The position numbers and the translations under genes were made by a program. Under the pieces are notes generated by a model that saw only the letters and a program-made list of their open reading frames with translations, searched no databases and was not told the origin of the DNA. This document shows positions 1 through 64,000 of a stretch of DNA of 64,000 nt, piece by piece. The stretch lies in NCBI GenBank assembly GCA_040220235.1, contig JAVJTO010000006.1. The stretch is one strand, 5' to 3'. Positions within the stretch are counted from its first letter, which is position 1. The number at the start of each line of letters is the position of its first letter. Source of the stretch: Coleofasciculus sp. B1-GNL1-01. Its GTDB lineage: Bacteria; Cyanobacteriota; Cyanobacteriia; Cyanobacteriales; Coleofasciculaceae.

Positions 1-824
1 CTTGGTGATGACCAAATCCAATCTAAAAGCAGTGTTAGGGGAGAAAGGGCAAATAACGCCCAGAAAACCGCTGTAGACATAAAGAAATGATTTCGCAGAA
101 TAAAGGTTAAAATCGCAATACTGACAGCCCAAAGTAAACGACTCACCCTAGCATTGGGAATCGAGCGAGGATCAGTTAACATAAACAGGGCAAACAACAA
201 AAACGAGCCACTCATCAATCGATGCGCCCAGACATCCCAAGTCCAGCCCAACCAAAGATTGCGAACAGCTTCGAGTAACGCATAAGCACCGAAAAAAGCC
301 GCCGTTGTATCCCAACGCCCCACCCGTTTTAAAATCATGCCCCCAGTTCCGGCAAATAATAGAACATACCAACCCCCCTCTCCCCACTGTCCTGGAGAAA
401 CCCAGGCATCCTTTGTCAGGATTAAAACTGAAATTATGCCAAAATTAGCCGGATTAAAAAAATGTTTACCTTGGAATCGAAACAGAAATTTACTTAAAAT
501 CGCCAGTACCCCCGCCAAGATCATCGTGCTGTACTGATCGACTCGCAGCAGTAAACTTAACCCCAATGCCGTAATCATGGCACTTTTGAGGGATATTAGG
601 GATTGAGGATTGGGGATTAGTAAACATTCCTGCTTGTCTCCCCAGACGCGCCATGTAGAGAGGTAGCATGCTACCTCTCTACTGATATACTGGGTCAGCA
701 AACAAGTCGCGATCGCAACACCAATAAACTGAGGCTGTAATGTCCAATCTCTCGTGCCAATACCCAATACCAGAAAGAGTGAGAGAAACAGAATCTGATA
801 GTCTCTGGGATCGTGTTGCTGCAT
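1..824 (-). CDS. RnfD/NqrB-family membrane protein (partial, runs off window start)
   Basis: Manual translation from ATG at 824: MQQHDPRDYQILFLSLFLVLGIGTRDW...SAMITALGLSLLLR...SKFLFRFQGKHFFNPANFG...WVSPGQWG; the HxFNPA motif is typical of the RnfD/NqrB-like family. Absent from the ORF track because its stop lies outside the window. Confidence 0.75.
   Translation of the reverse strand, partial: MQQHDPRDYQILFLSLFLVLGIGTRDWTLQPQFIGVAIATCLLTQYISREVACYLSTWRVWGDKQECLLIPNPQSLISLKSAMITALGLSLLLRVDQYSTMILAGVLAILSKFLFRFQGKHFFNPANFGIISVLILTKDAWVSPGQWGEGGWYVLLFAGTGGMILKRVGRWDTTAAFFGAYALLEAVRNLWLGWTWDVWAHRLMSGSFLLFALFMLTDPRSIPNARVSRLLWAVSIAILTFILRNHFFMSTAVFWALFALSPLTLLLDWIWSSP
655..682. repeat. Perfect 28-bp REP-like palindrome inside a CDS
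   Basis: GTAGAGAGGTAGCA|TGCTACCTCTCTAC; related to the intergenic AGACGTGCCATGGCACGTCTCTAC at ~20299-20322. Confidence 0.85.
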
Positions 825-996
825 TTGAGTAGAAAAATAGGGAAAGGGAAAGGAATTCAGATGCCAGCCCGGTTCTGAACCTCCAATCCCTAGGAAAGCG
901 ATCGTGTACTGAGTTGTGCCTGTAATCCTTTTGCCAGTATGCCCCACCCCTATCTTTACCCCTGAGTTGTTACAGTTTTTGTAACTGTACTTAAAC

Positions 997-1953
997 TCAA
1001 CTCACAGACTCAGCCAAAATCCTGCGAATTTGAGTATCCACAATATCCGGTTGTTCCACCATTGCCAGATGACCACAATTAGGAATTTCAATCACATTAG
1101 CACCGCCATTTTGAAAAAGCTTATGGAAGCTAGCCAGATGGCGTACATATTTAGGAGCCATGACTCTATCATTCGCACCTGCCAAAAAATACACAGGCTG
1201 CTGAAGCTGTGAGACCATTTGAGGCAAACGGTGAACCTCAGCCTCAGTTGTCGAATCGAGGAGACTCCTCAGTGCTGCTTCTGGGTGAGCCACAACAAAA
1301 TCAATCACCCGTTGTCGTCCCCAACGCCGTGCCAGGGGACGCGCCACCTGCGCCCGTGTAAACAGTACATCAATCAAGGGCAGATAACATAACCACTGAG
1401 GGCGGCGTTTGACTAACTGTTTCCCTACATTCCGAAATCGTTCAAACTCTTCTTTTAAATAAATGCCACCCCCCGCATTCAGACAAATCACCCCCTTGAC
1501 TCGTTCTGAAGCCACTGATGCGCCCCACAAGGCAATACTGCCACCTAGAGAGTGACCAATCAGCCAAGCGTTATCGATATCCAGCTTTTCGAGTAGAATA
1601 CCCAAGTCCCTAGCATAAGCCGCAAGGCTGTAGTTACTGGTTGATAAACGAGTGGCATCAACGTCTGTCGATGTTAATGCCGCATTATCCTCCGCACCCG
1701 CCCCGCCTGAGGGGGTAGCCCGCGAAGCCGATTCGGTTGGTGGTGGTTTATCTGTTGGGGATTGAGAATCACCAAATCCCCGCAAATCATAAACTAAACA
1801 TTGATAATCATCATCTAATCGATCAATCAGTGGTTGCCAATAGTTACGACTTAAAAGCCAGCCATGGATAAAGACCAAAACTGGGGATGAGGATGCCTTG
1901 GGAGGCGTTAATTCGTAGGCGTGAGTAGCCCCTAGAATCTCAATCGTTGCCAT
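997..1953 (-). CDS. Alpha/beta fold hydrolase
   Basis: VFIHGW oxyanion motif, YDLRGFGDS, GHSLGG nucleophile elbow, C-terminal GH. Confidence 0.9.
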   Translation of the reverse strand: MATIEILGATHAYELTPPKASSSPVLVFIHGWLLSRNYWQPLIDRLDDDYQCLVYDLRGFGDSQSPTDKPPPTESASRATPSGGAGAEDNAALTSTDVDATRLSTSNYSLAAYARDLGILLEKLDIDNAWLIGHSLGGSIALWGASVASERVKGVICLNAGGGIYLKEEFERFRNVGKQLVKRRPQWLCYLPLIDVLFTRAQVARPLARRWGRQRVIDFVVAHPEAALRSLLDSTTEAEVHRLPQMVSQLQQPVYFLAGANDRVMAPKYVRHLASFHKLFQNGGANVIEIPNCGHLAMVEQPDIVDTQIRRILAESVS

Positions 1954-1992
1954 ATATCCATCCTATCCGAGAATTGGGGCAGGTGGTCAAGA

Positions 1993-2024
1993 GGGTGATG
2001 GGGTGATGGGGTGATGGGGTGATG
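1993..2024. repeat. Short tandem repeat (GGGTGATG)x4
   Basis: Read directly from sequence. Confidence 0.9.
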
Positions 2025-2183
2025 AGGGAGGGTTTGAATGTCAATAGCGAAATGAAAGTTCCATTACCATTCGTGTAAACTTAAGCCAAAACCCTTGCCA
2101 ATTCTGGTTTACAGCTATTCAATGGAAGCATAGCCTCAACCGAGGCATTTCCTGATCGAACTTGGCATTTGAAAGTATCTTTA

Positions 2184-2237
2184 CTTCCCCTGCTTCCCCT
2201 GCTTCCCCTGCTTCCCCTGCTTCCCCTGCTTCCCCCG
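2184..2237. repeat. Short tandem repeat (CTTCCCCTG)x5 plus one variant
   Basis: Read directly from sequence. Confidence 0.9.
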
Positions 2238-2273
2238 CTCCTACAAACCAGGTTCCCTGAACGAAGTGAAGGG

Positions 2274-2999
2274 TCAAAACCGACGCCCTAATAATCTTTG
2301 TCGAACACTTTCGGCAATTTTCTGACCTAAATATTCGGGAATCAAGTTTTCATTGGGACCGAGCAAGTAGAGAATTAGGCGGGTACGCCCACGCCAGACG
2401 AGTAAGTTAGCGTTGACGACGAGTAAGTCTTCTTGCCAAACGGCGTACATTACCTTATAAAATAATCCCGGCTGGTTATCAGCTTCAATTAATAAGGCAG
2501 GTAGATGAAATACTGGATCGACATAGAACTCCGTTTCGACTTGTTCTAAGCCAGCATCCAGATTAAATTCCACCGCCAGCATTTCTTCAACTTCAAAACG
2601 TCCCGCCAACGCCTCCCGAATGGCACGGCAGACATTATCGGCTGTTTTGGGGGTCAGGGCTTTGCTACCACGGGATACCACGAGCTTGATGAACACCAAC
2701 ATGGGGGGACTGATTTGACCATGAAGACTCAGGCTGTGAATCGTCAGTCCATAAGCCGCTAAAACCCCAAAAATATCACTGAGGAGAAACGACTGGTTTC
2801 GGTAGGCAAAATGTAGGGCGCTTTTCGAGCCTTCGGGTTTGATCTCAATAACGACACGCCGAGTTTTGTAGAGTTTATAAGCCAGTCTCAGGTTTTGCAA
2901 TTGGATCTCACTACTGACAAACTGCTCATAAAATTCTGGAAACGCCCGGTTGAAGCGCTTCAGCAGTTCTAGTGTTGATGATTTCAGACCCGCAGCCAT
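2274..2999 (-). CDS. Conserved cyanobacterial protein with two ACT-like domains
   Basis: 241-aa ORF; segments AYRNQSFLLSDIFGVLAAYGLTI and EADNQPGLFYKVMYAVWQEDL resemble the ACT DRPGLL-helix pattern. Confidence 0.6.
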   Translation of the reverse strand: MAAGLKSSTLELLKRFNRAFPEFYEQFVSSEIQLQNLRLAYKLYKTRRVVIEIKPEGSKSALHFAYRNQSFLLSDIFGVLAAYGLTIHSLSLHGQISPPMLVFIKLVVSRGSKALTPKTADNVCRAIREALAGRFEVEEMLAVEFNLDAGLEQVETEFYVDPVFHLPALLIEADNQPGLFYKVMYAVWQEDLLVVNANLLVWRGRTRLILYLLGPNENLIPEYLGQKIAESVRQRLLGRRF

Positions 3000-3564
3000 A
3001 AGTAGGGGGAGAAGGCGTTCGCTTTGGTTAAAAGCTTTTAGGATAGACCAGCAAGCTCAGCCTCAAGGCAAAAACCTGCCGTATCTGGTTAATCTCTCAC
3101 AAATTCGGCACAATAGCCTCAGTCTAGCTAAAGAAGGTCTTGCCCTGAGTCATGATTTGCCACTGACCGCCAAACTTTAAGTGTAGGCGATTAGCGTAGG
3201 GATAGGGTCAAATTGGGTGTTTAAGAGGTTGTTGCTTGCTTGGCTGCAAGAACAAGCTTTGGTCTTAATGGTTATAGGAGCGTATTGCGCCAATTGTGAT
3301 ACGATAAGCATGTCAGGTGAAAGTTGTCCTACCGGGGGTCACTCCGAAAGTTATGCATGATAAGAGACGACTCCACACACTGACTTGATGGAGTGCAGTG
3401 TGGGGCTTCTGAAAGCCTTTGTCATTAGCCTGAGTGCTACTGTTCAAAACGTCAAAGTTTTGAATAATCGTCACGCTAACCCGTTAGATACGTCTAGCCG
3501 TAAGTAGCTTGGGCTAGGTCTTGTGTAACGGATAACCAGTATAAAATGCTATAGCCACATCGGC

Positions 3565-4101
3565 ATGGGTTTTTGGAAGAGCTTTTTTGGCAGTGCTGAC
3601 ACTGCTTCGACATCGACAAAATTTGAAGGGGATACCGTTTCAAATTTCAGCGAATCTCCGGCGTCTGGCGATCGCGCTGATAATGGGCGTATCCTGTTTA
3701 GTACGGATCGAGAATTCGATCTGTATGAATTAGAGGAGCTTTGCGACGCCGTGGGTTGGTCACGACGACCGATGCGGAAAGTTCGTAAAGCGATTCAATA
3801 TAGTTTCCTCGTCGTGTCCATGTGGCAACAGCGAGGGAACACGAGGCGTCTGATTGGTTTTGCCCGGGCTACGTCTGACCATGCTTTTAATGCCACAATT
3901 TGGGATGTGGTGGTTCACCCCCAATTCCAAGGCAAGGGGCTGGGTAAGGCGTTGATGAAGTACACTATTAAGAAACTTCGCAGTGAAGATATCAGCAATA
4001 TCACTCTCTTTGCCGATCCCCAAGTGGTCAATTTTTATCGGCAAATGGGATTTATGGCTGATCCCGAAGGGATTAAAGGCATGTTCTGGTATCCTGACTA
4101 A
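3565..4101 (+). CDS. GNAT N-acetyltransferase (Ycf52/NSI-like)
   Basis: [31 protein letters not shown], acetyl-CoA motif QGKGLG, C-terminal GMFWYP. Confidence 0.9.
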
Positions 4102-4160
4102 TTTTTGTGCGATTGAGACTGGGCAAATTGGACGCTAAGGTATATTATCAAGATATGCAT

Positions 4161-4234
4161 CGGGATGTAGCGCAGCTTGGTAGCGCGCCTGCTTTGGGAG
4201 CAGGATGTCGCAGGTTCAAATCCTGTCATCCCGA
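4161..4234 (+). tRNA. trnP: tRNA-Pro (anticodon TGG)
   Basis: Acceptor stem CGGGATG/CATCCCG, D arm AGCGCAGCTTGGTAGCGC, anticodon arm CCTGC-TTTGGGA-GCAGG, T loop GGTTCAAATCC; CCA not encoded. Confidence 0.97.
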
Positions 4235-4719
4235 TTTTTTAGTACAAATTCGATTAAAAATTAAAATAGTACAAATTAAAACACAGGGACTGGCGTGGAA
4301 GTCTATAGACTTGTGTTGTGTGAAGCAACGCCCCCTGTCCTCAGTTGATGCTTGTAATGGTATCTATATCCTTTGGGGAAGAGGATTTTAAATCCGCCAT
4401 TTTTAGTTGATCTAATACGATAACATTAACTCAAATATTCAACAAGTGGAACTCTAGGGAATTGAACCCAGTCAGTTTTCTTAACTCAGACACGACTAGG
4501 AACGTTCAGGTTTACCTGACTCAACTCTCGTCACTCGTGACAGCTAAACGTCAATCCTAACTATCGATAGTGCCAGGAAAACAGCCTAGCTCAAGATGGA
4601 TAGACTCTATCTGACGATTTCAAGCGATTTCTTCAATTCACGAGAGAGATGTCATCATCAAGTGAGAGCGGTATCCTAGTTTTAATGAGATAGTACGCGA
4701 GAATTCAAGAGGCAATTGT

Positions 4720-5454
4720 ATGAAATCATTAGTTCGCTGGAGTGCAACATTAGGTTTAGTGGGGACTACTCTCCTTGGCTCCTTTTTTGGTGGAAATCTG
4801 CGGGCGCTGGCTTTAACCGAACAGCAGGTGATGGAAAAGTTACAAACTGTACCTGTATTTACGGTTACTGATGGAGAAGGCTCACCCTTAGTCGCCTCTA
4901 TTCCTAATCAGAACAATCAGAATGAAGCAGTTGCAGGCGTCTTTATTAGCCAGAGGGATGCAGAAGCCTTTGTGGAACGATTGAAACGGGAAAAGCCTGA
5001 GTTGGGTAACCAAGTCCGGGTCGTGCCTGTATCGTTAGCAGAAGTCTACCAACTTGATCAACAGAGCCAAAACCAACCGAATGGTCTAGATTTTGCCTAT
5101 ATTCCAGTGCAGCAGCAAGTGCAGTCCGCTCAGCAACTTTTGCCTCAAGGACAAGAATTTCGGGGTGTCCCTCTGTTTGTGGCAAAAGGAGGTCAACAAG
5201 GAGGGTATTTAACGATTCAACAAGAGGGTCAGCAAGTCATTCCCTTTTTCTTTGACAAAGAGCAGTTACAGAATTTGGTCAACCGCTTTAAGGAACAACA
5301 GCCTAACCTGGCTTCGAGTGTTCAGATCCAGGTTGTGCCGCTAGAGGGTATTATTAATACATTGCAGACTCAGGATAACCCTCAACTTGAGCAAATTCTA
5401 CTCATTCCTTCGCAAGAATCTTTGCAATTTTTGCGTCAATCCTCTTCTCAATAG
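4720..5454 (+). CDS. tic22: Tic22-family periplasmic chaperone
   Basis: Signal peptide; KLQTVPVFTVTD..G.PL; GVPLF; IPFFFDKEQL. Confidence 0.88.
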   Translation: MKSLVRWSATLGLVGTTLLGSFFGGNLRALALTEQQVMEKLQTVPVFTVTDGEGSPLVASIPNQNNQNEAVAGVFISQRDAEAFVERLKREKPELGNQVRVVPVSLAEVYQLDQQSQNQPNGLDFAYIPVQQQVQSAQQLLPQGQEFRGVPLFVAKGGQQGGYLTIQQEGQQVIPFFFDKEQLQNLVNRFKEQQPNLASSVQIQVVPLEGIINTLQTQDNPQLEQILLIPSQESLQFLRQSSSQ

Positions 5455-5491
5455 ATCTAAATTAGGCTAAAGGGAATCAGGTTAATTACTC

Positions 5492-6421
5492 ATGGCTACA
5501 ACGCCAGAGCCATCCTCTAAGACAGTGGCAGTATCGGGTCAAAACCTCTGGCTATGGCGAGAAGACGCCCGTCGGTCGGCTGTAGAGGCTGATATCCCTG
5601 TCGCTGAAGTCGATTGGTTGCTTCAAGAGGTCGCAGGACTTGACCCTCTATCGCTGCGCCTAGAGTCGTTTAAGGCGCGATCGCACATCGAATTACGTTA
5701 TCCGCTGCCAGTGCTGACTCAACTCTGGCAGCGGCGTCTTTGCGATCGCTTGCCTGTACAGTATTTAGTGGGGATCACTCCTTGGCGACGTTTTTCGCTG
5801 AAGGTGTCGCCTGTGGTTCTGATTCCTCGACCGGAAACGGAGTATTTAATCGATTTGGCAGTTAGGGCGGCGGGACAAAGTGCAACACCCCAACTTGATG
5901 CTGGACAGTGGGCAGATTTAGGGACAGGGAGTGGTGCGATCGCCTTAGGATTAGCGGAGGCGTTTCCTCATGCGGCAATTCACGCTGTTGATTACAGTCA
6001 TGATGCTCTCGCTATTGCCCAACTGAATGCTCAACAGCTAGGATTTGAGTCAAGAATTCAATTTTATCAAGGGTCGTGGTTGTCCCCCTTGGCATCACTC
6101 AAAGGGCAATTGAGTGGTCTAGTATCCAATCCTCCCTATATTCCCAGAGATGAGCTACAACAATTACAGCCAGAAGTCCGGGATCACGAACCGCTTATGG
6201 CACTGGACGGGGGAATTGATGGTCTAGACTGCATTCGCCACCTGATTAGGACGGCTCCCGATTACCTGCGTCCTGGGGGCGTTTGGATAATAGAAATGAT
6301 GGCAGGACAAGCTGATACAGTGGCTCAGTTGTTGCATCAACAGGGACGTTATTATCAGATTCAGATTATCCCCGATTTAGCCGGAATTGACCGTTTTGCT
6401 TTGGCTTATCGACAGAACTAA
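5492..6421 (+). CDS. prmC: Release factor glutamine methyltransferase PrmC (HemK)
   Basis: VLIPRPETE, DLGTGSGAIA, SNPPY, ALDGG.DGLD. Confidence 0.95.
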   Translation: MATTPEPSSKTVAVSGQNLWLWREDARRSAVEADIPVAEVDWLLQEVAGLDPLSLRLESFKARSHIELRYPLPVLTQLWQRRLCDRLPVQYLVGITPWRRFSLKVSPVVLIPRPETEYLIDLAVRAAGQSATPQLDAGQWADLGTGSGAIALGLAEAFPHAAIHAVDYSHDALAIAQLNAQQLGFESRIQFYQGSWLSPLASLKGQLSGLVSNPPYIPRDELQQLQPEVRDHEPLMALDGGIDGLDCIRHLIRTAPDYLRPGGVWIIEMMAGQADTVAQLLHQQGRYYQIQIIPDLAGIDRFALAYRQN

Positions 6422-6422
6422 T

Positions 6423-6458
6423 TAGGGGCTGCTGAATAAGTGTTGTGGTGAGGGGGAG
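6423..6458 (+). repeat. Dispersed ~36-bp IS-end-like repeat
   Basis: TAGGGGCTGCTGAATAAGTGTTGTGGTGAGGGGGAG; near-identical reverse-complement copy at 20345-20380. Confidence 0.75.
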
Positions 6459-6679
6459 CTAATTAATTAAGTTCAGACGAATGATATCAGATCCCGTAAA
6501 ATACCCAGACGAGAAAATGCCTAAAACGATGGATTTGAAAACATTGCAATTAAGAAAAATCGTCAGAACATGATATGACGAATGACGAATGACGAATGGC
6601 AAATTTTGACTTTTGCCTTAACTTCCAGCAAAATATTAAGTATTTCCCCGAAACTCTTGGAGTATTATATAACCTCAAT

Positions 6680-7297
6680 ATGACTCATGTCTTCATGTCT
6701 GCCCTAGTGGCTGGCGCTAATTCTGGTCAGGTCGTAAGCTTTCCCACCGACACGATACCCGCTCTCGCTGTACGACCGGATTATGCAGAATTGATATTTA
6801 CGCTGAAGCAGCGAAGCAATAACAAACCCTTAATTTTAATGGGTTCATTCCCATCATCACTTTGGTCTTATGTCAAGGGGACAGACGCCGAATTAGAGAT
6901 TTGGCAGCAAGTGGCAAAGCACTATTGGCCCGGAGCGTTAACCTTAGTGTTACCCGCTTCGGATAAAGTTCCGGCGGCGATGAACCCCACAGATCCGACC
7001 ACAATTGGCTTGCGGGTTCCCGACTCTAGAGTCGCGATCGCAATTTTGTCCCAGACGGGTCCTTTAGCTACGACGAGCGCCAACGTCTCTGGGAAACCTC
7101 CCTTACATACAATGCCAGAAATTGAGGCAGAGTTTCCAGAGGTGCTGACGCTTCATCCCACCGAATCCAAAGAATTAGAGGAGCGTCACCCCTATACCCA
7201 AGGCGCACCCTCTACGGTGGTGAAATGGACAGGAGACGGATGGCAAATTTTGCGCCAAGGCGCTGTCTCATTCGACTGTTCCCTGTCTAAGGGGTGA
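6680..7297 (+). CDS. tsaC: L-threonylcarbamoyladenylate synthase (Sua5/YrdC/TsaC)
   Basis: SFPTDT, K.R..NKPL, WPGALTLV, GLRVP, TTSAN.SG; ATG 6680 preferred over the track start 6596, which lies in an ATGACGA repeat. Confidence 0.9.
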   Translation: MTHVFMSALVAGANSGQVVSFPTDTIPALAVRPDYAELIFTLKQRSNNKPLILMGSFPSSLWSYVKGTDAELEIWQQVAKHYWPGALTLVLPASDKVPAAMNPTDPTTIGLRVPDSRVAIAILSQTGPLATTSANVSGKPPLHTMPEIEAEFPEVLTLHPTESKELEERHPYTQGAPSTVVKWTGDGWQILRQGAVSFDCSLSKG

Positions 7298-7440
7298 TGA
7301 CTCTTGGGAAAAGGGGCTATGCTTGAGCTGAAAGCGGGTATGGCAAAACTAAAAATAGAATTCATTAGTCTACTACCCCAGCCAAATAAAAGATTGTGGA
7401 TGGGGAGTCCCGCGAATTACGTTGAAAAGTTTGAAAAAAT

Positions 7441-8433
7441 ATGGGCAACATGGAGCTGATCTATCTGGTAGTCGGTATTGTCATGGGACTTGTTGTCAGC
7501 CGCGCTACTCGTTCCAGCAAACAGCCAGAAGGTTCAACGATACCAGAACCGCAACTGTCAAAACCCGAGGAATCCCAGCCAGCTAAGGCGGAACCCGTGA
7601 AAGAGGATGAACTACAGCCTCTGAAGCAGGAACTCGAGCAAACCCGACTGGCTTACCAAATGGCGCATGAAATGAGCCAGTATAAAGCTGGCTTCTTGGC
7701 GCGGACATCCCACGAACTGCGATCGCCCCTGAGTAGTTTGATGGGGATGCATCAGCTCATTTTGTCCGATTTGTGTGACTCACCGGAAGAAGCTAAGGAA
7801 TTCGTGGCTCAAGCCCATACCTCGGCGCAGAAGATGGTAAAACTTTTAGATGAGGTGATTGCCGTCGCCAAAACGGAACACGGTACTAATCGTCTAGAGA
7901 CTCGCCCCCTGCAATTGAGCCAATGCTTTGAAGAACTCGAAGTCCTCACCCACATGCAAGCCGGGAATCGTAATCTGCGGCTGAAAGTGATTTCCCCTGA
8001 CCCAGAAATAGAAGTCTTAGCTGATCCCCGGCGTTTTCGTCAGGTATTAGTGGGAATGGTGGACAGCGCTATTGTACAAATGGAAGAAGGCACTATTCAG
8101 GTTTCTACAGCCAATTCTGACAACCCCCAGATGGTGAATATTTGGATTGATGTAGAATGTCCCAACTCGATTTGGAGTGAAGCCGTTGATTTACTCTCCG
8201 ACACTAATGACTCAGAGGAACAGGAAACAATCTCATCAACAACCTCACCCGGTATGAATTGGTTGATGGTGCAAACCTTGGTGGAGATGATGAAAGGACG
8301 CTTGGAACTATTACCTATTCCTGGGAAAGAACCAAGCGACGATTCAGTTACAGACACTTGTATCCGGTTACAATGTACTATGCCTCTAGCAACTCCGGAG
8401 ATGGTCGAACAGGTGTTGGCAGAGCAGTCATGA
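7441..8433 (+). CDS. Membrane-anchored HisKA protein with degenerate HATPase domain
   Basis: N-terminal TM; H-box FLARTSHELRSPL; N-box region RFRQVLVGMVDSAI lacks the Asn; no clear G1/G2 boxes. Confidence 0.8.
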   Translation: MGNMELIYLVVGIVMGLVVSRATRSSKQPEGSTIPEPQLSKPEESQPAKAEPVKEDELQPLKQELEQTRLAYQMAHEMSQYKAGFLARTSHELRSPLSSLMGMHQLILSDLCDSPEEAKEFVAQAHTSAQKMVKLLDEVIAVAKTEHGTNRLETRPLQLSQCFEELEVLTHMQAGNRNLRLKVISPDPEIEVLADPRRFRQVLVGMVDSAIVQMEEGTIQVSTANSDNPQMVNIWIDVECPNSIWSEAVDLLSDTNDSEEQETISSTTSPGMNWLMVQTLVEMMKGRLELLPIPGKEPSDDSVTDTCIRLQCTMPLATPEMVEQVLAEQS

Positions 8434-8848
8434 TCGGTTGATTGTATAGCACCATTGTGGTTGTGGTGTTACATTCAAACCCAATGCGTTCGTAGAAGCG
8501 TTGTTGATGAGTGGTCATTAAATAAACTCGCTCAACCCGACACAGTTTGGGGTGACTAAGGACGGTTTCGACGAGCTTGCGTCCCAAGCCAACGCCGCGA
8601 TAGTCAGGATGAATGACAACATCCCAAATCGTGGCGCGGTAAATCCCATCAGAGGTGGCGCGAGCAAATCCAATCAGGCGTTGGTCATCCCATACGGTAA
8701 TTACAGGTTCACTATTGGCGATCGCGATTTTCCAGTCTTCAATGCTGCGATCCTTTGCCCAGAAAGCACTGAGGCGAAACAGAGCCTGGAGTTGGACATA
8801 ATCGATTTGAGCGGCACGATCGCAAAATTGAATAGTACGGCAATCCAT
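8378..8848 (-). CDS. GNAT N-acetyltransferase
   Basis: [31 protein letters not shown]. Confidence 0.9.
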   Translation of the reverse strand: MDCRTIQFCDRAAQIDYVQLQALFRLSAFWAKDRSIEDWKIAIANSEPVITVWDDQRLIGFARATSDGIYRATIWDVVIHPDYRGVGLGRKLVETVLSHPKLCRVERVYLMTTHQQRFYERIGFECNTTTTMVLYNQPIMTALPTPVRPSPELLEA

Positions 8849-9838
8849 TTTTCCCTAAACTCCTTGGGTTTTGGTGATCAAAGGTTATTGCACTATGATG
8901 CAACTATCTCAATATTTTCCGTTGAAGATATACCCCAATCTAACGTTGGTTAACGTGGGGAAAAATCTTCCGAATTTCGTTAGTTTGAAGACGACTCACC
9001 TGAGCATTAATCGATTTCAGGACTAGGGTTAATTGTCTCTCAACTCAGGTGGGATGATCGATTCTCTGTCTTAGTGTGAGTTGACTATTTTCTTGCTGTC
9101 ACCAAAAATTGTAGCGCTTCTAACAATAAATGCAAGAGAGAGAAGCGTTTTTTTGTTAGGAAATTATAACATTTTACTAGCTCTATCATAATTGTCCTTG
9201 GGTGTCAAATTATCGACGAATTGTTGTCAACTTTTAGGGTAAGGAGAGCGTTCCCGAAGGTAGCGTAACGCCCAATCAATAAAGCCTGGATAGATAAAAA
9301 CCATACAAAGTAGCGAGCGAGACGCTAGCACTACTGTTTCCCGTTCCCTATTGCCTATTCCCTGGCGCGTAGCGCTATAACTTTAATGAAAGTCCGACTA
9401 CTTAGCTAAGGTGGTTTATTCGTTACACGCTAAAAAAAATGGCATGAATCGCTTCGACAGCCTAAAATTATTTTGTCATACAAGTATCAAGCTAAGTCCC
9501 GGATTTGCGTAATACACTTTGAGTTATTTTTCCCAGAAAACACCTCTATATCAACACTTAAACTAGCTTTGCTGTCAATCCGGATCTGTATTACGTTTAC
9601 CCGAAGAATGAAATGATGCGGTTAAGGAACTAGATAAGATTTGCTTCTGTTTAAGCAAGCGACCTGGTTCTTCGCAATTAGCAATCAGCAATGAACAGGC
9701 GGTATCCATTTTTCCTCTCAACTGGGGAAAAGAGGTTAGGAAATGCCGTCAAATTTGGTCAGCTTAATTGACCAACGGTTTGAGCTGAATGAATGGTTAT
9801 TGGGGTGCAAGGTAAACAGTTGAGGATCAGGTTTATCG

Positions 9839-11287
9839 ATGCAACATTCTCAAGGTATTGCAGCTTACGAAACAGTAAATAATGGTTATATCAGACGGCG
9901 ACAACTTCAAGGAAATGCTGGTAGTTTACTCTTATGGGGTTTAGGGGTTGGTGCTGTTATCTCAGGTGATTTCTATGGTTGGAACTATGGTTTAGCCGCC
10001 GGAGGATTCTGGGGGTTCAGTATTGCCGCTGTCTTGATGGCAATTATGTATCTCTGTTTGGTCTATAGCAGTGCTGAACTCTCAGCCGTCCTCCCCCATG
10101 CGGGCGGATTCTACTCGTTCACCCGTTATGCCCTTGGTCCGTTTTGGGGCTTTATTTGTGGGATTACCGTCACGATTGAATATGTCCTGGCTAATGCGGC
10201 GCTGGTGTTCAGTTTAAGCAATTACCTCAAGCCTTTATTTCCCAATCTGCCCAGTTTTTTTATCTGGGTATTTGCCTACGCTGTGTTTTTGGCAATTAAT
10301 ATCCGAGGTTTTGAACTGAGTGTGACAGTCTGTCTTTGGCTAACCATCATCGCGATGACAGTATTAGGCATCTTTTATGTGAGTATGCTGGTTTCAGGTG
10401 AATTCAATTTTGACCTGCTGTTTAATATTCCGGCTGAACCGGGACAATCAGAAACCTGGTTACCGAATGGCTGGTTTGGAGTGTTTGGCGCGATTCCTTT
10501 TGCAATTTGGTTGTATCTGGCGATTGAACAATTACCGATGACGGCGGAGGAAACCGATAATGTGCCTCGAAATATGCCAACGGGAATGATTTCTGGTATG
10601 TTTACCCTGATTATTCTGTCAATTTTCACCGTAGTGATTAACTCCGGTGTTGGCGGGGGCGCGGTGGCGATTGGGCAATCCGATGCTCCCCTGCAAGATG
10701 GGTTAGAGGCTTATTTTGGCGTCGGCGCAACCAGTACTATTGTCACAGCACTGGCGCTAATTTGTGGTTTAATTGCCAGTCTCCACGGTAATATGTTTGC
10801 CTACGGACGGATTATTTTCTCCCTATCCCGTGCTGGGTATTTACCCCGTTGGTTATCAGTCACGAGTAAAAGTCATACCCCCCATCGGGCATTAATTGCC
10901 GGGGCGACGATTGGATTTATCTGTGTGCTACTGGTGAGTACTGGTATTCAAGCTGTCGATGCTGTGATTTTGAATATGGCTGTGTTTGGGGCATTAATTT
11001 CCTATATTTTGGTCATGGTTAGCTACATGAAGCTAAAAGGGAATCCCTATTTACCGAAACCCTACGAAAGCCCATTGGGAACAGCGGGAGCATTTGTGGG
11101 TTTGGCTTTAGCCACATTTGCCCTAGTTGCTTGTATTTCTATACCCGATTACCGAGGCGGTGTTTGGGGGATTGGCGTAGCGCTGATTGTGGCAAGTGTC
11201 TATTTTTTAGTGTTCCGCAGCAATCGACTGGTGGCTCAAGCCCCGGAAGAAGCGACGGCGTTGGGATTAACGGGGTATCAGGAGTAG
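9839..11287 (+). CDS. APC-family amino acid/amine permease, ethanolamine permease (Eat)-like
   Basis: ~12 TM; Y..RRQL...AG..LLWGLGVGAVISGDF.GWN.GL, AELS...PHAGG.Y, PFAIW..LAIE, C-terminal LVA.APEE. Confidence 0.8.
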   Translation: MQHSQGIAAYETVNNGYIRRRQLQGNAGSLLLWGLGVGAVISGDFYGWNYGLAAGGFWGFSIAAVLMAIMYLCLVYSSAELSAVLPHAGGFYSFTRYALGPFWGFICGITVTIEYVLANAALVFSLSNYLKPLFPNLPSFFIWVFAYAVFLAINIRGFELSVTVCLWLTIIAMTVLGIFYVSMLVSGEFNFDLLFNIPAEPGQSETWLPNGWFGVFGAIPFAIWLYLAIEQLPMTAEETDNVPRNMPTGMISGMFTLIILSIFTVVINSGVGGGAVAIGQSDAPLQDGLEAYFGVGATSTIVTALALICGLIASLHGNMFAYGRIIFSLSRAGYLPRWLSVTSKSHTPHRALIAGATIGFICVLLVSTGIQAVDAVILNMAVFGALISYILVMVSYMKLKGNPYLPKPYESPLGTAGAFVGLALATFALVACISIPDYRGGVWGIGVALIVASVYFLVFRSNRLVAQAPEEATALGLTGYQE

Positions 11288-11374
11288 GGATTTGGTTACC
11301 AAACCCCTAGTGGTTGGGTTTCGCCGAGTAATTTTTTGAAGTTTTACCCAGGCTTTACCGTTGAACAACCATCT

Positions 11375-11402
11375 GTAGGGGCAATTCATGAATTGCTCCT
11401 AC
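11375..11402. repeat. REP-like palindrome downstream of the permease
   Basis: GTAGGGGCAATTCA-TGAATTGCTCCTAC. Confidence 0.8.
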
Positions 11403-11980
11403 TTCTTAATGTTTGTGTAGTGATTTACATCTTTTTTGGTCTAAAGTCAAATGATTTTTTTTAAAGACTGCGTAAAGTTCCCATCATCTTGTTGATCTGA
11501 GCAGGAAATTGGAATATTATACGAACAGATGAAATACAAGTCATACGCTTGTCTTACGGGCGACAAAAGCCGACCAACTCAATCGTGACCGATACTCTAT
11601 CCCTCTGGTATCGCTATGGCAGAAAAACTTTACTGTATTAAGCTTTGTAAATCGCCCTCAACCCCTTACTGTTCCCTGTTCCCTGTTAAGAGTTCCCTAC
11701 TCTCAACCGTTAACTTGAATTGTGTCCACCGACTTATCATACCGAAAGCAATATTGATTGGGGTTCTGACTAGAGTTTTATCCCCCTTGAGCATCAAATA
11801 TTCTCTATCGGATTTAACGTATTTTTGAGGAATAACTATTAAATTTATTTCTCAACTAAATTGCTGAATCTAATTGGGTAAAAGGGAATAAGTAGGTGAC
11901 ACTAAAAAAATTGCCCCCGGTATCAAATAAAAAAATAGCGAACAGCTATATTTTTAGTGGCACATCACCGAACCGAACTA

Positions 11981-12104
11981 AGCTGTTATGCATTTAAATT
12001 GGGTATTAGTAGCGAGCAAGATGCAAAGCCTGCGGCATGGCTTCGCTAAACGCACTACAAGGCTTTCACCCTTATTGACATTAAGGTTGAAATGCCGGAC
12101 AGCT
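11981..12104. mobile_element. 124-bp MITE with TA flanks and nested REP
   Basis: TA-AGCTGTTATGCATTT...AAATGCCGGACAGCT-TA imperfect terminal inverted repeats; left part repeated at ~49986-50024; internal 51 bp repeated in reverse complement at 47617-47667. Confidence 0.75.
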
Positions 12105-12147
12105 TAAACCTAAAAAAGACCACTGTAAACCTGTTTCAAGGGAAACT

Positions 12148-15100
12148 ATGATGAATCGTTCCTTTCAATCATCATTAGAAATTGAGCAACTCTACGGTAT
12201 TCCTGAACCAAATAAAAAACGTGAATTACAGCAGCGACTTGAACAGTTAAACCAAACTCAAACTTACTATCCCGCCGATTACTGTATTCATCAATTAATT
12301 GAACAAGCAGAGCGTCGCACACCAGACAAAATCGCGATTCGGTTTGACGGGCAAACCCTAACCTATCGGGAGTTGAACCGCCGCGCCAACCAGGTTGCCC
12401 ACTACTTACAAACGCTACAGGTTAAACCCGATGTACTGGTGGGGATATGTCTAGAGCGATCGCTCGATATGATCGTGGGTTTATTGGGGATTCTCAAAGC
12501 TGGAGGTGCTTATGTTCCCCTTGATCCCGCCTATCCTCAAGAACGATTAGCCCTGATGATTGAGGATTCCCAAGTCCCTGTCATCGTCACCGAACAAGAC
12601 CAACTGATAAGATTACCCGACACCCAAGCCCAAGTGGTTTGCTTAGATAGCGATCGACAGACCATTACCCAACATAGTTCAGAGAATTTAGACAGTGGTG
12701 TCACGCCTGACAACTTAGCCTACACCATCTATACCTCCGGCTCAACCGGGAAACCCAAAGGCGTCCAAGTGCTGCATCGTGGGGTGGTCAATTTCCTCAC
12801 CTCAATGAGTATCGCCCCTGGACTTACTCCAAAAGACACCCTGCTGGCTGTCACCACCATCTGCTTCGACATTGCCGCATTGGAACTGTATTTACCCTTA
12901 ATCGTTGGTGCTGATATTGTCTTAGTCACGCGAGATGTCGCCGCTGATGCAACTCAGTTAATCCCGGTTTTGCAAGAATCCGGGGCTACCGTCATGCAAG
13001 CCACCCCCGCCACTTGGCGGATGTTATTAGCCGCAGGTTGGCAGGGAAATCCCCAGCTTAAAATTCTTTGTGGGGGGGAACCCATGTCCCGCGAATTGGC
13101 GCGTCAACTCTTAGAACGCAGTGCTTCCCTGTGGAATATGTACGGACCGACGGAAACCACGATCTGGTCAGCCGTGCATCAGGTAGAATCGGCGGACAAG
13201 ACTATTCCCATTGGTCGCCCCATTGCCAATACCCAAATATATCTGGCTCATTCTGAGCAAAATTCATCTGACCCGATTAAATTTGTCCCAGTAGAAGAAC
13301 CGGGAGAATTGCTGATTGGTGGGGTTGGTTTAGCACGAGGGTATCTTAACCGACCTGACTTAACTGATGAACGATTTATTCCCGATCCCTTTAGTTCAGA
13401 ACCGGGTGCCCGTCTCTATCGCACCGGAGACTTAGCCCGGTACTTACCCGATGGGACTCTGGAATGCTTAGGTCGCTTGGATCATCAGGTGAAAATTCGC
13501 GGCTTTCGGATTGAACTGGGTGAGATTGAATCCGCCCTCTATCAACATCCGGGTATCCGAGACGCGGTGGTTGTCGCCCGTGATGACAGTTCGGGCGAAA
13601 AGCGCTTAGTTGCCTATCTCGTCAGTGACTTAGACGTTGAAAATGTTCCCCTAGAAACAAAATGCTGGGTAGCGTGTGAGGGAAATCCAGAAATTGAATT
13701 AACCACCAGCAATTTCTCGGTCAATAGTATTCGGTTACTTCATGCTCCCGCCTCCTGGCGAAACGGTCAATCCTTGACGCTGCGTTGCCAGTTTCCTGGC
13801 GTTCCCGATGAACTTCAACTTACTGGAACCATCGCTACAAAAGCCCTGGAATGGGTAGATGTTTCCCTAGACACCACCTCCAGCCAACAGACATGTTTAC
13901 GTCAGAGTATCAAACACATTGCCCAAACCCAGGGATTAGCCGTTCATGACTTACGCCGCAAAGAACCCCGCACCCCGCTAACGATTAATTGTCTGGCGGA
14001 ATTAGAATCGGGTGAAAAAGTCCAGGTGATAACGCAAAATATTAGCCAAGAGGGAATTTGCTTAAAGGCAACAACGGCTAATCCCTGGCAAATCGATCAG
14101 CGCCTATTACTCCGATTACAATTACCCGGAGGTGAAACCCCGTTATGGTTGCAAGGTCATATTGTCTGGCAGTTTGAAGACTATGTTGGCGTCCAGTTTG
14201 ATACTACAACCAGCCAGAAGGCGAAACTCCATCGCAGCTTAGGCAATTTGCGGACAGAACCCCGTATTCCCCTCCAGATCAAGGGTCGGGCGGAATTTGA
14301 GTCGGGTCAACAAGTGGAAGTGATCACGCAAAACTTCAGCCGCAATGGGATTAGCTTAAAGGCGCTCACCCCGACATTTTGGCACAACAATCAACCTGTA
14401 CTTTTGCGGGTACAACTGCCAGGGGTGGACAATCCCTTGTGGCTGCAAGGCACTGTGGTTTGGCATGTTGAGGAAAACGCTGGGGTGATTTTTGAGACCA
14501 CACCCACCCAGCAGGAGCAAATCCATCAGAGTATTGAGCTGATCGTTAAAACTCAAGGATTATCGCTGGCGCAGTTGCGATCGTTCCTGAGTGATAAGCT
14601 ACCGACTTATATGGTGCCCTCAACCTTTGTGTTAGTAGATAGCCTGCCCCTAACACCCAACCGTAAAGTCGATCGCAAGGCGTTACCTGACCCCAACCAA
14701 GCGCAACAGGTGGCTCAGGATACCTTCGTCGCACCGCGCACACCTGTTGAACAGGAGTTAGCCCAAATCTGGGCAACTGTACTCGATGTTGAGCGTGTGG
14801 GTGTGTATGACAACTTCTTTGAACTAGGGGGACATTCGCTGCTGACAGCGCAACTGTTATCGCAGGTGCGAGAACAATTCCAGGTGGAGTTACCGTTGTT
14901 TGCTCTGTTTGAAGCGCCGACTGTAGCGGAACTGGCTCAAACGATTACCGCCAAGACTAACGCTGATCCGTCTCAACCGGAAGGGGATGGGACAACGGTG
15001 ACGGGTACAATCGCGGTCACGAATTTAGCCAACGATGCGGTTTTGGATGAGACGATTTATCCAGAAAAGCCCTATCGTCAGCCAGACACTGCACCGGAAA

Positions 15101-16200
15101 AGATTTTGATTACAGGCGCGTCAGGTTTTCTGGGAGCGTTTTTATTGCGGGAATTACTCCAGCATACGAATGCTACCGTCTATTGCTTAGTCCGTGCCAA
15201 AACGCTGGAGGCGGGTCAGCAAAAAATTGCCGCGAGTTTCAACCGCTATTTACTTTCATCAGATAAGTTGGAGTCGCGGGTTGTCCCGGTGTTGGGTGAT
15301 TTAGCTCAACCGAGGTTGGGACTATCAGAGTCGCAGTACGAAGCGTTAACTCGCGAGATTGACTGTATCTATCACAATGGGGCGTTTGTCAACTTAATTT
15401 ATCCCTACAGCGCCTTGCGATCGGCAAATGTCCTGGGAACTCAGGAAATTCTCAAATTAGCCAGTAAAACCAAGGTCAAACCCGTTCACTTTGTCTCAAC
15501 GCTGGATGTGTTTCAATCGCCGCGCTATGCTCAGATGTCGGTGATTTTAGAACAGGATAGCTTGGAATCAGGGGATGACCTGTCTGATGGTTATGCTCAA
15601 AGTAAATGGGTGGGTGAGAAGTTAGTTAAACAGGCACACGCACGGGGGATTCCGGCGTCGATTTACCGACCGGGTATGATTACCGGACATAGCCAAACCG
15701 GGGCGTCTCAACAGGGGGATCTAATTGACCGATTAATTAAAGGGTTGATTCAATTGGGAAGTGCGCCGGAGTTGGACTTAAATCTCAGTTTGACTCCTGT
15801 AGACTATGTGTCCCAAGCGATCGCCCATCTGTCCCAGCAACCGGATTTATTCGGTCAATCGTTTCACTTGGTTAGTCCGGAGATGGTATCCTTACAGCAA
15901 CTCGTGGACGAAATTCGGGCTATTGGTCATCCAATTGAATGGATGGATTATTCTACCTGGCAAGATAAGCTGGTTCAGGTTGCCAGTTCCCAGCCTGACA
16001 ATGCGTTGAGTCCATTGGTGTTCCTGTTTACTCAATGGGTTGGTGAAAGCCAACGCCCCTATCTGGAAACAGCGGCTTTAGTCTCTCAGGCGTTTGATTC
16101 CCAGAATACGTTAGCGGGTTTAGCCGGAACGAATATTGTCTGTCCGTCAGTTAATAGTCAGGTGATTCGGGCTTATCTGAACTATAACCAGTTGGTTTGA
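12148..16200 (+). CDS. Standalone NRPS-like reductase: A domain (interrupted by 3 PilZ-like domains) - PCP - thioester reductase
   Basis: A cores YTSGSTGKPKG, FDI, YGPTE, YRTGD, GRLDHQVKIRGFRIELGEIE, LPTYMVP, PNRKVDR; insertion with RRKEPR..NISQEG and RTEPR..NFSRNG; PCP FFELGGHSL; R domain GASGFLG and YAQSK. Confidence 0.9.
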   Translation: MMNRSFQSSLEIEQLYGIPEPNKKRELQQRLEQLNQTQTYYPADYCIHQLIEQAERRTPDKIAIRFDGQTLTYRELNRRANQVAHYLQTLQVKPDVLVGICLERSLDMIVGLLGILKAGGAYVPLDPAYPQERLALMIEDSQVPVIVTEQDQLIRLPDTQAQVVCLDSDRQTITQHSSENLDSGVTPDNLAYTIYTSGSTGKPKGVQVLHRGVVNFLTSMSIAPGLTPKDTLLAVTTICFDIAALELYLPLIVGADIVLVTRDVAADATQLIPVLQESGATVMQATPATWRMLLAAGWQGNPQLKILCGGEPMSRELARQLLERSASLWNMYGPTETTIWSAVHQVESADKTIPIGRPIANTQIYLAHSEQNSSDPIKFVPVEEPGELLIGGVGLARGYLNRPDLTDERFIPDPFSSEPGARLYRTGDLARYLPDGTLECLGRLDHQVKIRGFRIELGEIESALYQHPGIRDAVVVARDDSSGEKRLVAYLVSDLDVENVPLETKCWVACEGNPEIELTTSNFSVNSIRLLHAPASWRNGQSLTLRCQFPGVPDELQLTGTIATKALEWVDVSLDTTSSQQTCLRQSIKHIAQTQGLAVHDLRRKEPRTPLTINCLAELESGEKVQVITQNISQEGICLKATTANPWQIDQRLLLRLQLPGGETPLWLQGHIVWQFEDYVGVQFDTTTSQKAKLHRSLGNLRTEPRIPLQIKGRAEFESGQQVEVITQNFSRNGISLKALTPTFWHNNQPVLLRVQLPGVDNPLWLQGTVVWHVEENAGVIFETTPTQQEQIHQSIELIVKTQGLSLAQLRSFLSDKLPTYMVPSTFVLVDSLPLTPNRKVDRKALPDPNQAQQVAQDTFVAPRTPVEQELAQIWATVLDVERVGVYDNFFELGGHSLLTAQLLSQVREQFQVELPLFALFEAPTVAELAQTITAKTNADPSQPEGDGTTVTGTIAVTNLANDAVLDETIYPEKPYRQPDTAPEKILITGASGFLGAFLLRELLQHTNATVYCLVRAKTLEAGQQKIAASFNRYLLSSDKLESRVVPVLGDLAQPRLGLSESQYEALTREIDCIYHNGAFVNLIYPYSALRSANVLGTQEILKLASKTKVKPVHFVSTLDVFQSPRYAQMSVILEQDSLESGDDLSDGYAQSKWVGEKLVKQAHARGIPASIYRPGMITGHSQTGASQQGDLIDRLIKGLIQLGSAPELDLNLSLTPVDYVSQAIAHLSQQPDLFGQSFHLVSPEMVSLQQLVDEIRAIGHPIEWMDYSTWQDKLVQVASSQPDNALSPLVFLFTQWVGESQRPYLETAALVSQAFDSQNTLAGLAGTNIVCPSVNSQVIRAYLNYNQLV

Positions 16201-16221
16201 CATAATTGCTGGATAACGACC

Positions 16222-16254
16222 AGATCCCCGACTTCTTGAAGAAGTCGGGGATCT
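16222..16254. terminator. Strong hairpin/REP just after the NRPS stop
   Basis: AGATCCCCGACTTCTT-G-AAGAAGTCGGGGATCT. Confidence 0.6.
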
Positions 16255-16280
16255 AATTATCGTATCTGCCAATTGAGTAT

Positions 16281-16342
16281 AGGGCGACCCGATCTAATTG
16301 AGTGGATACAGGTGTTCATTGAGGCAAGCGGGTCGCCCCTAC
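16281..16342. repeat. REP-type element AGGGCGACCCG...CGGGTCGCCCCTAC
   Basis: Similar copies at 47679-47741, partial 47756-47806, and 49776-49894. Confidence 0.8.
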
Positions 16343-16516
16343 AGGGGGAATCTCAGATGTGTGTTTGATCTATACACACCATAAGCGCGATCGCGGAAAT
16401 CTTATCGTCTCGGAAAAACTTGACCTGCTTCAATTTGCAGACAACCAACGACCCTTATAATGGGTAAAAGAATGTAAAGAAGTAATAACGACAAGATTTA
16501 GGGACACTTACCTATT

Positions 16517-16879
16517 GTGTTTGTTCTTAGCGGCTACGAATATTTCCTAGGGTTCTTACTGGCAAGCAGTTTAGTCCCCGTCCTCGCACTAGCAGCCTCA
16601 AAGCTGCTGCGACCCAGCATCCGTGACCCCGAACGCCGGACGACCTACGAATCTGGCATGGAACCGATTGGGGGCGCTTGGATTCAGTTCAATATCCGGT
16701 ACTATATGTTTGCCCTGGTCTTTGTGATTTTCGATGTAGAGACCGTGTTTCTCTATCCCTGGGCAGTGGCATTCAATCAGCTAGGACTACTAGCGTTTAT
16801 CGAAGCACTCATCTTTATTGCAATTCTCGTCGTTGCCCTCGTTTACGCTTGGCGCAAAGGAGCTTTAGAATGGTCGTAA
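16517..16879 (+). CDS. ndhC: NDH-1 subunit 3
   Basis: [37 protein letters not shown]. Confidence 0.97.
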
Positions 16880-17105
16880 ACTACCCCGTCCATGGTTAGG
16901 CATGGAAGAGGCTTTCCAAAAGCCTATGTTTACCAGCCTAAGTTCTGCCTTGAACTACGTTATGTCTAAGTGTTAAAGTTCGTACCTACAGATGCGTAGC
17001 TAGTCTGTAGCTCTACAACTCCAGCATTAAACAGGTTATAGGGAAAAGCCAGTGTGTTGGAGAAAGTACCGAGACATAACTTTGGCGAAGCTAACGTTAC
17101 CCCGA
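16876..17105 (+). ncRNA. Putative omega-RNA/HEARO structured RNA (3' boundary approximate)
   Basis: Motif order matches HEARO/omega-RNA as recalled; long-range pairing e.g. GTTATGTCT with AGACATAAC, CTACAGA with TCTGTAG, CTCCAGCA with TGTTGGAG. Confidence 0.7.
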
Positions 17106-17324
17106 CAGGGAGGGGCGCAAGCCCAATCAAACAACCCATATCCGTACAGGTTAAAAGCACGAGGAAAGTAACTACCCAGGCGACAGGCAAGGGCAATATG
17201 CCGAACGTCGGCGAGTAAATCCAAGGCGGTAGGGGTTTAGAGATTTTTGTACTTTACCTAGGAGGCGCGGCTTTCTAACTGCCCATACTATCTATGGATG
17301 AGGTATCCAGTCGCGAATATTTGG
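16876..17324 (+). mobile_element. Non-autonomous IS200/IS605-type element carrying an IscB omega-RNA (HEARO-like) scaffold, no ORF
   Basis: 5' GTAAACTACCCC + hairpin, then ACCAGCCTAAG...CTACGTT...GATGCGTAGCTAGTC...TTAAACAG...CCAGTG...TTGGCGAAGCTAACGTTACC; right end GCGCGGCTTTC...hairpin...GTATCCAGTCGCG; removal restores the ndhC/ndhK overlap; no target-site duplication. Confidence 0.8.
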
Positions 17325-18068
17325 ATGAATACAGATACAGCAAACGCGGCACCCCAAAAGCCGCAACCCAAAGAAAAAATTCTCAATCCCATCAGTCGTC
17401 CTCAGGTCACGCAAGACCTCTCAGAAAACGTCATTTTGACGACAGTAGACGACCTCTATAACTGGGCTAGGCTGTCCAGCCTGTGGCCCATGATGTATGG
17501 CACCGCCTGCTGTTTCATTGAATTTGCGGCGATGATTGGGTCTCGGTTCGACTTTGACCGATTCGGATTAGTGCCGCGTTCGAGTCCCCGACAAGCGGAT
17601 TTGATTATTACTGCTGGTACAATCACGATGAAAATGGCACCGGCGTTGGTGCGTCTGTATGAGCAAATGCCGGAACCCAAATATGCGATGGCAATGGGGG
17701 CTTGTACAATTACCGGGGGGATGTTCAGCGTCGATTCGACAACCGCCGTGCGGGGTGTGGATAAGTTGATTCCTGTGGATGTTTATATTCCTGGCTGTCC
17801 ACCTCGTCCCGAAGCAATTATGGATGCGATCGTTAAACTTCGTAAGAAGGTGGCAAATGAGTCTATCCAGGAACGGGCAACTCTGAGTCCAACCCACCGC
17901 TATTACAGCACCACTCATAGCATGAAGGTTGTACCCGATATTCTCACAGGTCAATACTTGCGGTCTGAAAATCGCCACACTCCACCGAAGGAGTTAACCG
18001 AAGCGATGGGAATGCCTGTACCCCCCGCACTGAAGTCTTCTCAACAGCAGGAGGTCAATCGTGGCTGA
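17325..18068 (+). CDS. ndhK: NDH-1 subunit K
   Basis: [32 protein letters not shown]; start set at the first ATG after the inserted element. Confidence 0.96.
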
Positions 18069-18597
18069 AGAAGAGTCCAAAGAACAGACCCAAGAAAATA
18101 CGGAAGAATCCCCACTCGCTGAGACAGGAGAAGTCCACGGCTGGCTGAAGGAAAACGGCTTTGAAACCGAGTTAATGGAACCGGATCACCTGGGAATTGA
18201 GGTGATTAAGGTACAACCCGAGGTCTTGATTCCCGTTGCCACGGCTCTGTATGCTTATGGGTTTAACTACCTGCAATGTCAAGGGGGTTATGATGTCGGT
18301 CCTGGCGAAGAGTTGGTCAGCTTCTACCATTTAATTAAGATCAGCGATGATGCTGAGCAACCTGAAGAAGTCCGGGTGAAGGTATTTCTACCACGAGAGA
18401 ATCCCAGCGTGCCATCTGTCTATTGGATTTGGAAGAGTGCTGACTGGCAAGAACGGGAAACCTACGATATGTTCGGCATTGTCTATGAAGGACACCCCAA
18501 CTTGAAGCGGATTTTGATGCCGGAAGATTGGGTAGGCTGGCCCCTGCGGAAGGATTATATCTCGCCTGACTTCTATGAATTGCAGGATGCTTATTAA
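18061..18597 (+). CDS. ndhJ: NDH-1 subunit J
   Basis: [37 protein letters not shown]. Confidence 0.96.
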
Positions 18598-18718
18598 TTT
18601 GAGCAACTCCTTCCAATCTTAAAAAGTAGTGCGAGCATCTTGCTCGCCTACTTTTAAACAAGAGTAAGTAAAGTCAGACCATAATTGTTACAGGTAGCTT
18701 TGCGAGCCAAATAATTGG

Positions 18719-18904
18719 TTAAAGATTACCGCTTGATTCAGGAAATGTTCGCTTGAATTCCTCAATTAAATCGTCTAGTTCTTCGAGGGCTTGATTAACA
18801 TCGATTCTCAGAGTACCTAAATTTGGTTCCTCCAACAGTTTGACGAGAAACTCTCGCTTGCTCTCAATGACAGTTATGCGCTCTCGCATGGCTTGTGAGT
18901 CCAT
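18719..18904 (-). CDS. Small hypothetical protein (coiled-coil)
   Basis: 61 aa; plausible RBS AAGGATAGGA; LGTLRIDVNQALEELDDL. Confidence 0.65.
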   Translation of the reverse strand: MDSQAMRERITVIESKREFLVKLLEEPNLGTLRIDVNQALEELDDLIEEFKRTFPESSGNL

Positions 18905-19147
18905 AATTCCTATCCTTTAGTTTCGCTATTTCTCTAATTGGCAAACCAACAATGATATAAGTTGAGGCGTTCCCTCAACCCAGGCATATCAACGATCTGT
19001 GGAGAGGTACACCCAAACAATAGACCGATTTCCTGGGTCGTACATCTGCCATAACTAAATAGTAGCATGCTGTTGTTTTATCCTTCCCATAAGCAAGGAA
19101 TAAGTTTCCAGGATTTCAGTTGATGATTTAATTACTGAACTGGTATC

Positions 19148-19408
19148 CTAGCTGAGGAAAGGAGGACGTTTGGATTTAGTTGGTTTATTTTTAATCACTT
19201 CAGCAATAAATCGCTTTAATGCCTTTTCTCGATTTTTCATAAACGCTGACCAAAAGCCGGGATAAAATTCATCCATGGTTTTTGCCAACGCCCAAACATC
19301 AACAGCCAGAATATTATTTAGGGTTTCATCCTCACGCTTTAACGAATCAAGCTGATCGCGAAAACGGTGCTTGTTTGAGGATGCTTGTTGCTTTTTTTCT
19401 TGAATCAT
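19148..19408 (-). CDS. Small hypothetical protein
   Basis: 86-aa ORF with protein-like composition (VDVWALAKTMD..YPGFW..FM.NR). Confidence 0.6.
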   Translation of the reverse strand: MIQEKKQQASSNKHRFRDQLDSLKREDETLNNILAVDVWALAKTMDEFYPGFWSAFMKNREKALKRFIAEVIKNKPTKSKRPPFLS

Positions 19409-19723
19409 TTTAAAAAATGCTGCAATAGAGACAACGGCAGACTAAACAAAACTGGGCTTATAAAAACTGTTTACATACCATGCTACAGAGAAGGCAGGGC
19501 TTCTGCCGACACAGCGATCGCGCTACGAGAGAGCGAATTTGCCTAGTATAACGAAGACAATACGACGTTGACGCTTTTGCCTTTGCTCCCCTAGAGCAAT
19601 TCAGGCAAGATCCACAAGATCCAAGAGCTAAAACATGGATGTTCTGCACCCGATCATTTCCCATGCCACCCCTTGACCCGATAATAAAGCTAAAGTGATT
19701 GTTGTGTAGATAGTTAAATTAAG

Positions 19724-20269
19724 ATGTTACGCAAAATTTCCTTGGGAACAGTAGGATTGTGGGTTGGGGGAGTACTGACCATCATCGGCTTTGTGGCTTA
19801 TGCCACCGAGAACGCGACCTTAAATTTAGTGGGATTTTTCTACGGCGTCCCCATCTTACTGGGCGGTTTTGCCCTGAAAGCCGCCGAACTCAAGCCTGTA
19901 CCTTTAAGTCAACCCACACCACCGGACGTGTTGCAACAGCGACAGCAGACAGCTACTCCCATTCAAAACCAAATTCGCCAAGATGTGATGCGTTATCGTT
20001 ACGGTCAAGACGCTCACCTCGATAGCTCCCTGGAAAGTTTGGGTCTATCACCTAGCGATGAGGAACGACCAGACCTCAATAGTTTACGAGAAACTGTAGT
20101 GGATGGTGCTTACACGTTAGTACTGGAATTTTACTCGCCGCTGATTCCCTTTGAAACATGGGAACAAAAGCGGGAAAAAATAGAAAAATTCTTTGGTCCG
20201 AATATCCGAGTTGAATTGAGCCAACCTGAAGAAGACCAGGTTGATGTGGCGTTGATTGCTGCACCTTAA
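19724..20269 (+). CDS. DUF2854-family thylakoid membrane protein
   Basis: Two N-terminal TMs, GFFYG.PILLGG.ALK..EL.P, RYRYG..AHLD. Confidence 0.8.
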   Translation: MLRKISLGTVGLWVGGVLTIIGFVAYATENATLNLVGFFYGVPILLGGFALKAAELKPVPLSQPTPPDVLQQRQQTATPIQNQIRQDVMRYRYGQDAHLDSSLESLGLSPSDEERPDLNSLRETVVDGAYTLVLEFYSPLIPFETWEQKREKIEKFFGPNIRVELSQPEEDQVDVALIAAP

Positions 20270-20381
20270 CTTTTGTATGTTCTTGTGGAACACCTTCCAG
20301 ACGTGCCATGGCACGTCTCTACATGGCTTCCCCATCTTCCCCATCTCCCCCTCACCTCACCACTTATTCAGCAGCCCCTAC

Positions 20382-21629
20382 TTAGTGAGCCTCAGAGGTT
20401 TGGCGATTCTGATGTTTAGAGCTGTAGAGTTGGCTCAAAGGCGTGGCACTAATACTATGGGCAAGGATAGAGGCAAAAATTAGCAAGCTGCTAACCACCC
20501 AAACCTGGTGATTACCCGTGAGGCGCAGCGCCAGATGAGAATAGTAAAGAGCCGCAACGCCAATGGGACCAAACCAACCCACGAACAGAGAATCTGAGAC
20601 ACCGTGCAGGCGCTTAATCAAAGGACTGAGCGCCAGGATTGCGGGGAGGCGGCGCAAGAACAAGACGGCTACCACTAGCAGTAAGCCTTTCCAGCTCAGT
20701 TGTAGCCAGTCTTGCCAGGGCATGACCAAACCCAATAACAGAAAAATAGGTAGAGTAAAGAAGCGATCCACAGCTTCTTGGATTCGCTCTTCCTGAGTTC
20801 TTTGCTGAGTATCCACGAGTCCATCAAAGACTAATCCGGTTATAAAAACAGCTAGAATACCATCGCTACCCAGTAACTTTGCTGCCCCCAATGCTAGAAG
20901 AGAAAGGGCAACTGTATAAGCGAGAATCGACTTTTTCTCAATTAAGTCCTTCTTTTCAGACCAGACTAATAATCGACCCGCAGTATAGCCCAACAATACA
21001 GCCACCACAATAGCGACACCGATTTCCCAAAGTAGGGTGTGCAGCACCCAATGGGAAAGAGCTTCTCCTGGCGATCGCGTCAGGAGTAGAATAGGCAGAT
21101 AAACTATCGGATACGCTAGCCCATCATTCAACCCCGATTCACTGGAGATGAGGTGACGTAGGCGTCCGGGAATATTTTCCTCAGCAATGATCCCCGTAAC
21201 AATATCCGTAGAGACAACCGGATCAGTCGGTGTTATCACTGCCCCAATTAACATCGCTACCCCAAAAGGCAGACCCAATAACCACCATACAAGTAAACCA
21301 CTACTCAACCACATCAAGGGCATGACTAGCCCCAGTACCACGGCTAAAGACTTCCAGTGTCGGGGAACATATCCTTTGGGTATGCGTAGGGCGACGCCCA
21401 TTAAACCAATAGCAAGGGTTAAACGGGCGGCTTCCTCAATCAAAAGTTCTTTATTGCCCCACCAGCCTGTTATATCAAGCCACCCCAGAATATGTGGACT
21501 CATCAGAATACCCAACAGCAGCGCAATAGTCGAGTCGGAAAAATACATCCGCCGCAGTGGTTTAGACAGTAGCCCCACAGCCACAACCAGTGCGGCGATG
21601 GCAGTTATAGCAATGTTTAGCTGATTCAT
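20382..21629 (-). CDS. Cation:proton antiporter (CPA1/NhaP family)
   Basis: TPTDPV, ESGLNDG, WFGPIG; multiple TMs. Confidence 0.9.
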   Translation of the reverse strand: MNQLNIAITAIAALVVAVGLLSKPLRRMYFSDSTIALLLGILMSPHILGWLDITGWWGNKELLIEEAARLTLAIGLMGVALRIPKGYVPRHWKSLAVVLGLVMPLMWLSSGLLVWWLLGLPFGVAMLIGAVITPTDPVVSTDIVTGIIAEENIPGRLRHLISSESGLNDGLAYPIVYLPILLLTRSPGEALSHWVLHTLLWEIGVAIVVAVLLGYTAGRLLVWSEKKDLIEKKSILAYTVALSLLALGAAKLLGSDGILAVFITGLVFDGLVDTQQRTQEERIQEAVDRFFTLPIFLLLGLVMPWQDWLQLSWKGLLLVVAVLFLRRLPAILALSPLIKRLHGVSDSLFVGWFGPIGVAALYYSHLALRLTGNHQVWVVSSLLIFASILAHSISATPLSQLYSSKHQNRQTSEAH

Positions 21630-21940
21630 GATCAGTAGGATAGGGCGGGTTTACAGGGATTTACCGATTTCTTAGTCAATAAATCCTTTGACTAAATTGC
21701 CATAAAAACTTGAACCATTTTCTCTAGGTTAAAACGAAATTGTTACTTTAATAATATACCTACAGATAGATTATAGGACTAGGAAAGGCATTTATTTGGG
21801 GAATTCTAAACCACATAAAGGCAAATAAATGACTATTTATGTCGTTTATATTCCAAAAAAAATGAGGGTTTTAGAGTTTAATTTAAAAAAGTAAATTTTA
21901 AAGCAACTCCAGACATTAAACGTCAGGAGTCCTTTTTTGA

Positions 21941-22201
21941 CTACGGCTTTTCTAGCCGCACGATATACCATTGCAAATATTCTCCAGGTTCCATATCCAA
22001 GTCACAGGAGGTTTCCATCAAATACTTGGCTTGCTCCTCCACAGAAGAAAATTGCTGTAAATCACGGGGTAGATTATCCTGCCGTGTTGCTAAAATAGCT
22101 TTGAGTTTTTCCAGTAACTCCTCAGGTGTGAGAAATTGCTCCGGTTGATTCGTTTCCAGAACAACATAAGCATCCTCTTGGTACATGATTGAATCAGGCA
22201 T
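21941..22201 (-). CDS. crr7: Chlororespiratory reduction protein 7 (NDH assembly)
   Basis: D.YVVLE.NQPEQFLT..EL, C.L...PG.YLQWY.VRLEK. Confidence 0.85.
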   Translation of the reverse strand: MPDSIMYQEDAYVVLETNQPEQFLTPEELLEKLKAILATRQDNLPRDLQQFSSVEEQAKYLMETSCDLDMEPGEYLQWYIVRLEKP

Positions 22202-22344
22202 GGTTCATTCCGGGTGTAGTTCAACAGTAATTAGTCTTGGTTCCCCCTTCCTAGGCAGAACCTGGAAGGCTAAGAAGACAAGGCTGGAGTAACTCCTTAC
22301 ATTTAGTATAGAAAAATGACCAATGCTCCATAACCAATATCAAT

Positions 22345-23769
22345 ATGTTTCTCTCCCTGGAATACGAAAGAGCCTTAGAATCCCTCGGCTATGACTATTT
22401 TGATGAAGTCGCCGCCGCTGAATTCCCTTGTCATCACCTGCGGTTCCGTAATGACCAACTGCTGCCAATTTTAGGGTTAGACCCGCAAAGGGTGACAGAT
22501 GCGGATTTTATCCAGGCGTTTGGTCAGTTTGTCGGCATACGACCCTTTTTAGCACTACGCTATCACGGGTATCAGTTTGGCGAATATAATTCCAGATTAG
22601 GAGATGGTCGCGGGTTTCTCTTTGGTCAGGTGCGGGGAACTGATGGCGAACTGTATGATTTTGGCACGAAAGGTTCCGGGACAACTCCCTATTCTAGGGG
22701 TGCGGATGGTCGATTGACCCTCAAAGGTGGAGTACGGGAAGTCCTGGCGGCGGAAGCGTTGCATGGTTTGGGTGTGCGTACCTCTCGCTGTTTAAGTTTG
22801 ATTGAAACCGGGGAACATTTGTGGCGAGGGGATGAACCGTCGCCCACTCGTTCATCGGTGATGGTACGGATGAGTCGTTCTCATATCCGGTTTGGCACGT
22901 TTGAACGGTTGCGCTATTTTAAGCGTCGGGATTTAATTAAAATGCTGCTCGATCATGTCATTGATTATTATTACCCGCATCTGTTGCAACAGCAGGATAG
23001 AGTTGAGCAATATCGCCAATTTTACGCCGAGTTAGTCAAACGAGTGGCAGAGTTAGTGGCTCAATGGATGGCAGCAGGCTTTTGTCATGCTGTTTTAAAT
23101 ACCGATAATATGTCAATTACGGGGGAAAGTTTTGATTATGGTCCTTATGCGTTTATCCCCACCTATAATCCTGTGTTTACAGCAGCGTATTTCGACTATT
23201 ACGGACGCTATTGTTATGGCAATCAACCGAGCATTTGTCGGTTGAATTTGGAAATGTTACAGCAACCGTTAGGCATGGTGATTCCGGTTGCTGATATGGA
23301 AGCTGGGTTAGCGGCTTATGAGGAACACTATTATCAGGCTTATCGGCAGTTGATGCTAAATAAGCTGGGATTTGAGCAAGTGAATGAACCCCAAGGGAAT
23401 GAGTTATTGAGGAGGACGATTGAGTTGTTAAAGGAAACTCAGGTAGGATATCATGCTTTCTTCACCGAATTAACCCAGCAGTTTCACCCTAGTTGGCGCG
23501 ATGATGTCTCACAAATTTTTGATCAGGTCTCGTTTTGCCAGTCGGCTGAACAGCAAGTGTTGTTAGCCAATTGGCGCGAATTATATCATCATATTTTGCA
23601 GGATTTGTCAACGGATGAGTTGGCGAAAATGGCTGATCGGTTACAGGAGAAGAATCCGAAAACTGCATTGCTACGACCTGTTATTGAAGAGGTTTGGGCA
23701 GCTATTGATCGCGACGATAATTGGCAACCGTTTGATGAGTTGGTGAGACGCTTACAAGAAAAAAAATAA
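22345..23769 (+). CDS. ydiU: SelO/YdiU-family AMPylase
   Basis: YHGYQFG...LGDGRG, KGSG.TPYSR.ADGR, RFGTFE, H.VLNTDN, DYGPY. Confidence 0.92.
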
Positions 23770-23780
23770 TCTTATATTTG

Positions 23781-23847
23781 TCATTCGTCATTTGTCATTC
23801 GTCATTCGTCATTCGTCATTTGTCATTTGTCATTTTTCATTCGTCAT
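23781..23847. repeat. Heptamer tandem repeat (TCATTCG/TCATTTG)n, STRR-like
   Basis: Read directly; related heptamers at 6575-6595 and 39991-40018. Confidence 0.9.
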
Positions 23848-23901
23848 ACTCGATATCGCGAGAAGCAAGCTACGTTTATGTAAGGTCTGAAATCAGTGTT
23901 A

Positions 23902-25950
23902 TTATTTCAAATAAATCAGTAAATTCAGCCCAGGAATAGTCCGAGAAAGTGTCCATAATAACAGGGCAATATAAGCAAGACCTAAACCCCACTGATACCA
24001 CGCCAATGTACTAATAATACCGGGAACATGTTCCTCTCTCAGGCGAATATCATTAAATCCAAACTTAAGCAAATTATTAAAACTAAAGTCATAATAATTC
24101 AGCCAATTCCAGCGACGATCCCAAAGAATCGGCATATAGCGATCGCGGAAAAAGCCAAATCGAGGCATAACCGGGAGGCGTCCAATCAGGAGGCGTAATT
24201 GCCGCATCCCCCCATCTTCGACAAAATAGGTGACATTGAGCATATCATGATAACGCCCTTGCCGATACAGTTGCCACACCAGCAATAGGGGTATCGGAAA
24301 CAGAAGTCCCGCCAAACACAATAGCGTCAGCCAGGGTTGTTCACTGGTTTGAAAAATCGCGATCGCACCGCCCACAGTAGCCGCTGCCCCACTCCCCACC
24401 ATGTACACTGTTTCTAGAGAGGTGGGTAGAATCGGTTTAGGGTAACGTCGCCGCCAACGGTCAAGCAACCAAAACAGCAACCCAAAATAGGCGATCGCGA
24501 TCATTCCCACGCCGAAAACTAAGCCAAAACTGGTACCATCGGCACTTAATAGCAGCAGTAAACTCAATCCCGCCCAGTGTAACCCATCGATTAGCCAATG
24601 GCGCGATCGCAGATTGATATCCTCGCGACCCATTAATTGGAGAATGCTACCCAGTAAACGTCCCCACAGTTGTTCCCGTCGCAATCGTTCCCGAAGATAA
24701 TCTAAGGAATTCGCATCAGGAATTTGTTCTTGTTCGCGAAAGTTGCGGACTAAATTTCGCAGTACATCTTCATTTCCTTCGAGTTTGGGAACGGATAGGA
24801 TTTGTCCCACATGACCCGCATCACCAAAAATTTTAGCTTCGTCTGAGTCAAAGGTCATCCCAGCGACTTTAACATAAGCATTGGGAGAAAAGCGGGTATT
24901 ACTAAAATCCATTTGGTCAAGTAGACTCGCATCCCGCATTAAAATCGGTTGCTGGAACTGGCTTCCCCGGAAGCTAGTGGATTTTTCCCACGTCGCCTCG
25001 GTGAGTAACAACGACTGAGTAAACCGACTCTTACTCAACAACGTGCGATCGCGCCAAATCACTTGGGAAAAATCGGCATCTTCTAGCCATTGGCTTCCGG
25101 TAAAATTGGCAAGCTGGACAAATTCTGCCTGACTAAAATTCCCATTCCCATGAAACGTAGACCGACTAAAATTGGCTATACCTTTAAACTCCACCTGAGT
25201 AAACCCAGCCTTATCAAAGAAGGTATCACCGCTGAAGTTAATATCTCGACCAAACGTAGTGTTACTAAAATCAACAGATTGGCTAAAACTACTCCCTGAC
25301 CAATCGACTTCCTGGATAAACACAGCCTCAGAGACTTCTAAGCGTTGCAGAAAGAAGGTATTGGCGAAATTAATTGCACCGCTTAGACGAGTTTGATTCA
25401 GCTTGAGAGTCCCCCGAAAGACTGTAACCGAGGGAACTTGGTCACTGGATTCGGTGATGAAGCGAGAATCTTTTGCTAATTTTTCTTGTTCCTGGTCAGT
25501 TAACAGGGAAGGCAACGTGGCTTGGGAGAGGGCGGTTTGCAAGCCTAATTTGCTAGCCGTAAACTCTCCTTGAATCAAGGATTCACTCAAGTCTAAAGCG
25601 AGAGGAGTTTGAGAACGAGTCAGCTTGCTTTGCAGGTGTTGGTAAAAATGATCCCGAAAGTCTGTATTCTCGTTGGTTAAATCAATAACAAACTGGCGCA
25701 GATCAATCGTAGAAATGCCTTCGCTTTGAATCGGGGATTCTAGGCGTTCTTCTAGGAGTTCCAGGGTTAACGGTTGACGTTCTGGAGTGGCGGCGAAGGC
25801 GGGGAGGGGGATGAGGAGGAGAAAAAACGTAAGTAGGAATCCCAGGAGTCGCTTGGGGAAAGGGTGTAAGAATTTAATTGGCTTCAAGGCGATCGCATCG
25901 TTAGAGGTTCGTTCAATTATTTTACTGGGATAAGCCCCGACACCTGCCAA
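23902..25950 (-). CDS. Pentapeptide-repeat membrane protein (true start probably downstream of track start)
   Basis: Signal-like segment ending PAFA, [AV]xFxxxxF pentapeptide_3-like repeats, C-terminal TM bundle. Confidence 0.8.
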   Translation of the reverse strand: MAGVGAYPSKIIERTSNDAIALKPIKFLHPFPKRLLGFLLTFFLLLIPLPAFAATPERQPLTLELLEERLESPIQSEGISTIDLRQFVIDLTNENTDFRDHFYQHLQSKLTRSQTPLALDLSESLIQGEFTASKLGLQTALSQATLPSLLTDQEQEKLAKDSRFITESSDQVPSVTVFRGTLKLNQTRLSGAINFANTFFLQRLEVSEAVFIQEVDWSGSSFSQSVDFSNTTFGRDINFSGDTFFDKAGFTQVEFKGIANFSRSTFHGNGNFSQAEFVQLANFTGSQWLEDADFSQVIWRDRTLLSKSRFTQSLLLTEATWEKSTSFRGSQFQQPILMRDASLLDQMDFSNTRFSPNAYVKVAGMTFDSDEAKIFGDAGHVGQILSVPKLEGNEDVLRNLVRNFREQEQIPDANSLDYLRERLRREQLWGRLLGSILQLMGREDINLRSRHWLIDGLHWAGLSLLLLLSADGTSFGLVFGVGMIAIAYFGLLFWLLDRWRRRYPKPILPTSLETVYMVGSGAAATVGGAIAIFQTSEQPWLTLLCLAGLLFPIPLLLVWQLYRQGRYHDMLNVTYFVEDGGMRQLRLLIGRLPVMPRFGFFRDRYMPILWDRRWNWLNYYDFSFNNLLKFGFNDIRLREEHVPGIISTLAWYQWGLGLAYIALLLWTLSRTIPGLNLLIYLK

Positions 25951-26265
25951 GCACTCGCGCTTTGGGTTTCAATCAAAGGCAGTTTAACGTGACAATGTTA
26001 AACTTGTACATTAGCCTCAAATCCTGACAAAGGACAAATGAGTTTTTACGGCTGAAGTTGCTGAAGTTTAGTTTGAGCGGATCGCAAAAGTTCGGGGCTT
26101 CCGTACAGAAGAACCGATTTGTCTGGCTTTGATGGGGCGATTGCTGTCCGGCTCAAACATCTGCGATCGCTAAGGGCATCAAGTCGCCTATAGTATTTTG
26201 CTTTCACTTTGATTCGCGAGGTAAACTTGACTATACTAATCAGGCTAGGCTATAATTTTTACCTT

Positions 26266-27111
26266 ATGCCTTGGTTAGATAAATGGAGTAATGTAACAAA
26301 AAATGGAATTTTATGGAGTGTTTTTCAAGGAGACGCTCACTCGGTTCTATTGGATTTGCCAAGTAATCATTTTAATTGTGTGATCACATCTCCTCCGTAC
26401 TACTGGTTACGTGATTATGGGGTTGAGGAACAAATTGGACAAGAGACAAGCGTTGAAGGCTATGTCAGTGCCATTGCCTCTGTCATGGATGAAGTAAAGC
26501 GGGTACTGAAGGATGATGGTGTCCTTTTCCTCAACTTAGGTGATACCTATTATTCAGGTAAAGGAAAATCTCAAGGAAGGGATCGCAAAAGCAGTAAACG
26601 TCGATTTGGTTTAAGAGCGGTTGATAAAAGCGGTGGTTTAGGAATTGGGCTGCAACCCAAAACAATTATTGGGATGCCTTGGCGGGTTGCTATTGAAATG
26701 ACAATGCGAGGTTGGGTTCTACGCAGTCCTATTATTTGGCATCGAAAACATTGTCTTCCTGAATCCGTTAAAGATAGACCTCGACGTAGCTATGAATATG
26801 TTTTTATGTTTGCTAAAAATAGACGTTATTATTTCAATCGTTCAATGCTTGAAAAAGAAGAAGAGGAAGATATGTGGACAATTGCTGCACGTCCTAAACC
26901 AACTAATGGCATCTACACGGCACCATTCCCTGATGAGTTAGTGCAAAGATGTCTTGATATTGGATGTCCAGCAGATGGGATTGTGCTAGATCCATTTGCT
27001 GGAGGTGGAACCACTCTGAGAGTAGCGCTACAATCAGGAATATCTGCTACTGGAATAGATTTAAACCCTGAGTTTTGTAGTTACATGGTTAGTATGTTAT
27101 GTGGTCTCTGA
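26266..27111 (+). CDS. Beta-class amino-DNA methyltransferase (SPPY; likely N4-cytosine)
   Basis: CVITSPPYY before VLDPFAGGGTT; NLGDTY; IIW.R; PFPDELV. Confidence 0.9.
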   Translation: MPWLDKWSNVTKNGILWSVFQGDAHSVLLDLPSNHFNCVITSPPYYWLRDYGVEEQIGQETSVEGYVSAIASVMDEVKRVLKDDGVLFLNLGDTYYSGKGKSQGRDRKSSKRRFGLRAVDKSGGLGIGLQPKTIIGMPWRVAIEMTMRGWVLRSPIIWHRKHCLPESVKDRPRRSYEYVFMFAKNRRYYFNRSMLEKEEEEDMWTIAARPKPTNGIYTAPFPDELVQRCLDIGCPADGIVLDPFAGGGTTLRVALQSGISATGIDLNPEFCSYMVSMLCGL

Positions 27112-27118
27112 GGGCTAT

Positions 27119-29062
27119 ATGTTTCTCACAGTAAAACAAATCAAAAAATCTCTTGAGCCTCTCAAGTCTCTTCATCCCTTTTATGGGATCACATTTCTAG
27201 TGTGTAAAAAAGCTCATTTACCAGTTGGTGATACCATTCAATTTTCCATCAATGCAAGGGAGACGGAGTTCCTCAATGAATACTTCAAACCGGAACCAAC
27301 GTCTAAACACCCTTACCAAGTCTTCAAAACTTCTAATCCAAGCAATCGTTGGCTTTCACCAAATTATGCTAGCTCAGGCTCTCAGAGTACAAGGACAAGA
27401 GGGGATTTATCTAATGCATTTATTCATGATAAAAATACTAATATCTGGGGATGGCAATCGAATTATGTACAAGTGCTTCACGAACATTTAACTCGAACAA
27501 GAGAGGGTTTAATTCCAACTTTTCATTTAGCTGTATGGTTATATAGAGAAAAAAAATGGTCTTCAGATGCAACAGCTAAAGATATCGTTGATATTTTCTT
27601 TGCAGATTTTTTTATCACAGATAATGAGAAAGAGTTACTTTTTGATGCTTCTATCCCTGACGATACTGTACTAGATAAGCTGTTTCAAGATAAAAAAATA
27701 TCTTCAAGAGATTTACAGGTGATTATTGGTAAACCACCTGACTCTGATCCAGAAGAAGGTGGAACGCTACACCTTTTAGAAATCCAAGGAGTAGGACCAG
27801 CGAAACGATTAATCTTTCAACCCGGCAAAAGGCTTTCGTTGATCACTGGAGACAATGGTCTAGGAAAAACGTTTCTGCTTGATTGTGCGTGGTGGGCTTT
27901 AACGGGTAAATGGGCAGGATTGCAGGCATATCCTACGCCAACGCCAAATGCTAAAAAAAACAAACCCGTCATAGGATTTAAAATCTCTGGAGATTTTGAG
28001 TCCGAAACTATAAGAGTCTCTTACGATTGGCAAACTCAAAGCTGGAAACCGCCTAAGAAGCGACCTACTATTCCTGGTCTACTCGTGTATGCGAAAGTCG
28101 ATGGCTCTTTTGCAGTGTGGGACCCAGCTAAAGAATATCTAGCGATTCAAGAACTTGGAGATAGTGATACAACTCCACGTCCATTTGTTTTTACTAAAGA
28201 TGAAGTTTGGGGTGGGCGCGATATTGAAGTTGGAGGTCGAAAAACTACATTTATAAATGGTTTACTTCAAGATTGGATTCAATGGCAAAGTAGACCTCAA
28301 AATTCTCCATTCAATACGCTTGAAAAAGTGCTAAAACGATTATCTCCCCCCTTACAAAGTGATTTGGGAATTTTCAAACCAGGAGAACCTGTCAGAATTC
28401 CTTACGATGTTAGATCTATACCAACGATTGAGCATTCTTATGGCACGGTTCCTATCGTTTATACTTCAGCAGGTGTTCGTCGTGTCATCACACTTGCCTA
28501 CCTAATTATCTGGGCATGGGAAGAACATAAAATTCAATCCAAGCTGATTCGCAAAAAACCACAGAAAAAGATGGTGATTTTAATTGATGAGTTAGAAGCT
28601 CACCTCCATCCGCAATGGCAAAGGGTGATTTTATCAGCTTTATTGGATGTTAGGGAAGATTTAGCTACTGACTTACAAGTGCAACTGATGGTTGCTACCC
28701 ACTCTCCCATGATTATGGCATCTGTGGAATCGAGATTCGATGAAAAATTAGATAAGTTATTCCGTCTAGATCTTGCCAAGAGTGGCTTAAATACTAACGA
28801 AGTAGATTTGGTTCAATTACCTTTCATCCGTCAAGGGCGCATTGATGCTTGGCTTACATCAGATGTTTTTGGTCTTAGACAACCTCGTTCTATTGAAGGA
28901 GAGCAGGTTATACAAGCCGCAAAAGCACTACAAGAAGCTGAGAATCCGAGTTCACAGGATGTACAGAAGGTTTCAGATAAACTGAGAAAATACTTAGCCG
29001 AGGATGATGAATTCTGGTCTCGGTGGCTATTTTTTGCAAGACAACATGGAGCATCGTTGTGA
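27119..29062 (+). CDS. ABC/AAA_21-type ATPase with extra ~215-aa N-terminal domain (PtuA-like)
   Basis: Walker A GDNGLGKT, signature SAGVRR, Walker B/D-loop ILIDELEAHLHPQWQR, H-loop ATHSP. Confidence 0.85.
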   Translation: MFLTVKQIKKSLEPLKSLHPFYGITFLVCKKAHLPVGDTIQFSINARETEFLNEYFKPEPTSKHPYQVFKTSNPSNRWLSPNYASSGSQSTRTRGDLSNAFIHDKNTNIWGWQSNYVQVLHEHLTRTREGLIPTFHLAVWLYREKKWSSDATAKDIVDIFFADFFITDNEKELLFDASIPDDTVLDKLFQDKKISSRDLQVIIGKPPDSDPEEGGTLHLLEIQGVGPAKRLIFQPGKRLSLITGDNGLGKTFLLDCAWWALTGKWAGLQAYPTPTPNAKKNKPVIGFKISGDFESETIRVSYDWQTQSWKPPKKRPTIPGLLVYAKVDGSFAVWDPAKEYLAIQELGDSDTTPRPFVFTKDEVWGGRDIEVGGRKTTFINGLLQDWIQWQSRPQNSPFNTLEKVLKRLSPPLQSDLGIFKPGEPVRIPYDVRSIPTIEHSYGTVPIVYTSAGVRRVITLAYLIIWAWEEHKIQSKLIRKKPQKKMVILIDELEAHLHPQWQRVILSALLDVREDLATDLQVQLMVATHSPMIMASVESRFDEKLDKLFRLDLAKSGLNTNEVDLVQLPFIRQGRIDAWLTSDVFGLRQPRSIEGEQVIQAAKALQEAENPSSQDVQKVSDKLRKYLAEDDEFWSRWLFFARQHGASL

Positions 29063-29670
29063 TTCCTGTTCAAGAAAAACCTGAACCCATAGATTTTGAA
29101 CGCAAAGTTAGAGCAAAAGGGAGGAATTTCTTACAACAAGTCCCTTGCCCAAAAAATTGGGACAATCGGGAATATTGGAGAAATTCTCTGAAGGATCTCT
29201 ATAAAGCTTATAACGGCGTTTGTGCTTACTCTGCCCAATGGATTCCCGAAACTGAAGGAAGTCCCACCGTTGATCATTTTATTCCAAAAGCCTTTAAACC
29301 GGAGTTAGCCTACGAGTGGAGCAATTTCCGCCTTTCCTGTTTAAAGATGAATGCCAGAAAGAAAGACTTTCAAGATGTTTTAGACCCCTTCCAGATTCAG
29401 TATAGATGGTTTACCTTAAATTTTCCTTCTTTGATCATCAAACCGGGTTTAAATCTAGAACCATCGATTAGAAGTAAAGTTGAGAGTACTATTCAGCGTT
29501 TACAGTTAAATAAAGAGGAAACTATAAATTCTAGATTTTATTGGCTGATGAAATATTGTGAGAATAAATTTCCTTTTGAGTTTTTGCAAGAGGTTGCTCC
29601 ATTTATTGCTTCTGAGTTAGAACGTCAAAATCTTATTGGCTCAATCGCGTCTATCATGTCAGTCAGTTGA
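29059..29670 (+). CDS. HNH endonuclease (PtuB/retron-HNH-like)
   Basis: CAY...TVDHFIPK....LAYEWSNFRLSC...N; GTG start overlapping the ATPase stop (GTGA), GGAG RBS. Confidence 0.85.
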   Translation: MIPVQEKPEPIDFERKVRAKGRNFLQQVPCPKNWDNREYWRNSLKDLYKAYNGVCAYSAQWIPETEGSPTVDHFIPKAFKPELAYEWSNFRLSCLKMNARKKDFQDVLDPFQIQYRWFTLNFPSLIIKPGLNLEPSIRSKVESTIQRLQLNKEETINSRFYWLMKYCENKFPFEFLQEVAPFIASELERQNLIGSIASIMSVS

Positions 29671-29929
29671 GTGACTTTTGTTGGACAACTGACAGTTTCA
29701 TCTGTAGCCAAGATGAGCGGTGTGATCGCTTGACAAGGTTTCGGTTTTGGGGGATAATTTTTATAATGGAAAAATGTGCCAGCCTATAGACCCGTATTTC
29801 GCGTTTGAGAAAGGTCAACGCATCAATTGTTTCCTCAAGCAAAGTCACGTTCACTAATCGTAATACCCAACAGCATTGAAAAGGAAATCCCCGACGCATC
29901 TAAGACTTCGGGGATATGACTACACAAAA

Positions 29930-32563
29930 TTATTGCAACTGTTCAATTAATTGGCGTTTTGCCGTATCCAAGGCTTCCGGTAGCTTACTGGAATCTCGTC
30001 CCCCAGCTTGGGCTAAATTGGGGCGTCCCCCACCGCCACCGCCGCAAAGTTTGGCAATTCCACCAATAAATTTACCAGCTTGTAGTTGCTTGTCTTTGTG
30101 AACTTTGGCACTAAACGCCGCCACTAAACTAACTTTTCCTTCTGTGGGAACCGAACCTAAAACAACCGCACTGTCTCCCAGTTTCTGTTGGAGTCGTTCC
30201 GCTGCGGTTTTCAGGGCGTCGGGTTCAATGTCTCCCAGATTTGCCACTAAAACTTTGAACTCACCCACGGATTCAGCTTGACTCAATACCTGATCCGATT
30301 TGGCTAATGCCAATTCTTGTTTCACGGCGTCTAATTCTTTCTGAGAGGCTTTGAGTTCGTTCTGGAGATTGGTAATTCGATCAGGGATTTCTTCGGGTTT
30401 TGCCTTAAAGCGATCGCCTAATTCTTTGACCACTTTATCCCGCAGATTCAAATAATCCAATACCGCAGGACCTGCTACGGCTTCGATACGCCGAATCCCA
30501 GACGCGACGCCCGTTTCAGAGACAATTTTAAACACACCAATTTCAGCGGTATTATTCACATGAGTTCCGCCACAGAGTTCCATAGAAACACCGGGGAAAT
30601 CAATCACTCGTACCTCCGAAGCGTACTTTTCGCCAAACATCGCGATCGCACCTTTTGCCTTGGCGTCTGTCAGGGGCATTATTGCCACATCTGCGCCGTG
30701 TGCCTCAGCTATCCAGGTATTAATTTGCTCCTCAATTTGTACCAATTCCTCTGCTGTCAGGGAACGGGAACAATTGAAGTCAAACCGCAGCCGATCAAAG
30801 GCGACTAAAGAACCCGCTTGGGAAATAGACGGATCAACAATCTTTTTCAGCGCCGCTTGTAATAAATGGGTAGCCGTATGATTAGCTTGGGCGCGACGGC
30901 GACAAGCGCGGTCAATTTGGGCGGTAACGGTATCCCCTAGGTTTAGGGTTCCCCGTTCCACGCGACCAAAATGGACAAAGAAGTCGGATTCTTTTTTGAC
31001 ATCTTCAATCCGTACTACTAAATTATCGCCGGATAAATAGCCGCGATCGCCAATTTGTCCCCCCGATTCGGCATAGAATGGGGTTTGGTCGAGAACAACT
31101 TGCACCTCAGTCCCCGTCTGGGCTGATTCAACCGACTCGCCATTTGCAACTAGCGCCATCACTTGGGCGGTAGTGGCAGGTACGGTATATCCTAAAAATT
31201 CGGTCGCCGCCACTCCAGATGTCATTTCATCCAGATTTCCTTGTGCCAATAAATCAACAGTTTCGTGGGCGGCTTGAGAGTTTTCTTGCTGTTCTTTCAT
31301 CGCCGCTTCATAGCCAGCAATGTCCACCGTTAACCCATGTTCTTCGGCAATTTCTTGGGTTAATTCTAAGGGGAAACCATGGGTATCATAGAGGGTAAAC
31401 GCATCCCGTCCGGAAATAAGATCAGGCTTTTGCGCCAGAATATCTGCCAATAACTTCTCGCCGCGTGCGAGGGTTTTGCGGAATTGCGATTCTTCTCGTT
31501 GCAATTCGGCTTGAATCGCATCATTCCGTTCCCGCACATTCGGATAGGTGTCTTCAGCCAGTGCGATCGCGGTTTCAGCGACTTGGGTGGTAAACTCCCC
31601 TTGAATGCCAATTAATCGCCCATGGCGTACCACTCGCCGGATTAAACGGCGCAGGATATAGCCGCGTCCAATATTCGAGGCGGTAATTCCATCAGCAATC
31701 AGATGAACTACAGCGCGAATGTGATCCCCAATCACTTTTAGAGAGACTTTTGTCTTCTCGTCACTCTTGGCGTAATCAACGCCAGCAATCTCAGCCGCCG
31801 TCTTGATAATCGGGAAAATCAGATCCGTTTCGTAGTTATTGGGAACCTGCTGGAGGATTTGCGCCATCCGTTCTAATCCCAATCCGGTGTCAATATTTTT
31901 GTTCTGTAGGGGGGTAAGATTCCCGTCTGCATCCCGGTTGTATTGCATGAACACCAGGTTATAGTACTCAATAAACCGGGTGTCATCTTCTAAATCGATA
32001 TCCTTGTCTCCTTTTTCCGGGTGGAAGTCGTAATAGAGTTCTGAACAAGGACCACAAGGACCTGTCGGACCCGATGCCCAGAAGTTATCTTCTTCGCCCA
32101 TCCGCTGGATACGATGAGCCGGGATACCAATTTTATCCCGCCAGATGGCAAAGGCTTCGTCATCCTCTCGAAACACACTCACGATCAGGCGTTCTGGGGG
32201 CAATTCAAAGACGTTCGTCGATAACTCCCATGCCCAGGCGATCGCTTGTTCTTTAAAATAGTCGCCAAAGCTAAAATTGCCCAGCATTTCAAAGAAAGTA
32301 TGGTGTCGCGCCGTGCGCCCCACATTTTCAATATCATTGGTGCGGAGACATTTTTGCGACGTGGTGGCGCGGGAAAAGTCCGACTGGCGCTGTCCCAGGA
32401 ATATCGGTTTAAAGGGTAACATCCCGGCGATGGTGAGTAACACAGTGGGATCGTCCGGGACTAAGGAAGCCGACGGCAAAACTTGGTGTTGCCGTTTGTC
32501 GTAGAAGTCTAGGAACTTTTGTCGGATTTGGTTCCCGCTGAGGGATTTGGGAGATTTGGGCAT
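29930..32563 (-). CDS. alaS: Alanine--tRNA ligase
   Basis: [48 protein letters not shown]. Confidence 0.98.
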
Positions 32564-32747
32564 GGTGTTTCACTCAAGGCTAGGAATGGATTGGTAGGAT
32601 TTTGGACGTTAGACTCACCCATCCTAGAAATAACGAGGTTGATCAGTGCGATCGTGATCCATTTTTACACTTGTTATCGATTGTTGCAGGATTTTTGGTT
32701 CTCATACCAAATCCGGGTTAACTACCCCTTACCGAATAGATAGGCGA

Positions 32748-34274
32748 TTAACAGCCACCACCGCCGCAACCGCCGCAACCGCCGCCACCACCGCCCCCGC
32801 AACCGCCGCCGCCACCACCCCCGCAACCAACGCCACTACCACGATTACTACTCACTTTACTCCTAGATACTGAAGTGAATACCATCTTTAAATCAGCCAA
32901 CAAATCGTGTCGTAAAACTTTATTCCCCCAAATCGCAAATGCTAGAGCGAGTTGAGAATCTTCAGGACTTAAAACGTTTAAGGGGATACGGCTACGAAGA
33001 TCATGTAATACTTGATCACCATAGCGACTACGATGTTTTGGAGTCTCCGCTAAACATGAAATCATGAGACTTATAATAAGACACATGATAACTAAAAACC
33101 CCACCGATTTTCCTCGATAAATACCGACGCCTATTTTTGCCATGCCTAATCCTAACAGGGCAACGATTAAAAGGGTTGGATAAACTTGGACTTTAAATAA
33201 TTGCTCCTGGCTGATTAAGAGTTCAAGTTGGTGTAATCGATTTTTAATTTCCTCGATTATTACATCTATTGTTTGAGTCGCCTGTATCCGAACCCGATCA
33301 ATATGACAGCCATCTGACGTAATAGCGTTGGCAACGGCTTGCTCTACAGGATGAGACAATACTTCTACAGTTCCCACCAATGTCAAGGTTCGTTGTTCTG
33401 GCTGTACGGTTACATATTCCTTTTGGACAAGACTAGCGATCGCCGTATCCACAACCCGATTTTTACCTTCAGCCAGATAAGCTACTTCGTAAGGATTAAG
33501 AGATACGGGTTTTTCTACTAGATTGCCACCCGGTAGTCGCAGATAAACTTGGAGGCGGAAAGCGATGAATACAACACCAATGGATAACAGGAAGTAGAAA
33601 ATCAAAAATTCCGAACCTGTGAAGTTTAAGGGATTGGGAATTGTGTAAACAATTTGGCAACCCGTGACAACTGATGCCAAAATAAACAAAAGGAAGAGGA
33701 TGGCGGTGTGTTGGTGTTGCCGTTTGGGTAGCCAATTTAAAGATAGCTTAGGCACAATCCAGTTGTGCTGGGTATTCACCCGAACAACCTGTAAATCGCG
33801 CCCAAATCGGTCTTTGGGATCAGACCAAATATCGATGGGAGGAATCTGCCCAAAAAAGTGTTTGTAACTTTCTAATGTCCTACTATACAAGTCTTCAAAC
33901 TTCAACTGCTCCGATGAACCGCCGCGACTTGGCTCGTGATGCAATGGAGTTTGTAATATTTTTGGGCAAAACTCTTGCCAGTATGATCGCGTATAACTCA
34001 GATGTAAGTGCCAAACTTGATCAACCTGTTCCGATGGCGCGACTGGATGTCCTGCGGCAACAGCGAGAAAGGTAAACTTCTTGTATTCCTCAATTACTCT
34101 CTGAGTATAGTCTAATGACCAGCGGTTATCCTTTGCCAACCGTTTGCTGAACGATAATTGATCATCTAACTGATCCAATGAAAACGCCTGAATTCTTTTG
34201 TATAACTCTGTTTGTGGAGAGTCCATTGTTCTAAACTGGCTATTCATAGGTTTTGTTGACTGATTATATAGCAT
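32748..34274 (-). CDS. Glycine-rich-domain (GRDP-like) + TIGR04222-type membrane protein
   Basis: PS.QVDQVWHLH..YT..YW..FC...HH.P N-terminal domain; G..FL.FY, YE.AYL..G; C-terminal CGGGGGGGCGG tail. Confidence 0.8.
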   Translation of the reverse strand: MLYNQSTKPMNSQFRTMDSPQTELYKRIQAFSLDQLDDQLSFSKRLAKDNRWSLDYTQRVIEEYKKFTFLAVAAGHPVAPSEQVDQVWHLHLSYTRSYWQEFCPKILQTPLHHEPSRGGSSEQLKFEDLYSRTLESYKHFFGQIPPIDIWSDPKDRFGRDLQVVRVNTQHNWIVPKLSLNWLPKRQHQHTAILFLLFILASVVTGCQIVYTIPNPLNFTGSEFLIFYFLLSIGVVFIAFRLQVYLRLPGGNLVEKPVSLNPYEVAYLAEGKNRVVDTAIASLVQKEYVTVQPEQRTLTLVGTVEVLSHPVEQAVANAITSDGCHIDRVRIQATQTIDVIIEEIKNRLHQLELLISQEQLFKVQVYPTLLIVALLGLGMAKIGVGIYRGKSVGFLVIMCLIISLMISCLAETPKHRSRYGDQVLHDLRSRIPLNVLSPEDSQLALAFAIWGNKVLRHDLLADLKMVFTSVSRSKVSSNRGSGVGCGGGGGGGCGGGGGGGCGGCGGGGC

Positions 34275-34461
34275 TTGTAAATGAGTTGTAAACCTAGGAG
34301 ATCTTTTCTTAGATTACTTAAAAACCCTGTATCTCTTTCCCCTATTGCCTATTGCCCATTGCCCATTGCCTTTTTACCAGGTTCCTGTGTTCACGACCCA
34401 AATGAAAACGCTATAGCGATATTCTTCTCAATACAAATACTTATTCTTTGCTAATCTTCAA

Positions 34462-37233
34462 TCATGCTCCATTTTTATACTTGTTATCGGTTGTTGCAGG
34501 GTTTTGGTTCTTATCCTGATTTCTGCGTTCTGTGGCGTCCTCTATTGGTTCCGCGATTTCCTTTTCAAGAGGGCTTATCTTCACTCCTCTTTTCGTGGAG
34601 TGCAAATCCTGGATAACTGATTCCACAGTATTAGCTTGAGGGAAGTTTCCCGCTTTAAGGTTATTGTAATGGCGTTGGAGTACATCACTATCCTGAGACT
34701 TCCAAGAGACAAGACGAGTCACTACGGCTATCTTTTCGGCTAAATCATTTTGCAGTTGAGGTAAATCCTGAGCATTGTTCCAGACTTGGAGGAAGAGTTG
34801 CAGTGTTTTTTTACCCTCTTGATAGTTGAGGGCAGTGGGAATTGATTTAGGCAAGCCAACCCATTTCAACAGGGTTTTTACTTCATCAGTCCCCCCACTT
34901 AGGAAATAGGTTAAAAATCGCCATCGTTCAAAACCTTCAAGTTTCAACTGATTGGGTTCATAGACATTATCCAGGATAACAACAACCTCATTCAACTCCA
35001 ATTTTCGGAGATTAGCTAATGCCCTAGCCGTCCTAACATGAAAATATGAATTTACAGTTTCATCTTGGAGGAAATTGAGAATATCAGAGATGTATGGGGC
35101 GCTGACTTCCCCCAAATTGACTAATGTTCTAGCCGCCAAGCGGCGAATGTCTGAGTCAACGGTTTCATTCTGGAGAATATTAGCAATTTCAGGGATGTAC
35201 TGGATACCAACTTCCGCTAACTTCTCTAATATATCAGCCGCCTTGATCCGAACCTTAGGATCAACAGTTTCATCCTGGAGGAAGTTGAGAATCTCAGGGA
35301 TGTATTGGACGCTGATTTTTCCTAGATTGCTTAAGGCATCAGCTACGTCACCACGAACCGATGAGTCAACAGTTTCATCCTGGAGGAAGTTGAGAATTTC
35401 AGGCATATATTGGACGCTGATTTTGCCGAGATTGCTTAATGCATAAGCTGCCTGACCACGCACAGATGAGTCAACCGTTTTATCCTGGAGGATATGGGCA
35501 ATCTCAGGGATGTACTGGACACCAACTTCCGCTAACTTCTCTAGTATATCAGCCGCTTTGGCACGAACCTTAGGATCAACAGTTTCATCCTGGAGGAAGT
35601 TGAAAATCTCAGGGATGTATTGGACGCCGATTTCCCCTAGCTTGCTTAAGGCATAAGCTGCCTGACCACGCACCGATGAATCAACGGTTTCATTCTGGAG
35701 AAAATTGAGAATGTCAGGTATATATTGGACGCCGATTTCCCCTAGATTGCTTAAGGCATAAGCTACCTGACCACGGACATAAGAGTTAAGGGTTTCATCC
35801 TGGATAAAATTGAGAATGTCATGCATATATTGAACGCCAACATCTCCCATGTTTAATAATTTTTTAGCCGCCCATCCACGCACTCCATCATTAACGGTTT
35901 CATCCTGGAGTACGTTAGCAATTTCAGGAACGTATGGGACGCTAGCTTCTTCAAAATTGGCAAATGTAAATATTTCAGTCGCAAAGTAACGCACCCCATA
36001 ATCAATGGTTTTATCCTGAAGGAAGGTGAGAATCTCAGGTATGTATTGGACGCCGATTTTGCCGAGATTGCTTCTTGCTAATGCTATTGCCGCCGAACGC
36101 CGAACCTTAGGTTCAACGGTTTCATCCTGAAGGAAATTGAGAATATTAGGCATATATGGAGTGCTGCTTTCCCCCAGATTCTCTAATGCGATAGCCGCTC
36201 TGACACGAACCTCATTATCAACCGTTTCATCCTGGAGGAAATAGAGAATATCAGAGATGTATGGCGGGGTGGCTTCCCCCAAAGTAAGTAATGCCTCAGC
36301 CACCCCGCCACGAACGTTATCATCAACGGTTTTATCCTGTAGAATGTTAGCAAGCTCAGGGGTGTATGGGACAGTTTCCCCCAGATTCTTTAGCGCATTA
36401 GCTGCCGAGACACTAAAGCCATTATCAACAGTTTTATCCTGGAGAACGTTAGCAATTTCAGCGATATATTTTACGCCAGCTTTCCCCAGATACCCTAATA
36501 CTTTAGCTGCCAAGGTACGACCGACTAAATCAACGGTTTCATCTTGGAGAATATTGCCAATCTCAGGGGCGTATGGGACGCCAACTTGACCCAGATTTGA
36601 TAATGCTCTAGCCACCAAGCCACGAACTCCATCATCAACGGTTTCATCCTGGAGGAGGTTGAGCATCTTTGGGATATATTGGACGCCGCCTTGTCCTAGA
36701 TTTCCTAATGCTTCAGCTACCCTACCACGAACTCCCCAGCCAAGGGTGGTATTCTGGAGGAAGTTGAGCATCTCAGGAGTGTAGGGGGCGGCGGCTTCCC
36801 CCAGATTGCTTAATCCATCAGCCGCCCTCCAACGCGCCCCATCATCAAGGGTTTGATCCTGAATGAAATTCAGAATCTCAGGAACGTATAAAACACCAAC
36901 TTCCCCCAGATTTCCTAAGACTCTAGCTGCCGAGGCACGCACCCATACATCAATAGTTTCATCCTGGAGTAAGTTGGCAGCTTTCTGGGCAATATCCTCG
37001 GGTTTTTCAACCACCGTTTGCCAGTCTAAAGGCTGGTATGCAATTAATTGCTCCAAAGCATCCAGCTTTACCTCGTCATGCCCATCATCCAGAGCCGCGA
37101 CTATCCCATCAATCTGCCAAGATTGTGGCTGAGGTTTGGGCGGTTCTTGAGCGCTAACCCAAGGGAAGGCAAGTAGGAGCGTCAGAAACAGGGTAAACAG
37201 GAATAAGAAAAACGGGTTTTTGTGATTAGTCAT
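34462..37233 (-). CDS. Secreted HEAT-repeat protein (paralogue B)
   Basis: Signal peptide ending VSA-QEPP; ~20 repeats of ~34 aa with YIPEILNFLQDETVD..VR..AA.AL.NLG. Confidence 0.85.
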   Translation of the reverse strand: MTNHKNPFFLFLFTLFLTLLLAFPWVSAQEPPKPQPQSWQIDGIVAALDDGHDEVKLDALEQLIAYQPLDWQTVVEKPEDIAQKAANLLQDETIDVWVRASAARVLGNLGEVGVLYVPEILNFIQDQTLDDGARWRAADGLSNLGEAAAPYTPEMLNFLQNTTLGWGVRGRVAEALGNLGQGGVQYIPKMLNLLQDETVDDGVRGLVARALSNLGQVGVPYAPEIGNILQDETVDLVGRTLAAKVLGYLGKAGVKYIAEIANVLQDKTVDNGFSVSAANALKNLGETVPYTPELANILQDKTVDDNVRGGVAEALLTLGEATPPYISDILYFLQDETVDNEVRVRAAIALENLGESSTPYMPNILNFLQDETVEPKVRRSAAIALARSNLGKIGVQYIPEILTFLQDKTIDYGVRYFATEIFTFANFEEASVPYVPEIANVLQDETVNDGVRGWAAKKLLNMGDVGVQYMHDILNFIQDETLNSYVRGQVAYALSNLGEIGVQYIPDILNFLQNETVDSSVRGQAAYALSKLGEIGVQYIPEIFNFLQDETVDPKVRAKAADILEKLAEVGVQYIPEIAHILQDKTVDSSVRGQAAYALSNLGKISVQYMPEILNFLQDETVDSSVRGDVADALSNLGKISVQYIPEILNFLQDETVDPKVRIKAADILEKLAEVGIQYIPEIANILQNETVDSDIRRLAARTLVNLGEVSAPYISDILNFLQDETVNSYFHVRTARALANLRKLELNEVVVILDNVYEPNQLKLEGFERWRFLTYFLSGGTDEVKTLLKWVGLPKSIPTALNYQEGKKTLQLFLQVWNNAQDLPQLQNDLAEKIAVVTRLVSWKSQDSDVLQRHYNNLKAGNFPQANTVESVIQDLHSTKRGVKISPLEKEIAEPIEDATERRNQDKNQNPATTDNKYKNGA

Positions 37234-37236
37234 TTG

Positions 37237-39900
37237 TCATTCTCCATTCAGGTTGAGGATAACTGACTCAACCGTATCAGCTTGGGGGAAGTTTCCCGCT
37301 TTGAGGTTATTGTAATGGCGTTGGAGTACATCACTATCCTGAGACTTCCAAGAGACAAGACGAGTCACTACGGCTATCTTTTCGGCTAAATCATTTTGCA
37401 GTTGGGGTAAATCCTGAGCATTGTCCCAGACTTGGAGGAAGAGTTCCAGCGTTTTTTTACCCTCTTGATAGTTGAGGGCAGTGGGAATTGATTTAGGCAA
37501 GCCAACCCATTTCAACAGGGTTTTTACTTCATCAGTCCTCCCACTTAGGAAATAGGCTAGAAACCGCCATCGTTCAAAATATGAATAATAAGTCATATGT
37601 TCATAGGCATTGCTTATAATAATCACAGCTTCATTTAACTTAAGCTTTCGGATATTTACTAATTCCTGAGCTGTCCGGTAACGAACCCATGAATCAACTG
37701 CTTTATTCTGAATTAATGTGAGAATATTAGGGATGTATGTAGCACTATTTTTATCCATTTTTCTTAATAAATCAGTTGCCGCACTACGAACCCGTAAGTC
37801 AACGGCTTCATCCTGAAGTAAGTTGAGAAGATCAGGAATGTATTGGCTGCTAACTTCCTCAAAATTGCCTAAGCGAATAGCCACATAGCGACGCGAATCG
37901 TTGCGAACAGTTTCATTTTGAAGATAATTGAGGAGTTCAGGAATGTATGTGGGTCTTGCTTCTCCCAGATCGACTAATTCCCGAGCTACCCAGTAATAAG
38001 TCCCTAAGTCAACGGTTTCATCCTGAATAATTTTGGCAAGATCAGAAGTGTATTTTGCTTCTCCTTGACCTAGATATTTTAAGGTTTTAGCAATCGCAAA
38101 ACGTATCCACGATTCAACAGTTTTGTTGTCGATAATACTGTTAATTTTAGGAATGTATGGGGCAGTAACTTCCCCCAGATAACCTAATGCTTCAACCGCC
38201 GCATTACGAACCTCTGAGTCAACGGTTTTATCTTGGATAATGTTGAGAATATCAGGGATGTATGGGGCAGTAACTTCCCCCAGATAACCTAATGCTTCAA
38301 CCGCCTCACTACGAACGTTAACATCAACGGTTTCATCCTGGATAATGTTGAGAATTTTCGGGATGTATGGATCGCTAGCTTCTCCCAGATTACCTAATGC
38401 ATCAGCCACATCACTACGAACGTAATCATAAATAATATCATCCTGGATAAATTTGAAAATATCAGATAGGTATGGGGTGCTGAATTTCCCCATATTTATT
38501 AATGCCTCAGCCGCCTCAGCACGAACTTCATCATCAACGGTTTCATCCTGGAAAATCTTGGCAATCTCAGGGGCGTATTGGGCAGCGACTTCTCCCAAAT
38601 TTCCTAATACATTAGCCGCCCAACGACGAGCGTATGGCTCAATGGTTTTATCCTGGAGTAACTTGAGAATATCAGGGATGTATTGGGCGTCGGCTGTATC
38701 CAAATTCTTTAATTGATAAGCCACCCAGGAACGAACTCTATGATCAATAGTTTCATTCTGGAGGAAATTAAGAATCTCAGGGATGTAGGGGGCGCTGGCT
38801 TCCTCCACAGTCCCTAATACATTAGCCGCCGAGAGACGAACCTCATCATTAACGGTTTCATCCTGGAGGAAGTTGAAAATCTCAGGAATGTATGGAGCGC
38901 TGGCTTTCCCCAGATACCTTAGTCCTCTAGCCGCTCTTTCACGAGCGTTATGATTAGCAGTGTCATCCTGGAAAAAGTTGAGAATCTGTGGGATGTATTG
39001 GACACCTGCTTCCTCTAGATCTAGTAATGCATAAGTTGCCTCGACACGAACCTGAGCATTAACTGTTTTATCTTGGACGAGGTTGGCAATCTCAGGGGCA
39101 TATTGGACGGCGACTTCTTCCCGATTACTTAATGCATCAGCCGCCCAACGACGAGCGTCTGAATCAACGGTTTCATCCTGAAGGAAATTAAGAATAGCAG
39201 GGATGTATGAAGTGCTAGCTTTCCCTAGACTGAGTAATGCTTCAGCTACCTTGCCACGCACGTTATCATCACAGGTTTCATCCTGAATAATTTTAGCCAT
39301 TTCCGGGGCATATTTGGCGGCGGATTCCCTTAGATTTCTTAATGCATAAGCCGCCTCATCACGGATCTCTGAGTCAATGGTTTCATCCTGGAGAAAGGTG
39401 AGAATTTGTGGAATGTATTGGACACCTGCTTCCTTTAGATGTCCTAGTGCATAAGCTGCCGAGACACGAACTGTGGAGTCAATGGTTTCATCTTGAAGAA
39501 AGTTGATAATCTGCGAGATGTATTGGGGGTCTGCTTCCTCTAGATATCTTACTAGATATCCTAATGCATCAGCCGCATCGCCACGAACTTCTGAGTCAAC
39601 GGTTTCATCTTGAAGAATATTGGCAACTTTCTCGGCAATATCTTCGGGTTCGTCCACCACAGCTTGGAAGTCGCGAAACTTCGAGTAATCAGCTAATTTC
39701 TGCAAAGCATACTCTTTTACCTGGTCATGCCCATCATCCAGAGCCGCAACTATCCCATTAATCTCCCAAGGTTTTGGCTTAGGTTTGGGGGGTTCTTGAG
39801 CGCTAACCCAAGGAAAGACAAGCTGAAGCGTCAAAAACAGAGTAAACAAGAAAAGGAAAAAGAAAGAAAATGGTTTGGTTGTATGAATGGTTTTTAACAT
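37237..39900 (-). CDS. Secreted HEAT-repeat protein (paralogue A)
   Basis: Same signal peptide and repeat consensus; C-terminal ~105 aa near-identical to paralogue B. Confidence 0.85.
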   Translation of the reverse strand: MLKTIHTTKPFSFFFLFLFTLFLTLQLVFPWVSAQEPPKPKPKPWEINGIVAALDDGHDQVKEYALQKLADYSKFRDFQAVVDEPEDIAEKVANILQDETVDSEVRGDAADALGYLVRYLEEADPQYISQIINFLQDETIDSTVRVSAAYALGHLKEAGVQYIPQILTFLQDETIDSEIRDEAAYALRNLRESAAKYAPEMAKIIQDETCDDNVRGKVAEALLSLGKASTSYIPAILNFLQDETVDSDARRWAADALSNREEVAVQYAPEIANLVQDKTVNAQVRVEATYALLDLEEAGVQYIPQILNFFQDDTANHNARERAARGLRYLGKASAPYIPEIFNFLQDETVNDEVRLSAANVLGTVEEASAPYIPEILNFLQNETIDHRVRSWVAYQLKNLDTADAQYIPDILKLLQDKTIEPYARRWAANVLGNLGEVAAQYAPEIAKIFQDETVDDEVRAEAAEALINMGKFSTPYLSDIFKFIQDDIIYDYVRSDVADALGNLGEASDPYIPKILNIIQDETVDVNVRSEAVEALGYLGEVTAPYIPDILNIIQDKTVDSEVRNAAVEALGYLGEVTAPYIPKINSIIDNKTVESWIRFAIAKTLKYLGQGEAKYTSDLAKIIQDETVDLGTYYWVARELVDLGEARPTYIPELLNYLQNETVRNDSRRYVAIRLGNFEEVSSQYIPDLLNLLQDEAVDLRVRSAATDLLRKMDKNSATYIPNILTLIQNKAVDSWVRYRTAQELVNIRKLKLNEAVIIISNAYEHMTYYSYFERWRFLAYFLSGRTDEVKTLLKWVGLPKSIPTALNYQEGKKTLELFLQVWDNAQDLPQLQNDLAEKIAVVTRLVSWKSQDSDVLQRHYNNLKAGNFPQADTVESVILNLNGE

Positions 39901-39990
39901 AATGAAAATTGTGCCGAACCAGAAAGGCAGAAGGTTCTAAGACAGAAAGCAGCAGGCAAAGGCTTGCTTCTCGCTTGCACGAGTAGGACA

Positions 39991-40018
39991 AATGACCAAT
40001 GACCAATGACCAATGACC
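39991..40018. repeat. Heptamer tandem repeat (AATGACC)x4
   Basis: Read directly from sequence. Confidence 0.9.
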
Positions 40019-40071
40019 CATAACTAAGCTATGGTATCGGATAATGCTTTAAATGCTAAGGAACTGGGAAA

Positions 40072-41424
40072 ATGAAGGTAGAGTTACAGACATTTTTTAA
40101 AGCAACGAACCCTAGCCGGACGCTGGTTGCAGACAATCCGGAAGACCAGAAATTTTATATCGACTTTTCCCCGGTACGCGGGGGGAAGATTATTGAGGAA
40201 CTTAAGGATAATATTACCTTTTTCTCCCCTGATGAACCTACCTGCGCCTTATTTACCGGACATATTGGCTGTGGCAAATCCACAGAGTTATTGCGACTGA
40301 AGGCAGAATTAGAAGCAGATGGGTTTCATGTCGTCTATTTTGAGTCGAGTGAAGACTTGGAAATGGCGGATGTGGATATTGGCGATGTGCTATTGGCGAT
40401 CGCACGGCGGATTTCTCAAAGTTTGCAAACCGTCCAACTCGGCAAATTGACGGGGTTACAGACGCTGGTACAGGGGGCTGCAAGGGTATTAAACGCTGAG
40501 GTGCAGGGGGTGAGAATTAAAGTGCCTAACCTGGGCGATGTGGGTGTTGTCTCTCAAAATGATACCGTTTCTCTGGCGTTTGGGATTGGTGAAATCACCG
40601 CGAAGACAAAAAGTGATGCGATGATGCGACAGCGACTAAATCAGTACCTCGGACCCCAGAAAACCCAACTCTTGCAGATCATTAATCAGGAACTGATCGA
40701 ACCTGCGATCGCGAAACTTAAACAGCAGGGTAAAAAGGGTTTAGTCGTGATTGTCGATAACCTGGATCGGATCGATAATAGCCCAAAACCCTGGGGGCGT
40801 CCACAGCAGGACTATTTATTTGTGGATCAGAGTGAATGTTTAACCAAGCTGTACTGTCATCTGGTTTATACTATGCCCTTGGCGCTGAAATTCTCCGATG
40901 ATTATGGGGTGTTGACGCAACGGTTTCCGGAACGACCGAAAATCTTGCCCATGGTTCCGGTACAGTTAAAAGATGGCAGCGATTGTCAAGCGGGAATCCG
41001 TTTACTGCGACAGATGGTTCTCGCACGGGCATTTCCGGATTTAACAGAACAGGAACGCCTGGAAAATTGTACTGAAATTTTCGATACTTTGGAAAGCTTA
41101 GACTATCTTTGCTACCGGAGTGGGGGTCATGTGCGCGATTTGTTAAAGTTATTGAATGATTGGATTAAAAAAGAACGAAAGTTTCCCTTGTCGCGCCCAA
41201 CTCTGGACAAATTAGTTCGACAATATCGCAATGAAATGACATTGAGAATATCGGATAATCAGTGGGAGTTATTGCGACAAGTGCAGCAACGGAAATGGGT
41301 AAGCGATGATCAGGGTTATGAACTGTTGATTCGCAGTCGGCTGGTGTTTGAATATTATTATGAGGATGAGTCTTGGTTTGATGTGAATCCGATTTTGGTT
41401 GATGCTCAAGAGTTACAGGGATAA
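40072..41424 (+). CDS. P-loop NTPase (cyanobacterial KAP/AAA-like)
   Basis: GHIGCGKST Walker A, VIVDNLDR Walker B, SGGHVRDL, W.DVNP. Confidence 0.85.
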   Translation: MKVELQTFFKATNPSRTLVADNPEDQKFYIDFSPVRGGKIIEELKDNITFFSPDEPTCALFTGHIGCGKSTELLRLKAELEADGFHVVYFESSEDLEMADVDIGDVLLAIARRISQSLQTVQLGKLTGLQTLVQGAARVLNAEVQGVRIKVPNLGDVGVVSQNDTVSLAFGIGEITAKTKSDAMMRQRLNQYLGPQKTQLLQIINQELIEPAIAKLKQQGKKGLVVIVDNLDRIDNSPKPWGRPQQDYLFVDQSECLTKLYCHLVYTMPLALKFSDDYGVLTQRFPERPKILPMVPVQLKDGSDCQAGIRLLRQMVLARAFPDLTEQERLENCTEIFDTLESLDYLCYRSGGHVRDLLKLLNDWIKKERKFPLSRPTLDKLVRQYRNEMTLRISDNQWELLRQVQQRKWVSDDQGYELLIRSRLVFEYYYEDESWFDVNPILVDAQELQG

Positions 41425-41569
41425 TATTTGAGGTAGGGGCGCAAGGGCTTCATCCATCATCCATGTAAACTTAAGCTTAACCCCTCTCCCCCAGCCCCTC
41501 TCCCACCAGGGGAGAGGGGAGCAAGAAGGAAACGGTTAAGAGAATAGCCTCCATTATATAAAATGTAAT

Positions 41570-44500
41570 ATGGATAACTATATAGACGAGAGTACCATTG
41601 ATAATCAGGAAGCCTTAGAGGAATTAATCTGGGCAATTGAAGCCTCTGAGGGACGATTTTATATAATGCTAGCGCGTTGTAATTATGCGTATTTGCAAGA
41701 CCGTTTAATCCAGCAGGTGCAAGACCAATGTGTCCTTGATATTCGAGTCATTCACCTGAAGCAATCAGATCGAACCCTTTACTCGACCATTTGCGCCCAA
41801 TTAGGACAGGAAATGCCCGACGCCCTGATGGTATCTGGATTAGCTACGGTGGATAATCTGGATGATATGCTGAGGGCAACGAATCAGGTGCGGGAGGAGT
41901 TTCGCAAGAATTTCCACTTTCCGGTTATTTTGTGGATTAATGATGCAGTTCATGTCAAGTTTCTGAGAATTGCACCCGATTTTGAGAGTTGGACAACGAC
42001 CACTCGATTTGCTATACCAACGAATGAGTTAACTGAGGTTTTACAGGAGACGTTTGAGTCGTTATTGGCGACAGCATTAGCCGTTAATTCCTCTCAATCC
42101 TTATACAACTTAAGCGACGTTTTAGATCAAGGGTGCTTAAGTCGTTCAGAAGTTGACTTGGCGTTAAAAGAGTTACCCCATCGGGTGCAAGACTTAGACC
42201 CCCAGCTTGAAGCGGGATTGCAGTTTATTCGCGGGTTAAATGCTGGAGATAGTCCCGAAGCGTTAGAGTATTTTCAGCAAAGTTTAACATTTTGGCAGCA
42301 GGTAGGGGCGGGTTTAACTGATGACTTATCGGATCAAACCGATAACCTCACTAAACTCGCCCCGATTGACCCCAAAGTCGGGGAACTTGATAACGAAATT
42401 CAATCCACCCCGATTAATTCCAAATTAAAAGCTGGATTGGTTTTATTTCATATTGGACTCTACCACTATCGCACAACTGACCGCCAAAAACACCAGGCGG
42501 TTAACTGGCAAAAATCTAAGATTTACCTCCAGCATGGTATAGACTTATTTGAGCAAGAAAACCGCCCCGATTTAGTAGCAAAATGCATTACTCAACTCGA
42601 ACGAGTGCTGCAACGGATGCAAGCCTGGGATGAATTGGAACAGGTAGCGCAAAAGGCTTTACCTTTACATCAACAGTATGGCAGTACCAGTAAATTAGTT
42701 CAAGATTATAGCTTTTTAGCCGAAGTCGCCTTACAGCAACAGCGCTGGGAGGATGCGCGTCAAGCCGCACAGCAAGCGGAGGATATTATTACTCAACTTC
42801 CGAAACCTAAGCGCTGGATTCAGGGATTAAATTTGCTGTTTTTAGCTCAAGCTGAACGGCAATTAGGAAATAAGCAAGCGGCGATTTTTCATTTAGTTAA
42901 AGCTAGGGAATTAGGTGATTTTCGGCATCCCCTGATTTCTGTTCGCATATTAGAAGAGTTACGAGAACTCTATTTTGAAGAAAGGCAATATTTAGCGGCG
43001 TTTGCGACAAAAAAACAGCGACGTTCCATTGAACAGCAATATGGTATTCGTGCTTTTATTGGTGCGGGACGACTGCAACCGCACCGAGAAGATGCTTCTT
43101 ACTGGTCACGGGATTTGGAAAACCTCTCTCCTGCAAGGAGAGAGGCTTTGGGTTCTTTCTCCTTAAAAAATCAGCAAGAAGCTTCAGTCAAAACAGATAA
43201 CCAAGAGTCAGTCGCACCGGAAATTATCGCCTCTGGACGACAGCGAGATTTAGAGCGCTTATTAGAACGGATTGGACGGAATGATTGTAAATTAATTGTC
43301 ATTCACGGACGTTCTGGGGTGGGAAAAAGTTCGTTAGTGAATGCCGGATTAGTTCCAGCGTTGAAGCACAGAGTTATTGGTACTCAGAAAAATGTTCCGA
43401 TTTCAATCCGAGTTTATACCAATTGGATAGAGGAATTAGAAAAGCAGTTACTTAATGACGATGAACCCGTAGGGGCGGGTTTAGACGATAACCTTTCGGG
43501 AAAACCAATAACCGCTCAACAAAACCCGCCCAATTCTTCTGATTTAGAGGATAACTGTCCCGAAAAACCAACAACATCTCCACCCAATCCCCCTTATTTC
43601 CAAATCCTGGAACAGTTACGACAGGATGAACAGCGTCAGCGGCGGACAGTGCTAATTTTTGACCAGTTTGAGGAATTCTTTTTTGTTTATACCAATGCGG
43701 CTGAACGACGACAGTTTTGGCAGTTTTTGGCAGACTGTTTGAATATTTTATCGGTGAAGGTGATTCTGTCGCTACGGGAAGATTATTTGCATTATTTGTT
43801 AGAGTGCAATCGCCTGGATAGCATGAGTGTGATTGGTCATGACATTCTGGGGAAGAATGTGTTGTATGAATTAGGGAACTTTTCACCAACCGATGCCAGA
43901 GCCATTATAGAAGATTTAACCACGCGATCGCGCTTTTATTTAGAACCTGCTTTAATTGACCAACTGGTGAAGGATTTGGCGGGTAAAACGGGGGAAATCT
44001 TACCGATTGAATTGCAGGTAGTGGGGGCGCAGTTACAGGCGGAAAATATTAAAACATTGACGGAGTATCGGGAGTTAGGCACGAAAGAAGAATTAGTCAA
44101 GCGCTATTTGGAGGAAGTGGTTGAGGACTGTGGCGCTGAGAATCAGCAGGCGGCGGAATTGGTGCTGTATTTGCTGACGGATGAAAAAGGAACTCGTCCG
44201 CTGAAGACTCGCGCTGAATTGGAACGGGATTTAGAGGGATTAGCGGCGGATTTAACCCGGGAAGCGGGTAAATTGGATTTGGTCTTAAGGATTTTCGTGG
44301 ATTCGGGTTTAGTATTTTTGTTGCCAGAAACGCCTTATGACCGTTATCAATTAGTTCATGATTATTTAGCTGAGTTTATTCGTAAGCAGCAGGAATCGAG
44401 GTTAAATGAGTTAATTGCCGAACTGGAAAAAGAACGAGAACAACGCCAAAAGGCAGAGGCGCTTAATCGGCTAGCTCAAGAAGAACTAGAAAGGACGGAA

Positions 44501-47242
44501 AAGAGTAAAAAGGTATTGGCATTGGCTAATCAACAAGCCAAGCGTCGGATTCAGATGGGTTCGGCAATACTGGGTTTAACTCTTGTAGCGGCAGTAGTGA
44601 TATGGATATGGTCAGAAACGAAAGTGTCAACTGCACAACTACAAGTTGAACAAGCCGAACAGCAAGTCAAGGATGCTGACATCAGAGTAAAGGAAGCTAA
44701 TTCTAGAGAAATTCAAGCGGAGCAAAAAGTAAAAACTGTAGAGAAAAAAGTAAGTAACTCTCAAAAAAGAGCAAGAGAAGCCAATCAAAAAGTTGAAGAA
44801 GCTAAGAAGCGTTTAACAGTAGCCAATCGAGAGTTAAATAACGCTCGTCTTAGAGAAGCGAAAGCGAGGCAAAATTTAGATGCAGTGAAAGCAGAACAGA
44901 ATCGAGTTGCTCAAGAGGCACAGCAAAAAATTCAAGTAGCAGAGCGGAAAATCCAAGATGCGGAGAAACGACTGATAACTGCACAGACAAAACGACAGCA
45001 GGCAGAAGTACAAGCAAGAGATGCTCAAACCCAATTTGAGCAAGCACAGATAGCAGTAGCCGAGGCTAAAACACAGTTAGAACTGGCAGATTCGGCACGG
45101 AAAGAAGCCATTATAGGTACTAAATTAGAGCAAGAAGGAGCAAGAGCTTTACTGCAGTTTCAATCGGGTCAACAACTAGAAGGTTTACTTTCAGCGATTC
45201 AGAGTGGGAAAGAGTTGAAGGCTTTGTTAAACGATAAACGTCCTATCCAAGACTATCCCGCGAGTAGTCCTCTATTGGCTTTACAAAGTATTCTTGCCAA
45301 TATCTATGAACGAAATCGATTTAATGGGTATCAAGACGGTGTTTGGGGTGTAAGTTTAAGTCCAGATGGGAAATATATTGCCACTGGAGGCGAAGACGGT
45401 ACAGTCCATATTTGGAATTTAGCAGGACAAAAAATTGCTAAATTGGATGCTCATCAGCGTGAAGTTATGAGTGTCAGTTTTAGCCCAGACGGGCAACGTT
45501 TAGCTACATCTGGAAAAGATGGCAACGCCAAACTCTGGAATTTATCTGGACAACAAATTGCTCAATTTGATGGACATAAAGGTTCAGTAATTTGGGTTCA
45601 ATTTAGTCCAGATGGACAGCGTATAGCAACTACAGGAGGAGATAATACCGTTAGACTCTGGGATTTATCGGGAGAACAAATCGCCTTATTTGATACTAAT
45701 CAGCAAGGAGTGTGGGATGTAAATTTCAGTCCTAATGGACAGTATCTCGCTACCACAGGATTTGACGGCACCGTTAAACTTTTGAATTTGTCTGGACAAA
45801 TCATTGCTGAAATGAAAGGTCATCAAGGAATAGTGCGGAGTGTTAGCTTTAGTCCAGATGGTCAGTATTTGGCTACGGCGGGAGATGACGATACAGTCCA
45901 AGTTAGAAAACTGTCAGGGCAACAAATCAATATAGTAAATAAATTTAAGGGAAATCAGAATGGAATCTGGGACGTAAGTTTTAGTCCGGATGGAAAACGT
46001 CTAGCTACAGCAGGACTCGATGGTACAATAAAAGTCTGGCAACCGTTTGCACGGTTTGCACAGCCAACTGCTGAAATACAGGGTCATCAGGGTATTGCTT
46101 ATCACGCAATATTCAGTTTAGATGGACAATATTTAGTTACTGCCTCTGAAGATGAAATTTCTAAAATTTGGGATATATCAAGTCACTATTTTAGTCAGTT
46201 TATTACAAGTCAGGTTAAAATAAATAATATAATTTTTAGCCCTGATTATAAACATATTGCTACAGTTGGTGCAGATGGCACAGTTAAGATCTGGACTCTC
46301 TCAGGAAAACAGGTTACCCAATTAGAACCGAAACTCAGCAATACTGAAACAGATGAGAACGGAACTCAACTGCGTTTTATACCATATAGTCGATACTTAA
46401 TGAGTGTTGATTTTAGCCCAGAGGCAAACCGTTTAGCTACGGGTGGCGAGGATGGTTTGATTCGCCTGTGGAATTTGTCAGGTCAACAATTAACTGAATT
46501 TCGGAGCCATCAAGAGGTAGTTCGTAGTGTAAGTTTTAGCCCCAACGGAAAACGTCTCGCCACTGTAGGAAAAGATGGCAGTGTTTTTCTGTGGAACCTA
46601 TCTGGTCAAAAATTAGCCGAATTTAAGGGGCATTCAGAGGCATTCCTCAGTGTCAGTTTCAGCCCGGATGGACAACACCTCGCTACTGTGGGAGAAGAGG
46701 GCAGTGTTTTTCTGTGGAACCTATCTGGTCAAAAATTAGCCGAATTCAAGGGGCATTCAGGGGCAGTCCTCAGTGTGAGTTTTAGTCCCGATGGAAAACA
46801 ACTGGCTACTGCAGGAGAAGATCAGACAGCTCGACTTTGGGATTTATCGGGAAAACAAATAGCTCCCTTAAAAGGGCATCAAGAGGCAGTCTTAAGTGTG
46901 AAATATAGTCCAGATGGACAGCGTTTAGTCACAGCAGGAGAAGATGGAATTGCACGACTATGGGACTTATCGGGACGACAAATTGGTCAAATTGATGTAT
47001 ATCAACGTGTTTATAGTCGTGGTGTTTATGAAAACGTATCTCTAAGTGTAAGCTTTAGCCCAGATGGTAAACTGTTGGCTACAGCAGGAGAGTACAGTAC
47101 AGTTAAATTGTGGCGTATGGAAGGATTAGAGGAACTGTTAGAGAGAGGCTGTGATTGGTTGCGCTTCTATTTGAATAACCCCAGTGCCAATCTGAATGAG
47201 AGCGATCGCCGCATCTGCGACGGTATTAATAGTAACAGTTAG
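41570..47242 (+). CDS. Multidomain STAND-type protein: N-terminal domain, TPR-like helices, nSTAND1-like NTPase, TM, coiled coil, ~14 WD40 repeats
   Basis: APDFESW N-terminal motif; GRSGVGKSSL..AGL; IFDQFEE; REDY; LVHDYL; repeated GH....SV.FSPDG..LATAG.DG...LW. Confidence 0.88.
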   Translation: MDNYIDESTIDNQEALEELIWAIEASEGRFYIMLARCNYAYLQDRLIQQVQDQCVLDIRVIHLKQSDRTLYSTICAQLGQEMPDALMVSGLATVDNLDDMLRATNQVREEFRKNFHFPVILWINDAVHVKFLRIAPDFESWTTTTRFAIPTNELTEVLQETFESLLATALAVNSSQSLYNLSDVLDQGCLSRSEVDLALKELPHRVQDLDPQLEAGLQFIRGLNAGDSPEALEYFQQSLTFWQQVGAGLTDDLSDQTDNLTKLAPIDPKVGELDNEIQSTPINSKLKAGLVLFHIGLYHYRTTDRQKHQAVNWQKSKIYLQHGIDLFEQENRPDLVAKCITQLERVLQRMQAWDELEQVAQKALPLHQQYGSTSKLVQDYSFLAEVALQQQRWEDARQAAQQAEDIITQLPKPKRWIQGLNLLFLAQAERQLGNKQAAIFHLVKARELGDFRHPLISVRILEELRELYFEERQYLAAFATKKQRRSIEQQYGIRAFIGAGRLQPHREDASYWSRDLENLSPARREALGSFSLKNQQEASVKTDNQESVAPEIIASGRQRDLERLLERIGRNDCKLIVIHGRSGVGKSSLVNAGLVPALKHRVIGTQKNVPISIRVYTNWIEELEKQLLNDDEPVGAGLDDNLSGKPITAQQNPPNSSDLEDNCPEKPTTSPPNPPYFQILEQLRQDEQRQRRTVLIFDQFEEFFFVYTNAAERRQFWQFLADCLNILSVKVILSLREDYLHYLLECNRLDSMSVIGHDILGKNVLYELGNFSPTDARAIIEDLTTRSRFYLEPALIDQLVKDLAGKTGEILPIELQVVGAQLQAENIKTLTEYRELGTKEELVKRYLEEVVEDCGAENQQAAELVLYLLTDEKGTRPLKTRAELERDLEGLAADLTREAGKLDLVLRIFVDSGLVFLLPETPYDRYQLVHDYLAEFIRKQQESRLNELIAELEKEREQRQKAEALNRLAQEELERTEKSKKVLALANQQAKRRIQMGSAILGLTLVAAVVIWIWSETKVSTAQLQVEQAEQQVKDADIRVKEANSREIQAEQKVKTVEKKVSNSQKRAREANQKVEEAKKRLTVANRELNNARLREAKARQNLDAVKAEQNRVAQEAQQKIQVAERKIQDAEKRLITAQTKRQQAEVQARDAQTQFEQAQIAVAEAKTQLELADSARKEAIIGTKLEQEGARALLQFQSGQQLEGLLSAIQSGKELKALLNDKRPIQDYPASSPLLALQSILANIYERNRFNGYQDGVWGVSLSPDGKYIATGGEDGTVHIWNLAGQKIAKLDAHQREVMSVSFSPDGQRLATSGKDGNAKLWNLSGQQIAQFDGHKGSVIWVQFSPDGQRIATTGGDNTVRLWDLSGEQIALFDTNQQGVWDVNFSPNGQYLATTGFDGTVKLLNLSGQIIAEMKGHQGIVRSVSFSPDGQYLATAGDDDTVQVRKLSGQQINIVNKFKGNQNGIWDVSFSPDGKRLATAGLDGTIKVWQPFARFAQPTAEIQGHQGIAYHAIFSLDGQYLVTASEDEISKIWDISSHYFSQFITSQVKINNIIFSPDYKHIATVGADGTVKIWTLSGKQVTQLEPKLSNTETDENGTQLRFIPYSRYLMSVDFSPEANRLATGGEDGLIRLWNLSGQQLTEFRSHQEVVRSVSFSPNGKRLATVGKDGSVFLWNLSGQKLAEFKGHSEAFLSVSFSPDGQHLATVGEEGSVFLWNLSGQKLAEFKGHSGAVLSVSFSPDGKQLATAGEDQTARLWDLSGKQIAPLKGHQEAVLSVKYSPDGQRLVTAGEDGIARLWDLSGRQIGQIDVYQRVYSRGVYENVSLSVSFSPDGKLLATAGEYSTVKLWRMEGLEELLERGCDWLRFYLNNPSANLNESDRRICDGINSNS

Positions 47243-47309
47243 TCGTTTAGTCAGTGCGCGTAGGCGCACCATTCTTTGTATAGCTGCGATTTCCAATCGC
47301 CAGGTATTA

Positions 47310-47485
47310 TCTAATGCCAAAAAATCTGCCTTAACTTGGTCTAACCATTCCTTTTGAGCGGCTGTAAGTTCGGGTAATTCTCCCTGCCATTCCCCAAAAA
47401 ACTGCTCATCCTCAACTTGTTGCAGATTGAACTTTTCTTTGACATCATGCAGGGTTAGTTCACTGGCTTGAATCACTTGTGCCAT
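47310..47485 (-). pseudogene. Truncated N-terminus of a cyanobacterial restriction-endonuclease-like (HsdR_N-type) protein
   Basis: MAQVIQASELTLHDVKEKFNLQQVEDEQFFGEWQGELPELT...LDQVK; similarity ends after ~60 aa and the ORF runs into a REP and the antisense of the WD40 gene. Confidence 0.55.
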
Positions 47486-47813
47486 AATCGTTGAGTCATT
47501 AGCTAGCATTCTTTTAGTATAAGGGTTTAAGCTGCTGATGTAACAGGACGCGATCGCCTCTCTAAAAGGTATCATCTAAGCGTCTCAAAATTGTAATTTC
47601 AATAATAGCGAAATCTTTGTAGTGCGTTTAGCGAAGCCATGCCGCAGGCTTTGCATCTTGCTCGCTAATCATCAGACAAGGGCGACCCGATCAAATTGAG
47701 AGGACTAGAGTTTTTAATTTGTGCAAGCGGGTCGCCCCTACCCAAAAATTAACTATCAAATTGAGAGGAATAGAATTGTTAATTCATGCAAGCGGGTTGC
47801 CCCTACAAGAAAT

Positions 47814-48572
47814 TTAACGATAGATTGCCTGATCAATAGTCACTCGAAAAAATGCTCCTTCTGACTCAAAACGTTCGCTACCAAAATGCCATCCACCTAA
47901 CAAGCGAGTCGGGATAGTGTAGCCGCCAAACGTCCCTTCTGCTTCCACCACACCGCCGAAGTTTTCATAATGAAACTCACCACCTTCAGGATTACCCCAA
48001 CGCCTCAGATTGACACTCTCCAATCCCCCTTGATGATCAACCGTGAGGATCAGGTTGCACCTCTCGCCAAACTGGGTTAAGTTACCATGAGCATGAACGG
48101 TATCGGGTGCAGTCCAGGATATATCCTGTTGACAGAGTACAGACGGTAACCAAATCAATTCTGCCAACATTCGACCCACAGCCGATCGCGTCATATCTGC
48201 ACCTGAATCTGTCATCACGGGAAATAGCCCAAACAGCTTCCACCGCATCCCGCCAACGCCATCCACCAGCCGATCAGATCCCCATATCGGTAAGCCATTC
48301 ATCCGTACCGCCGCCCGCCAAATAAAACCTCGACGCCAAGAGATGACTTGTTCAGCCGTGAAGGGAAGCCAACCCCGCAGTTTAATTTCACCATGCATCC
48401 GCAGTCGCACCGCAGAGGCTAATGGTGTTCCGGGCGCGATCGCATGGTTCAGATAGCGTTGTACCGTATCAGGATACCCTACTAACTGATCGGGTTGAAA
48501 TATCTGTTCGCTGGGTGGCGTTGACTCCCACAACTCGTTTAGGGAAACTGCTTGACTCATCACTACCTCCAA
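47814..48572 (-). CDS. Conserved hypothetical protein (DUF6544/DUF6920-like)
   Basis: P..VQRYL, W.PF.A.Q, F.W.A, R.LAE..W.PS. Confidence 0.7.
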   Translation of the reverse strand: MEVVMSQAVSLNELWESTPPSEQIFQPDQLVGYPDTVQRYLNHAIAPGTPLASAVRLRMHGEIKLRGWLPFTAEQVISWRRGFIWRAAVRMNGLPIWGSDRLVDGVGGMRWKLFGLFPVMTDSGADMTRSAVGRMLAELIWLPSVLCQQDISWTAPDTVHAHGNLTQFGERCNLILTVDHQGGLESVNLRRWGNPEGGEFHYENFGGVVEAEGTFGGYTIPTRLLGGWHFGSERFESEGAFFRVTIDQAIYR

Positions 48573-48784
48573 CCCTGATTCTTAAAAACAATTGTCCGGA
48601 TTAAATCGTTATAATCCAGTATTTATTATTAGTGAAGCTAACCAATTCATCAGGTTGCTATAGGAAGATACAAATCTGTTCTCAGACTACACAAACCTTC
48701 CCTCTTCCATAATCAGCATTTTCCAATCACGAATCATCAATTACCAGGTTGCAATCCACCTAGTCATAAACCTAGCCAATCCAG

Positions 48785-49723
48785 TTGGCGTTTATAACTG
48801 CTAGTCCTATTGAAATTGTACCGATGTCACGTCACCATTTATCCAGTCCTCAGCGAAAATTCACTCGACGTTCATTTCTAGTCCTAGGTGGTGCAGCTTT
48901 AGCCCAAGGGTTGGGACTTGTTTCCCCAGTTGCCGCCGAGTCTGTCAGTCTTCGCCGCAGTACGATTCTCGGTGTTCCCCTCTATCAAACCCATATTGAT
49001 CTGACCAACCCCGATACATTTATCGCCATTGGTTTAGCTAATAATTCCACGTTGGGAAATCATCAAGGGGCGATTGGCGAGGAATCGTTTGGTAATATGG
49101 TTCGTCGCTATCATGCGGCTGTCGTCGCCAGTGGCACATTTTTTAGTAAAAAAGACCCAAAACGGCTGATGGGAAATATGGTCTCCGCTGGAACCTTTCT
49201 CAAATACAGTCCCTGGGAAAATTATGGCACGACGCTGGGATTACGGGTCGGAAACCAACCGGAATTAGTGACAGCGCGAGTGGATGGAAAGCCAGACTGG
49301 AGTCAACATTGGTTTTCGCTGACTGGGGGTCCCAGACTGCTGAGGAACGGGAAAGTTTGGTTAGCGCCGCGTAGTGAAGGATTTACTGACCCGCGTGTTA
49401 TGGGTGTGGCGCATCGCTGTGCGATCGGGTTTCCCGCTAGTGGCAAAAAATTAGTCTTGGTCACGTTTCTAGCACCGTTACCGTTATGGAAAGAAGCGAA
49501 GGTAATGCGGGCAATTGGGTGCAGCGAAGCGATGAATTTAGATGGTGGTGCATCTAGCGCATTATACCAGAGGGGGAGGATTTTAGTGAATCCTAAACGG
49601 ATGCTCACGAACGCGATCGTGGTGTATGATTCCCATCATCCTGCACCGACATTCTTACGAGAGACTTGGCAGAAGTTTCAACAAGGAGAACGACCTGTTG
49701 TTCCCCAGTTATTCAGAGTTTGA
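48785..49723 (+). CDS. Phosphodiester glycosidase (NAGPA) family protein with Tat signal
   Basis: FTRRSFL Tat motif; GTFF, GGPRLL, R.AIG, AMNLDGGAS; start may be ATG 48824. Confidence 0.85.
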   Translation: MAFITASPIEIVPMSRHHLSSPQRKFTRRSFLVLGGAALAQGLGLVSPVAAESVSLRRSTILGVPLYQTHIDLTNPDTFIAIGLANNSTLGNHQGAIGEESFGNMVRRYHAAVVASGTFFSKKDPKRLMGNMVSAGTFLKYSPWENYGTTLGLRVGNQPELVTARVDGKPDWSQHWFSLTGGPRLLRNGKVWLAPRSEGFTDPRVMGVAHRCAIGFPASGKKLVLVTFLAPLPLWKEAKVMRAIGCSEAMNLDGGASSALYQRGRILVNPKRMLTNAIVVYDSHHPAPTFLRETWQKFQQGERPVVPQLFRV

Positions 49724-50024
49724 AGGATTAAAAAATATATCGTCTTAAAAAGAGCGATCGCCTGTTCAGATCCCTGTAGGGGCGACCCGCTTAGCCTAAT
49801 TAACACCACCAGTCACAGGGCGGGTTTACAAAAGTTACCAATTTGGGCTTGCATGTTATAGGTCAAACCCGCCCCTACAGATTCTCGGGTCGCCTTCGAT
49901 ATGATTAAGACCGATATTACTATCGTTATCGTTGATGGTTCTCTAGAAACAGTTATACCACCTCTAGGGACACGGCACTGCCGTGCTGTTATGCATTTAA
50001 ATTGGGTATTAGTAGCGAGCAAGA

Positions 50025-50409
50025 TATGCTACTCAGAGATCGAGAGATTTACGATGTGAATCAATCTATCATCGCCGCTGAAACTGGAGTGCCTGTGAGT
50101 GCTGAAGTTCTGGCACTTGTACTCAATAGTCTTGATGACAGTAGCTCTAGAGTTTGGTTAGGTGGTACTGTGTCTATTCCAGAAACAACAGACTCGGAAA
50201 TAATCGATATACTGATTAGTACAGGTTCGTGGGGGGCGGTTTTGTGGGAACCCTTGGCTCATTTAGGTCACATAGTTGTTGTTGATGGAATTGACGAGAC
50301 TGGAAAAATTCTAATTCGTGACCCTTAGGATGCTACAAGTTATAAGATGGATAGAGAAGAATTTATAAATTATTGGAATAGTCAAGCCATTTATTCACTA
50401 AGGCGATGA
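50025..50409 (+). pseudogene. Papain-fold (C39-like) peptidase pseudogene
   Basis: GHIVVVDG...ILIRDP*D..Y.M..EEF..YW continues past TAG 50326-50328 to a TGA overlapping the next ATG; catalytic-Cys N-terminus replaced by MITE sequence. Confidence 0.7.
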
Positions 50410-50900
50410 ACGTAAAAGTTTTATCAATTAAACCCGCCCAAAAGCCTAACTCCTATGAGGTATTGTTGTCGATTGGTGAAAATAAGCACTTATTCAAATT
50501 TACCACTGAAGTTAATCAAGTGGGAGGTCGTCAACTTCAGACAACTCATGGAGAGCGCAGGTTTTTAGATTGGTTCAGGTTTAATCAGCGGGTAGCCATG
50601 AATGTAAGTAAGTTAGTCTCTCAATTTTACAAGAAAGAAGCCGTTGAACTTCCAGCAGATGTCGGTAAATTTGTGACTTCTGAAGAAGCTGTATCAACAT
50701 TGAAGCCATTTAAATGCGATCGCCAGCCAGAAACGGGTGATGGCGGTAGAGAAAGTTTAATTGATCAGGATACAGGAAAGACGAGTCAGGACGTTCGTCA
50801 AAAAGCGATCGCGTTAGTCGAAAACTTGCCAGACTCTTTGCTGGATGAAGCCGTTCACGTTTTGGAATCGTTGTCTGTCAAGGCTAATACTCCAGAGTAG
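50406..50900 (+). CDS. Hypothetical protein with C-terminal antitoxin-like helical hairpin
   Basis: 164 aa; ATGA coupling to the upstream pseudogene; tail VRQKAIALVENLPDSLLDEAVHVLESL. Confidence 0.65.
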   Translation: MNVKVLSIKPAQKPNSYEVLLSIGENKHLFKFTTEVNQVGGRQLQTTHGERRFLDWFRFNQRVAMNVSKLVSQFYKKEAVELPADVGKFVTSEEAVSTLKPFKCDRQPETGDGGRESLIDQDTGKTSQDVRQKAIALVENLPDSLLDEAVHVLESLSVKANTPE

Positions 50901-50914
50901 CGATCGCTGAGAGT

Positions 50915-52495
50915 TCAAAACCGTTCTCCTACGCCCAAATGCACCTGAGAATCCCCCTGATCATTTAAGCCAAAATCCACCTGTACTGGACCAAAAGGCG
51001 ATCGCACTCTCACCCCAACCCCATAACCAAATCCACTCCCTGGCTTATCCCGCACCTCTCCCGGTTCCCCAGTAACAGTATCCCCTGAACCTAAATCTGT
51101 GGCATAATCCGCAAATATCCGACCCCCTAACCAAGTAAACACCGGAAACCGATATTCAGCCGTGGCTTGCAGGTAAGACCGACCTGCACCCACTTCCCCA
51201 CTCTGATAGCCGCGTACCGAACTCCCCCCGCCGAGGCTAAAGGCTTCATAAGCAGGTAAATCGCCAATCACGGTTCCTCCCTGAAGATTAAACACTAAGG
51301 TTTGATCGCCAGAGGTGAACCCAAATAACTCCACCGGAACATATTGGGTATAACTTCCACTCACCCGATTAAAAATAATATCGGCTTCACCCACAGGAAC
51401 CGACTGATCCATCCCGACTCTGACATTAGATCCTTGGCTGGGATAATCGGTATCATCGCGATTATCTTGCACCGCCGATAGATTCACCGTCAATAAATCA
51501 TCTTGACCGCGATCGCTTAAACTCAACGGATTGCCAAATTCATCCACAGGCTGCACCTGATCGGTAAACGCCTGATCCCGAATCGACACCCGCTGATAAG
51601 ATACTCCTACCCCAGCCTGCCAATTCCCTCCCAGAGGACGAAACACTTCCCCACTTCCCCCCAAACGATGCACCCACGGCGTTTCCCCATTCGGCAAATC
51701 CACCTCGCGATCGCCACCAATAAACACTTCCGATGGAGAACGCTGATTAAATACCGCCAAACTGTACCCTGTCCGCAACGGATCACCCGCAATCCACGGA
51801 TCAGTAAAACTCACCTCAAATCCTAGAGTATCTTCGCCCCCTTCCAGTTCTAGCGCCAAGTTCTGATTATTCCCGCCCAGATTCTCCTCCTCTAACCGCA
51901 ACACCCCATAAATCCCTTTTGCCCGACTTGCACTGGGAAAAGCGGTGACATTAAAGGATGAATCCTCAACCACATTCACAATCATGACAATTTGATTGGG
52001 TTGATTGGTCTGTTGGAGACTGAGGGTAGCATCCTCGACACTATCTAACTGCGTGACTCGTTCTAACCCCTGCTGGGCGACCTCTGGACGATAAACGTCT
52101 CCAGGTTGCAGATCAAATTCTCGCGTAATGATATAAGGACGAGTGTTTCCGGGAGTGGGTTGACCGTCTTCATCAACAAAGCGAACTTGGATATCCGCGA
52201 TCGCAACAGGTCTCCTGGAAGGAATAGGATTACGGTTTGGTGATTGAGGACGTTGAGGCACATCGGGGAGAGTCGTCTGCTTCTGGAAGGGTTGCGATCG
52301 CCTCTGGCGGTACGTGGGGTTTAATCGCGCTTCGATTGGCATCCCCTGATTATCCACAAACGAACCATACTCAACTGGCGAAACTACGTCTATTTCCTGT
52401 CCCCGACTCGATGCAGCCGCCAATAATTCTGCACCTACCCCAGCCAATACTAGGGGAAGAATAAACCACTTGCGCCACCGTTGGTAGAACCCCAT
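50915..52495 (-). CDS. Omp85/BamA/TamA-family outer membrane protein (single POTRA)
   Basis: G.TRPYIITRE POTRA, E.NLGGNNQ, FTDPWI, GG..SVRGY, C-terminal GERF. Confidence 0.9.
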   Translation of the reverse strand: MGFYQRWRKWFILPLVLAGVGAELLAAASSRGQEIDVVSPVEYGSFVDNQGMPIEARLNPTYRQRRSQPFQKQTTLPDVPQRPQSPNRNPIPSRRPVAIADIQVRFVDEDGQPTPGNTRPYIITREFDLQPGDVYRPEVAQQGLERVTQLDSVEDATLSLQQTNQPNQIVMIVNVVEDSSFNVTAFPSASRAKGIYGVLRLEEENLGGNNQNLALELEGGEDTLGFEVSFTDPWIAGDPLRTGYSLAVFNQRSPSEVFIGGDREVDLPNGETPWVHRLGGSGEVFRPLGGNWQAGVGVSYQRVSIRDQAFTDQVQPVDEFGNPLSLSDRGQDDLLTVNLSAVQDNRDDTDYPSQGSNVRVGMDQSVPVGEADIIFNRVSGSYTQYVPVELFGFTSGDQTLVFNLQGGTVIGDLPAYEAFSLGGGSSVRGYQSGEVGAGRSYLQATAEYRFPVFTWLGGRIFADYATDLGSGDTVTGEPGEVRDKPGSGFGYGVGVRVRSPFGPVQVDFGLNDQGDSQVHLGVGERF

Positions 52496-52623
52496 CAGCC
52501 ACCTTACCCGCTACGTGCCAGTTCCGCTTTTACAACCGATGTTATCAGTATATTTCCCATCAGGGAAGGTAGAGATATTCCGCCGGAATATCTCTACAAT
52601 AATGTTACGCTTTGTTGAAATTC

Positions 52624-52941
52624 CTAGAAATTCCCAAAACCCGGACAAAGCACATTCAAAAGTTCAGGCGGAATCTCCTCGTAATGTTCCAGCACAAAGT
52701 CCATAAAGGCGAGATGGCGCAAATCTCTGGGTTGAGGACGGCGGTAATTACGACCTCTTCTGAACCAACTATCAACAGTAGACATGGAACGGGAACAGAT
52801 AAAAGCCATCGTTTCATGATTTACCAGCCATTTCGCATAAAACTGTTGCGGCGTCATTCCCAGTTGACAGTAACCATAGAGGTCAATTAAAGCCTGTTCG
52901 CGTTCAGTGATAGGACGGGGTGTCATCGGCTTTCCTCCCAA
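52624..52941 (-). CDS. Helix-turn-helix domain protein
   Basis: MTPQQFYAKW.V..E.MA.IC.RS.STV..WF. Confidence 0.7.
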   Translation of the reverse strand: MGGKPMTPRPITEREQALIDLYGYCQLGMTPQQFYAKWLVNHETMAFICSRSMSTVDSWFRRGRNYRRPQPRDLRHLAFMDFVLEHYEEIPPELLNVLCPGFGNF

Positions 52942-53549
52942 GGTTCCAGGTCATCTTCCCAAGCCGTATCAGCTACCGTCCACCGGGAACTGGGGGAACA
53001 TTTGTCCAGCCAAATCAGATAACACCATGTCCAACCACAGTGATGAGACGCAAAGCCGTAGAATCTGCCGATCGCAGTTCCCCAGTCTGGAGATGTTGGC
53101 GGATTGGGGAGTTTCGGGTTGAGGCTGTCTGCGCGATCGCGAATCCATTGCAGCTTATCCCCATAGAGAAATCTCGGCGGTTTGACGTGAGGGAAGTCAG
53201 TGGGGAGTTCAACGACTGAGAAGCGCTTGTGACTAAAGCTGATGGGTAAGTCGCAGCCGCCATAACCCATGGCTTTGAGGTAGCCGGATACAATTTTGCC
53301 ATTGAGAGTCGCGGTTAACTCTCGGATCAGGATTGCGGCGAGGCTTTCCAGTTCCGATTGGCTTACATTCATCCCGACTGCATCAAACTCAGTGTTACAG
53401 AGGGTTTGCAGGCGAGAGAGGAGAGAGGCGATCGCAAAATCATCCAAGGCTTGCTGATAGCCCCTCTGGTCAGTGGATGGGCGAATTAAGTCGCGATCGC
53501 ACGTACTTTTTGAGAAATTTGGCATAGGATTGAAATTGCTCCTATTCAA
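52923..53549 (-). CDS. Hypothetical protein, overlapping the HTH gene
   Basis: 208 aa; C-terminal P.F..GD...W...DWG..IG.FY....W.W.Y.IWLD (SH3/KOW-like). Confidence 0.6.
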   Translation of the reverse strand: MNRSNFNPMPNFSKSTCDRDLIRPSTDQRGYQQALDDFAIASLLSRLQTLCNTEFDAVGMNVSQSELESLAAILIRELTATLNGKIVSGYLKAMGYGGCDLPISFSHKRFSVVELPTDFPHVKPPRFLYGDKLQWIRDRADSLNPKLPNPPTSPDWGTAIGRFYGFASHHCGWTWCYLIWLDKCSPSSRWTVADTAWEDDLEPWEESR

Positions 53550-53615
53550 TAGTGGGAGTCAGCGCCAGACCTATCGCTTTGGACGGCAGGAGGTCTGGCG
53601 TTTTTGTATAGTGCC

Positions 53616-53749
53616 TGCGCGTTTTCTAAACATTTGAAATACTTGAATTTAGTTAACGCGCATTTACTGTACATGACTATATTAGAACATGCGCGTTAAC
53701 TAATCAATAGGGAATGTTAGAATTTTTTTAGAATATGCGTATGAACTAA
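53616..53749. promoter_or_regulatory. Operator-like repeats in a divergent promoter
   Basis: Perfect 15-bp inverted repeat TTAGTTAACGCGCAT (53649-53663) / ATGCGCGTTAACTAA (53689-53703), plus variants at 53616-53629 and 53735-53749. Confidence 0.6.
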
Positions 53750-53757
53750 ACGATAAT

Positions 53758-53976
53758 ATGCCCAAAGGTAAAAAGCGTGTCAGGGGAGAACCCGTTGATC
53801 ACAATGAATTAAAGAAAAGTCTTAACTTGACAGTTACACCGACGGGGGCGCGTGGACTAGAAGAAATCGCCCAGGAATTGGGGCTAAAATCTAAAAGTGA
53901 GTTAGTGGATCAAATTGGGCGTAGGCGGCTAATCGTTTCTCCAAATCCAGTAATTGAGAAGGATACAGAGGAGTGA
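53758..53976 (+). CDS. Small ribbon-helix-helix (CopG-like) DNA-binding protein
   Basis: K...NLTVTPTG...LEEIAQELGL.SKSELVDQIGR. Confidence 0.7.
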   Translation: MPKGKKRVRGEPVDHNELKKSLNLTVTPTGARGLEEIAQELGLKSKSELVDQIGRRRLIVSPNPVIEKDTEE

Positions 53977-54167
53977 AATTAATCTCTTTTCGTGGTTTTC
54001 CTGTCTTCAGAAAAGATATAGATACAAAAAGACGAGCTGCTTTGGTAAAATAATAGGTTTGTCTGAAGCTTAGAATCAGAGACAGCAACGCCATTACCGC
54101 GAGGAGACCAGGTAAGTACGTGAATTTCAGATTAGGTTAGAACAGTGACATAATAGGTTTAATTTTA

Positions 54168-55448
54168 ATGATTAGTATCAACCAAGAGAAAAATGATAAA
54201 ATTCATGAATTATGCAATTTGCCAGAGGGCTGGCAATGGAAAAAATTATCGGAAATAGCTGATACAACAAGCGGAGGTACACCTAGAAGAAACCAATTAG
54301 AATACTTTCAAGGAAATATTAATTGGTTTAAATCAGGTGAATTACAAGATGCAGAAATATTTGAAAGCCAAGAAAAAATAACTTTGGGAGCTATAAAGGA
54401 TTCAAATGCCAAAGTTTTTCCAAGAGGTACTCTTTTGATAGCTATGTATGGTGCTACGGCTGGTAAGTTAGGAGTTTTAGGTGTAAAAGCTGCTACCAAT
54501 CAAGCCATTTGTGCTGTTTTCCCCAAAAAACAGTTTGGTTTACCATTGCTCAACAATTGGTTCTTGTTTTATTACTTTAAATCCATTCGGCAGCAACTGA
54601 TCAATCGTAGTTTTGGTGCAGTTCAGCCCAATATAAGCCAAAGATTAATTAAAGAGACTTATATACCAATTCCATTTCCTAAAGATATTGTTCTCTCTCT
54701 TGATATTCAGAATCGCATTGTAGCCCGCGTCGAATCCTTACTCGGTGAATTGAAAGGCGATCACCAGATTCTGGACAAAATGCATCGGGATACTAGCCGA
54801 TTTATTGACATGAAATTGGAGGAAATTTTTGAAATTTTGCAGTCAGCTAGACAACCACTGATGGATGTTATTGAATCACCTCCCAGAAACGGATGGTCGC
54901 CAAAATGTGATAATAACCCCAATGGAACTCCTGTACTTAAGCTGGGAGCAGTCTTAAAGTTTCAGTATAAGCCCGATGAATTTAAGCGAACAAGCCTACC
55001 CACTGATCCGAATGCACATTACTGGCTTAAACCAGGAGATGTTTTGATATCTCGAAGTAATACATTCGAACTTGTAGGTCATGCGGCTATTTATTCAGGA
55101 ACTCCTTTTCCCTGTATTTATCCAGATTTGATGATGCGGATTAGAGTGGATCAATCAAAAGCTGATAGCCGTTTTCTAGTTTATTGGCTTCAGAGTAAAG
55201 AAGTACGTCATTTTATTCAATCTCGTGCTTCTGGAGCCAGTCCGACAATGAAAAAAATTAACCAAGGTCATGTATGTAATATTCCATTTCCGGTAATTTC
55301 TTTAGATGAACAACGTCAATTAGCTCATTATTTAGACTCTATTCAATCTGAAGTTAACCAAATGTTGAAAACAATGCAACAAGATGCAAAACTACTTGAA
55401 CGATTAGAACAGGCAATTCTAGAGAAAGCATTTCAGGGGCAGCTATAG
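54168..55448 (+). CDS. hsdS: Type I R-M specificity subunit
   Basis: LPEGWQWKKL, GGTP, ATNQA, two TRDs, IPFP...EQ, ILEKAFQGQL. Confidence 0.93.
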   Translation: MISINQEKNDKIHELCNLPEGWQWKKLSEIADTTSGGTPRRNQLEYFQGNINWFKSGELQDAEIFESQEKITLGAIKDSNAKVFPRGTLLIAMYGATAGKLGVLGVKAATNQAICAVFPKKQFGLPLLNNWFLFYYFKSIRQQLINRSFGAVQPNISQRLIKETYIPIPFPKDIVLSLDIQNRIVARVESLLGELKGDHQILDKMHRDTSRFIDMKLEEIFEILQSARQPLMDVIESPPRNGWSPKCDNNPNGTPVLKLGAVLKFQYKPDEFKRTSLPTDPNAHYWLKPGDVLISRSNTFELVGHAAIYSGTPFPCIYPDLMMRIRVDQSKADSRFLVYWLQSKEVRHFIQSRASGASPTMKKINQGHVCNIPFPVISLDEQRQLAHYLDSIQSEVNQMLKTMQQDAKLLERLEQAILEKAFQGQL

Positions 55449-55451
55449 ATT

Positions 55452-57467
55452 ATGACGAGCGCCAGCGAAAAGCTTAATCAGGTTTGGTCGGAATTCCAAA
55501 AAGCTGGAATTACCGATGATTTAAGCGTCATTGAATATATTGCCAGATTTCTCTTAGAAGAAAGCAATTCAATTGTAGCTTCATCCAGCGACTCAAAAGC
55601 CCAGAGTCTTGTCCCCCATGATCCAGAAAAATTTCCATCAGAGAAAGCAATACCTAAAAGACCACCTAGTGACTTAAATATAGATATAGAAACTATCAAG
55701 CAGTATTTGCGTGAAGCAGCAGAACAAGCAGGAGACATCGCAACCCTATTTGACCGTTACGTTCTCTTTCGCTTACCTTCCATACTTCCAGGGGGACGCT
55801 ATCCGACTCCCAGGCACATAACTACTTTTCTACAGCGTATTGCCCAGGTTAAACCCAGTCATAGTATGGTAGATATTGCCTGTGGCAGTGGTGGTTTTTT
55901 AGTCGCTCAAGGGATAACTGTTACCTCCCCACTAAGAGTGGGCATTGATATTTCTCCTGAATGGAAACGACTCGCATGGGCTAATACCAGATTGCACGGC
56001 TTTGTCCCACGCTTGCTCAATGGAAACGCTCTTGATAGTAAGAATTTAGCAAAAGTTTTTACTGATAATAAGTTTGACCGCATTTTAATAAACCCGCCCT
56101 TCGGCGAAAAGATTGATAACAAGTTAGCAGAAAGCACCCTTGGGCAGAGGGTGGGTAGCCGAAGCGAAACAGCCCTGACTACACTAGCTCTCAAAAAACT
56201 ATCTGAGGGAGGAAAAGCAGCTATCTTAGTTCCTTCAGGTTTGCTATTTAGCAACAATACAGGTGAGAGAGAATTACGAAGGCAGCTAGTCGTTGACTAT
56301 AAACTTGAAGCGGTCATCTCCTTACCCAAAGACGCTTTACAACCCTACAGTCCGTTACAAACTCACCTGCTGCTTGTGAGTAAACCCGATAATTCCGCTC
56401 AACCCTCAAAAAATGCAGAGAATCCAATCTGGTTTTGGCAGCTTGAACAGGACGGCTACCCTAGTGGTCGAGGTCGTGACTTAACTCAAGACCCCAATGA
56501 ATCAGCAAGTGACTTACCCTTTGTCACCAGAGTTCTCACCAATCCGAATCCCCCTCTTTTATTTCCCCAACACAATCCTCGAATAGCCATCAGCAGAATA
56601 GCTGAAGGTACTTCGCTACTGGGCTTTGTTTGCCAAGCGACCTCGACAGAATTGACCTCGGTCACGTTTTATCCACAACCGAATGAAACCACCTCTGCAT
56701 TCCTGTTAACTGAGACTGCACCCCTAGGTGAACAGCGCATCTGCGATCGCATCCCTTTGGATGGTAGCGAACCCTCACAGGTTGAAAATCCACAGCAGCT
56801 AATTCAAGACCTATATAAACTTAAACAGAAAGACCCTGATCCGGGTAAACGCCTATTCTCTCAACCCGTAAAAGCAGCAGCAATCTCAGTTTTACCCGAA
56901 AGCCAAGCTGTAGGAAGCAATAGAGTCAGACTCCTCGGTGTAGCGGTGCAATGGGACACGATTCAAGCGCCAACCTACGATTTACGCCCAGAACGTTATG
57001 TTGAAAAGCAGGAGGAACCGCGTTCGACTGATTCTCCGGCTGAACTCCTTAGCCAAATTTACCAAAACCAGAGAAAGCTGTCTGGGCACATTGAGAGCCT
57101 ATTTGGTCGTCTGGAACTCCCTGCGATCGCCAATCAACAACTTCCTTCTCCCTTGGCAAATATAGCATCCCTGGGAATTCTCGAAAAACTGAATCCAGAA
57201 CAGAAGACCATTTGGGAGCGAATTCAGGCAAAAATAGAAAAAATTGATAGCCGTGATCAAGATAACCCACAAACCGCAGTACACTTTACCTTAGAGGAGT
57301 TGCTCCAAGAGGATGACAGCGAGATATCAGAAATGACTCGTTCAACTGTCGATCTCCTGGAACGCCTGGGAGTAATTGTACCAGTGACGATTACAACTCC
57401 TAGCACCGATGAGTCAATTCAGTGCTATCGTCGTGTTACAGAGCGAGACTTGTGGCAGTTCGACTGA
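55452..57467 (+). CDS. hsdM: Type I-like N6-adenine DNA methyltransferase
   Basis: G.Y.TPRHI, DIACGSGGFL, INPPFG, VPSGLLF, LEAVISLP. Confidence 0.88.
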   Translation: MTSASEKLNQVWSEFQKAGITDDLSVIEYIARFLLEESNSIVASSSDSKAQSLVPHDPEKFPSEKAIPKRPPSDLNIDIETIKQYLREAAEQAGDIATLFDRYVLFRLPSILPGGRYPTPRHITTFLQRIAQVKPSHSMVDIACGSGGFLVAQGITVTSPLRVGIDISPEWKRLAWANTRLHGFVPRLLNGNALDSKNLAKVFTDNKFDRILINPPFGEKIDNKLAESTLGQRVGSRSETALTTLALKKLSEGGKAAILVPSGLLFSNNTGERELRRQLVVDYKLEAVISLPKDALQPYSPLQTHLLLVSKPDNSAQPSKNAENPIWFWQLEQDGYPSGRGRDLTQDPNESASDLPFVTRVLTNPNPPLLFPQHNPRIAISRIAEGTSLLGFVCQATSTELTSVTFYPQPNETTSAFLLTETAPLGEQRICDRIPLDGSEPSQVENPQQLIQDLYKLKQKDPDPGKRLFSQPVKAAAISVLPESQAVGSNRVRLLGVAVQWDTIQAPTYDLRPERYVEKQEEPRSTDSPAELLSQIYQNQRKLSGHIESLFGRLELPAIANQQLPSPLANIASLGILEKLNPEQKTIWERIQAKIEKIDSRDQDNPQTAVHFTLEELLQEDDSEISEMTRSTVDLLERLGVIVPVTITTPSTDESIQCYRRVTERDLWQFD

Positions 57468-57496
57468 AGCGAATCAGAATTAGAGGGGGAGAGTAT

Positions 57497-59032
57497 ATGA
57501 AATTGAAACGACTCTACCTAGGAGATTATCGGGTCTTACGTGACCTAGAGATTCGCTTTTGTCCACCGACTGAACGCCGCCTAACTTTTACTCGCAACTA
57601 TAGCCTTGACTTTCTCGTTGGTGTCAACGGCACAGGCAAATCAACGGTGCTGAAGATATTATGGAACTTAATGCAGCAATTAGAGGGAAATCCTTACATT
57701 GAATATCCCTTTGAACTGGAATATGAACTGGGAACGGATAACCAAAAGCGCACGATTAAAATTTCTAATCGCCACGAAGATCCGGAAACCGAAGAAATGA
57801 TTTTCACCCCAGTTCCCTCAGCTTTGGAAAATAACCAACCTATTGCGATAAGTCGTGATATCTTACCGGAACTCGTCGTTGCCTTTACAACAGGTAGCGA
57901 AGGAGAATGGGATTTGGGTGGAGACCAAAAAAGTTTTGACAGTGGCAATTTAGCTGAATTACAAGACTTGTCTCAACTCGAACGAGCAATTCGAGAGTTA
58001 CCCGGAAAGCGAACCAACTTGGAAATCACGGAGGGACGAAATACAAGCGAAGGTAGTCGCTGTTTGTTTATCAAAAACCATCAGCTTCCTTTACTCACCC
58101 TTTGTAGTCTATTAGTCGATTTAGCAGAAAATTCTGATCAGTCAGGTTTAAAGGACGTTTTTCAAGAAGTATATATAAAACCCATATCCGGCTTTTCCCT
58201 GAAATTCCGGAAAACTCATGATCCCGCTTATTTAGGTGACTGGGATGATGTCAAGAGTTTAGCCCGGATAGCATCTTTGTGTCTGCATCAAGGAAATGAT
58301 TACTTATTGGTGTTTGACTTAACTAGCACTGGGCATTCCATTGCTAAAGAGATTTTTAACAGCTTCTCTAGTGGTTTGGAGTTGTTCAAAAAACTCTCCT
58401 TACTCGCTAATGTGGATGAAAATGGACAATCCGTCTTGAGAGAAGTCAACATCTTTTTAGAACGGACAAATTCCCCGCATCCCGAAACCCATCTAGACGT
58501 TCCCCCCTTACACCTGTTTGAGTGGCTCAGTGACGGGGAACGTAGTTTTTTAGGTCGGATGAGTCTATTTACTTTGTTAGGTACTACCGAAGCTTTGATT
58601 ATTCTAGATGAACCAGAAGTTCACTTTAATGATTTCTGGAAACGCCAAATTGTGCAACTCTTAGACGCTAAGCTCAAAGATCGCCATAGCCATGTTTTAA
58701 TTACGACTCACTCCAGTATCACATTAACTGATGTTCCCAAAGAAGATATTGTCGTCTTAGATCGGAATGGCAACTACACTCAGAGTTCATTTAATCCAAC
58801 ATTGCGAACCTTCGGAGCTGATCCTAGCGATATCATGGTGCATGTGTTTGGTGCGCCACATCCTGCTGGAGCATCCAGTGTGCACCGTATTGAGCAAGAG
58901 TTAGAAAACTCATTAAATCGAAGTCCCCATGAACGACGAGAGGTACTCGAAGAATTGCTGAATAATGTCGTTGCTCAAGGATATTGGAGCTATCTAATTC
59001 GTCGCGAATTGCAAACAATGGAAAAGGAATGA
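57497..59032 (+). CDS. Restriction-system-associated ABC/AAA ATPase (PtuA-like)
   Basis: GVNGTGKS, LSDGE signature, ILDEPEVHFND.W, TTHS. Confidence 0.87.
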   Translation: MKLKRLYLGDYRVLRDLEIRFCPPTERRLTFTRNYSLDFLVGVNGTGKSTVLKILWNLMQQLEGNPYIEYPFELEYELGTDNQKRTIKISNRHEDPETEEMIFTPVPSALENNQPIAISRDILPELVVAFTTGSEGEWDLGGDQKSFDSGNLAELQDLSQLERAIRELPGKRTNLEITEGRNTSEGSRCLFIKNHQLPLLTLCSLLVDLAENSDQSGLKDVFQEVYIKPISGFSLKFRKTHDPAYLGDWDDVKSLARIASLCLHQGNDYLLVFDLTSTGHSIAKEIFNSFSSGLELFKKLSLLANVDENGQSVLREVNIFLERTNSPHPETHLDVPPLHLFEWLSDGERSFLGRMSLFTLLGTTEALIILDEPEVHFNDFWKRQIVQLLDAKLKDRHSHVLITTHSSITLTDVPKEDIVVLDRNGNYTQSSFNPTLRTFGADPSDIMVHVFGAPHPAGASSVHRIEQELENSLNRSPHERREVLEELLNNVVAQGYWSYLIRRELQTMEKE

Positions 59033-60261
59033 TTTATCAAGTAGAGTTACCTGAACTCACGCTTAAGCGACTGACGGATGTAGTTTACCTACAAATGCGT
59101 TTACTAAGATACGCTGCTTCTACGGAGACTCTAAGTCGGCAAACCTGTGAGCGTTACCTGAAAGGATATAAAAGGTTTCGAGGACGACATAAACAAATTG
59201 CTGATTGGCTTTGGCGAGGTCCAAAAAGGCGCAAACTTTTAGAGAATTTTTCTCAAGGTTCACGTCCAGAAAAACTTGAATGGAGCAGATGTTTGTTTCG
59301 AGAAGCGCTGGCATTTCTGACTAACCCAGTCGGTTATATGACACCATATAGAAAAAAAGCCGCCCCAGATTGGCAGCAAGCAGGCGCTGAGTTTCTTTGC
59401 CTGTTCTATGAATATCTGGGTAAAGAATTACCTGATTACTTTTTTTCAGAAAGAGGAGCAACCCAATTTAATAAAAATAACCTTAAATCTAATTTTTTTA
59501 AGACTAATAATCAACTTGAAGTTTGCCCTGCTTGTGACTTTTCAGCTACTCGTAGTCAAGTTGATCACTATCTTCCCATTAGCCTCTATCCCCACCTTTC
59601 TTGTCATCCTTTTAACTTAATTCCTATCTGTAGTGAGTGTAATTCGTTAATGGTTAAGGGAAATCATGACGTACTTCAGAAAAACTCAAAAAATCGACGT
59701 AAATTAGAAGATATATTTTTGATATACAAAAATTGTGGACTTGGAGACTTAACTTATTTAAAGCTTGAACTAGAAAAAGGCTATAGGTCTATAAGCTTGA
59801 TGGAATTTAAGCCGCGTAAAGGAGAAAATCTCCGTGACTGTATCGACGCATACTGTAATGCCTACCAAATTCCAGATAGATGGTTGGAAATAGTGAAAAC
59901 AATTGAAAACCAGCTTTTCAGTCAAATTAAACAATTTATGAAAGCAGCCAAAGGACAAAGAGAATCACTTAACATTTTTGACGTAGACCGTGGACTTACA
60001 GAACTGCTACAAAGCTTGTGTGAAAACCAAGGTAAAATACCCTTTGCATTTCCCATGTCTTGGTGGCTTGCCACTTTAATTGAGAGAGAATTAAAACCAG
60101 CTATCAGTAGTTCTCAGCAGATAGAGGTCAAAAATTTTCCCTTACTTGAGGAAATAGCTGATTGGATACGCCAGGATAACATACAACACCCGGCTTACAT
60201 TAAAGAACCACACCTTGAGCAAGCCCGAAATTTAAGGACAATAGTAGCAGAAGAAGGGTAG
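59029..60261 (+). CDS. HNH endonuclease with long N-terminal extension
   Basis: CPACD....VDHYLP...YPHLS....NLIPIC.ECN...K; ATGA overlap with the ATPase stop. Confidence 0.85.
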   Translation: MIYQVELPELTLKRLTDVVYLQMRLLRYAASTETLSRQTCERYLKGYKRFRGRHKQIADWLWRGPKRRKLLENFSQGSRPEKLEWSRCLFREALAFLTNPVGYMTPYRKKAAPDWQQAGAEFLCLFYEYLGKELPDYFFSERGATQFNKNNLKSNFFKTNNQLEVCPACDFSATRSQVDHYLPISLYPHLSCHPFNLIPICSECNSLMVKGNHDVLQKNSKNRRKLEDIFLIYKNCGLGDLTYLKLELEKGYRSISLMEFKPRKGENLRDCIDAYCNAYQIPDRWLEIVKTIENQLFSQIKQFMKAAKGQRESLNIFDVDRGLTELLQSLCENQGKIPFAFPMSWWLATLIERELKPAISSSQQIEVKNFPLLEEIADWIRQDNIQHPAYIKEPHLEQARNLRTIVAEEG

Positions 60262-60295
60262 ATTTGTATTCTTTATAACCCACCCGACAAGCAAT

Positions 60296-63200
60296 TTATG
60301 TTTTCTCGATCAATGGTTTCTCAATGATCGCGTAACTCCGAATCTGCCAAGGCGCTATCCTCAAGGCTTGCAGTGTCGGTGATTCTGGAGACTGATCCAC
60401 AGGACGTTCTAACAAATCCACAGAACCTTCTATCGCCAAACCTAAATCACTATTGAATGAAACTTCCGCTTCCTCTCCCTGAGATTCATAACACCGCAGA
60501 ATCCAACGGTGGGGATTATCTTGCGATCGCTTGAACGCAATCACTACTAAATTTTCCGCTGATAACTCTAGCAAGGAACCCCTGGGGGGCAAGGAGTTAA
60601 TACCCTGATTCGCCCTGTCTTCCAGCCGGACAACTTGCAGGGGGAAATTTAACTCATACCCTCGCTGAACCGTTTTCGCGGCTTGCCAAGTTCCTGCATG
60701 AGGATAAAGGGCGTAAGTGAAGTGGTGAATTCCGCGATCGGCGTCGGGATGGGGCCACATTGGGCTTTTGAGTAGGGTTAATCGGAGTTGAGAGGGTTGG
60801 GCGTCATAGCCGTATTTACAATCATTCAGGAGACTCACGCCATAAGTTTCATCAGCCAAATCTGCCCAACGCAATGCTGGAACTTCCCATTTGGCTTGTT
60901 CGGCGGGGGTTTGGGGTTTTGTCGGGCGTTGAATTGCGCCGCAGGGAATTTCATAGGTGGCGTAGTCGGCTTCTAGGTTTAAGGGGAATGCGGCTTTGAC
61001 TAATACCTGGCGTTCCTGCCAATCTACGGTTGTGGCTATTTTAAGTAGGGGTGAATCTGATGTCAGGATGTAGTCTTGGCAAAACTGGGATTGTCCTAAT
61101 TGACGAATGACTTGGAGACGCGATCGCAGGTTTCCGCGTTCTAGCCATTGAATGGATTGTAGTTGGGTTGGTGGTAAGGGATGTTGATGGTAATTGGGGT
61201 CAATATTCCAGGCGTCCCAATATTGTCCTTTGTCTTCAAAGGCTTGCAGTTGATTCCCGGCACCGCTTAATATTTCTCGTTGGTTTTGTTTATCAAAAAT
61301 GCTGCTTAAGTCGCCTGTATTGGGATTGACGATAACTTTCAGGTAGTCATTTTCGAGGATAAATTCGTTGTTGGGTTGGGGATTGGGGTTGTCGTTTTCT
61401 GGGGGAGTGTCTGTGGGACAAAGCCAGACTATTTTATAGCCGATCGCGGGGATATCTTTTGCCAGAAATAGCAGATGGGTTTGATTCTTTGCTTCGTTTG
61501 TATGGAACCCGATTTGGCTGGGGATTTTTTCGCCGTTACTATCGTATAGTTGCCCGGATTGATTGTTGGTGATTTGGATTTGTTTTTTCAACGCAGAGGT
61601 TCGCAGAGGGAAGCGCAGAGGTAGCGCGAACGCGCCGCTATCGCTAACGCAGAGGGAGAGGGGAATGAGTTCTGAACGTTGCCAGTTGAGGGGGTTGAAA
61701 ATGATTAGGGGTTGGGCGTTGGGGTGAGGGGGTGAGGGGAGGGTGATTTGGGACGCGATCGCGTTTAGGGATTCGGCGATAATGGTTTGGGTTATTGTCT
61801 CGGTTTGTTGCCATTTTTGGTTGGCTTCAATGAAGACTTCGGGAATTGAGGTTCCGGGTAAGATGTCGTGGAATTGATTAAAGAGGACGTTTTTCCATGC
61901 GGTTTCTAGTTGAGTTTGAGGATAGTTTTTTTGGGTGATTAGGGTGGCGAGGGAGGCAAAGAGTTCGGCTTGATACAGTAATCCTTCACAGCGACGATTC
62001 CAGCGTTTTTGGTCAGCGTGGGTGGTATAACAGCCGCGATGGAGTTCTAGATAGAGTTCGTTATTCCAAATTGGATTAGGAATTGAATAGTTGTAGGGGC
62101 GGGTTTCACTATTATTGTTTTTTGTCCCCCTGATGTGACTAAACCCGCCCTCATCTCCTCTATCTTCCCTATCTCCCCTATCGCCTCTCTCTTCTAATTG
62201 ATTCTCAAGATTCTGCAAATATTTCAACGCGGTGGTAAATTCTATTTTTGGAAAAAAGGGAGACTGTTGCCAACGCTGGGCGACTTCTAGCATATCGCGA
62301 GTGGGACCACCGCCATGATCGCCTACACCAGGTAACCAAAATATATCCTTAATTTTGGTTTGGGTTTGCCACTTAATCCCATAATTGGTCATGGTAATTG
62401 GATTCGTGTCCATGACTCCAGTAATATTGGGTGGTGACATTAAACTGAGAATTTGAGTTCCATCCGGTGATTGCCACCAAAAGAGGTGATAGGGGAATTC
62501 AGTTGTGTCATTCCAATGCAGTTTTTGGGTGACAAAATAGTTGATTCCGCCTTGTTTTAAGAGTTGCGGTAATTGCCACGTAAAGCCAAAACTATCTGTA
62601 ACCCAGGCAACTTGACTAATTTGACCGAATTTTTCTTGGGTATAATGCTGACCATAAAGAATTTGGCGGACAATGGATTCACCGTCAATTAAGTTGAGTT
62701 CTGGTTCAACCCACATCCCACCAACTGTTTCCCATTTTCCGGCGATGACTTGCTGTTTTATTCGGCTAAATAAGTCGGGACGATTCTGTTCGATCCAGGC
62801 ATAAAGGGCAGGTGTTGTATGACAATAGGTTAAATTAGGAAAGTCTTGCTGTAAACTGAGAACTGATTCAAACGTTCGCACGGCAACATCCCAAGTTGCC
62901 TGAGTTGACCATAACCAAGCCATATCTAAATGGGCATGACCGAGTAAGTGGAATGTAGCGTTAGGGGTGAGGTTTTGGGATAGTAAAGTTTGGCGTAATT
63001 GAGTTAGCGATCGCGTAAACTGATCGGCATCAGATACCCTCTGCCAGTTAATCTCAGCTACAGCAGCAGCCAGTGTTTCTAATTGTTCCGGTGCAAAGGC
63101 GGTTAAATACTTCTGCAATACGGTTAATTCATCCGCCACAAATCCCGGATCAATCGAATTTGTTGATTCATAAATACAGCAAGACCGCATTAACCCGCCA

Positions 63201-63634
63201 ATATCATGACCTGGACTCACTAACCGTACCATTAAGGTAATGATTTCTCCAGGACTAACGGTTGAACTTAAAAGGATTCTTGCTGAAGAATCAAATAAGT
63301 CTCCTTCTTGGACTAACTCACCATTCACAAAAATTTTGGCATCTTCCGCCCACCAGGTTAGCGCTAGTCGTAAGGTTAGTCCGGCTAAAGGATAGTCTTG
63401 TAAATCATGAGGAATGATAAATTGTTGCCCGAACCACATTACTTGGCGTCCGGCTGACCAGATAATATAGCCTTTATCATTGAGTTCAACACTTGACCCG
63501 TTTACCAAAATATGGTTACTTATCTCCTCCAGAGGCAGATCTTCAGACCACAGTTTCCAATTAGTCTGCACATTCACCTGAGTTAAGGCGCGGAGTTTGG
63601 CAATAGAGTCAGAAAGGGAGGGTAAGGAAGACAT
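60296..63634 (-). CDS. Alpha-mannosidase (GH38)
   Basis: GHAHLDMAWLW, GGMWVE, DSFGF, GDHGGGP, ELYLELHRG.YT, QFHDILPGTSI. Confidence 0.93.
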   Translation of the reverse strand: MSSLPSLSDSIAKLRALTQVNVQTNWKLWSEDLPLEEISNHILVNGSSVELNDKGYIIWSAGRQVMWFGQQFIIPHDLQDYPLAGLTLRLALTWWAEDAKIFVNGELVQEGDLFDSSARILLSSTVSPGEIITLMVRLVSPGHDIGGLMRSCCIYESTNSIDPGFVADELTVLQKYLTAFAPEQLETLAAAVAEINWQRVSDADQFTRSLTQLRQTLLSQNLTPNATFHLLGHAHLDMAWLWSTQATWDVAVRTFESVLSLQQDFPNLTYCHTTPALYAWIEQNRPDLFSRIKQQVIAGKWETVGGMWVEPELNLIDGESIVRQILYGQHYTQEKFGQISQVAWVTDSFGFTWQLPQLLKQGGINYFVTQKLHWNDTTEFPYHLFWWQSPDGTQILSLMSPPNITGVMDTNPITMTNYGIKWQTQTKIKDIFWLPGVGDHGGGPTRDMLEVAQRWQQSPFFPKIEFTTALKYLQNLENQLEERGDRGDREDRGDEGGFSHIRGTKNNNSETRPYNYSIPNPIWNNELYLELHRGCYTTHADQKRWNRRCEGLLYQAELFASLATLITQKNYPQTQLETAWKNVLFNQFHDILPGTSIPEVFIEANQKWQQTETITQTIIAESLNAIASQITLPSPPHPNAQPLIIFNPLNWQRSELIPLSLCVSDSGAFALPLRFPLRTSALKKQIQITNNQSGQLYDSNGEKIPSQIGFHTNEAKNQTHLLFLAKDIPAIGYKIVWLCPTDTPPENDNPNPQPNNEFILENDYLKVIVNPNTGDLSSIFDKQNQREILSGAGNQLQAFEDKGQYWDAWNIDPNYHQHPLPPTQLQSIQWLERGNLRSRLQVIRQLGQSQFCQDYILTSDSPLLKIATTVDWQERQVLVKAAFPLNLEADYATYEIPCGAIQRPTKPQTPAEQAKWEVPALRWADLADETYGVSLLNDCKYGYDAQPSQLRLTLLKSPMWPHPDADRGIHHFTYALYPHAGTWQAAKTVQRGYELNFPLQVVRLEDRANQGINSLPPRGSLLELSAENLVVIAFKRSQDNPHRWILRCYESQGEEAEVSFNSDLGLAIEGSVDLLERPVDQSPESPTLQALRIAPWQIRSYAIIEKPLIEKT

Positions 63635-63947
63635 AGTAATGAATGATAAAAATGAATAGTTAACAATCAGAATTACGAAAACATCTGTCGCATTAATCCG
63701 TCTGGGGTGGAAACCTAAGAAAGCAAGCGTTTAAGTACGCTTTAGTTTACTACAGTAAAGACATTGAACCCGTTTTAACGGGTTTTAGCTTTGACGCGGA
63801 AATTTATTTCCCGGCTAGACTAAATTAAGGGTGTATGGTGGGTGATGCCAACGTTTATGGCGCTAAAGCGCAACTACGAACATTCGCGAAGAAAGCGATA
63901 GAGTATGGAATAATAAGTAAGTCATCGCTGCTTCTGCTTGCATCACC

Positions 63948-64000
63948 ATGTCTGCTTCTACCCCAGGTCGCTACCGCAGCCGATTGTTCAATCTTATCAA
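63948..64000 (+). CDS. Start of a hypothetical protein (partial)
   Basis: ATG then MSASTPGRYRSRLFNLI, open to the window end. Confidence 0.45.
   Translation, partial: MSASTPGRYRSRLFNLI

Follow-up and report, generated by a model that had tools for sequence, protein, structure and literature searches.

A stand-alone adenylation-carrier-reductase enzyme with PilZ domains nested in its adenylation domain: a candidate c-di-GMP-gated NRPS

The window, a stretch of 64,000 nucleotides from Coleofasciculus sp. B1-GNL1-01 (contig JAVJTO010000006.1), carries a gene for a large multidomain enzyme which lies directly downstream of a permease gene (Table 1). Comparison of the 1350-aa product with Pfam identified AMP-binding (residues 52-400), PP-binding (869-933) and NAD_binding_4 (988-1225) domains, together with AMP-binding_C in two stretches, the first at residues 459-496, and PilZ, also in two stretches (E 3.8e-28). 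The domains follow in the order A, PCP, R and every one passes its own model, with scores of 458.5 bits for the adenylation domain against TIGR01733 (cut-off 317.4) and 353.6 bits for the reductase domain against TIGR01746 (cut-off 213.35). Motifs A3 (YTSGSTGKPKG), A4 (FDIAALE) and A5 (NMYGPTE) were read in the adenylation core. Motifs A3 to A10 with the A10 lysine, the carrier-domain serine and the YxxxK of the reductase domain are all present in the ORF, and apart from an insert the host A domain is complete. Based upon this predicted domain content, the ORF (12148-16200) is a stand-alone A-PCP-R enzyme, a one-module NRPS-like reductase.

Table 1. Coordinates of the enzyme gene, its parts and the neighbouring features within the window.
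Feature	Position	Strand	Evidence
APC-family permease, ethanolamine-permease-like	9839..11287	+	Pfam AA_permease_2 E 4.1e-37; best NCBIfam match TIGR00908
A(PilZ x3)-PCP-R, whole gene	12148..16200	+	1350 aa, stop-free translation
Adenylation core (aa 52-400)	12301..13347	+	PF00501 E 7.5e-89; TIGR01733 458.5 bits
Mobile C-terminal subdomain, first half	13348..13623	+	A7 YRTGDLA, A8 GRLDHQVKIRGFRIELGEIE, strand RLVAYLV
PilZ-like unit 1 (aa 493-599)	13624..13944	+	no RxxxR; second motif NFSVNS
PilZ unit 2 (aa 600-699)	13945..14244	+	PF07238 E 7.2e-16; RRKEPR, NISQEG
PilZ unit 3 (aa 700-805)	14245..14562	+	PF07238 E 5.3e-12; RTEPR, NFSRNG
C-terminal subdomain, second half	14563..14727	+	A9 LPTYMVP, A10 NRKVDRK with catalytic Lys; second AMP-binding_C stretch
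Carrier domain (PCP)	14752..14946	+	GGHSL; PF00550 E 1.4e-15
Thioester reductase (R)	15100..16188	+	TGASGFLG and YAQSK; TIGR01746, PF07993 E 3.3e-72
Perfect palindrome, terminator-like	16222..16254	.	directly 3' of the stop codon; sequence read

A sequence-only reading of this DNA had proposed that the A domain is interrupted between A8 and A9 by about 310 aa, made up of three homologous repeats of about 100 aa. Both points were borne out: the insert consists of three PilZ barrels of about 100 aa each (aa 493-805), repeat 1 sharing 32-38% identity with repeats 2 and 3, and it sits where TioS (5wmm) has its methyltransferase. The first AMP-binding_C stretch covers only positions 1-38 of the 76 in the Pfam profile, and RLVAYLV and LPTYMVP are separated by 325 aa, compared with roughly 19 aa in those A domains of the same match set that have no insert. 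Because A10 (NRKVDR) comes 3' of the insert, the C-terminal subdomain (the lid) is truly split. In an AlphaFold model of the lid plus the insert the split lid reassembles, the two predicted halves superposing on solved subdomains with an rmsd of 1.5-2.0 over 96-101 residues (VIA, Z 14.8-15.8); the best example was 3vnr (rmsd 1.5 over 96 residues, model residues 46..450). Interrupted A domains have this arrangement, with a foreign domain after A8 and before A9 and A10. The catalytic tailoring insert usual for these (M, KR or Ox) was not found, since Pfam gave no match to a methyltransferase, KR or oxidase family in the ORF or the insert, and PilZ was the only embedded domain. Among related A domains, inserts of 0, 1, 2 or 3 units were all located at exactly one site. 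An orthologue, P0051, with flanks 69% and 58% identical, has lost the barrels and kept the last helix. Judged from these sequences, the PilZ insert is a modular add-on to the A domain.

Units 2 and 3 are PilZ domains by Pfam, by motif and by predicted fold. The PF07238 model matched twice, in these two units, between the two AMP-binding_C stretches; scanned singly, unit 2 scored 58.8 bits and unit 3 46.4 bits (cut-off 22.5). Both had been said to carry the two PilZ signatures, and these were found at the expected places, RRKEPR at aa 603 (nt 13954-13971) and NISQEG at aa 631 (nt 14038-14055) in unit 2, RTEPR at aa 702 (nt 14251-14265) and NFSRNG at aa 729 (nt 14332-14349) in unit 3. The RxxxR of unit 3 is without the double arginine, and both NISQEG and NFSRNG deviate from the family consensus NISRGG. 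Repeat 1 had been described as degenerate. It does lack RxxxR and, with NFSVNS, even [D/N]xSxxG, as does unit 1 throughout the source clade, and scanned alone it gave no match to Pfam PilZ even at E 10. The unit 1 of each of six relatives tested (6/6) passes the Pfam PilZ cut-off with 30-42 bits, and unit 1 here is 49% identical to that of the relative P0008; it is not simply a decayed copy, rather the constant first barrel of the family.

An AF2 model of the insert alone had a pLDDT of 84.5, with six strands and a helix predicted for each unit. Unit 1 was modelled with a pLDDT of about 93-95 and keeps its helix (residues 86-102 of that model). The linker bearing RRKEPR was a low-confidence stretch (residues 104-113, pLDDT <50). 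In solved PilZ proteins the RxxxR loops are disordered without ligand. When this model was compared by VIA with 48,161 chains in a wide search, the best 15 matches were all PilZ structures (Z 9.5-14.0), the next row having Z 8.4. Unit 2 matched 4i86 (Z 14.0, rmsd 2.1 over 96 residues) and unit 3 matched 8u0i (Z 12.9) and 3kyf (Z 12.4); overall, the VIA rows covering units 2 and 3, not unit 1, gave Z 12-14 and rmsd 2.0-2.8 against solved PilZ domains. The top Foldseek matches of the insert were two-domain c-di-GMP receptors, PlzA (7mie, 1.1e-8) followed by VCA0042, MotI, MrkH and YcgR. A phmmer comparison of the insert with PDB sequences returned nothing below E 0.1; the rows it gave, from E 0.13 upwards, were chance matches to ribosomal L4, and the fold is therefore shown by predicted models. 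The barrel-to-barrel arrangement in these models is unreliable (pTM 0.43-0.46), and therefore no geometric argument for a switch is made from it.

The closest known systems each share one part of this architecture. The A-M-A protein TioS (5wmm), of the A8-A9 interrupted type, likewise holds a foreign folded domain in the A8-A9 loop of the mobile subdomain; it was the top Foldseek match of the lid-plus-insert model, and VIA aligned both lid halves around the insert (Z 15.2). In the interrupted A domains catalogued in PMC8341866, however, the inserts are catalytic (methyltransferase, ketoreductase, oxidase), whereas here a non-catalytic signal-receptor fold is present in one to three copies; that catalogue contains 0 occurrences of PilZ and 0 of c-di-GMP.

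YcgR (5y6f), MotI/DgrA (5vx6), PlzA (7mie), MrkH (5ejl) and VCA0042/PlzD (2rde) likewise have a motif-free PilZ-like barrel followed by a canonical PilZ domain, with RxxxR in the linker. These two-domain receptors came out best in the structural comparison (Foldseek E 1e-8 to 4e-5; VIA Z 10.5-13.0 over 178-184 residues). Each of them is a free-standing protein of some 210-250 aa which acts on partner proteins or DNA, whereas the array described here lies inside a domain of a 1350-aa enzyme, has a C-terminal helix on every unit and includes a third unit. No match to the PilZN or YcgR families of Pfam was found in the insert units, and the insert does not have the features of a YcgR-like protein (free-standing, about 180-320 aa, with a PilZN/YcgR-type N-domain which has lost its C-terminal helix). 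BcsA (4p00, 9fmv) and Alg44 (4rt0), matched through single barrels (VIA Z 12.4-13.6, rmsd 2.3-2.6), are also biosynthetic enzymes fused to PilZ, which is thought to exert allosteric control. Their PilZ domain is fused terminally to a membrane glycosyltransferase or co-polymerase, whereas the present one is embedded in an ANL-type adenylation domain, which is soluble and belongs to a thiotemplate enzyme.

The conservation of the two motifs was investigated by a survey of 51 proteins, with 36 multi-unit inserts (36 first units and 44 second or third units) and 16 single-unit inserts. Among the second and third units RxxxR was present in 40/44, [DN]xSxxG in 37/44 and both together in 33/44. Of first units, 1/36 had RxxxR and 29/36 had [DN]xSxxG. 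Since the first barrel is without RxxxR in 35/36 multi-unit inserts, the insert appears to be built like the two-domain receptors of the YcgR/PlzA type; on sequence, a motif-free first barrel with RxxxR in the inter-barrel linker is a YcgR/PlzA-like layout. The single-unit inserts are found in multi-modular NRPSs and 15/16 are without RxxxR, on which basis the ancestral role of the insert may have been something other than c-di-GMP binding.

All three units are under purifying selection. In comparison with six congeners, dN/dS was 0.09-0.26 for unit 1, 0.06-0.15 for unit 2, 0.06-0.17 for unit 3, 0.12-0.19 for the core and 0.02-0.07 for the first half of the lid. Units 2 and 3 are still recognizable as a repeat at the DNA level (D1, 13957-14069 versus 14251-14363, 73% identity over 113 nt), far beyond chance. 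In a tree of units, units 2 and 3 of the source protein were sisters (support 91/94, not a starred node), the extra unit of P0008 was placed elsewhere and the deep forks were not resolved. From these sequence relationships unit 3 is identified as a lineage-specific duplicate of unit 2, and triplication was likely independent in separate lineages.

The specificity code of the A domain was DILQLGMIWK, with code positions set by motif anchors in GrsA numbering. Asp235 is present, from which, by the usual rule, an alpha-amino acid and not a betaine is expected as substrate. Among 33 two- or three-unit proteins the same code was read in 25 and DILQLGMVWK in 4, while one partial protein matches DILQLGMIWK at 9 of its 10 readable positions. 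This code is described as glycine-activating in PMC12283262. It is a glycine-type code, and the enzyme probably turns glycine into a small amino-aldehyde or ethanolamine. The best full-length NCBIfam matches were to MxcG- and Lys2-type models, and no equivalog of a named enzyme was identified among the models compared, all scores being far below cut-off (MxcG 660 vs 2300, Lys2 601 vs 1030, CAR 238 vs 1300, AusA 552 vs 2500). The fungal ATRR, a glycine-betaine reductase with NRPS-like A-T-R-R architecture (10.1101/559534), is likewise a one-module adenylation-carrier-reductase enzyme, converting a glycine-type acid to an amino-aldehyde or amino-alcohol. It has two R domains where the present enzyme has one, and the substrate here should be an alpha-amino acid. 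Further parallels among A-T-R-type reductases are MxcG and the terminal Gly-R step of linear gramicidin. None of the three has a sensor insert.

The permease encoded directly upstream matched TIGR00908, the ethanolamine permease model, over its full length with 357.8 bits, which is under the curated equivalog cut-off of 381.75; the next family scored 101 bits. It is referred to as ethanolamine-permease-like, specificity within the APC family being hard to infer from sequence. A permease-type gene lies upstream on the same strand in all six congeners (6/6) and in four of the five assessable genomes of other genera (G002, G095, G507 and G404), while G661 has the enzyme and no permease within 8 kb. 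The intervals that separate permease and enzyme are long, some 450-1550 bp. In the RNA-library contigs the permease (9382-11283) and the enzyme (11764-16247) are covered apart from each other and no contig spans the gap, which shows nothing either way on co-transcription because the data are contigs. A search of positions 8800-12300 for Rfam riboswitches yielded nothing with an E value of 1 or lower. The source genome (100%-complete) gave no EutB, and the permease therefore does not belong to a standard ethanolamine-catabolism set.

The source genome has 17 GGDEF matches and by this measure is able to make c-di-GMP, the master signal for sessile life. Pfam PilZ was matched only three times, twice in the A-PCP-R gene and once in a BcsA-like cellulose synthase.

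Motifs, conservation and analogy together suggest that c-di-GMP binds to the insert and switches the movement of the subdomain. The C-terminal subdomain of the A domain has to swing between its adenylation and thiolation positions, and it is at this step that control would act. The A8-A9 loop is predicted to carry a chain of three PilZ barrels, the first without a binding motif, with RxxxR in the linkers 1-2 and 2-3 and [D/N]xSxxG in barrels 2 and 3. On binding at the linkers, c-di-GMP would lock the adjoining barrels into a rigid body, as in YcgR, PlzA, MotI and MrkH, and the rigid barrels would alter the freedom of rotation or the contact surfaces of the subdomain and hence the rate of the enzyme. 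The A domain would activate glycine and load it on the carrier domain, and the R domain, using NAD(P)H, would release the glycyl unit reductively as aminoacetaldehyde, with possible further reduction to ethanolamine. Transport of this product, or of a closely related compound, would fall to the permease.

The whole, a c-di-GMP-gated glycine reductase in which the PilZ chain of the lid sets the rate and the permease moves the product, we regard as evenly balanced on the present sequence, model and analogy evidence. In this model we infer that the ligand binds, which way its effect goes, what the substrate and product are and what the permease does. Activation by c-di-GMP would be a guess by analogy with the cellulose synthase BcsA. 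A wider version, held more tentatively, is that c-di-GMP at the two linkers gates glycine loading and that, in the sessile or mat state of these filamentous cyanobacteria, a small-amine output and cellulose synthesis are the only two that are wired to PilZ; the amine would be aminoacetaldehyde, ethanolamine or a derived pyrazine. With respect to the original proposal of a c-di-GMP-gated NRPS, the PilZ identity of units 2 and 3, the A8-A9 site and the A-PCP-R context hold and the reading of repeat 1 is amended. No description of a PilZ-interrupted A domain, or of an A-PCP-R protein with a PilZ insert, was found in the literature searched.

The strongest alternative, though an unlikely one, is that the array binds c-di-GMP and serves docking or localisation, to the permease, the membrane, cellulose synthase or another copy of the enzyme, catalysis itself not being switched. 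YcgR, MotI and MapZ, known as c-di-GMP-dependent partner binders, are among the structural matches, the conserved neighbour is a membrane transporter, and the insert projects from a cargo-tolerant surface loop as in TioS (5wmm). Insertion into the subdomain that rotates in the catalytic cycle is nevertheless odd for a pure tether, for which an N- or C-terminal fusion would be equally good.

It is less probable still that the barrels are ligand-free spacers or oligomerisation modules, like the non-binding xPilZ or tetrameric PilZ proteins, and that their motifs are historical. Non-binding PilZ relatives are documented in 10.1101/814665, and the lack of RxxxR in nearly all first units and single-unit inserts agrees with such a role. 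Against this, the later units mostly keep RxxxR (and, in three quarters of cases, both motifs) across proteins that are only 40-50% identical, dN/dS is low, and the duplication that gave the third unit preserved both motifs.

The deviation of NISQEG and NFSRNG from the family consensus would fit PilZ units that gate the enzyme by binding another ligand, for example another cyclic dinucleotide, but this is very improbable given that both canonical motifs are intact. As far as is known, solved PilZ complexes with RxxxR and [D/N]xSxxG, among the matches 4rt0, 5y6g, 8u0i and 3kyf, hold c-di-GMP. That the insert crippled the A domain and left a decaying or non-catalytic relic is scarcely credible, since the core motifs are present, the frame is intact in 6/6 congeners with dN/dS of 0.02-0.19 in the catalytic parts, and RNA-library contigs of 4 runs from 4 studies cover the whole gene of a relative about 92-96% identical, the last being weak support for expression because DNA can be present in RNA libraries.

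To our knowledge, NRPS-type enzymes are controlled by transcription and by the supply of precursors. With a signal receptor inside the mobile part of an adenylation domain, a new level of regulation would be added. Gating of the enzyme by c-di-GMP, if true, would be the first post-translational control by a second messenger in an NRPS catalytic domain and would link c-di-GMP directly to small-molecule synthesis. If the gating is real, the insert would also provide a transferable, ligand-controlled module for the A8-A9 loop, which is known to accept foreign domains, and could serve as a switch for engineered assembly lines. The enzyme is the simplest test case found in the family, being one soluble module with a probable glycine substrate and an optical read-out through NADPH. 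It has two intact predicted binding sites, the barrel-less orthologue P0051 offers a control, and the transporter hints at the product.

The palindrome at the 3' end of the gene (16222..16254) is a dispersed short repeat, at which the RNA-library contigs showed a spike in depth and many loose ends.

Based on its Pfam and NCBIfam domain order, and with no named equivalog near its cut-off, the enzyme is a stand-alone A-PCP-R protein. Its amino-acid adenylation domain is complete (TIGR01733, 458.5 bits; cut-off 317.4) and is accompanied by a thioester-reductase domain (TIGR01746, 353.6 bits; cut-off 213.35), and the named NCBIfam equivalogs fell far under their cut-offs (MxcG 660/2300, Lys2 601/1030, CAR 238/1300). 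No further NRPS or PKS genes were found within 30 kb of it; a permease gene lies upstream, and ndhC, ndhK and ndhJ lie downstream.

Features of the enzyme and of two genes discussed with it. dN/dS is by Nei-Gojobori, enzyme against six congeners (other species of the genus); G000 is the window's own genome and L108 a fetched locus
Feature	Location	Strand	Detail	dN/dS
Enzyme ORF	12148-16200	+	1350 aa	
AMP-binding	aa 52-400	+	Pfam	
AMP-binding_C (two separate stretches)	first: aa 459-496	+	Pfam	
PilZ (two stretches)		+	Pfam, E 3.8e-28	
Unit 1	aa 493-599	+		0.09-0.26
Unit 2	aa 600-699	+		0.06-0.15
Unit 3	aa 700-805	+		0.06-0.17
PP-binding	aa 869-933	+	Pfam	
NAD_binding_4	aa 988-1225	+	Pfam	
Adenylation core		+		0.12-0.19
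R domain		+		0.05-0.11
Permease	9839-11287		upstream of enzyme; TIGR00908 full length	
BcsA-like cellulose synthase	G000:C107 (L108 1358-3988)		876 aa; GT2 + Cellulose_synt + PilZ	

The sequence-only reading had placed three tandem PilZ-like domains between A8 and A9, and this site was borne out. From RLVAYLV, the strand after A8, to LPxYMVP (A9) the enzyme has 325 aa, where ordinary A domains returned by the same search have about 19, and A10 with the catalytic lysine (NRKVDRK) lies C-terminal to the insert, so the mobile subdomain (lid) is, judged by motif order, truly split. The c-di-GMP-type motifs were all found where they had been reported: RRKEPR (aa 603), NISQEG (aa 631), RTEPR (aa 702) and NFSRNG (aa 729). 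Two to three PF07238 matches had been expected; scanned separately, units 2 (E 7.2e-16) and 3 (E 5.3e-12) gave one each, and unit 1 gave no Pfam match even at E 10.

Unit 1 had been called degenerate. It is indeed motif-less, but motif counts, alignment and relatives indicate that it is the constant motif-less first barrel of the family and no random wreck. In a motif survey of 51 proteins, first units of multi-unit inserts carried RxxxR in 1/36 cases and [DN]xSxxG in 29/36. The ERVP of unit 1 aligns with the second Arg of RRxEPRxP, with a two-residue gap at the place of the double Arg, and unit 1 of all six relatives tested passed Pfam PilZ (30-42 bits), matching from profile position 6, without the RxxxR part. 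In the window's genus the second motif of this unit has lost its glycine as well. Later units had RxxxR in 40/44, [DN]xSxxG in 37/44 and both in 33/44, the second motif rising to 44/44 when S, G or A was allowed at its third place; single-unit inserts had them in 1/16 and 10/16, respectively. PilZ-PilZ and xPilZ-PilZ receptors are likewise built as motif-less barrel, RRxxxR linker and canonical barrel; according to a PilZ family survey (10.1101/814665), it is their inter-domain linker to which c-di-GMP binding is left. The survey had no occurrence of adenylation, synthetase or cyanobacteria, and a 2020 catalogue of interrupted A domains (PMC8341866) had none of PilZ or c-di-GMP. No paper describing PilZ domains within NRPSs or adenylation domains turned up in the literature searched, most subscription journals lying outside its coverage.

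Using aa 470-830 as query, 66 proteins were matched, 50 of them listed with both PF07238 and AMP-binding. The A-PilZ-PCP-R architecture, which the earlier reading had proposed to seek in other genomes, occurs in proteins named by source as Coleofasciculus (84-97% identical), Allocoleopsis, Symploca, Xenococcaceae and UBA9273, and multi-modular C-A-PCP(-TE) proteins with the insert were found in Microcoleus, Mojavia, Aulosira and Candidatus Parabeggiatoa. Insert sizes are quantised at exactly one site, measuring from landmark to landmark about 122-138 aa for one unit, about 227 for two and 325-337 for three. Among the multi-modular synthetases P0036, P0090 and P0069, some have two of their A domains interrupted by PilZ inserts, and in one protein of 3853 aa the A8-A9 distance of 367 has the size of a three-unit insert. 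With the window's own genome included, 16 of 401 genomes in the phylum sample matched at E <=1e-10, nearly all in open frames of 1233-3700 aa, and 17 of 401 in the order sample at E <=1e-20, among them 11 of the 27 genomes from the family. Against 1.84 billion cluster representatives the insert matched 88 at E <=0.001, 27 at <=1e-10 and 4 at <=1e-30. Fifty-eight of the 88 were at least 700 aa long, 45 had the A3 motif by regular expression and at least 37 an enlarged A8-A9 distance, a lower bound set by strict patterns; by these counts, the barrels' nearest relatives are mostly other synthetase inserts, not free PilZ proteins.

The three-unit gene was present in all six congeners of the order sample, with insert identity of 80-96%, and purifying selection acts on each of the three barrels. 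In the unit tree the first units formed one clade (support 100/97). Units 2 and 3 of the window were sisters (91/94) and are still a 73% DNA repeat, from which the third barrel is read as a duplicate of the canonical barrel, arisen within the window's lineage. The extra unit of the three-unit protein P0008 seems to have been gained separately, the deep forks of the tree being poorly supported. An orthologue of 1062 aa, P0051 (69% identical before the insert, 58% after), lacks the barrels and keeps the insert start and last helix (SDLS-TEQAQIAQSVEYIIETQGLSL); its specificity code, by eye, is DILQLGVVWK. This natural deletion is compatible with a dispensable add-on, and P0051 offers a ready-made, putatively unregulated control.

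Structure prediction of the insert (AlphaFold had been suggested) gave a PilZ-type fold for units 2 and 3. The insert-only model (aa 493-812, 36 sequences; pLDDT 84.5, pTM 0.43) has six strands and a helix in each unit, unit 1 being the most confident (~93-95) and the RRKEPR linker below 50; at this pTM the predicted placement of the barrels relative to one another cannot be trusted. Its top Foldseek matches were PlzA 7mie (1.1e-8), VCA0042, MotI, MrkH and YcgR. A search independent of Foldseek, over 48,161 chains, had PilZ structures in all of its best 15 rows (Z 9.5-14.0; next row Z 8.4). These matches fall on units 2 and 3; for unit 1 the case is made by homology and secondary structure. 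The lid-plus-insert model (aa 400-860, 43 aligned sequences; pLDDT 74.7, pTM 0.46) matched best TioS (5wmm), whose A domain is interrupted by a methyltransferase, with NRPS lids and two-domain PilZ receptors ranking next. VIA placed both lid halves (model residues 46..450) onto solved lids at Z 14.8-15.8, with an rmsd of 1.5-2.0 for 96-101 residues, and the split subdomain is accordingly predicted to reassemble.

The ten specificity positions were placed by what we take to be GrsA numbering (FD-I-xx-L-E, VM-Q-ATP, I-L-C-G-GE, N-M-YGPTETT-I-W, NR-K), and the code read by these motif anchors was DILQLGMIWK. Exactly this signature is given for four glycine-activating domains in PMC12283262. Among 33 two- or three-unit proteins (three N-terminally truncated ones left out), 25 had DILQLGMIWK, four DILQLGMVWK, one partial protein 9/10 positions, and three differed (P0016, P0035, P0037); host A domains of single-unit inserts had many different codes. 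Asp235 and Lys517 are present and the R domain is intact (TGASGFLG, YAQSK). The simplest reading of the glycine code and these residues is that glycine would be adenylated, loaded as glycyl-S-PCP and released as aminoacetaldehyde, perhaps reduced on to ethanolamine. The closest chemical precedent is the fungal A-T-R-R glycine-betaine reductase, which makes choline (10.1101/559534).

The upstream permease scored 357.8 bits with the ethanolamine-permease model TIGR00908, below the cut-off of 381.75 (next family 101 bits). By tblastn, all six congeners and genomes G002, G095 (two copies), G507 and G404 have a gene of this permease type immediately upstream of the enzyme on its strand, and none was found within 8 kb of the enzyme in G661; G685, which ends ~100 bp beyond the enzyme start, and G662, with its match at a contig end, were left out. 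It was in none of four multi-modular loci with a two-unit insert. EutB had no match in the window's genome (100% completeness), so the permease stands outside any standard ethanolamine-catabolism set. The pairing is compatible with an amine product or substrate, with the permease under cut-off and the gaps between the genes long (about 450-1550 bp). Two other genera have a chemotaxis-type set next to the pair: at locus L076 (1689-7320) it comprises an MCP (dCache-HAMP-GAF), CheW and two response regulators, and at locus L077 (845-4252, 14371-16302) a similar MCP and a multi-PAS sensor. ORFs of 319 and 368 aa flanking the G095 orthologue (L077 8212-9171 and 13195-14301) had no Pfam or NCBIfam match. 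The window locus is without chemotaxis-type genes, having only a 330-aa HisKA protein (7441-8433).

Within its A8-A9 loop, the complete and conserved A-PCP-R enzyme carries a chain of PilZ units in which two motif pairs are intact; the sequence-only reading had taken the protein for a candidate c-di-GMP-gated NRPS. To pass from adenylation to thioester formation, the C-terminal subdomain of ANL enzymes turns through ~140 degrees. In YcgR-type receptors, c-di-GMP bound at the RxxxR linker locks the two barrels to each other, and in BcsA its binding to PilZ relieves auto-inhibition. In the enzyme c-di-GMP would join barrels 1 and 2 and barrels 2 and 3 into one rigid body, which might alter lid freedom or docking and so change the glycine-loading rate; two sites could make the response steep, and activation is our guess for its direction. 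The window's genome has 17 GGDEF matches above cut-off and three Pfam PilZ matches, two in the enzyme and one in the BcsA-like cellulose synthase. If the motifs work, these two proteins would be the organism's only Pfam-detected PilZ outputs. Alternatively, the barrels could be a c-di-GMP-dependent docking module. They could also be ligand-free spacers, a reading that stays viable for the family at large given its motif-less single-unit inserts, but conservation of both motifs in the later units argues against it for this enzyme. Further alternatives are binding of another ligand and a dead enzyme.

A perfect palindrome with a 13-bp stem (16222-16254) stands directly 3' of the enzyme stop codon, and a second short element (~11979-12050) lies ~100-170 bp 5' of the start codon. 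In RNA-library contigs the depth spikes to 10,000-100,000 at both elements and loose ends are numerous there, and a contig joint 12002 -> 16222, with 39 other letters between, was seen in four of four runs. They look like dispersed short cyanobacterial repeats flanking the gene by chance. In a low-GC stretch (0.40) at 26209-29670, the gene for a 300-aa N6/N4 DNA methylase overlaps that for a 653-aa AAA_15/AAA_21 ATPase, and an ORF of 215 aa without Pfam match comes after them; this stretch looks like a restriction or defence-type island.

Follow-up and report, generated by a model that had tools for sequence, protein, structure and literature searches.

We studied a 64,000-nt stretch of Coleofasciculus DNA (the window) in which the overlap between ndhC and ndhK holds a 449-bp ISC/OMEGA element without an ORF, inserted at TC|ATGAA. 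The element is of the non-autonomous ISC/OMEGA kind and carries an IscB-type ωRNA scaffold followed by a second structured RNA, absent from the preliminary description of this locus (Table 1). Our best overall explanation, in which we place evenly balanced confidence, is an ωRNA-only mini-transposon that lives as a parasite of an IscB made elsewhere, i.e., in trans, by way of which it is kept or homes. N|ATGA targets and protein-free and ωRNA-bearing PATEs are known; what is new here is the module in iscB's place, the part most likely to surprise specialists. At this locus filled and empty alleles occur naturally, a candidate IscB is resident in the genome and the guide is defined, which lets the trans action and the natural inter-lineage homing of ωRNA-only elements be tested directly. 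It also indicates that an ATGA-targeting transposon can occupy a core-gene overlap without splicing. If the element were inert and the module merely structural, the locus would still be a thoroughly documented case of a familiar kind of element.

Table 1 Features of the ndhC-ndhK-ndhJ region, in window coordinates
Feature	Position	Strand	Evidence
Promoter-like -35/-10 upstream of ndhC	16434..16461	+	10/12 consensus match
ndhC, 120 aa; the element's first four bases complete its last codon, TCG, and its stop, TAA	16517..16879	+	PF00507
Predicted guide source, ndhC 3' end, including AAAGGAG (16856-16862) and the ancestral ndhK ATG GTC (16870-16875)	16856..16875	+	
Element, non-autonomous ISC/OMEGA (IS200/IS605)	16876..17324	+	Junctions, empty sites
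HEARO / IscB-type ωRNA scaffold, including 5' end hairpin TCCATG..CATGGA (16889-16906)	16876..17100	+	RF02033, 141.8 bits
Two short hairpins past the HEARO model end, usual place of the iscB start	17098..17127	+	Folding; comparison with IscB-bearing copies
Structured RNA module without a catalogued family, made of a closing stem, two hairpins and a loop-loop pair; replaces the iscB ORF	17128..17242	+	
3' end of the transposon, with an imperfect hairpin at 17266-17315 (inner part CCATA..TATGG) as the presumed site for TnpA	17254..17324	+	
ATGAA, insertion target and predicted TAM; its ATG is the likely present ndhK start	17325..17329	+	
ndhK, 247 aa	17325..18068	+	PF01058
ndhJ, 178 aa	18061..18597	+	PF00329

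The insertion and its effect on ndhC and ndhK

In-silico deletion of the element gave GAA TGG TC|ATG AAT, which is the actual sequence of the empty congeners G003, G007 and G008 (G000 is the genome of the window and G001-G008 are its eight congeners). The exact insertion in the ndhC/ndhK overlap proposed in the preliminary description thus corresponds to real empty alleles, and comparison of these with the filled allele showed, also as proposed, no target duplication at the junctions. Neither an IscB nor a TnpA ORF was found within the element, again in agreement with that description. Its identification as an orphan ωRNA element was borne out by an Rfam search: the HEARO match spans the full model length, begins at the first inserted base and is far above the gathering score of 83. 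HEARO RNA, reportedly described by Weinberg in 2009, is said to be associated with an HNH ORF; the element lacks this ORF and adds a module outside the model. Hairpins had been described at both ends. The 5' hairpin region did beat shuffles in folding (z -3.4), whereas the 3' end alone folded no better than shuffles (z -0.4), though this end type recurs, with nine profile matches in G000. The ends are subterminal imperfect hairpins common to other copies, the 3' hairpin being weak alone.

The claim that ATGA is an IscB-type target agrees with the available text of two sources: ISC transposons have N|ATGA targets and include protein-free PATEs (Kapitonov, Makarova and Koonin 2016, PMC4810608), and the IscB TAM measured for GstIscB is TTCAT, the reverse complement of ATGAA (Meers 2023, 10.1101/2023.03.14.532601). 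As far as the former text goes, the element resembles ISC transposons such as ISC1-1_MA and IS605B-1_MA of Microcystis in its 5'-GT start, its insertion 5' of ATGA, the lack of duplication and the subterminal imperfect hairpins, and would resemble them in the use of a Y1 enzyme in trans. Unlike these, it has no iscB/isrB ORF, carries an RNA module instead and lies in a gene overlap; the term 'start codon' is absent from the available text of PMC4810608. A Y1 TnpA acting in trans would likewise have pasted the present element 5' of ATGAA, where the junction is seen without duplication.

Two features made the insertion survivable: the element's GTAA start restores the NdhC stop, and the second Met of ndhK stands right after the cut. 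TCA TGA becomes TCG TAA at the junction and, because the element starts with GTAA, the NdhC protein is unaltered, just as the preliminary description had it. Only 11 of the 93 distinct element starts in the genus would supply a stop in this way, the others adding 1-30 residues, and the stop supply is therefore best read as a survival filter.

The consequences for ndhK are larger. All 16 empty alleles keep the ATG at 16870 in the ndhK frame and have AAAGGAG 7 nt before it, and three of the 16 offer no other Met within the first 30 ndhK codons; for these reasons we take this ATG as the ancestral ndhK start. The filled allele has this ATG at the head of a 9-codon ORF running into the element, which splits ndhK from its ancestral Shine-Dalgarno site and first ATG, so that the start must be Met3. 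NdhK from 17325 is two residues shorter (Met-Val lost). An alternative in-frame ATG, at 17298, lies inside the 3' transposon end, and neither ATG is preceded by a Shine-Dalgarno-like site (0.1 kcal/mol in the 3' end). Probably, then, ndhK starts at 17325 without such a site, at the second Met right after the element, which we likewise judge the likely present start; what the preliminary description overlooked is ndhK's loss of the ancestral ribosome-binding site and of its coupling to ndhC. Besides Met-Val, the insertion would thus have cost NdhK both of these. The ancestral site, with AAAGGAG (duplex -8.1 kcal/mol), lies in the region that the established architecture of IscB elements predicts as the ωRNA guide source. 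Other cyanobacteria have native ndhC-ndhK spacers of more than 100 nt, so uncoupling is survivable; the native long spacers in two such genomes (G034 and G036) gave no HEARO match. A replacement Shine-Dalgarno site in the 3' end was considered and rejected: end types B and C do have one (-6.6 to -11.6 kcal/mol), but types A and F, among which the ndhC/ndhK element belongs, have none.

Promoter-like matches at the level of the one upstream of ndhC numbered three against 1.3 expected by chance, and this site likely feeds read-through into the element. An internal -10-like site (16866-16871) scored 9/12, within chance, and was discarded. A 2126-nt RNA-library contig, 16479-18603, begins downstream of the promoter-like site, nearly reaches the operon limits and crosses the operon with the element unspliced, in line with the proposed read-through from ndhC; such contigs carry neither transcript ends nor processing information, may include DNA and drop rare forms. 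The element would thus be co-transcribed, unspliced, in the ndhCKJ mRNA, and trimming could yield an ωRNA with a guide from the ndhC 3' end.

RNA-level removal, in which the element would be spliced or cut from the mRNA in an IStron-like manner to restore the ndhC-ndhK overlap, is very improbable. The ancestral ndhK ribosome-binding site is lost, tobacco chloroplast ndhK translation depends on the ndhC stop according to the available part of PMC3326318, and group II introns, too, contain the module (see below), all of which would suit such removal; yet no contig joint skipping 16876-17324 was found in the four of four RNA runs examined (22 are listed), the 2126-nt contig retains the insert across the operon, and neither a group I nor a group II core is present in the element. 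IStrons, in which a group I intron is combined with IS605/IS607, likewise lie in coding sequence with little host harm. Unlike them, the unspliced mini-transposon favoured here has no intron core, no splicing is seen and harm is avoided by the end sequences. With cyanobacterial group II introns (RF00029) it shares the module only, being without intron domains.

The RNA module in the place of iscB

No Rfam match to the module was obtained at E<=5 for this copy, at E<=2 for seven loci or at E<=0.05 for 20 loci, ribozymes and riboswitches included, the sole exception being one RF00029 match that spans the module as an insert (L285). The module recurs in orphan elements of several families. A model built from 21 copies, with up to 25 candidates scored per genome, located it in at least 35 of 151 genomes of the order, frequently more than once per genome. 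Across 42 copies, 16 of 17 pairs were changed on both sides and 95.6% of cells paired, against 27-47% in slid controls, and none of 500 shuffles did as well; three stems guided the fitting of the alignment, and the pairs were chosen on that same alignment. The loop-loop pair, which was outside the original model, appeared as UA in 21 copies, CG in 18 and UG in three. The module is thus a widespread, strongly covarying RNA lacking an Rfam family and inexpensive to assay, and strongly covarying RNA motifs without a family have been a source of new ribozymes.

Its distribution follows the orphan ω-elements, where it occupies the ORF's place: in the genus it was present at 21 of 49 orphan sites versus 0 of 44 IscB-bearing sites. 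Twenty further loci included ten with HEARO upstream (eight over the cut-off) and six with a group II intron domain V/VI match beside or around the module; at L285 it lies within the intron match itself, and for the others group II intron anatomy would place it in domain IV. Module-bearing ωRNAs were clustered without forming one clade (14 changes versus 28 when shuffled), and module and ωRNA distances were correlated (rho 0.63, 0/2000 permutations). The ndhC/ndhK copy breaks three of the five pairs in one hairpin and one of the three loop-loop pairs and looks partly decayed.

As to the role of the module, our guesses are graded: a stabilising or protein-binding fold is somewhat the better bet, a self-cleaving ribozyme is unlikely and a mobile insert in its own right is quite unlikely. 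The features relevant to a ribozyme reading are a conserved unpaired core and the loop-loop pair only; two conserved strands may resemble those of twister-sister ribozymes, and no Rfam model matched. A coding remnant is argued against by frame-breaking indels and the covariation. A substitute for the ribosome-binding site is not supported, because copies are found beside type-C ends and inside introns as well. No description of the module was found in the literature covered, which did not extend to the key HEARO/OMEGA papers and their supplements.

The best explanation for the module here is a 110-nt passenger RNA domain typical of ORF-less mobile RNAs, decaying in this copy. More tentatively, and with rather more doubt than belief, we suggest that the module represents a class of functional RNA not yet described, acting either as a small self-cleaving ribozyme or as a stabilising fold that binds protein, and that it was repeatedly grafted into protein-free selfish cyanobacterial RNAs, at the iscB place or, in group II introns, at domain VI or the domain that holds the ORF. 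The ωRNA-plus-module elements would then be long-lived parasites of IscB in trans, landing on start codons to capture host promoters and homing from species to species, and ndhC/ndhK would be a case from nature that involves a core operon.

Outside the genus, module-bearing orphans were seen on the start codons of efp, rimP, the gene for NAD(P)H-quinone oxidoreductase subunit N and gatA (L280, L291, L249 and L243, respectively), and another begins right after an RNase P RNA (L239).

Candidate partner enzymes and the ωRNA family

G000 holds 19 HEARO matches (13 over the cut-off), 26 RRXRR and 13 Y1 matches. A genome search for an iscB with ATGA 3' junctions had been suggested, and an IscB with ATGAA junctions was found on contig C126, which codes for a full IscB (NF040563, 464 bits; HNH match, RuvC motifs); its family has ATGAA at 8/8 assigned junctions, from which the TAM was deduced. 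This IscB clade is present in all six carriers of the element and in two of the three empty congeners (G003 and G008), as judged from a quick protein tree in which HNH was confirmed for C126 only. A search for a tnpA with the same ends had also been suggested; no TnpA of this 3' end type was seen at the six Y1 loci inspected among the 13 in G000, two of these six being IS605-like elements with other end types. Excision may for that reason be rare.

The ωRNA of C126 itself is only 60% identical to that of the ndhC/ndhK element, and among full-length IscB-linked ωRNAs of the genus the highest identity is 68%. In 401 genomes of the order, with 23 outside loci inspected, the nearest match seen in an IscB-bearing element was ~82% and covered part of the ωRNA, and none of these elements had this 3' end; a protein-coding parent was not found. 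The empty allele offers the guide match followed by ATGAA, the filled allele the guide match followed by GTAAA, and no 10-nt guide match with ATGA occurs anywhere in the G000 genome. The C126 IscB may load the ndhC/ndhK ωRNA and cut the empty allele. With about an even chance, an ATGAA-type IscB in trans would cut empty or excised alleles and so bias repair towards the insertion; the element works like a homing element only if such cleavage is shown.

Like the PATEs of Meers et al. (2023, 10.1101/2023.03.14.532601), the element is protein-free and ωRNA-bearing, with the TAM ATGAA at its junction and an empty site that equals the target, and ωRNA-bearing PATEs need a nuclease in trans. In the available part of that source, the remark on action in trans concerns TnpB, and the pairs tested were cognate; the putative ndhC/ndhK pair is non-cognate, and its allele also moves between lineages (see below).

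The genus search gave 207 HEARO matches, of which 116 (103 in relatives, 13 in G000 itself), representing 93 distinct sites, were analysed, and junctions were assigned by end motif at 56 of the 93 sites. ATGA was present at 33 assigned junctions, and 18 of these open an ORF of at least 80 codons as its plausible start, against a background of 17.6% of tolerated ATGA sites with a crude gene caller (p 2e-6). By our reading, IsrB ends in G000 made such landings at background (2/11), and ends like those of the ndhC/ndhK element opened ORFs of at least 76 codons at 6/9 sites, the ATP synthase subunit a gene being one of them. The ndhC/ndhK site is one among many start-codon landings, without special-target status. 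Titles and abstract openings in the literature, the key HEARO/OMEGA papers lying outside this scope, gave no account of start-codon targeting.

Orphan ωRNAs retain compensatory changes at 24 of 51 pairs, and a 16-member ωRNA clade spanning families consists of orphans only (FastTree; with 46 IscB-linked rows, parents may be unsampled); on these two grounds we argue that elements with nothing but an ωRNA persist through IscB acting in trans. The ωRNA closest to that of the ndhC/ndhK element is another orphan, without the module, at the folD start codon (83% identity).

Several other insertions in G000 deserve mention. A 127-bp ends-only element (L174:5299-5425, C58) lies on the start codon of the gene for ATP synthase subunit a and is absent in 8/8 relatives, and a 259-bp IsrB-type ωRNA (L173:7785-8045, C64; between rplF and rplR) has a truncated ORF start that is joined to the start codon of rplR. 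Orphan ωRNAs were located upstream of a family 2B encapsulin gene (L175, C21) and of an RNase R-like gene (L176, C120), the latter common to five genomes with a long identical flank. Several IsrB ORFs (C34:53215-56302, C14 and C74) seem, judging by end motifs, to be interrupted by group II intron-like sequence. At ndhK in G004 (L006/L157, C58) and at folD in G008 (L027, C126), an IsrB-type element stands directly behind an older element whose 3' end is of the ndhC/ndhK type, at the same ATGA, which gives tandem stacks; an existing element end with ATGA may attract further insertions.

Filled and empty alleles across genomes

Twenty loci were examined, of which 14 were empty, five had the full element and one, in G004, had an ends-only derivative. 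The full insert measures 449-452 bp (G000, G001, G002, G005 and G006), with HEARO intact at 129-142 bits in all five, although the element is too young for intactness to indicate selection. Counting the G004 remnant, six of nine genomes carry the element; the empty sites foreseen in relatives occur in three of the eight congeners and at all 11 same-family loci examined outside the genus. G004 has a 138-bp ends-only remnant (51 + 87 bp) followed, at the same ATGA, by a 1.15-kb RRXRR (IsrB-type) element; the stop codon of this second element overlaps the ATG of ndhK. A contig pattern scan for independent insertions outside the genus was discounted: of its seven records, five were Coleofasciculus with this same insertion, which may overlap our genomes and hence not be independent, and two were empty alleles matched by chance. 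An A-to-G change 9 nt upstream of the junction, in the predicted guide-matching region, was noted in the empty G003 (L008) and in G004 (L157), where the ωRNA is lost.

Species relations were drawn from 22.8 kb in four regions. The five full carriers differ by 12-15% at fourfold sites, G004 is sister to the empty G007, and carrier monophyly was rejected (AU p 1.4e-7 for six carriers, 7.9e-6 for five). The element, by comparison, diverges by 0.9-1.5% among carriers versus 14% at fourfold sites, and it is near-identical among them together with ~170 bp of flank. Because the carriers are not a clade and share this near-identical tract, the allele, of single origin, moved laterally within the genus, carried with a short flank from lineage to lineage by homologous recombination. 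Five carriers and three empties show seven fixed differences within -120..+48, against at most one in any of 135 background windows; these limits were picked after inspection of the data, and the best of 56 partitions gives seven in 2/135 windows. The G004 element is near-identical to the others, and native sequence resumes from +16. Chimeric metagenome assembly as the source of the shared patchy element, suggested by the fact that several congeners are metagenome-assembled, is extremely improbable, for each carrier has private changes in the element and RNA-library contigs from other studies join the element to its flanks.

Other elements of the family behave similarly. The folD element differs at 1-3 of 370 nt among its carriers G002, G005 and G008 (L026, L027, L030; G000 is empty), the G008 copy having very short shared flanks and 2-3 of 370 nt changed despite 23-24% neutral divergence; the rplF/rplR element differs at 1-2 of 261 nt among G000, G001 and G005 (3/9 genomes). 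Over 15 shared sites in the genus the ωRNA diverges by 1.3% and the flanks by 1.4, 4.6 and 7.1%, compared with 8-17% in ordinary intergenic sequence.

A TA-MITE without guide RNA served as control (145 copies in G000; the window copy, 11979-12107, is 129 bp with terminal inverted repeats). Relatives held 58 copies, of which 25 were traceable to G000 and three of these 25 shared; divergence was 1.8% in the MITE and 1.1, 4.8 and 5.2% in flanks 1-30, 31-120 and 121-400. Sharing was 3/31 traceable sites for ω-orphans and 3/24 for IscB elements versus 3/25 for the MITE, with the same gradient, in small samples that leave ndhC/ndhK itself out and with a MITE set biased to young copies; no spread of ω-elements in excess of nuclease-free insertions was seen. 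The flank gradient over the 15 shared sites was accordingly rejected as proof of homing. Thus the homing proposed in the preliminary description is upheld in its pattern, a patchy inter-lineage spread in conflict with the species tree with short co-converted flanks, and is unproven as a process, since an insertion that is not RNA-guided shows the same. In the available text of a review (PMC13565253), non-restorative transposon homing is theoretical apart from a TnpB plasmid experiment; copying to an orthologous empty site would give the same patchy pattern, and the ndhC/ndhK pattern is indistinguishable from ordinary recombination, as in the MITE control.

An inert passenger is a possible, if doubtful, alternative: the ωRNA would be idle here, and a near-neutral insertion, not easily lost other than by precise excision, would have spread by ordinary recombination and drift. 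The equal sharing and gradient of the MITE would follow from it, as would the broken module pairs of this copy. The genus does recombine, with 6% of windows near-identical versus 1.3% expected, and in 32 of 130 short windows some five genomes are as uniform as the carriers. The insertion in G004, retained after loss of the ωRNA, and the low identity of resident IscB ωRNAs (C126) speak for an inert element and against homing by IscB in trans. Against inertness stand the carriers, 6/9 genomes from two clades, the very small extent of shared flank in G004 and around the folD copy of G008, and the long-lived orphan ωRNA clades.

It is improbable that the insertion is beneficial or domesticated, with the uncoupling of ndhK or the structured leader altering NDH-1 subunit output and a selective sweep following. 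High frequency with low diversity, the retention of both element ends in G004, the start-codon enrichment and the long native spacers of other cyanobacteria would accord with a benefit, but the 3' end offers no Shine-Dalgarno site, related elements lie at unrelated genes with patchy carriers, and G004 tolerates both the loss of the middle and the 1.15-kb second insert. We therefore retain the mini-transposon kept by IscB in trans as the preferred reading, at the even confidence given above.

Elsewhere in the window, a 1350-aa single-module NRPS-like protein (12148-16200; adenylation and thioester reductase domains) has a long repetitive insert between domains that looks PilZ-like. Short repeats upstream of ndhC (16200-16350) recruit many unrelated contigs and coincide with contig breaks in two relatives, and a tRNA gene lies at 4161-4234.
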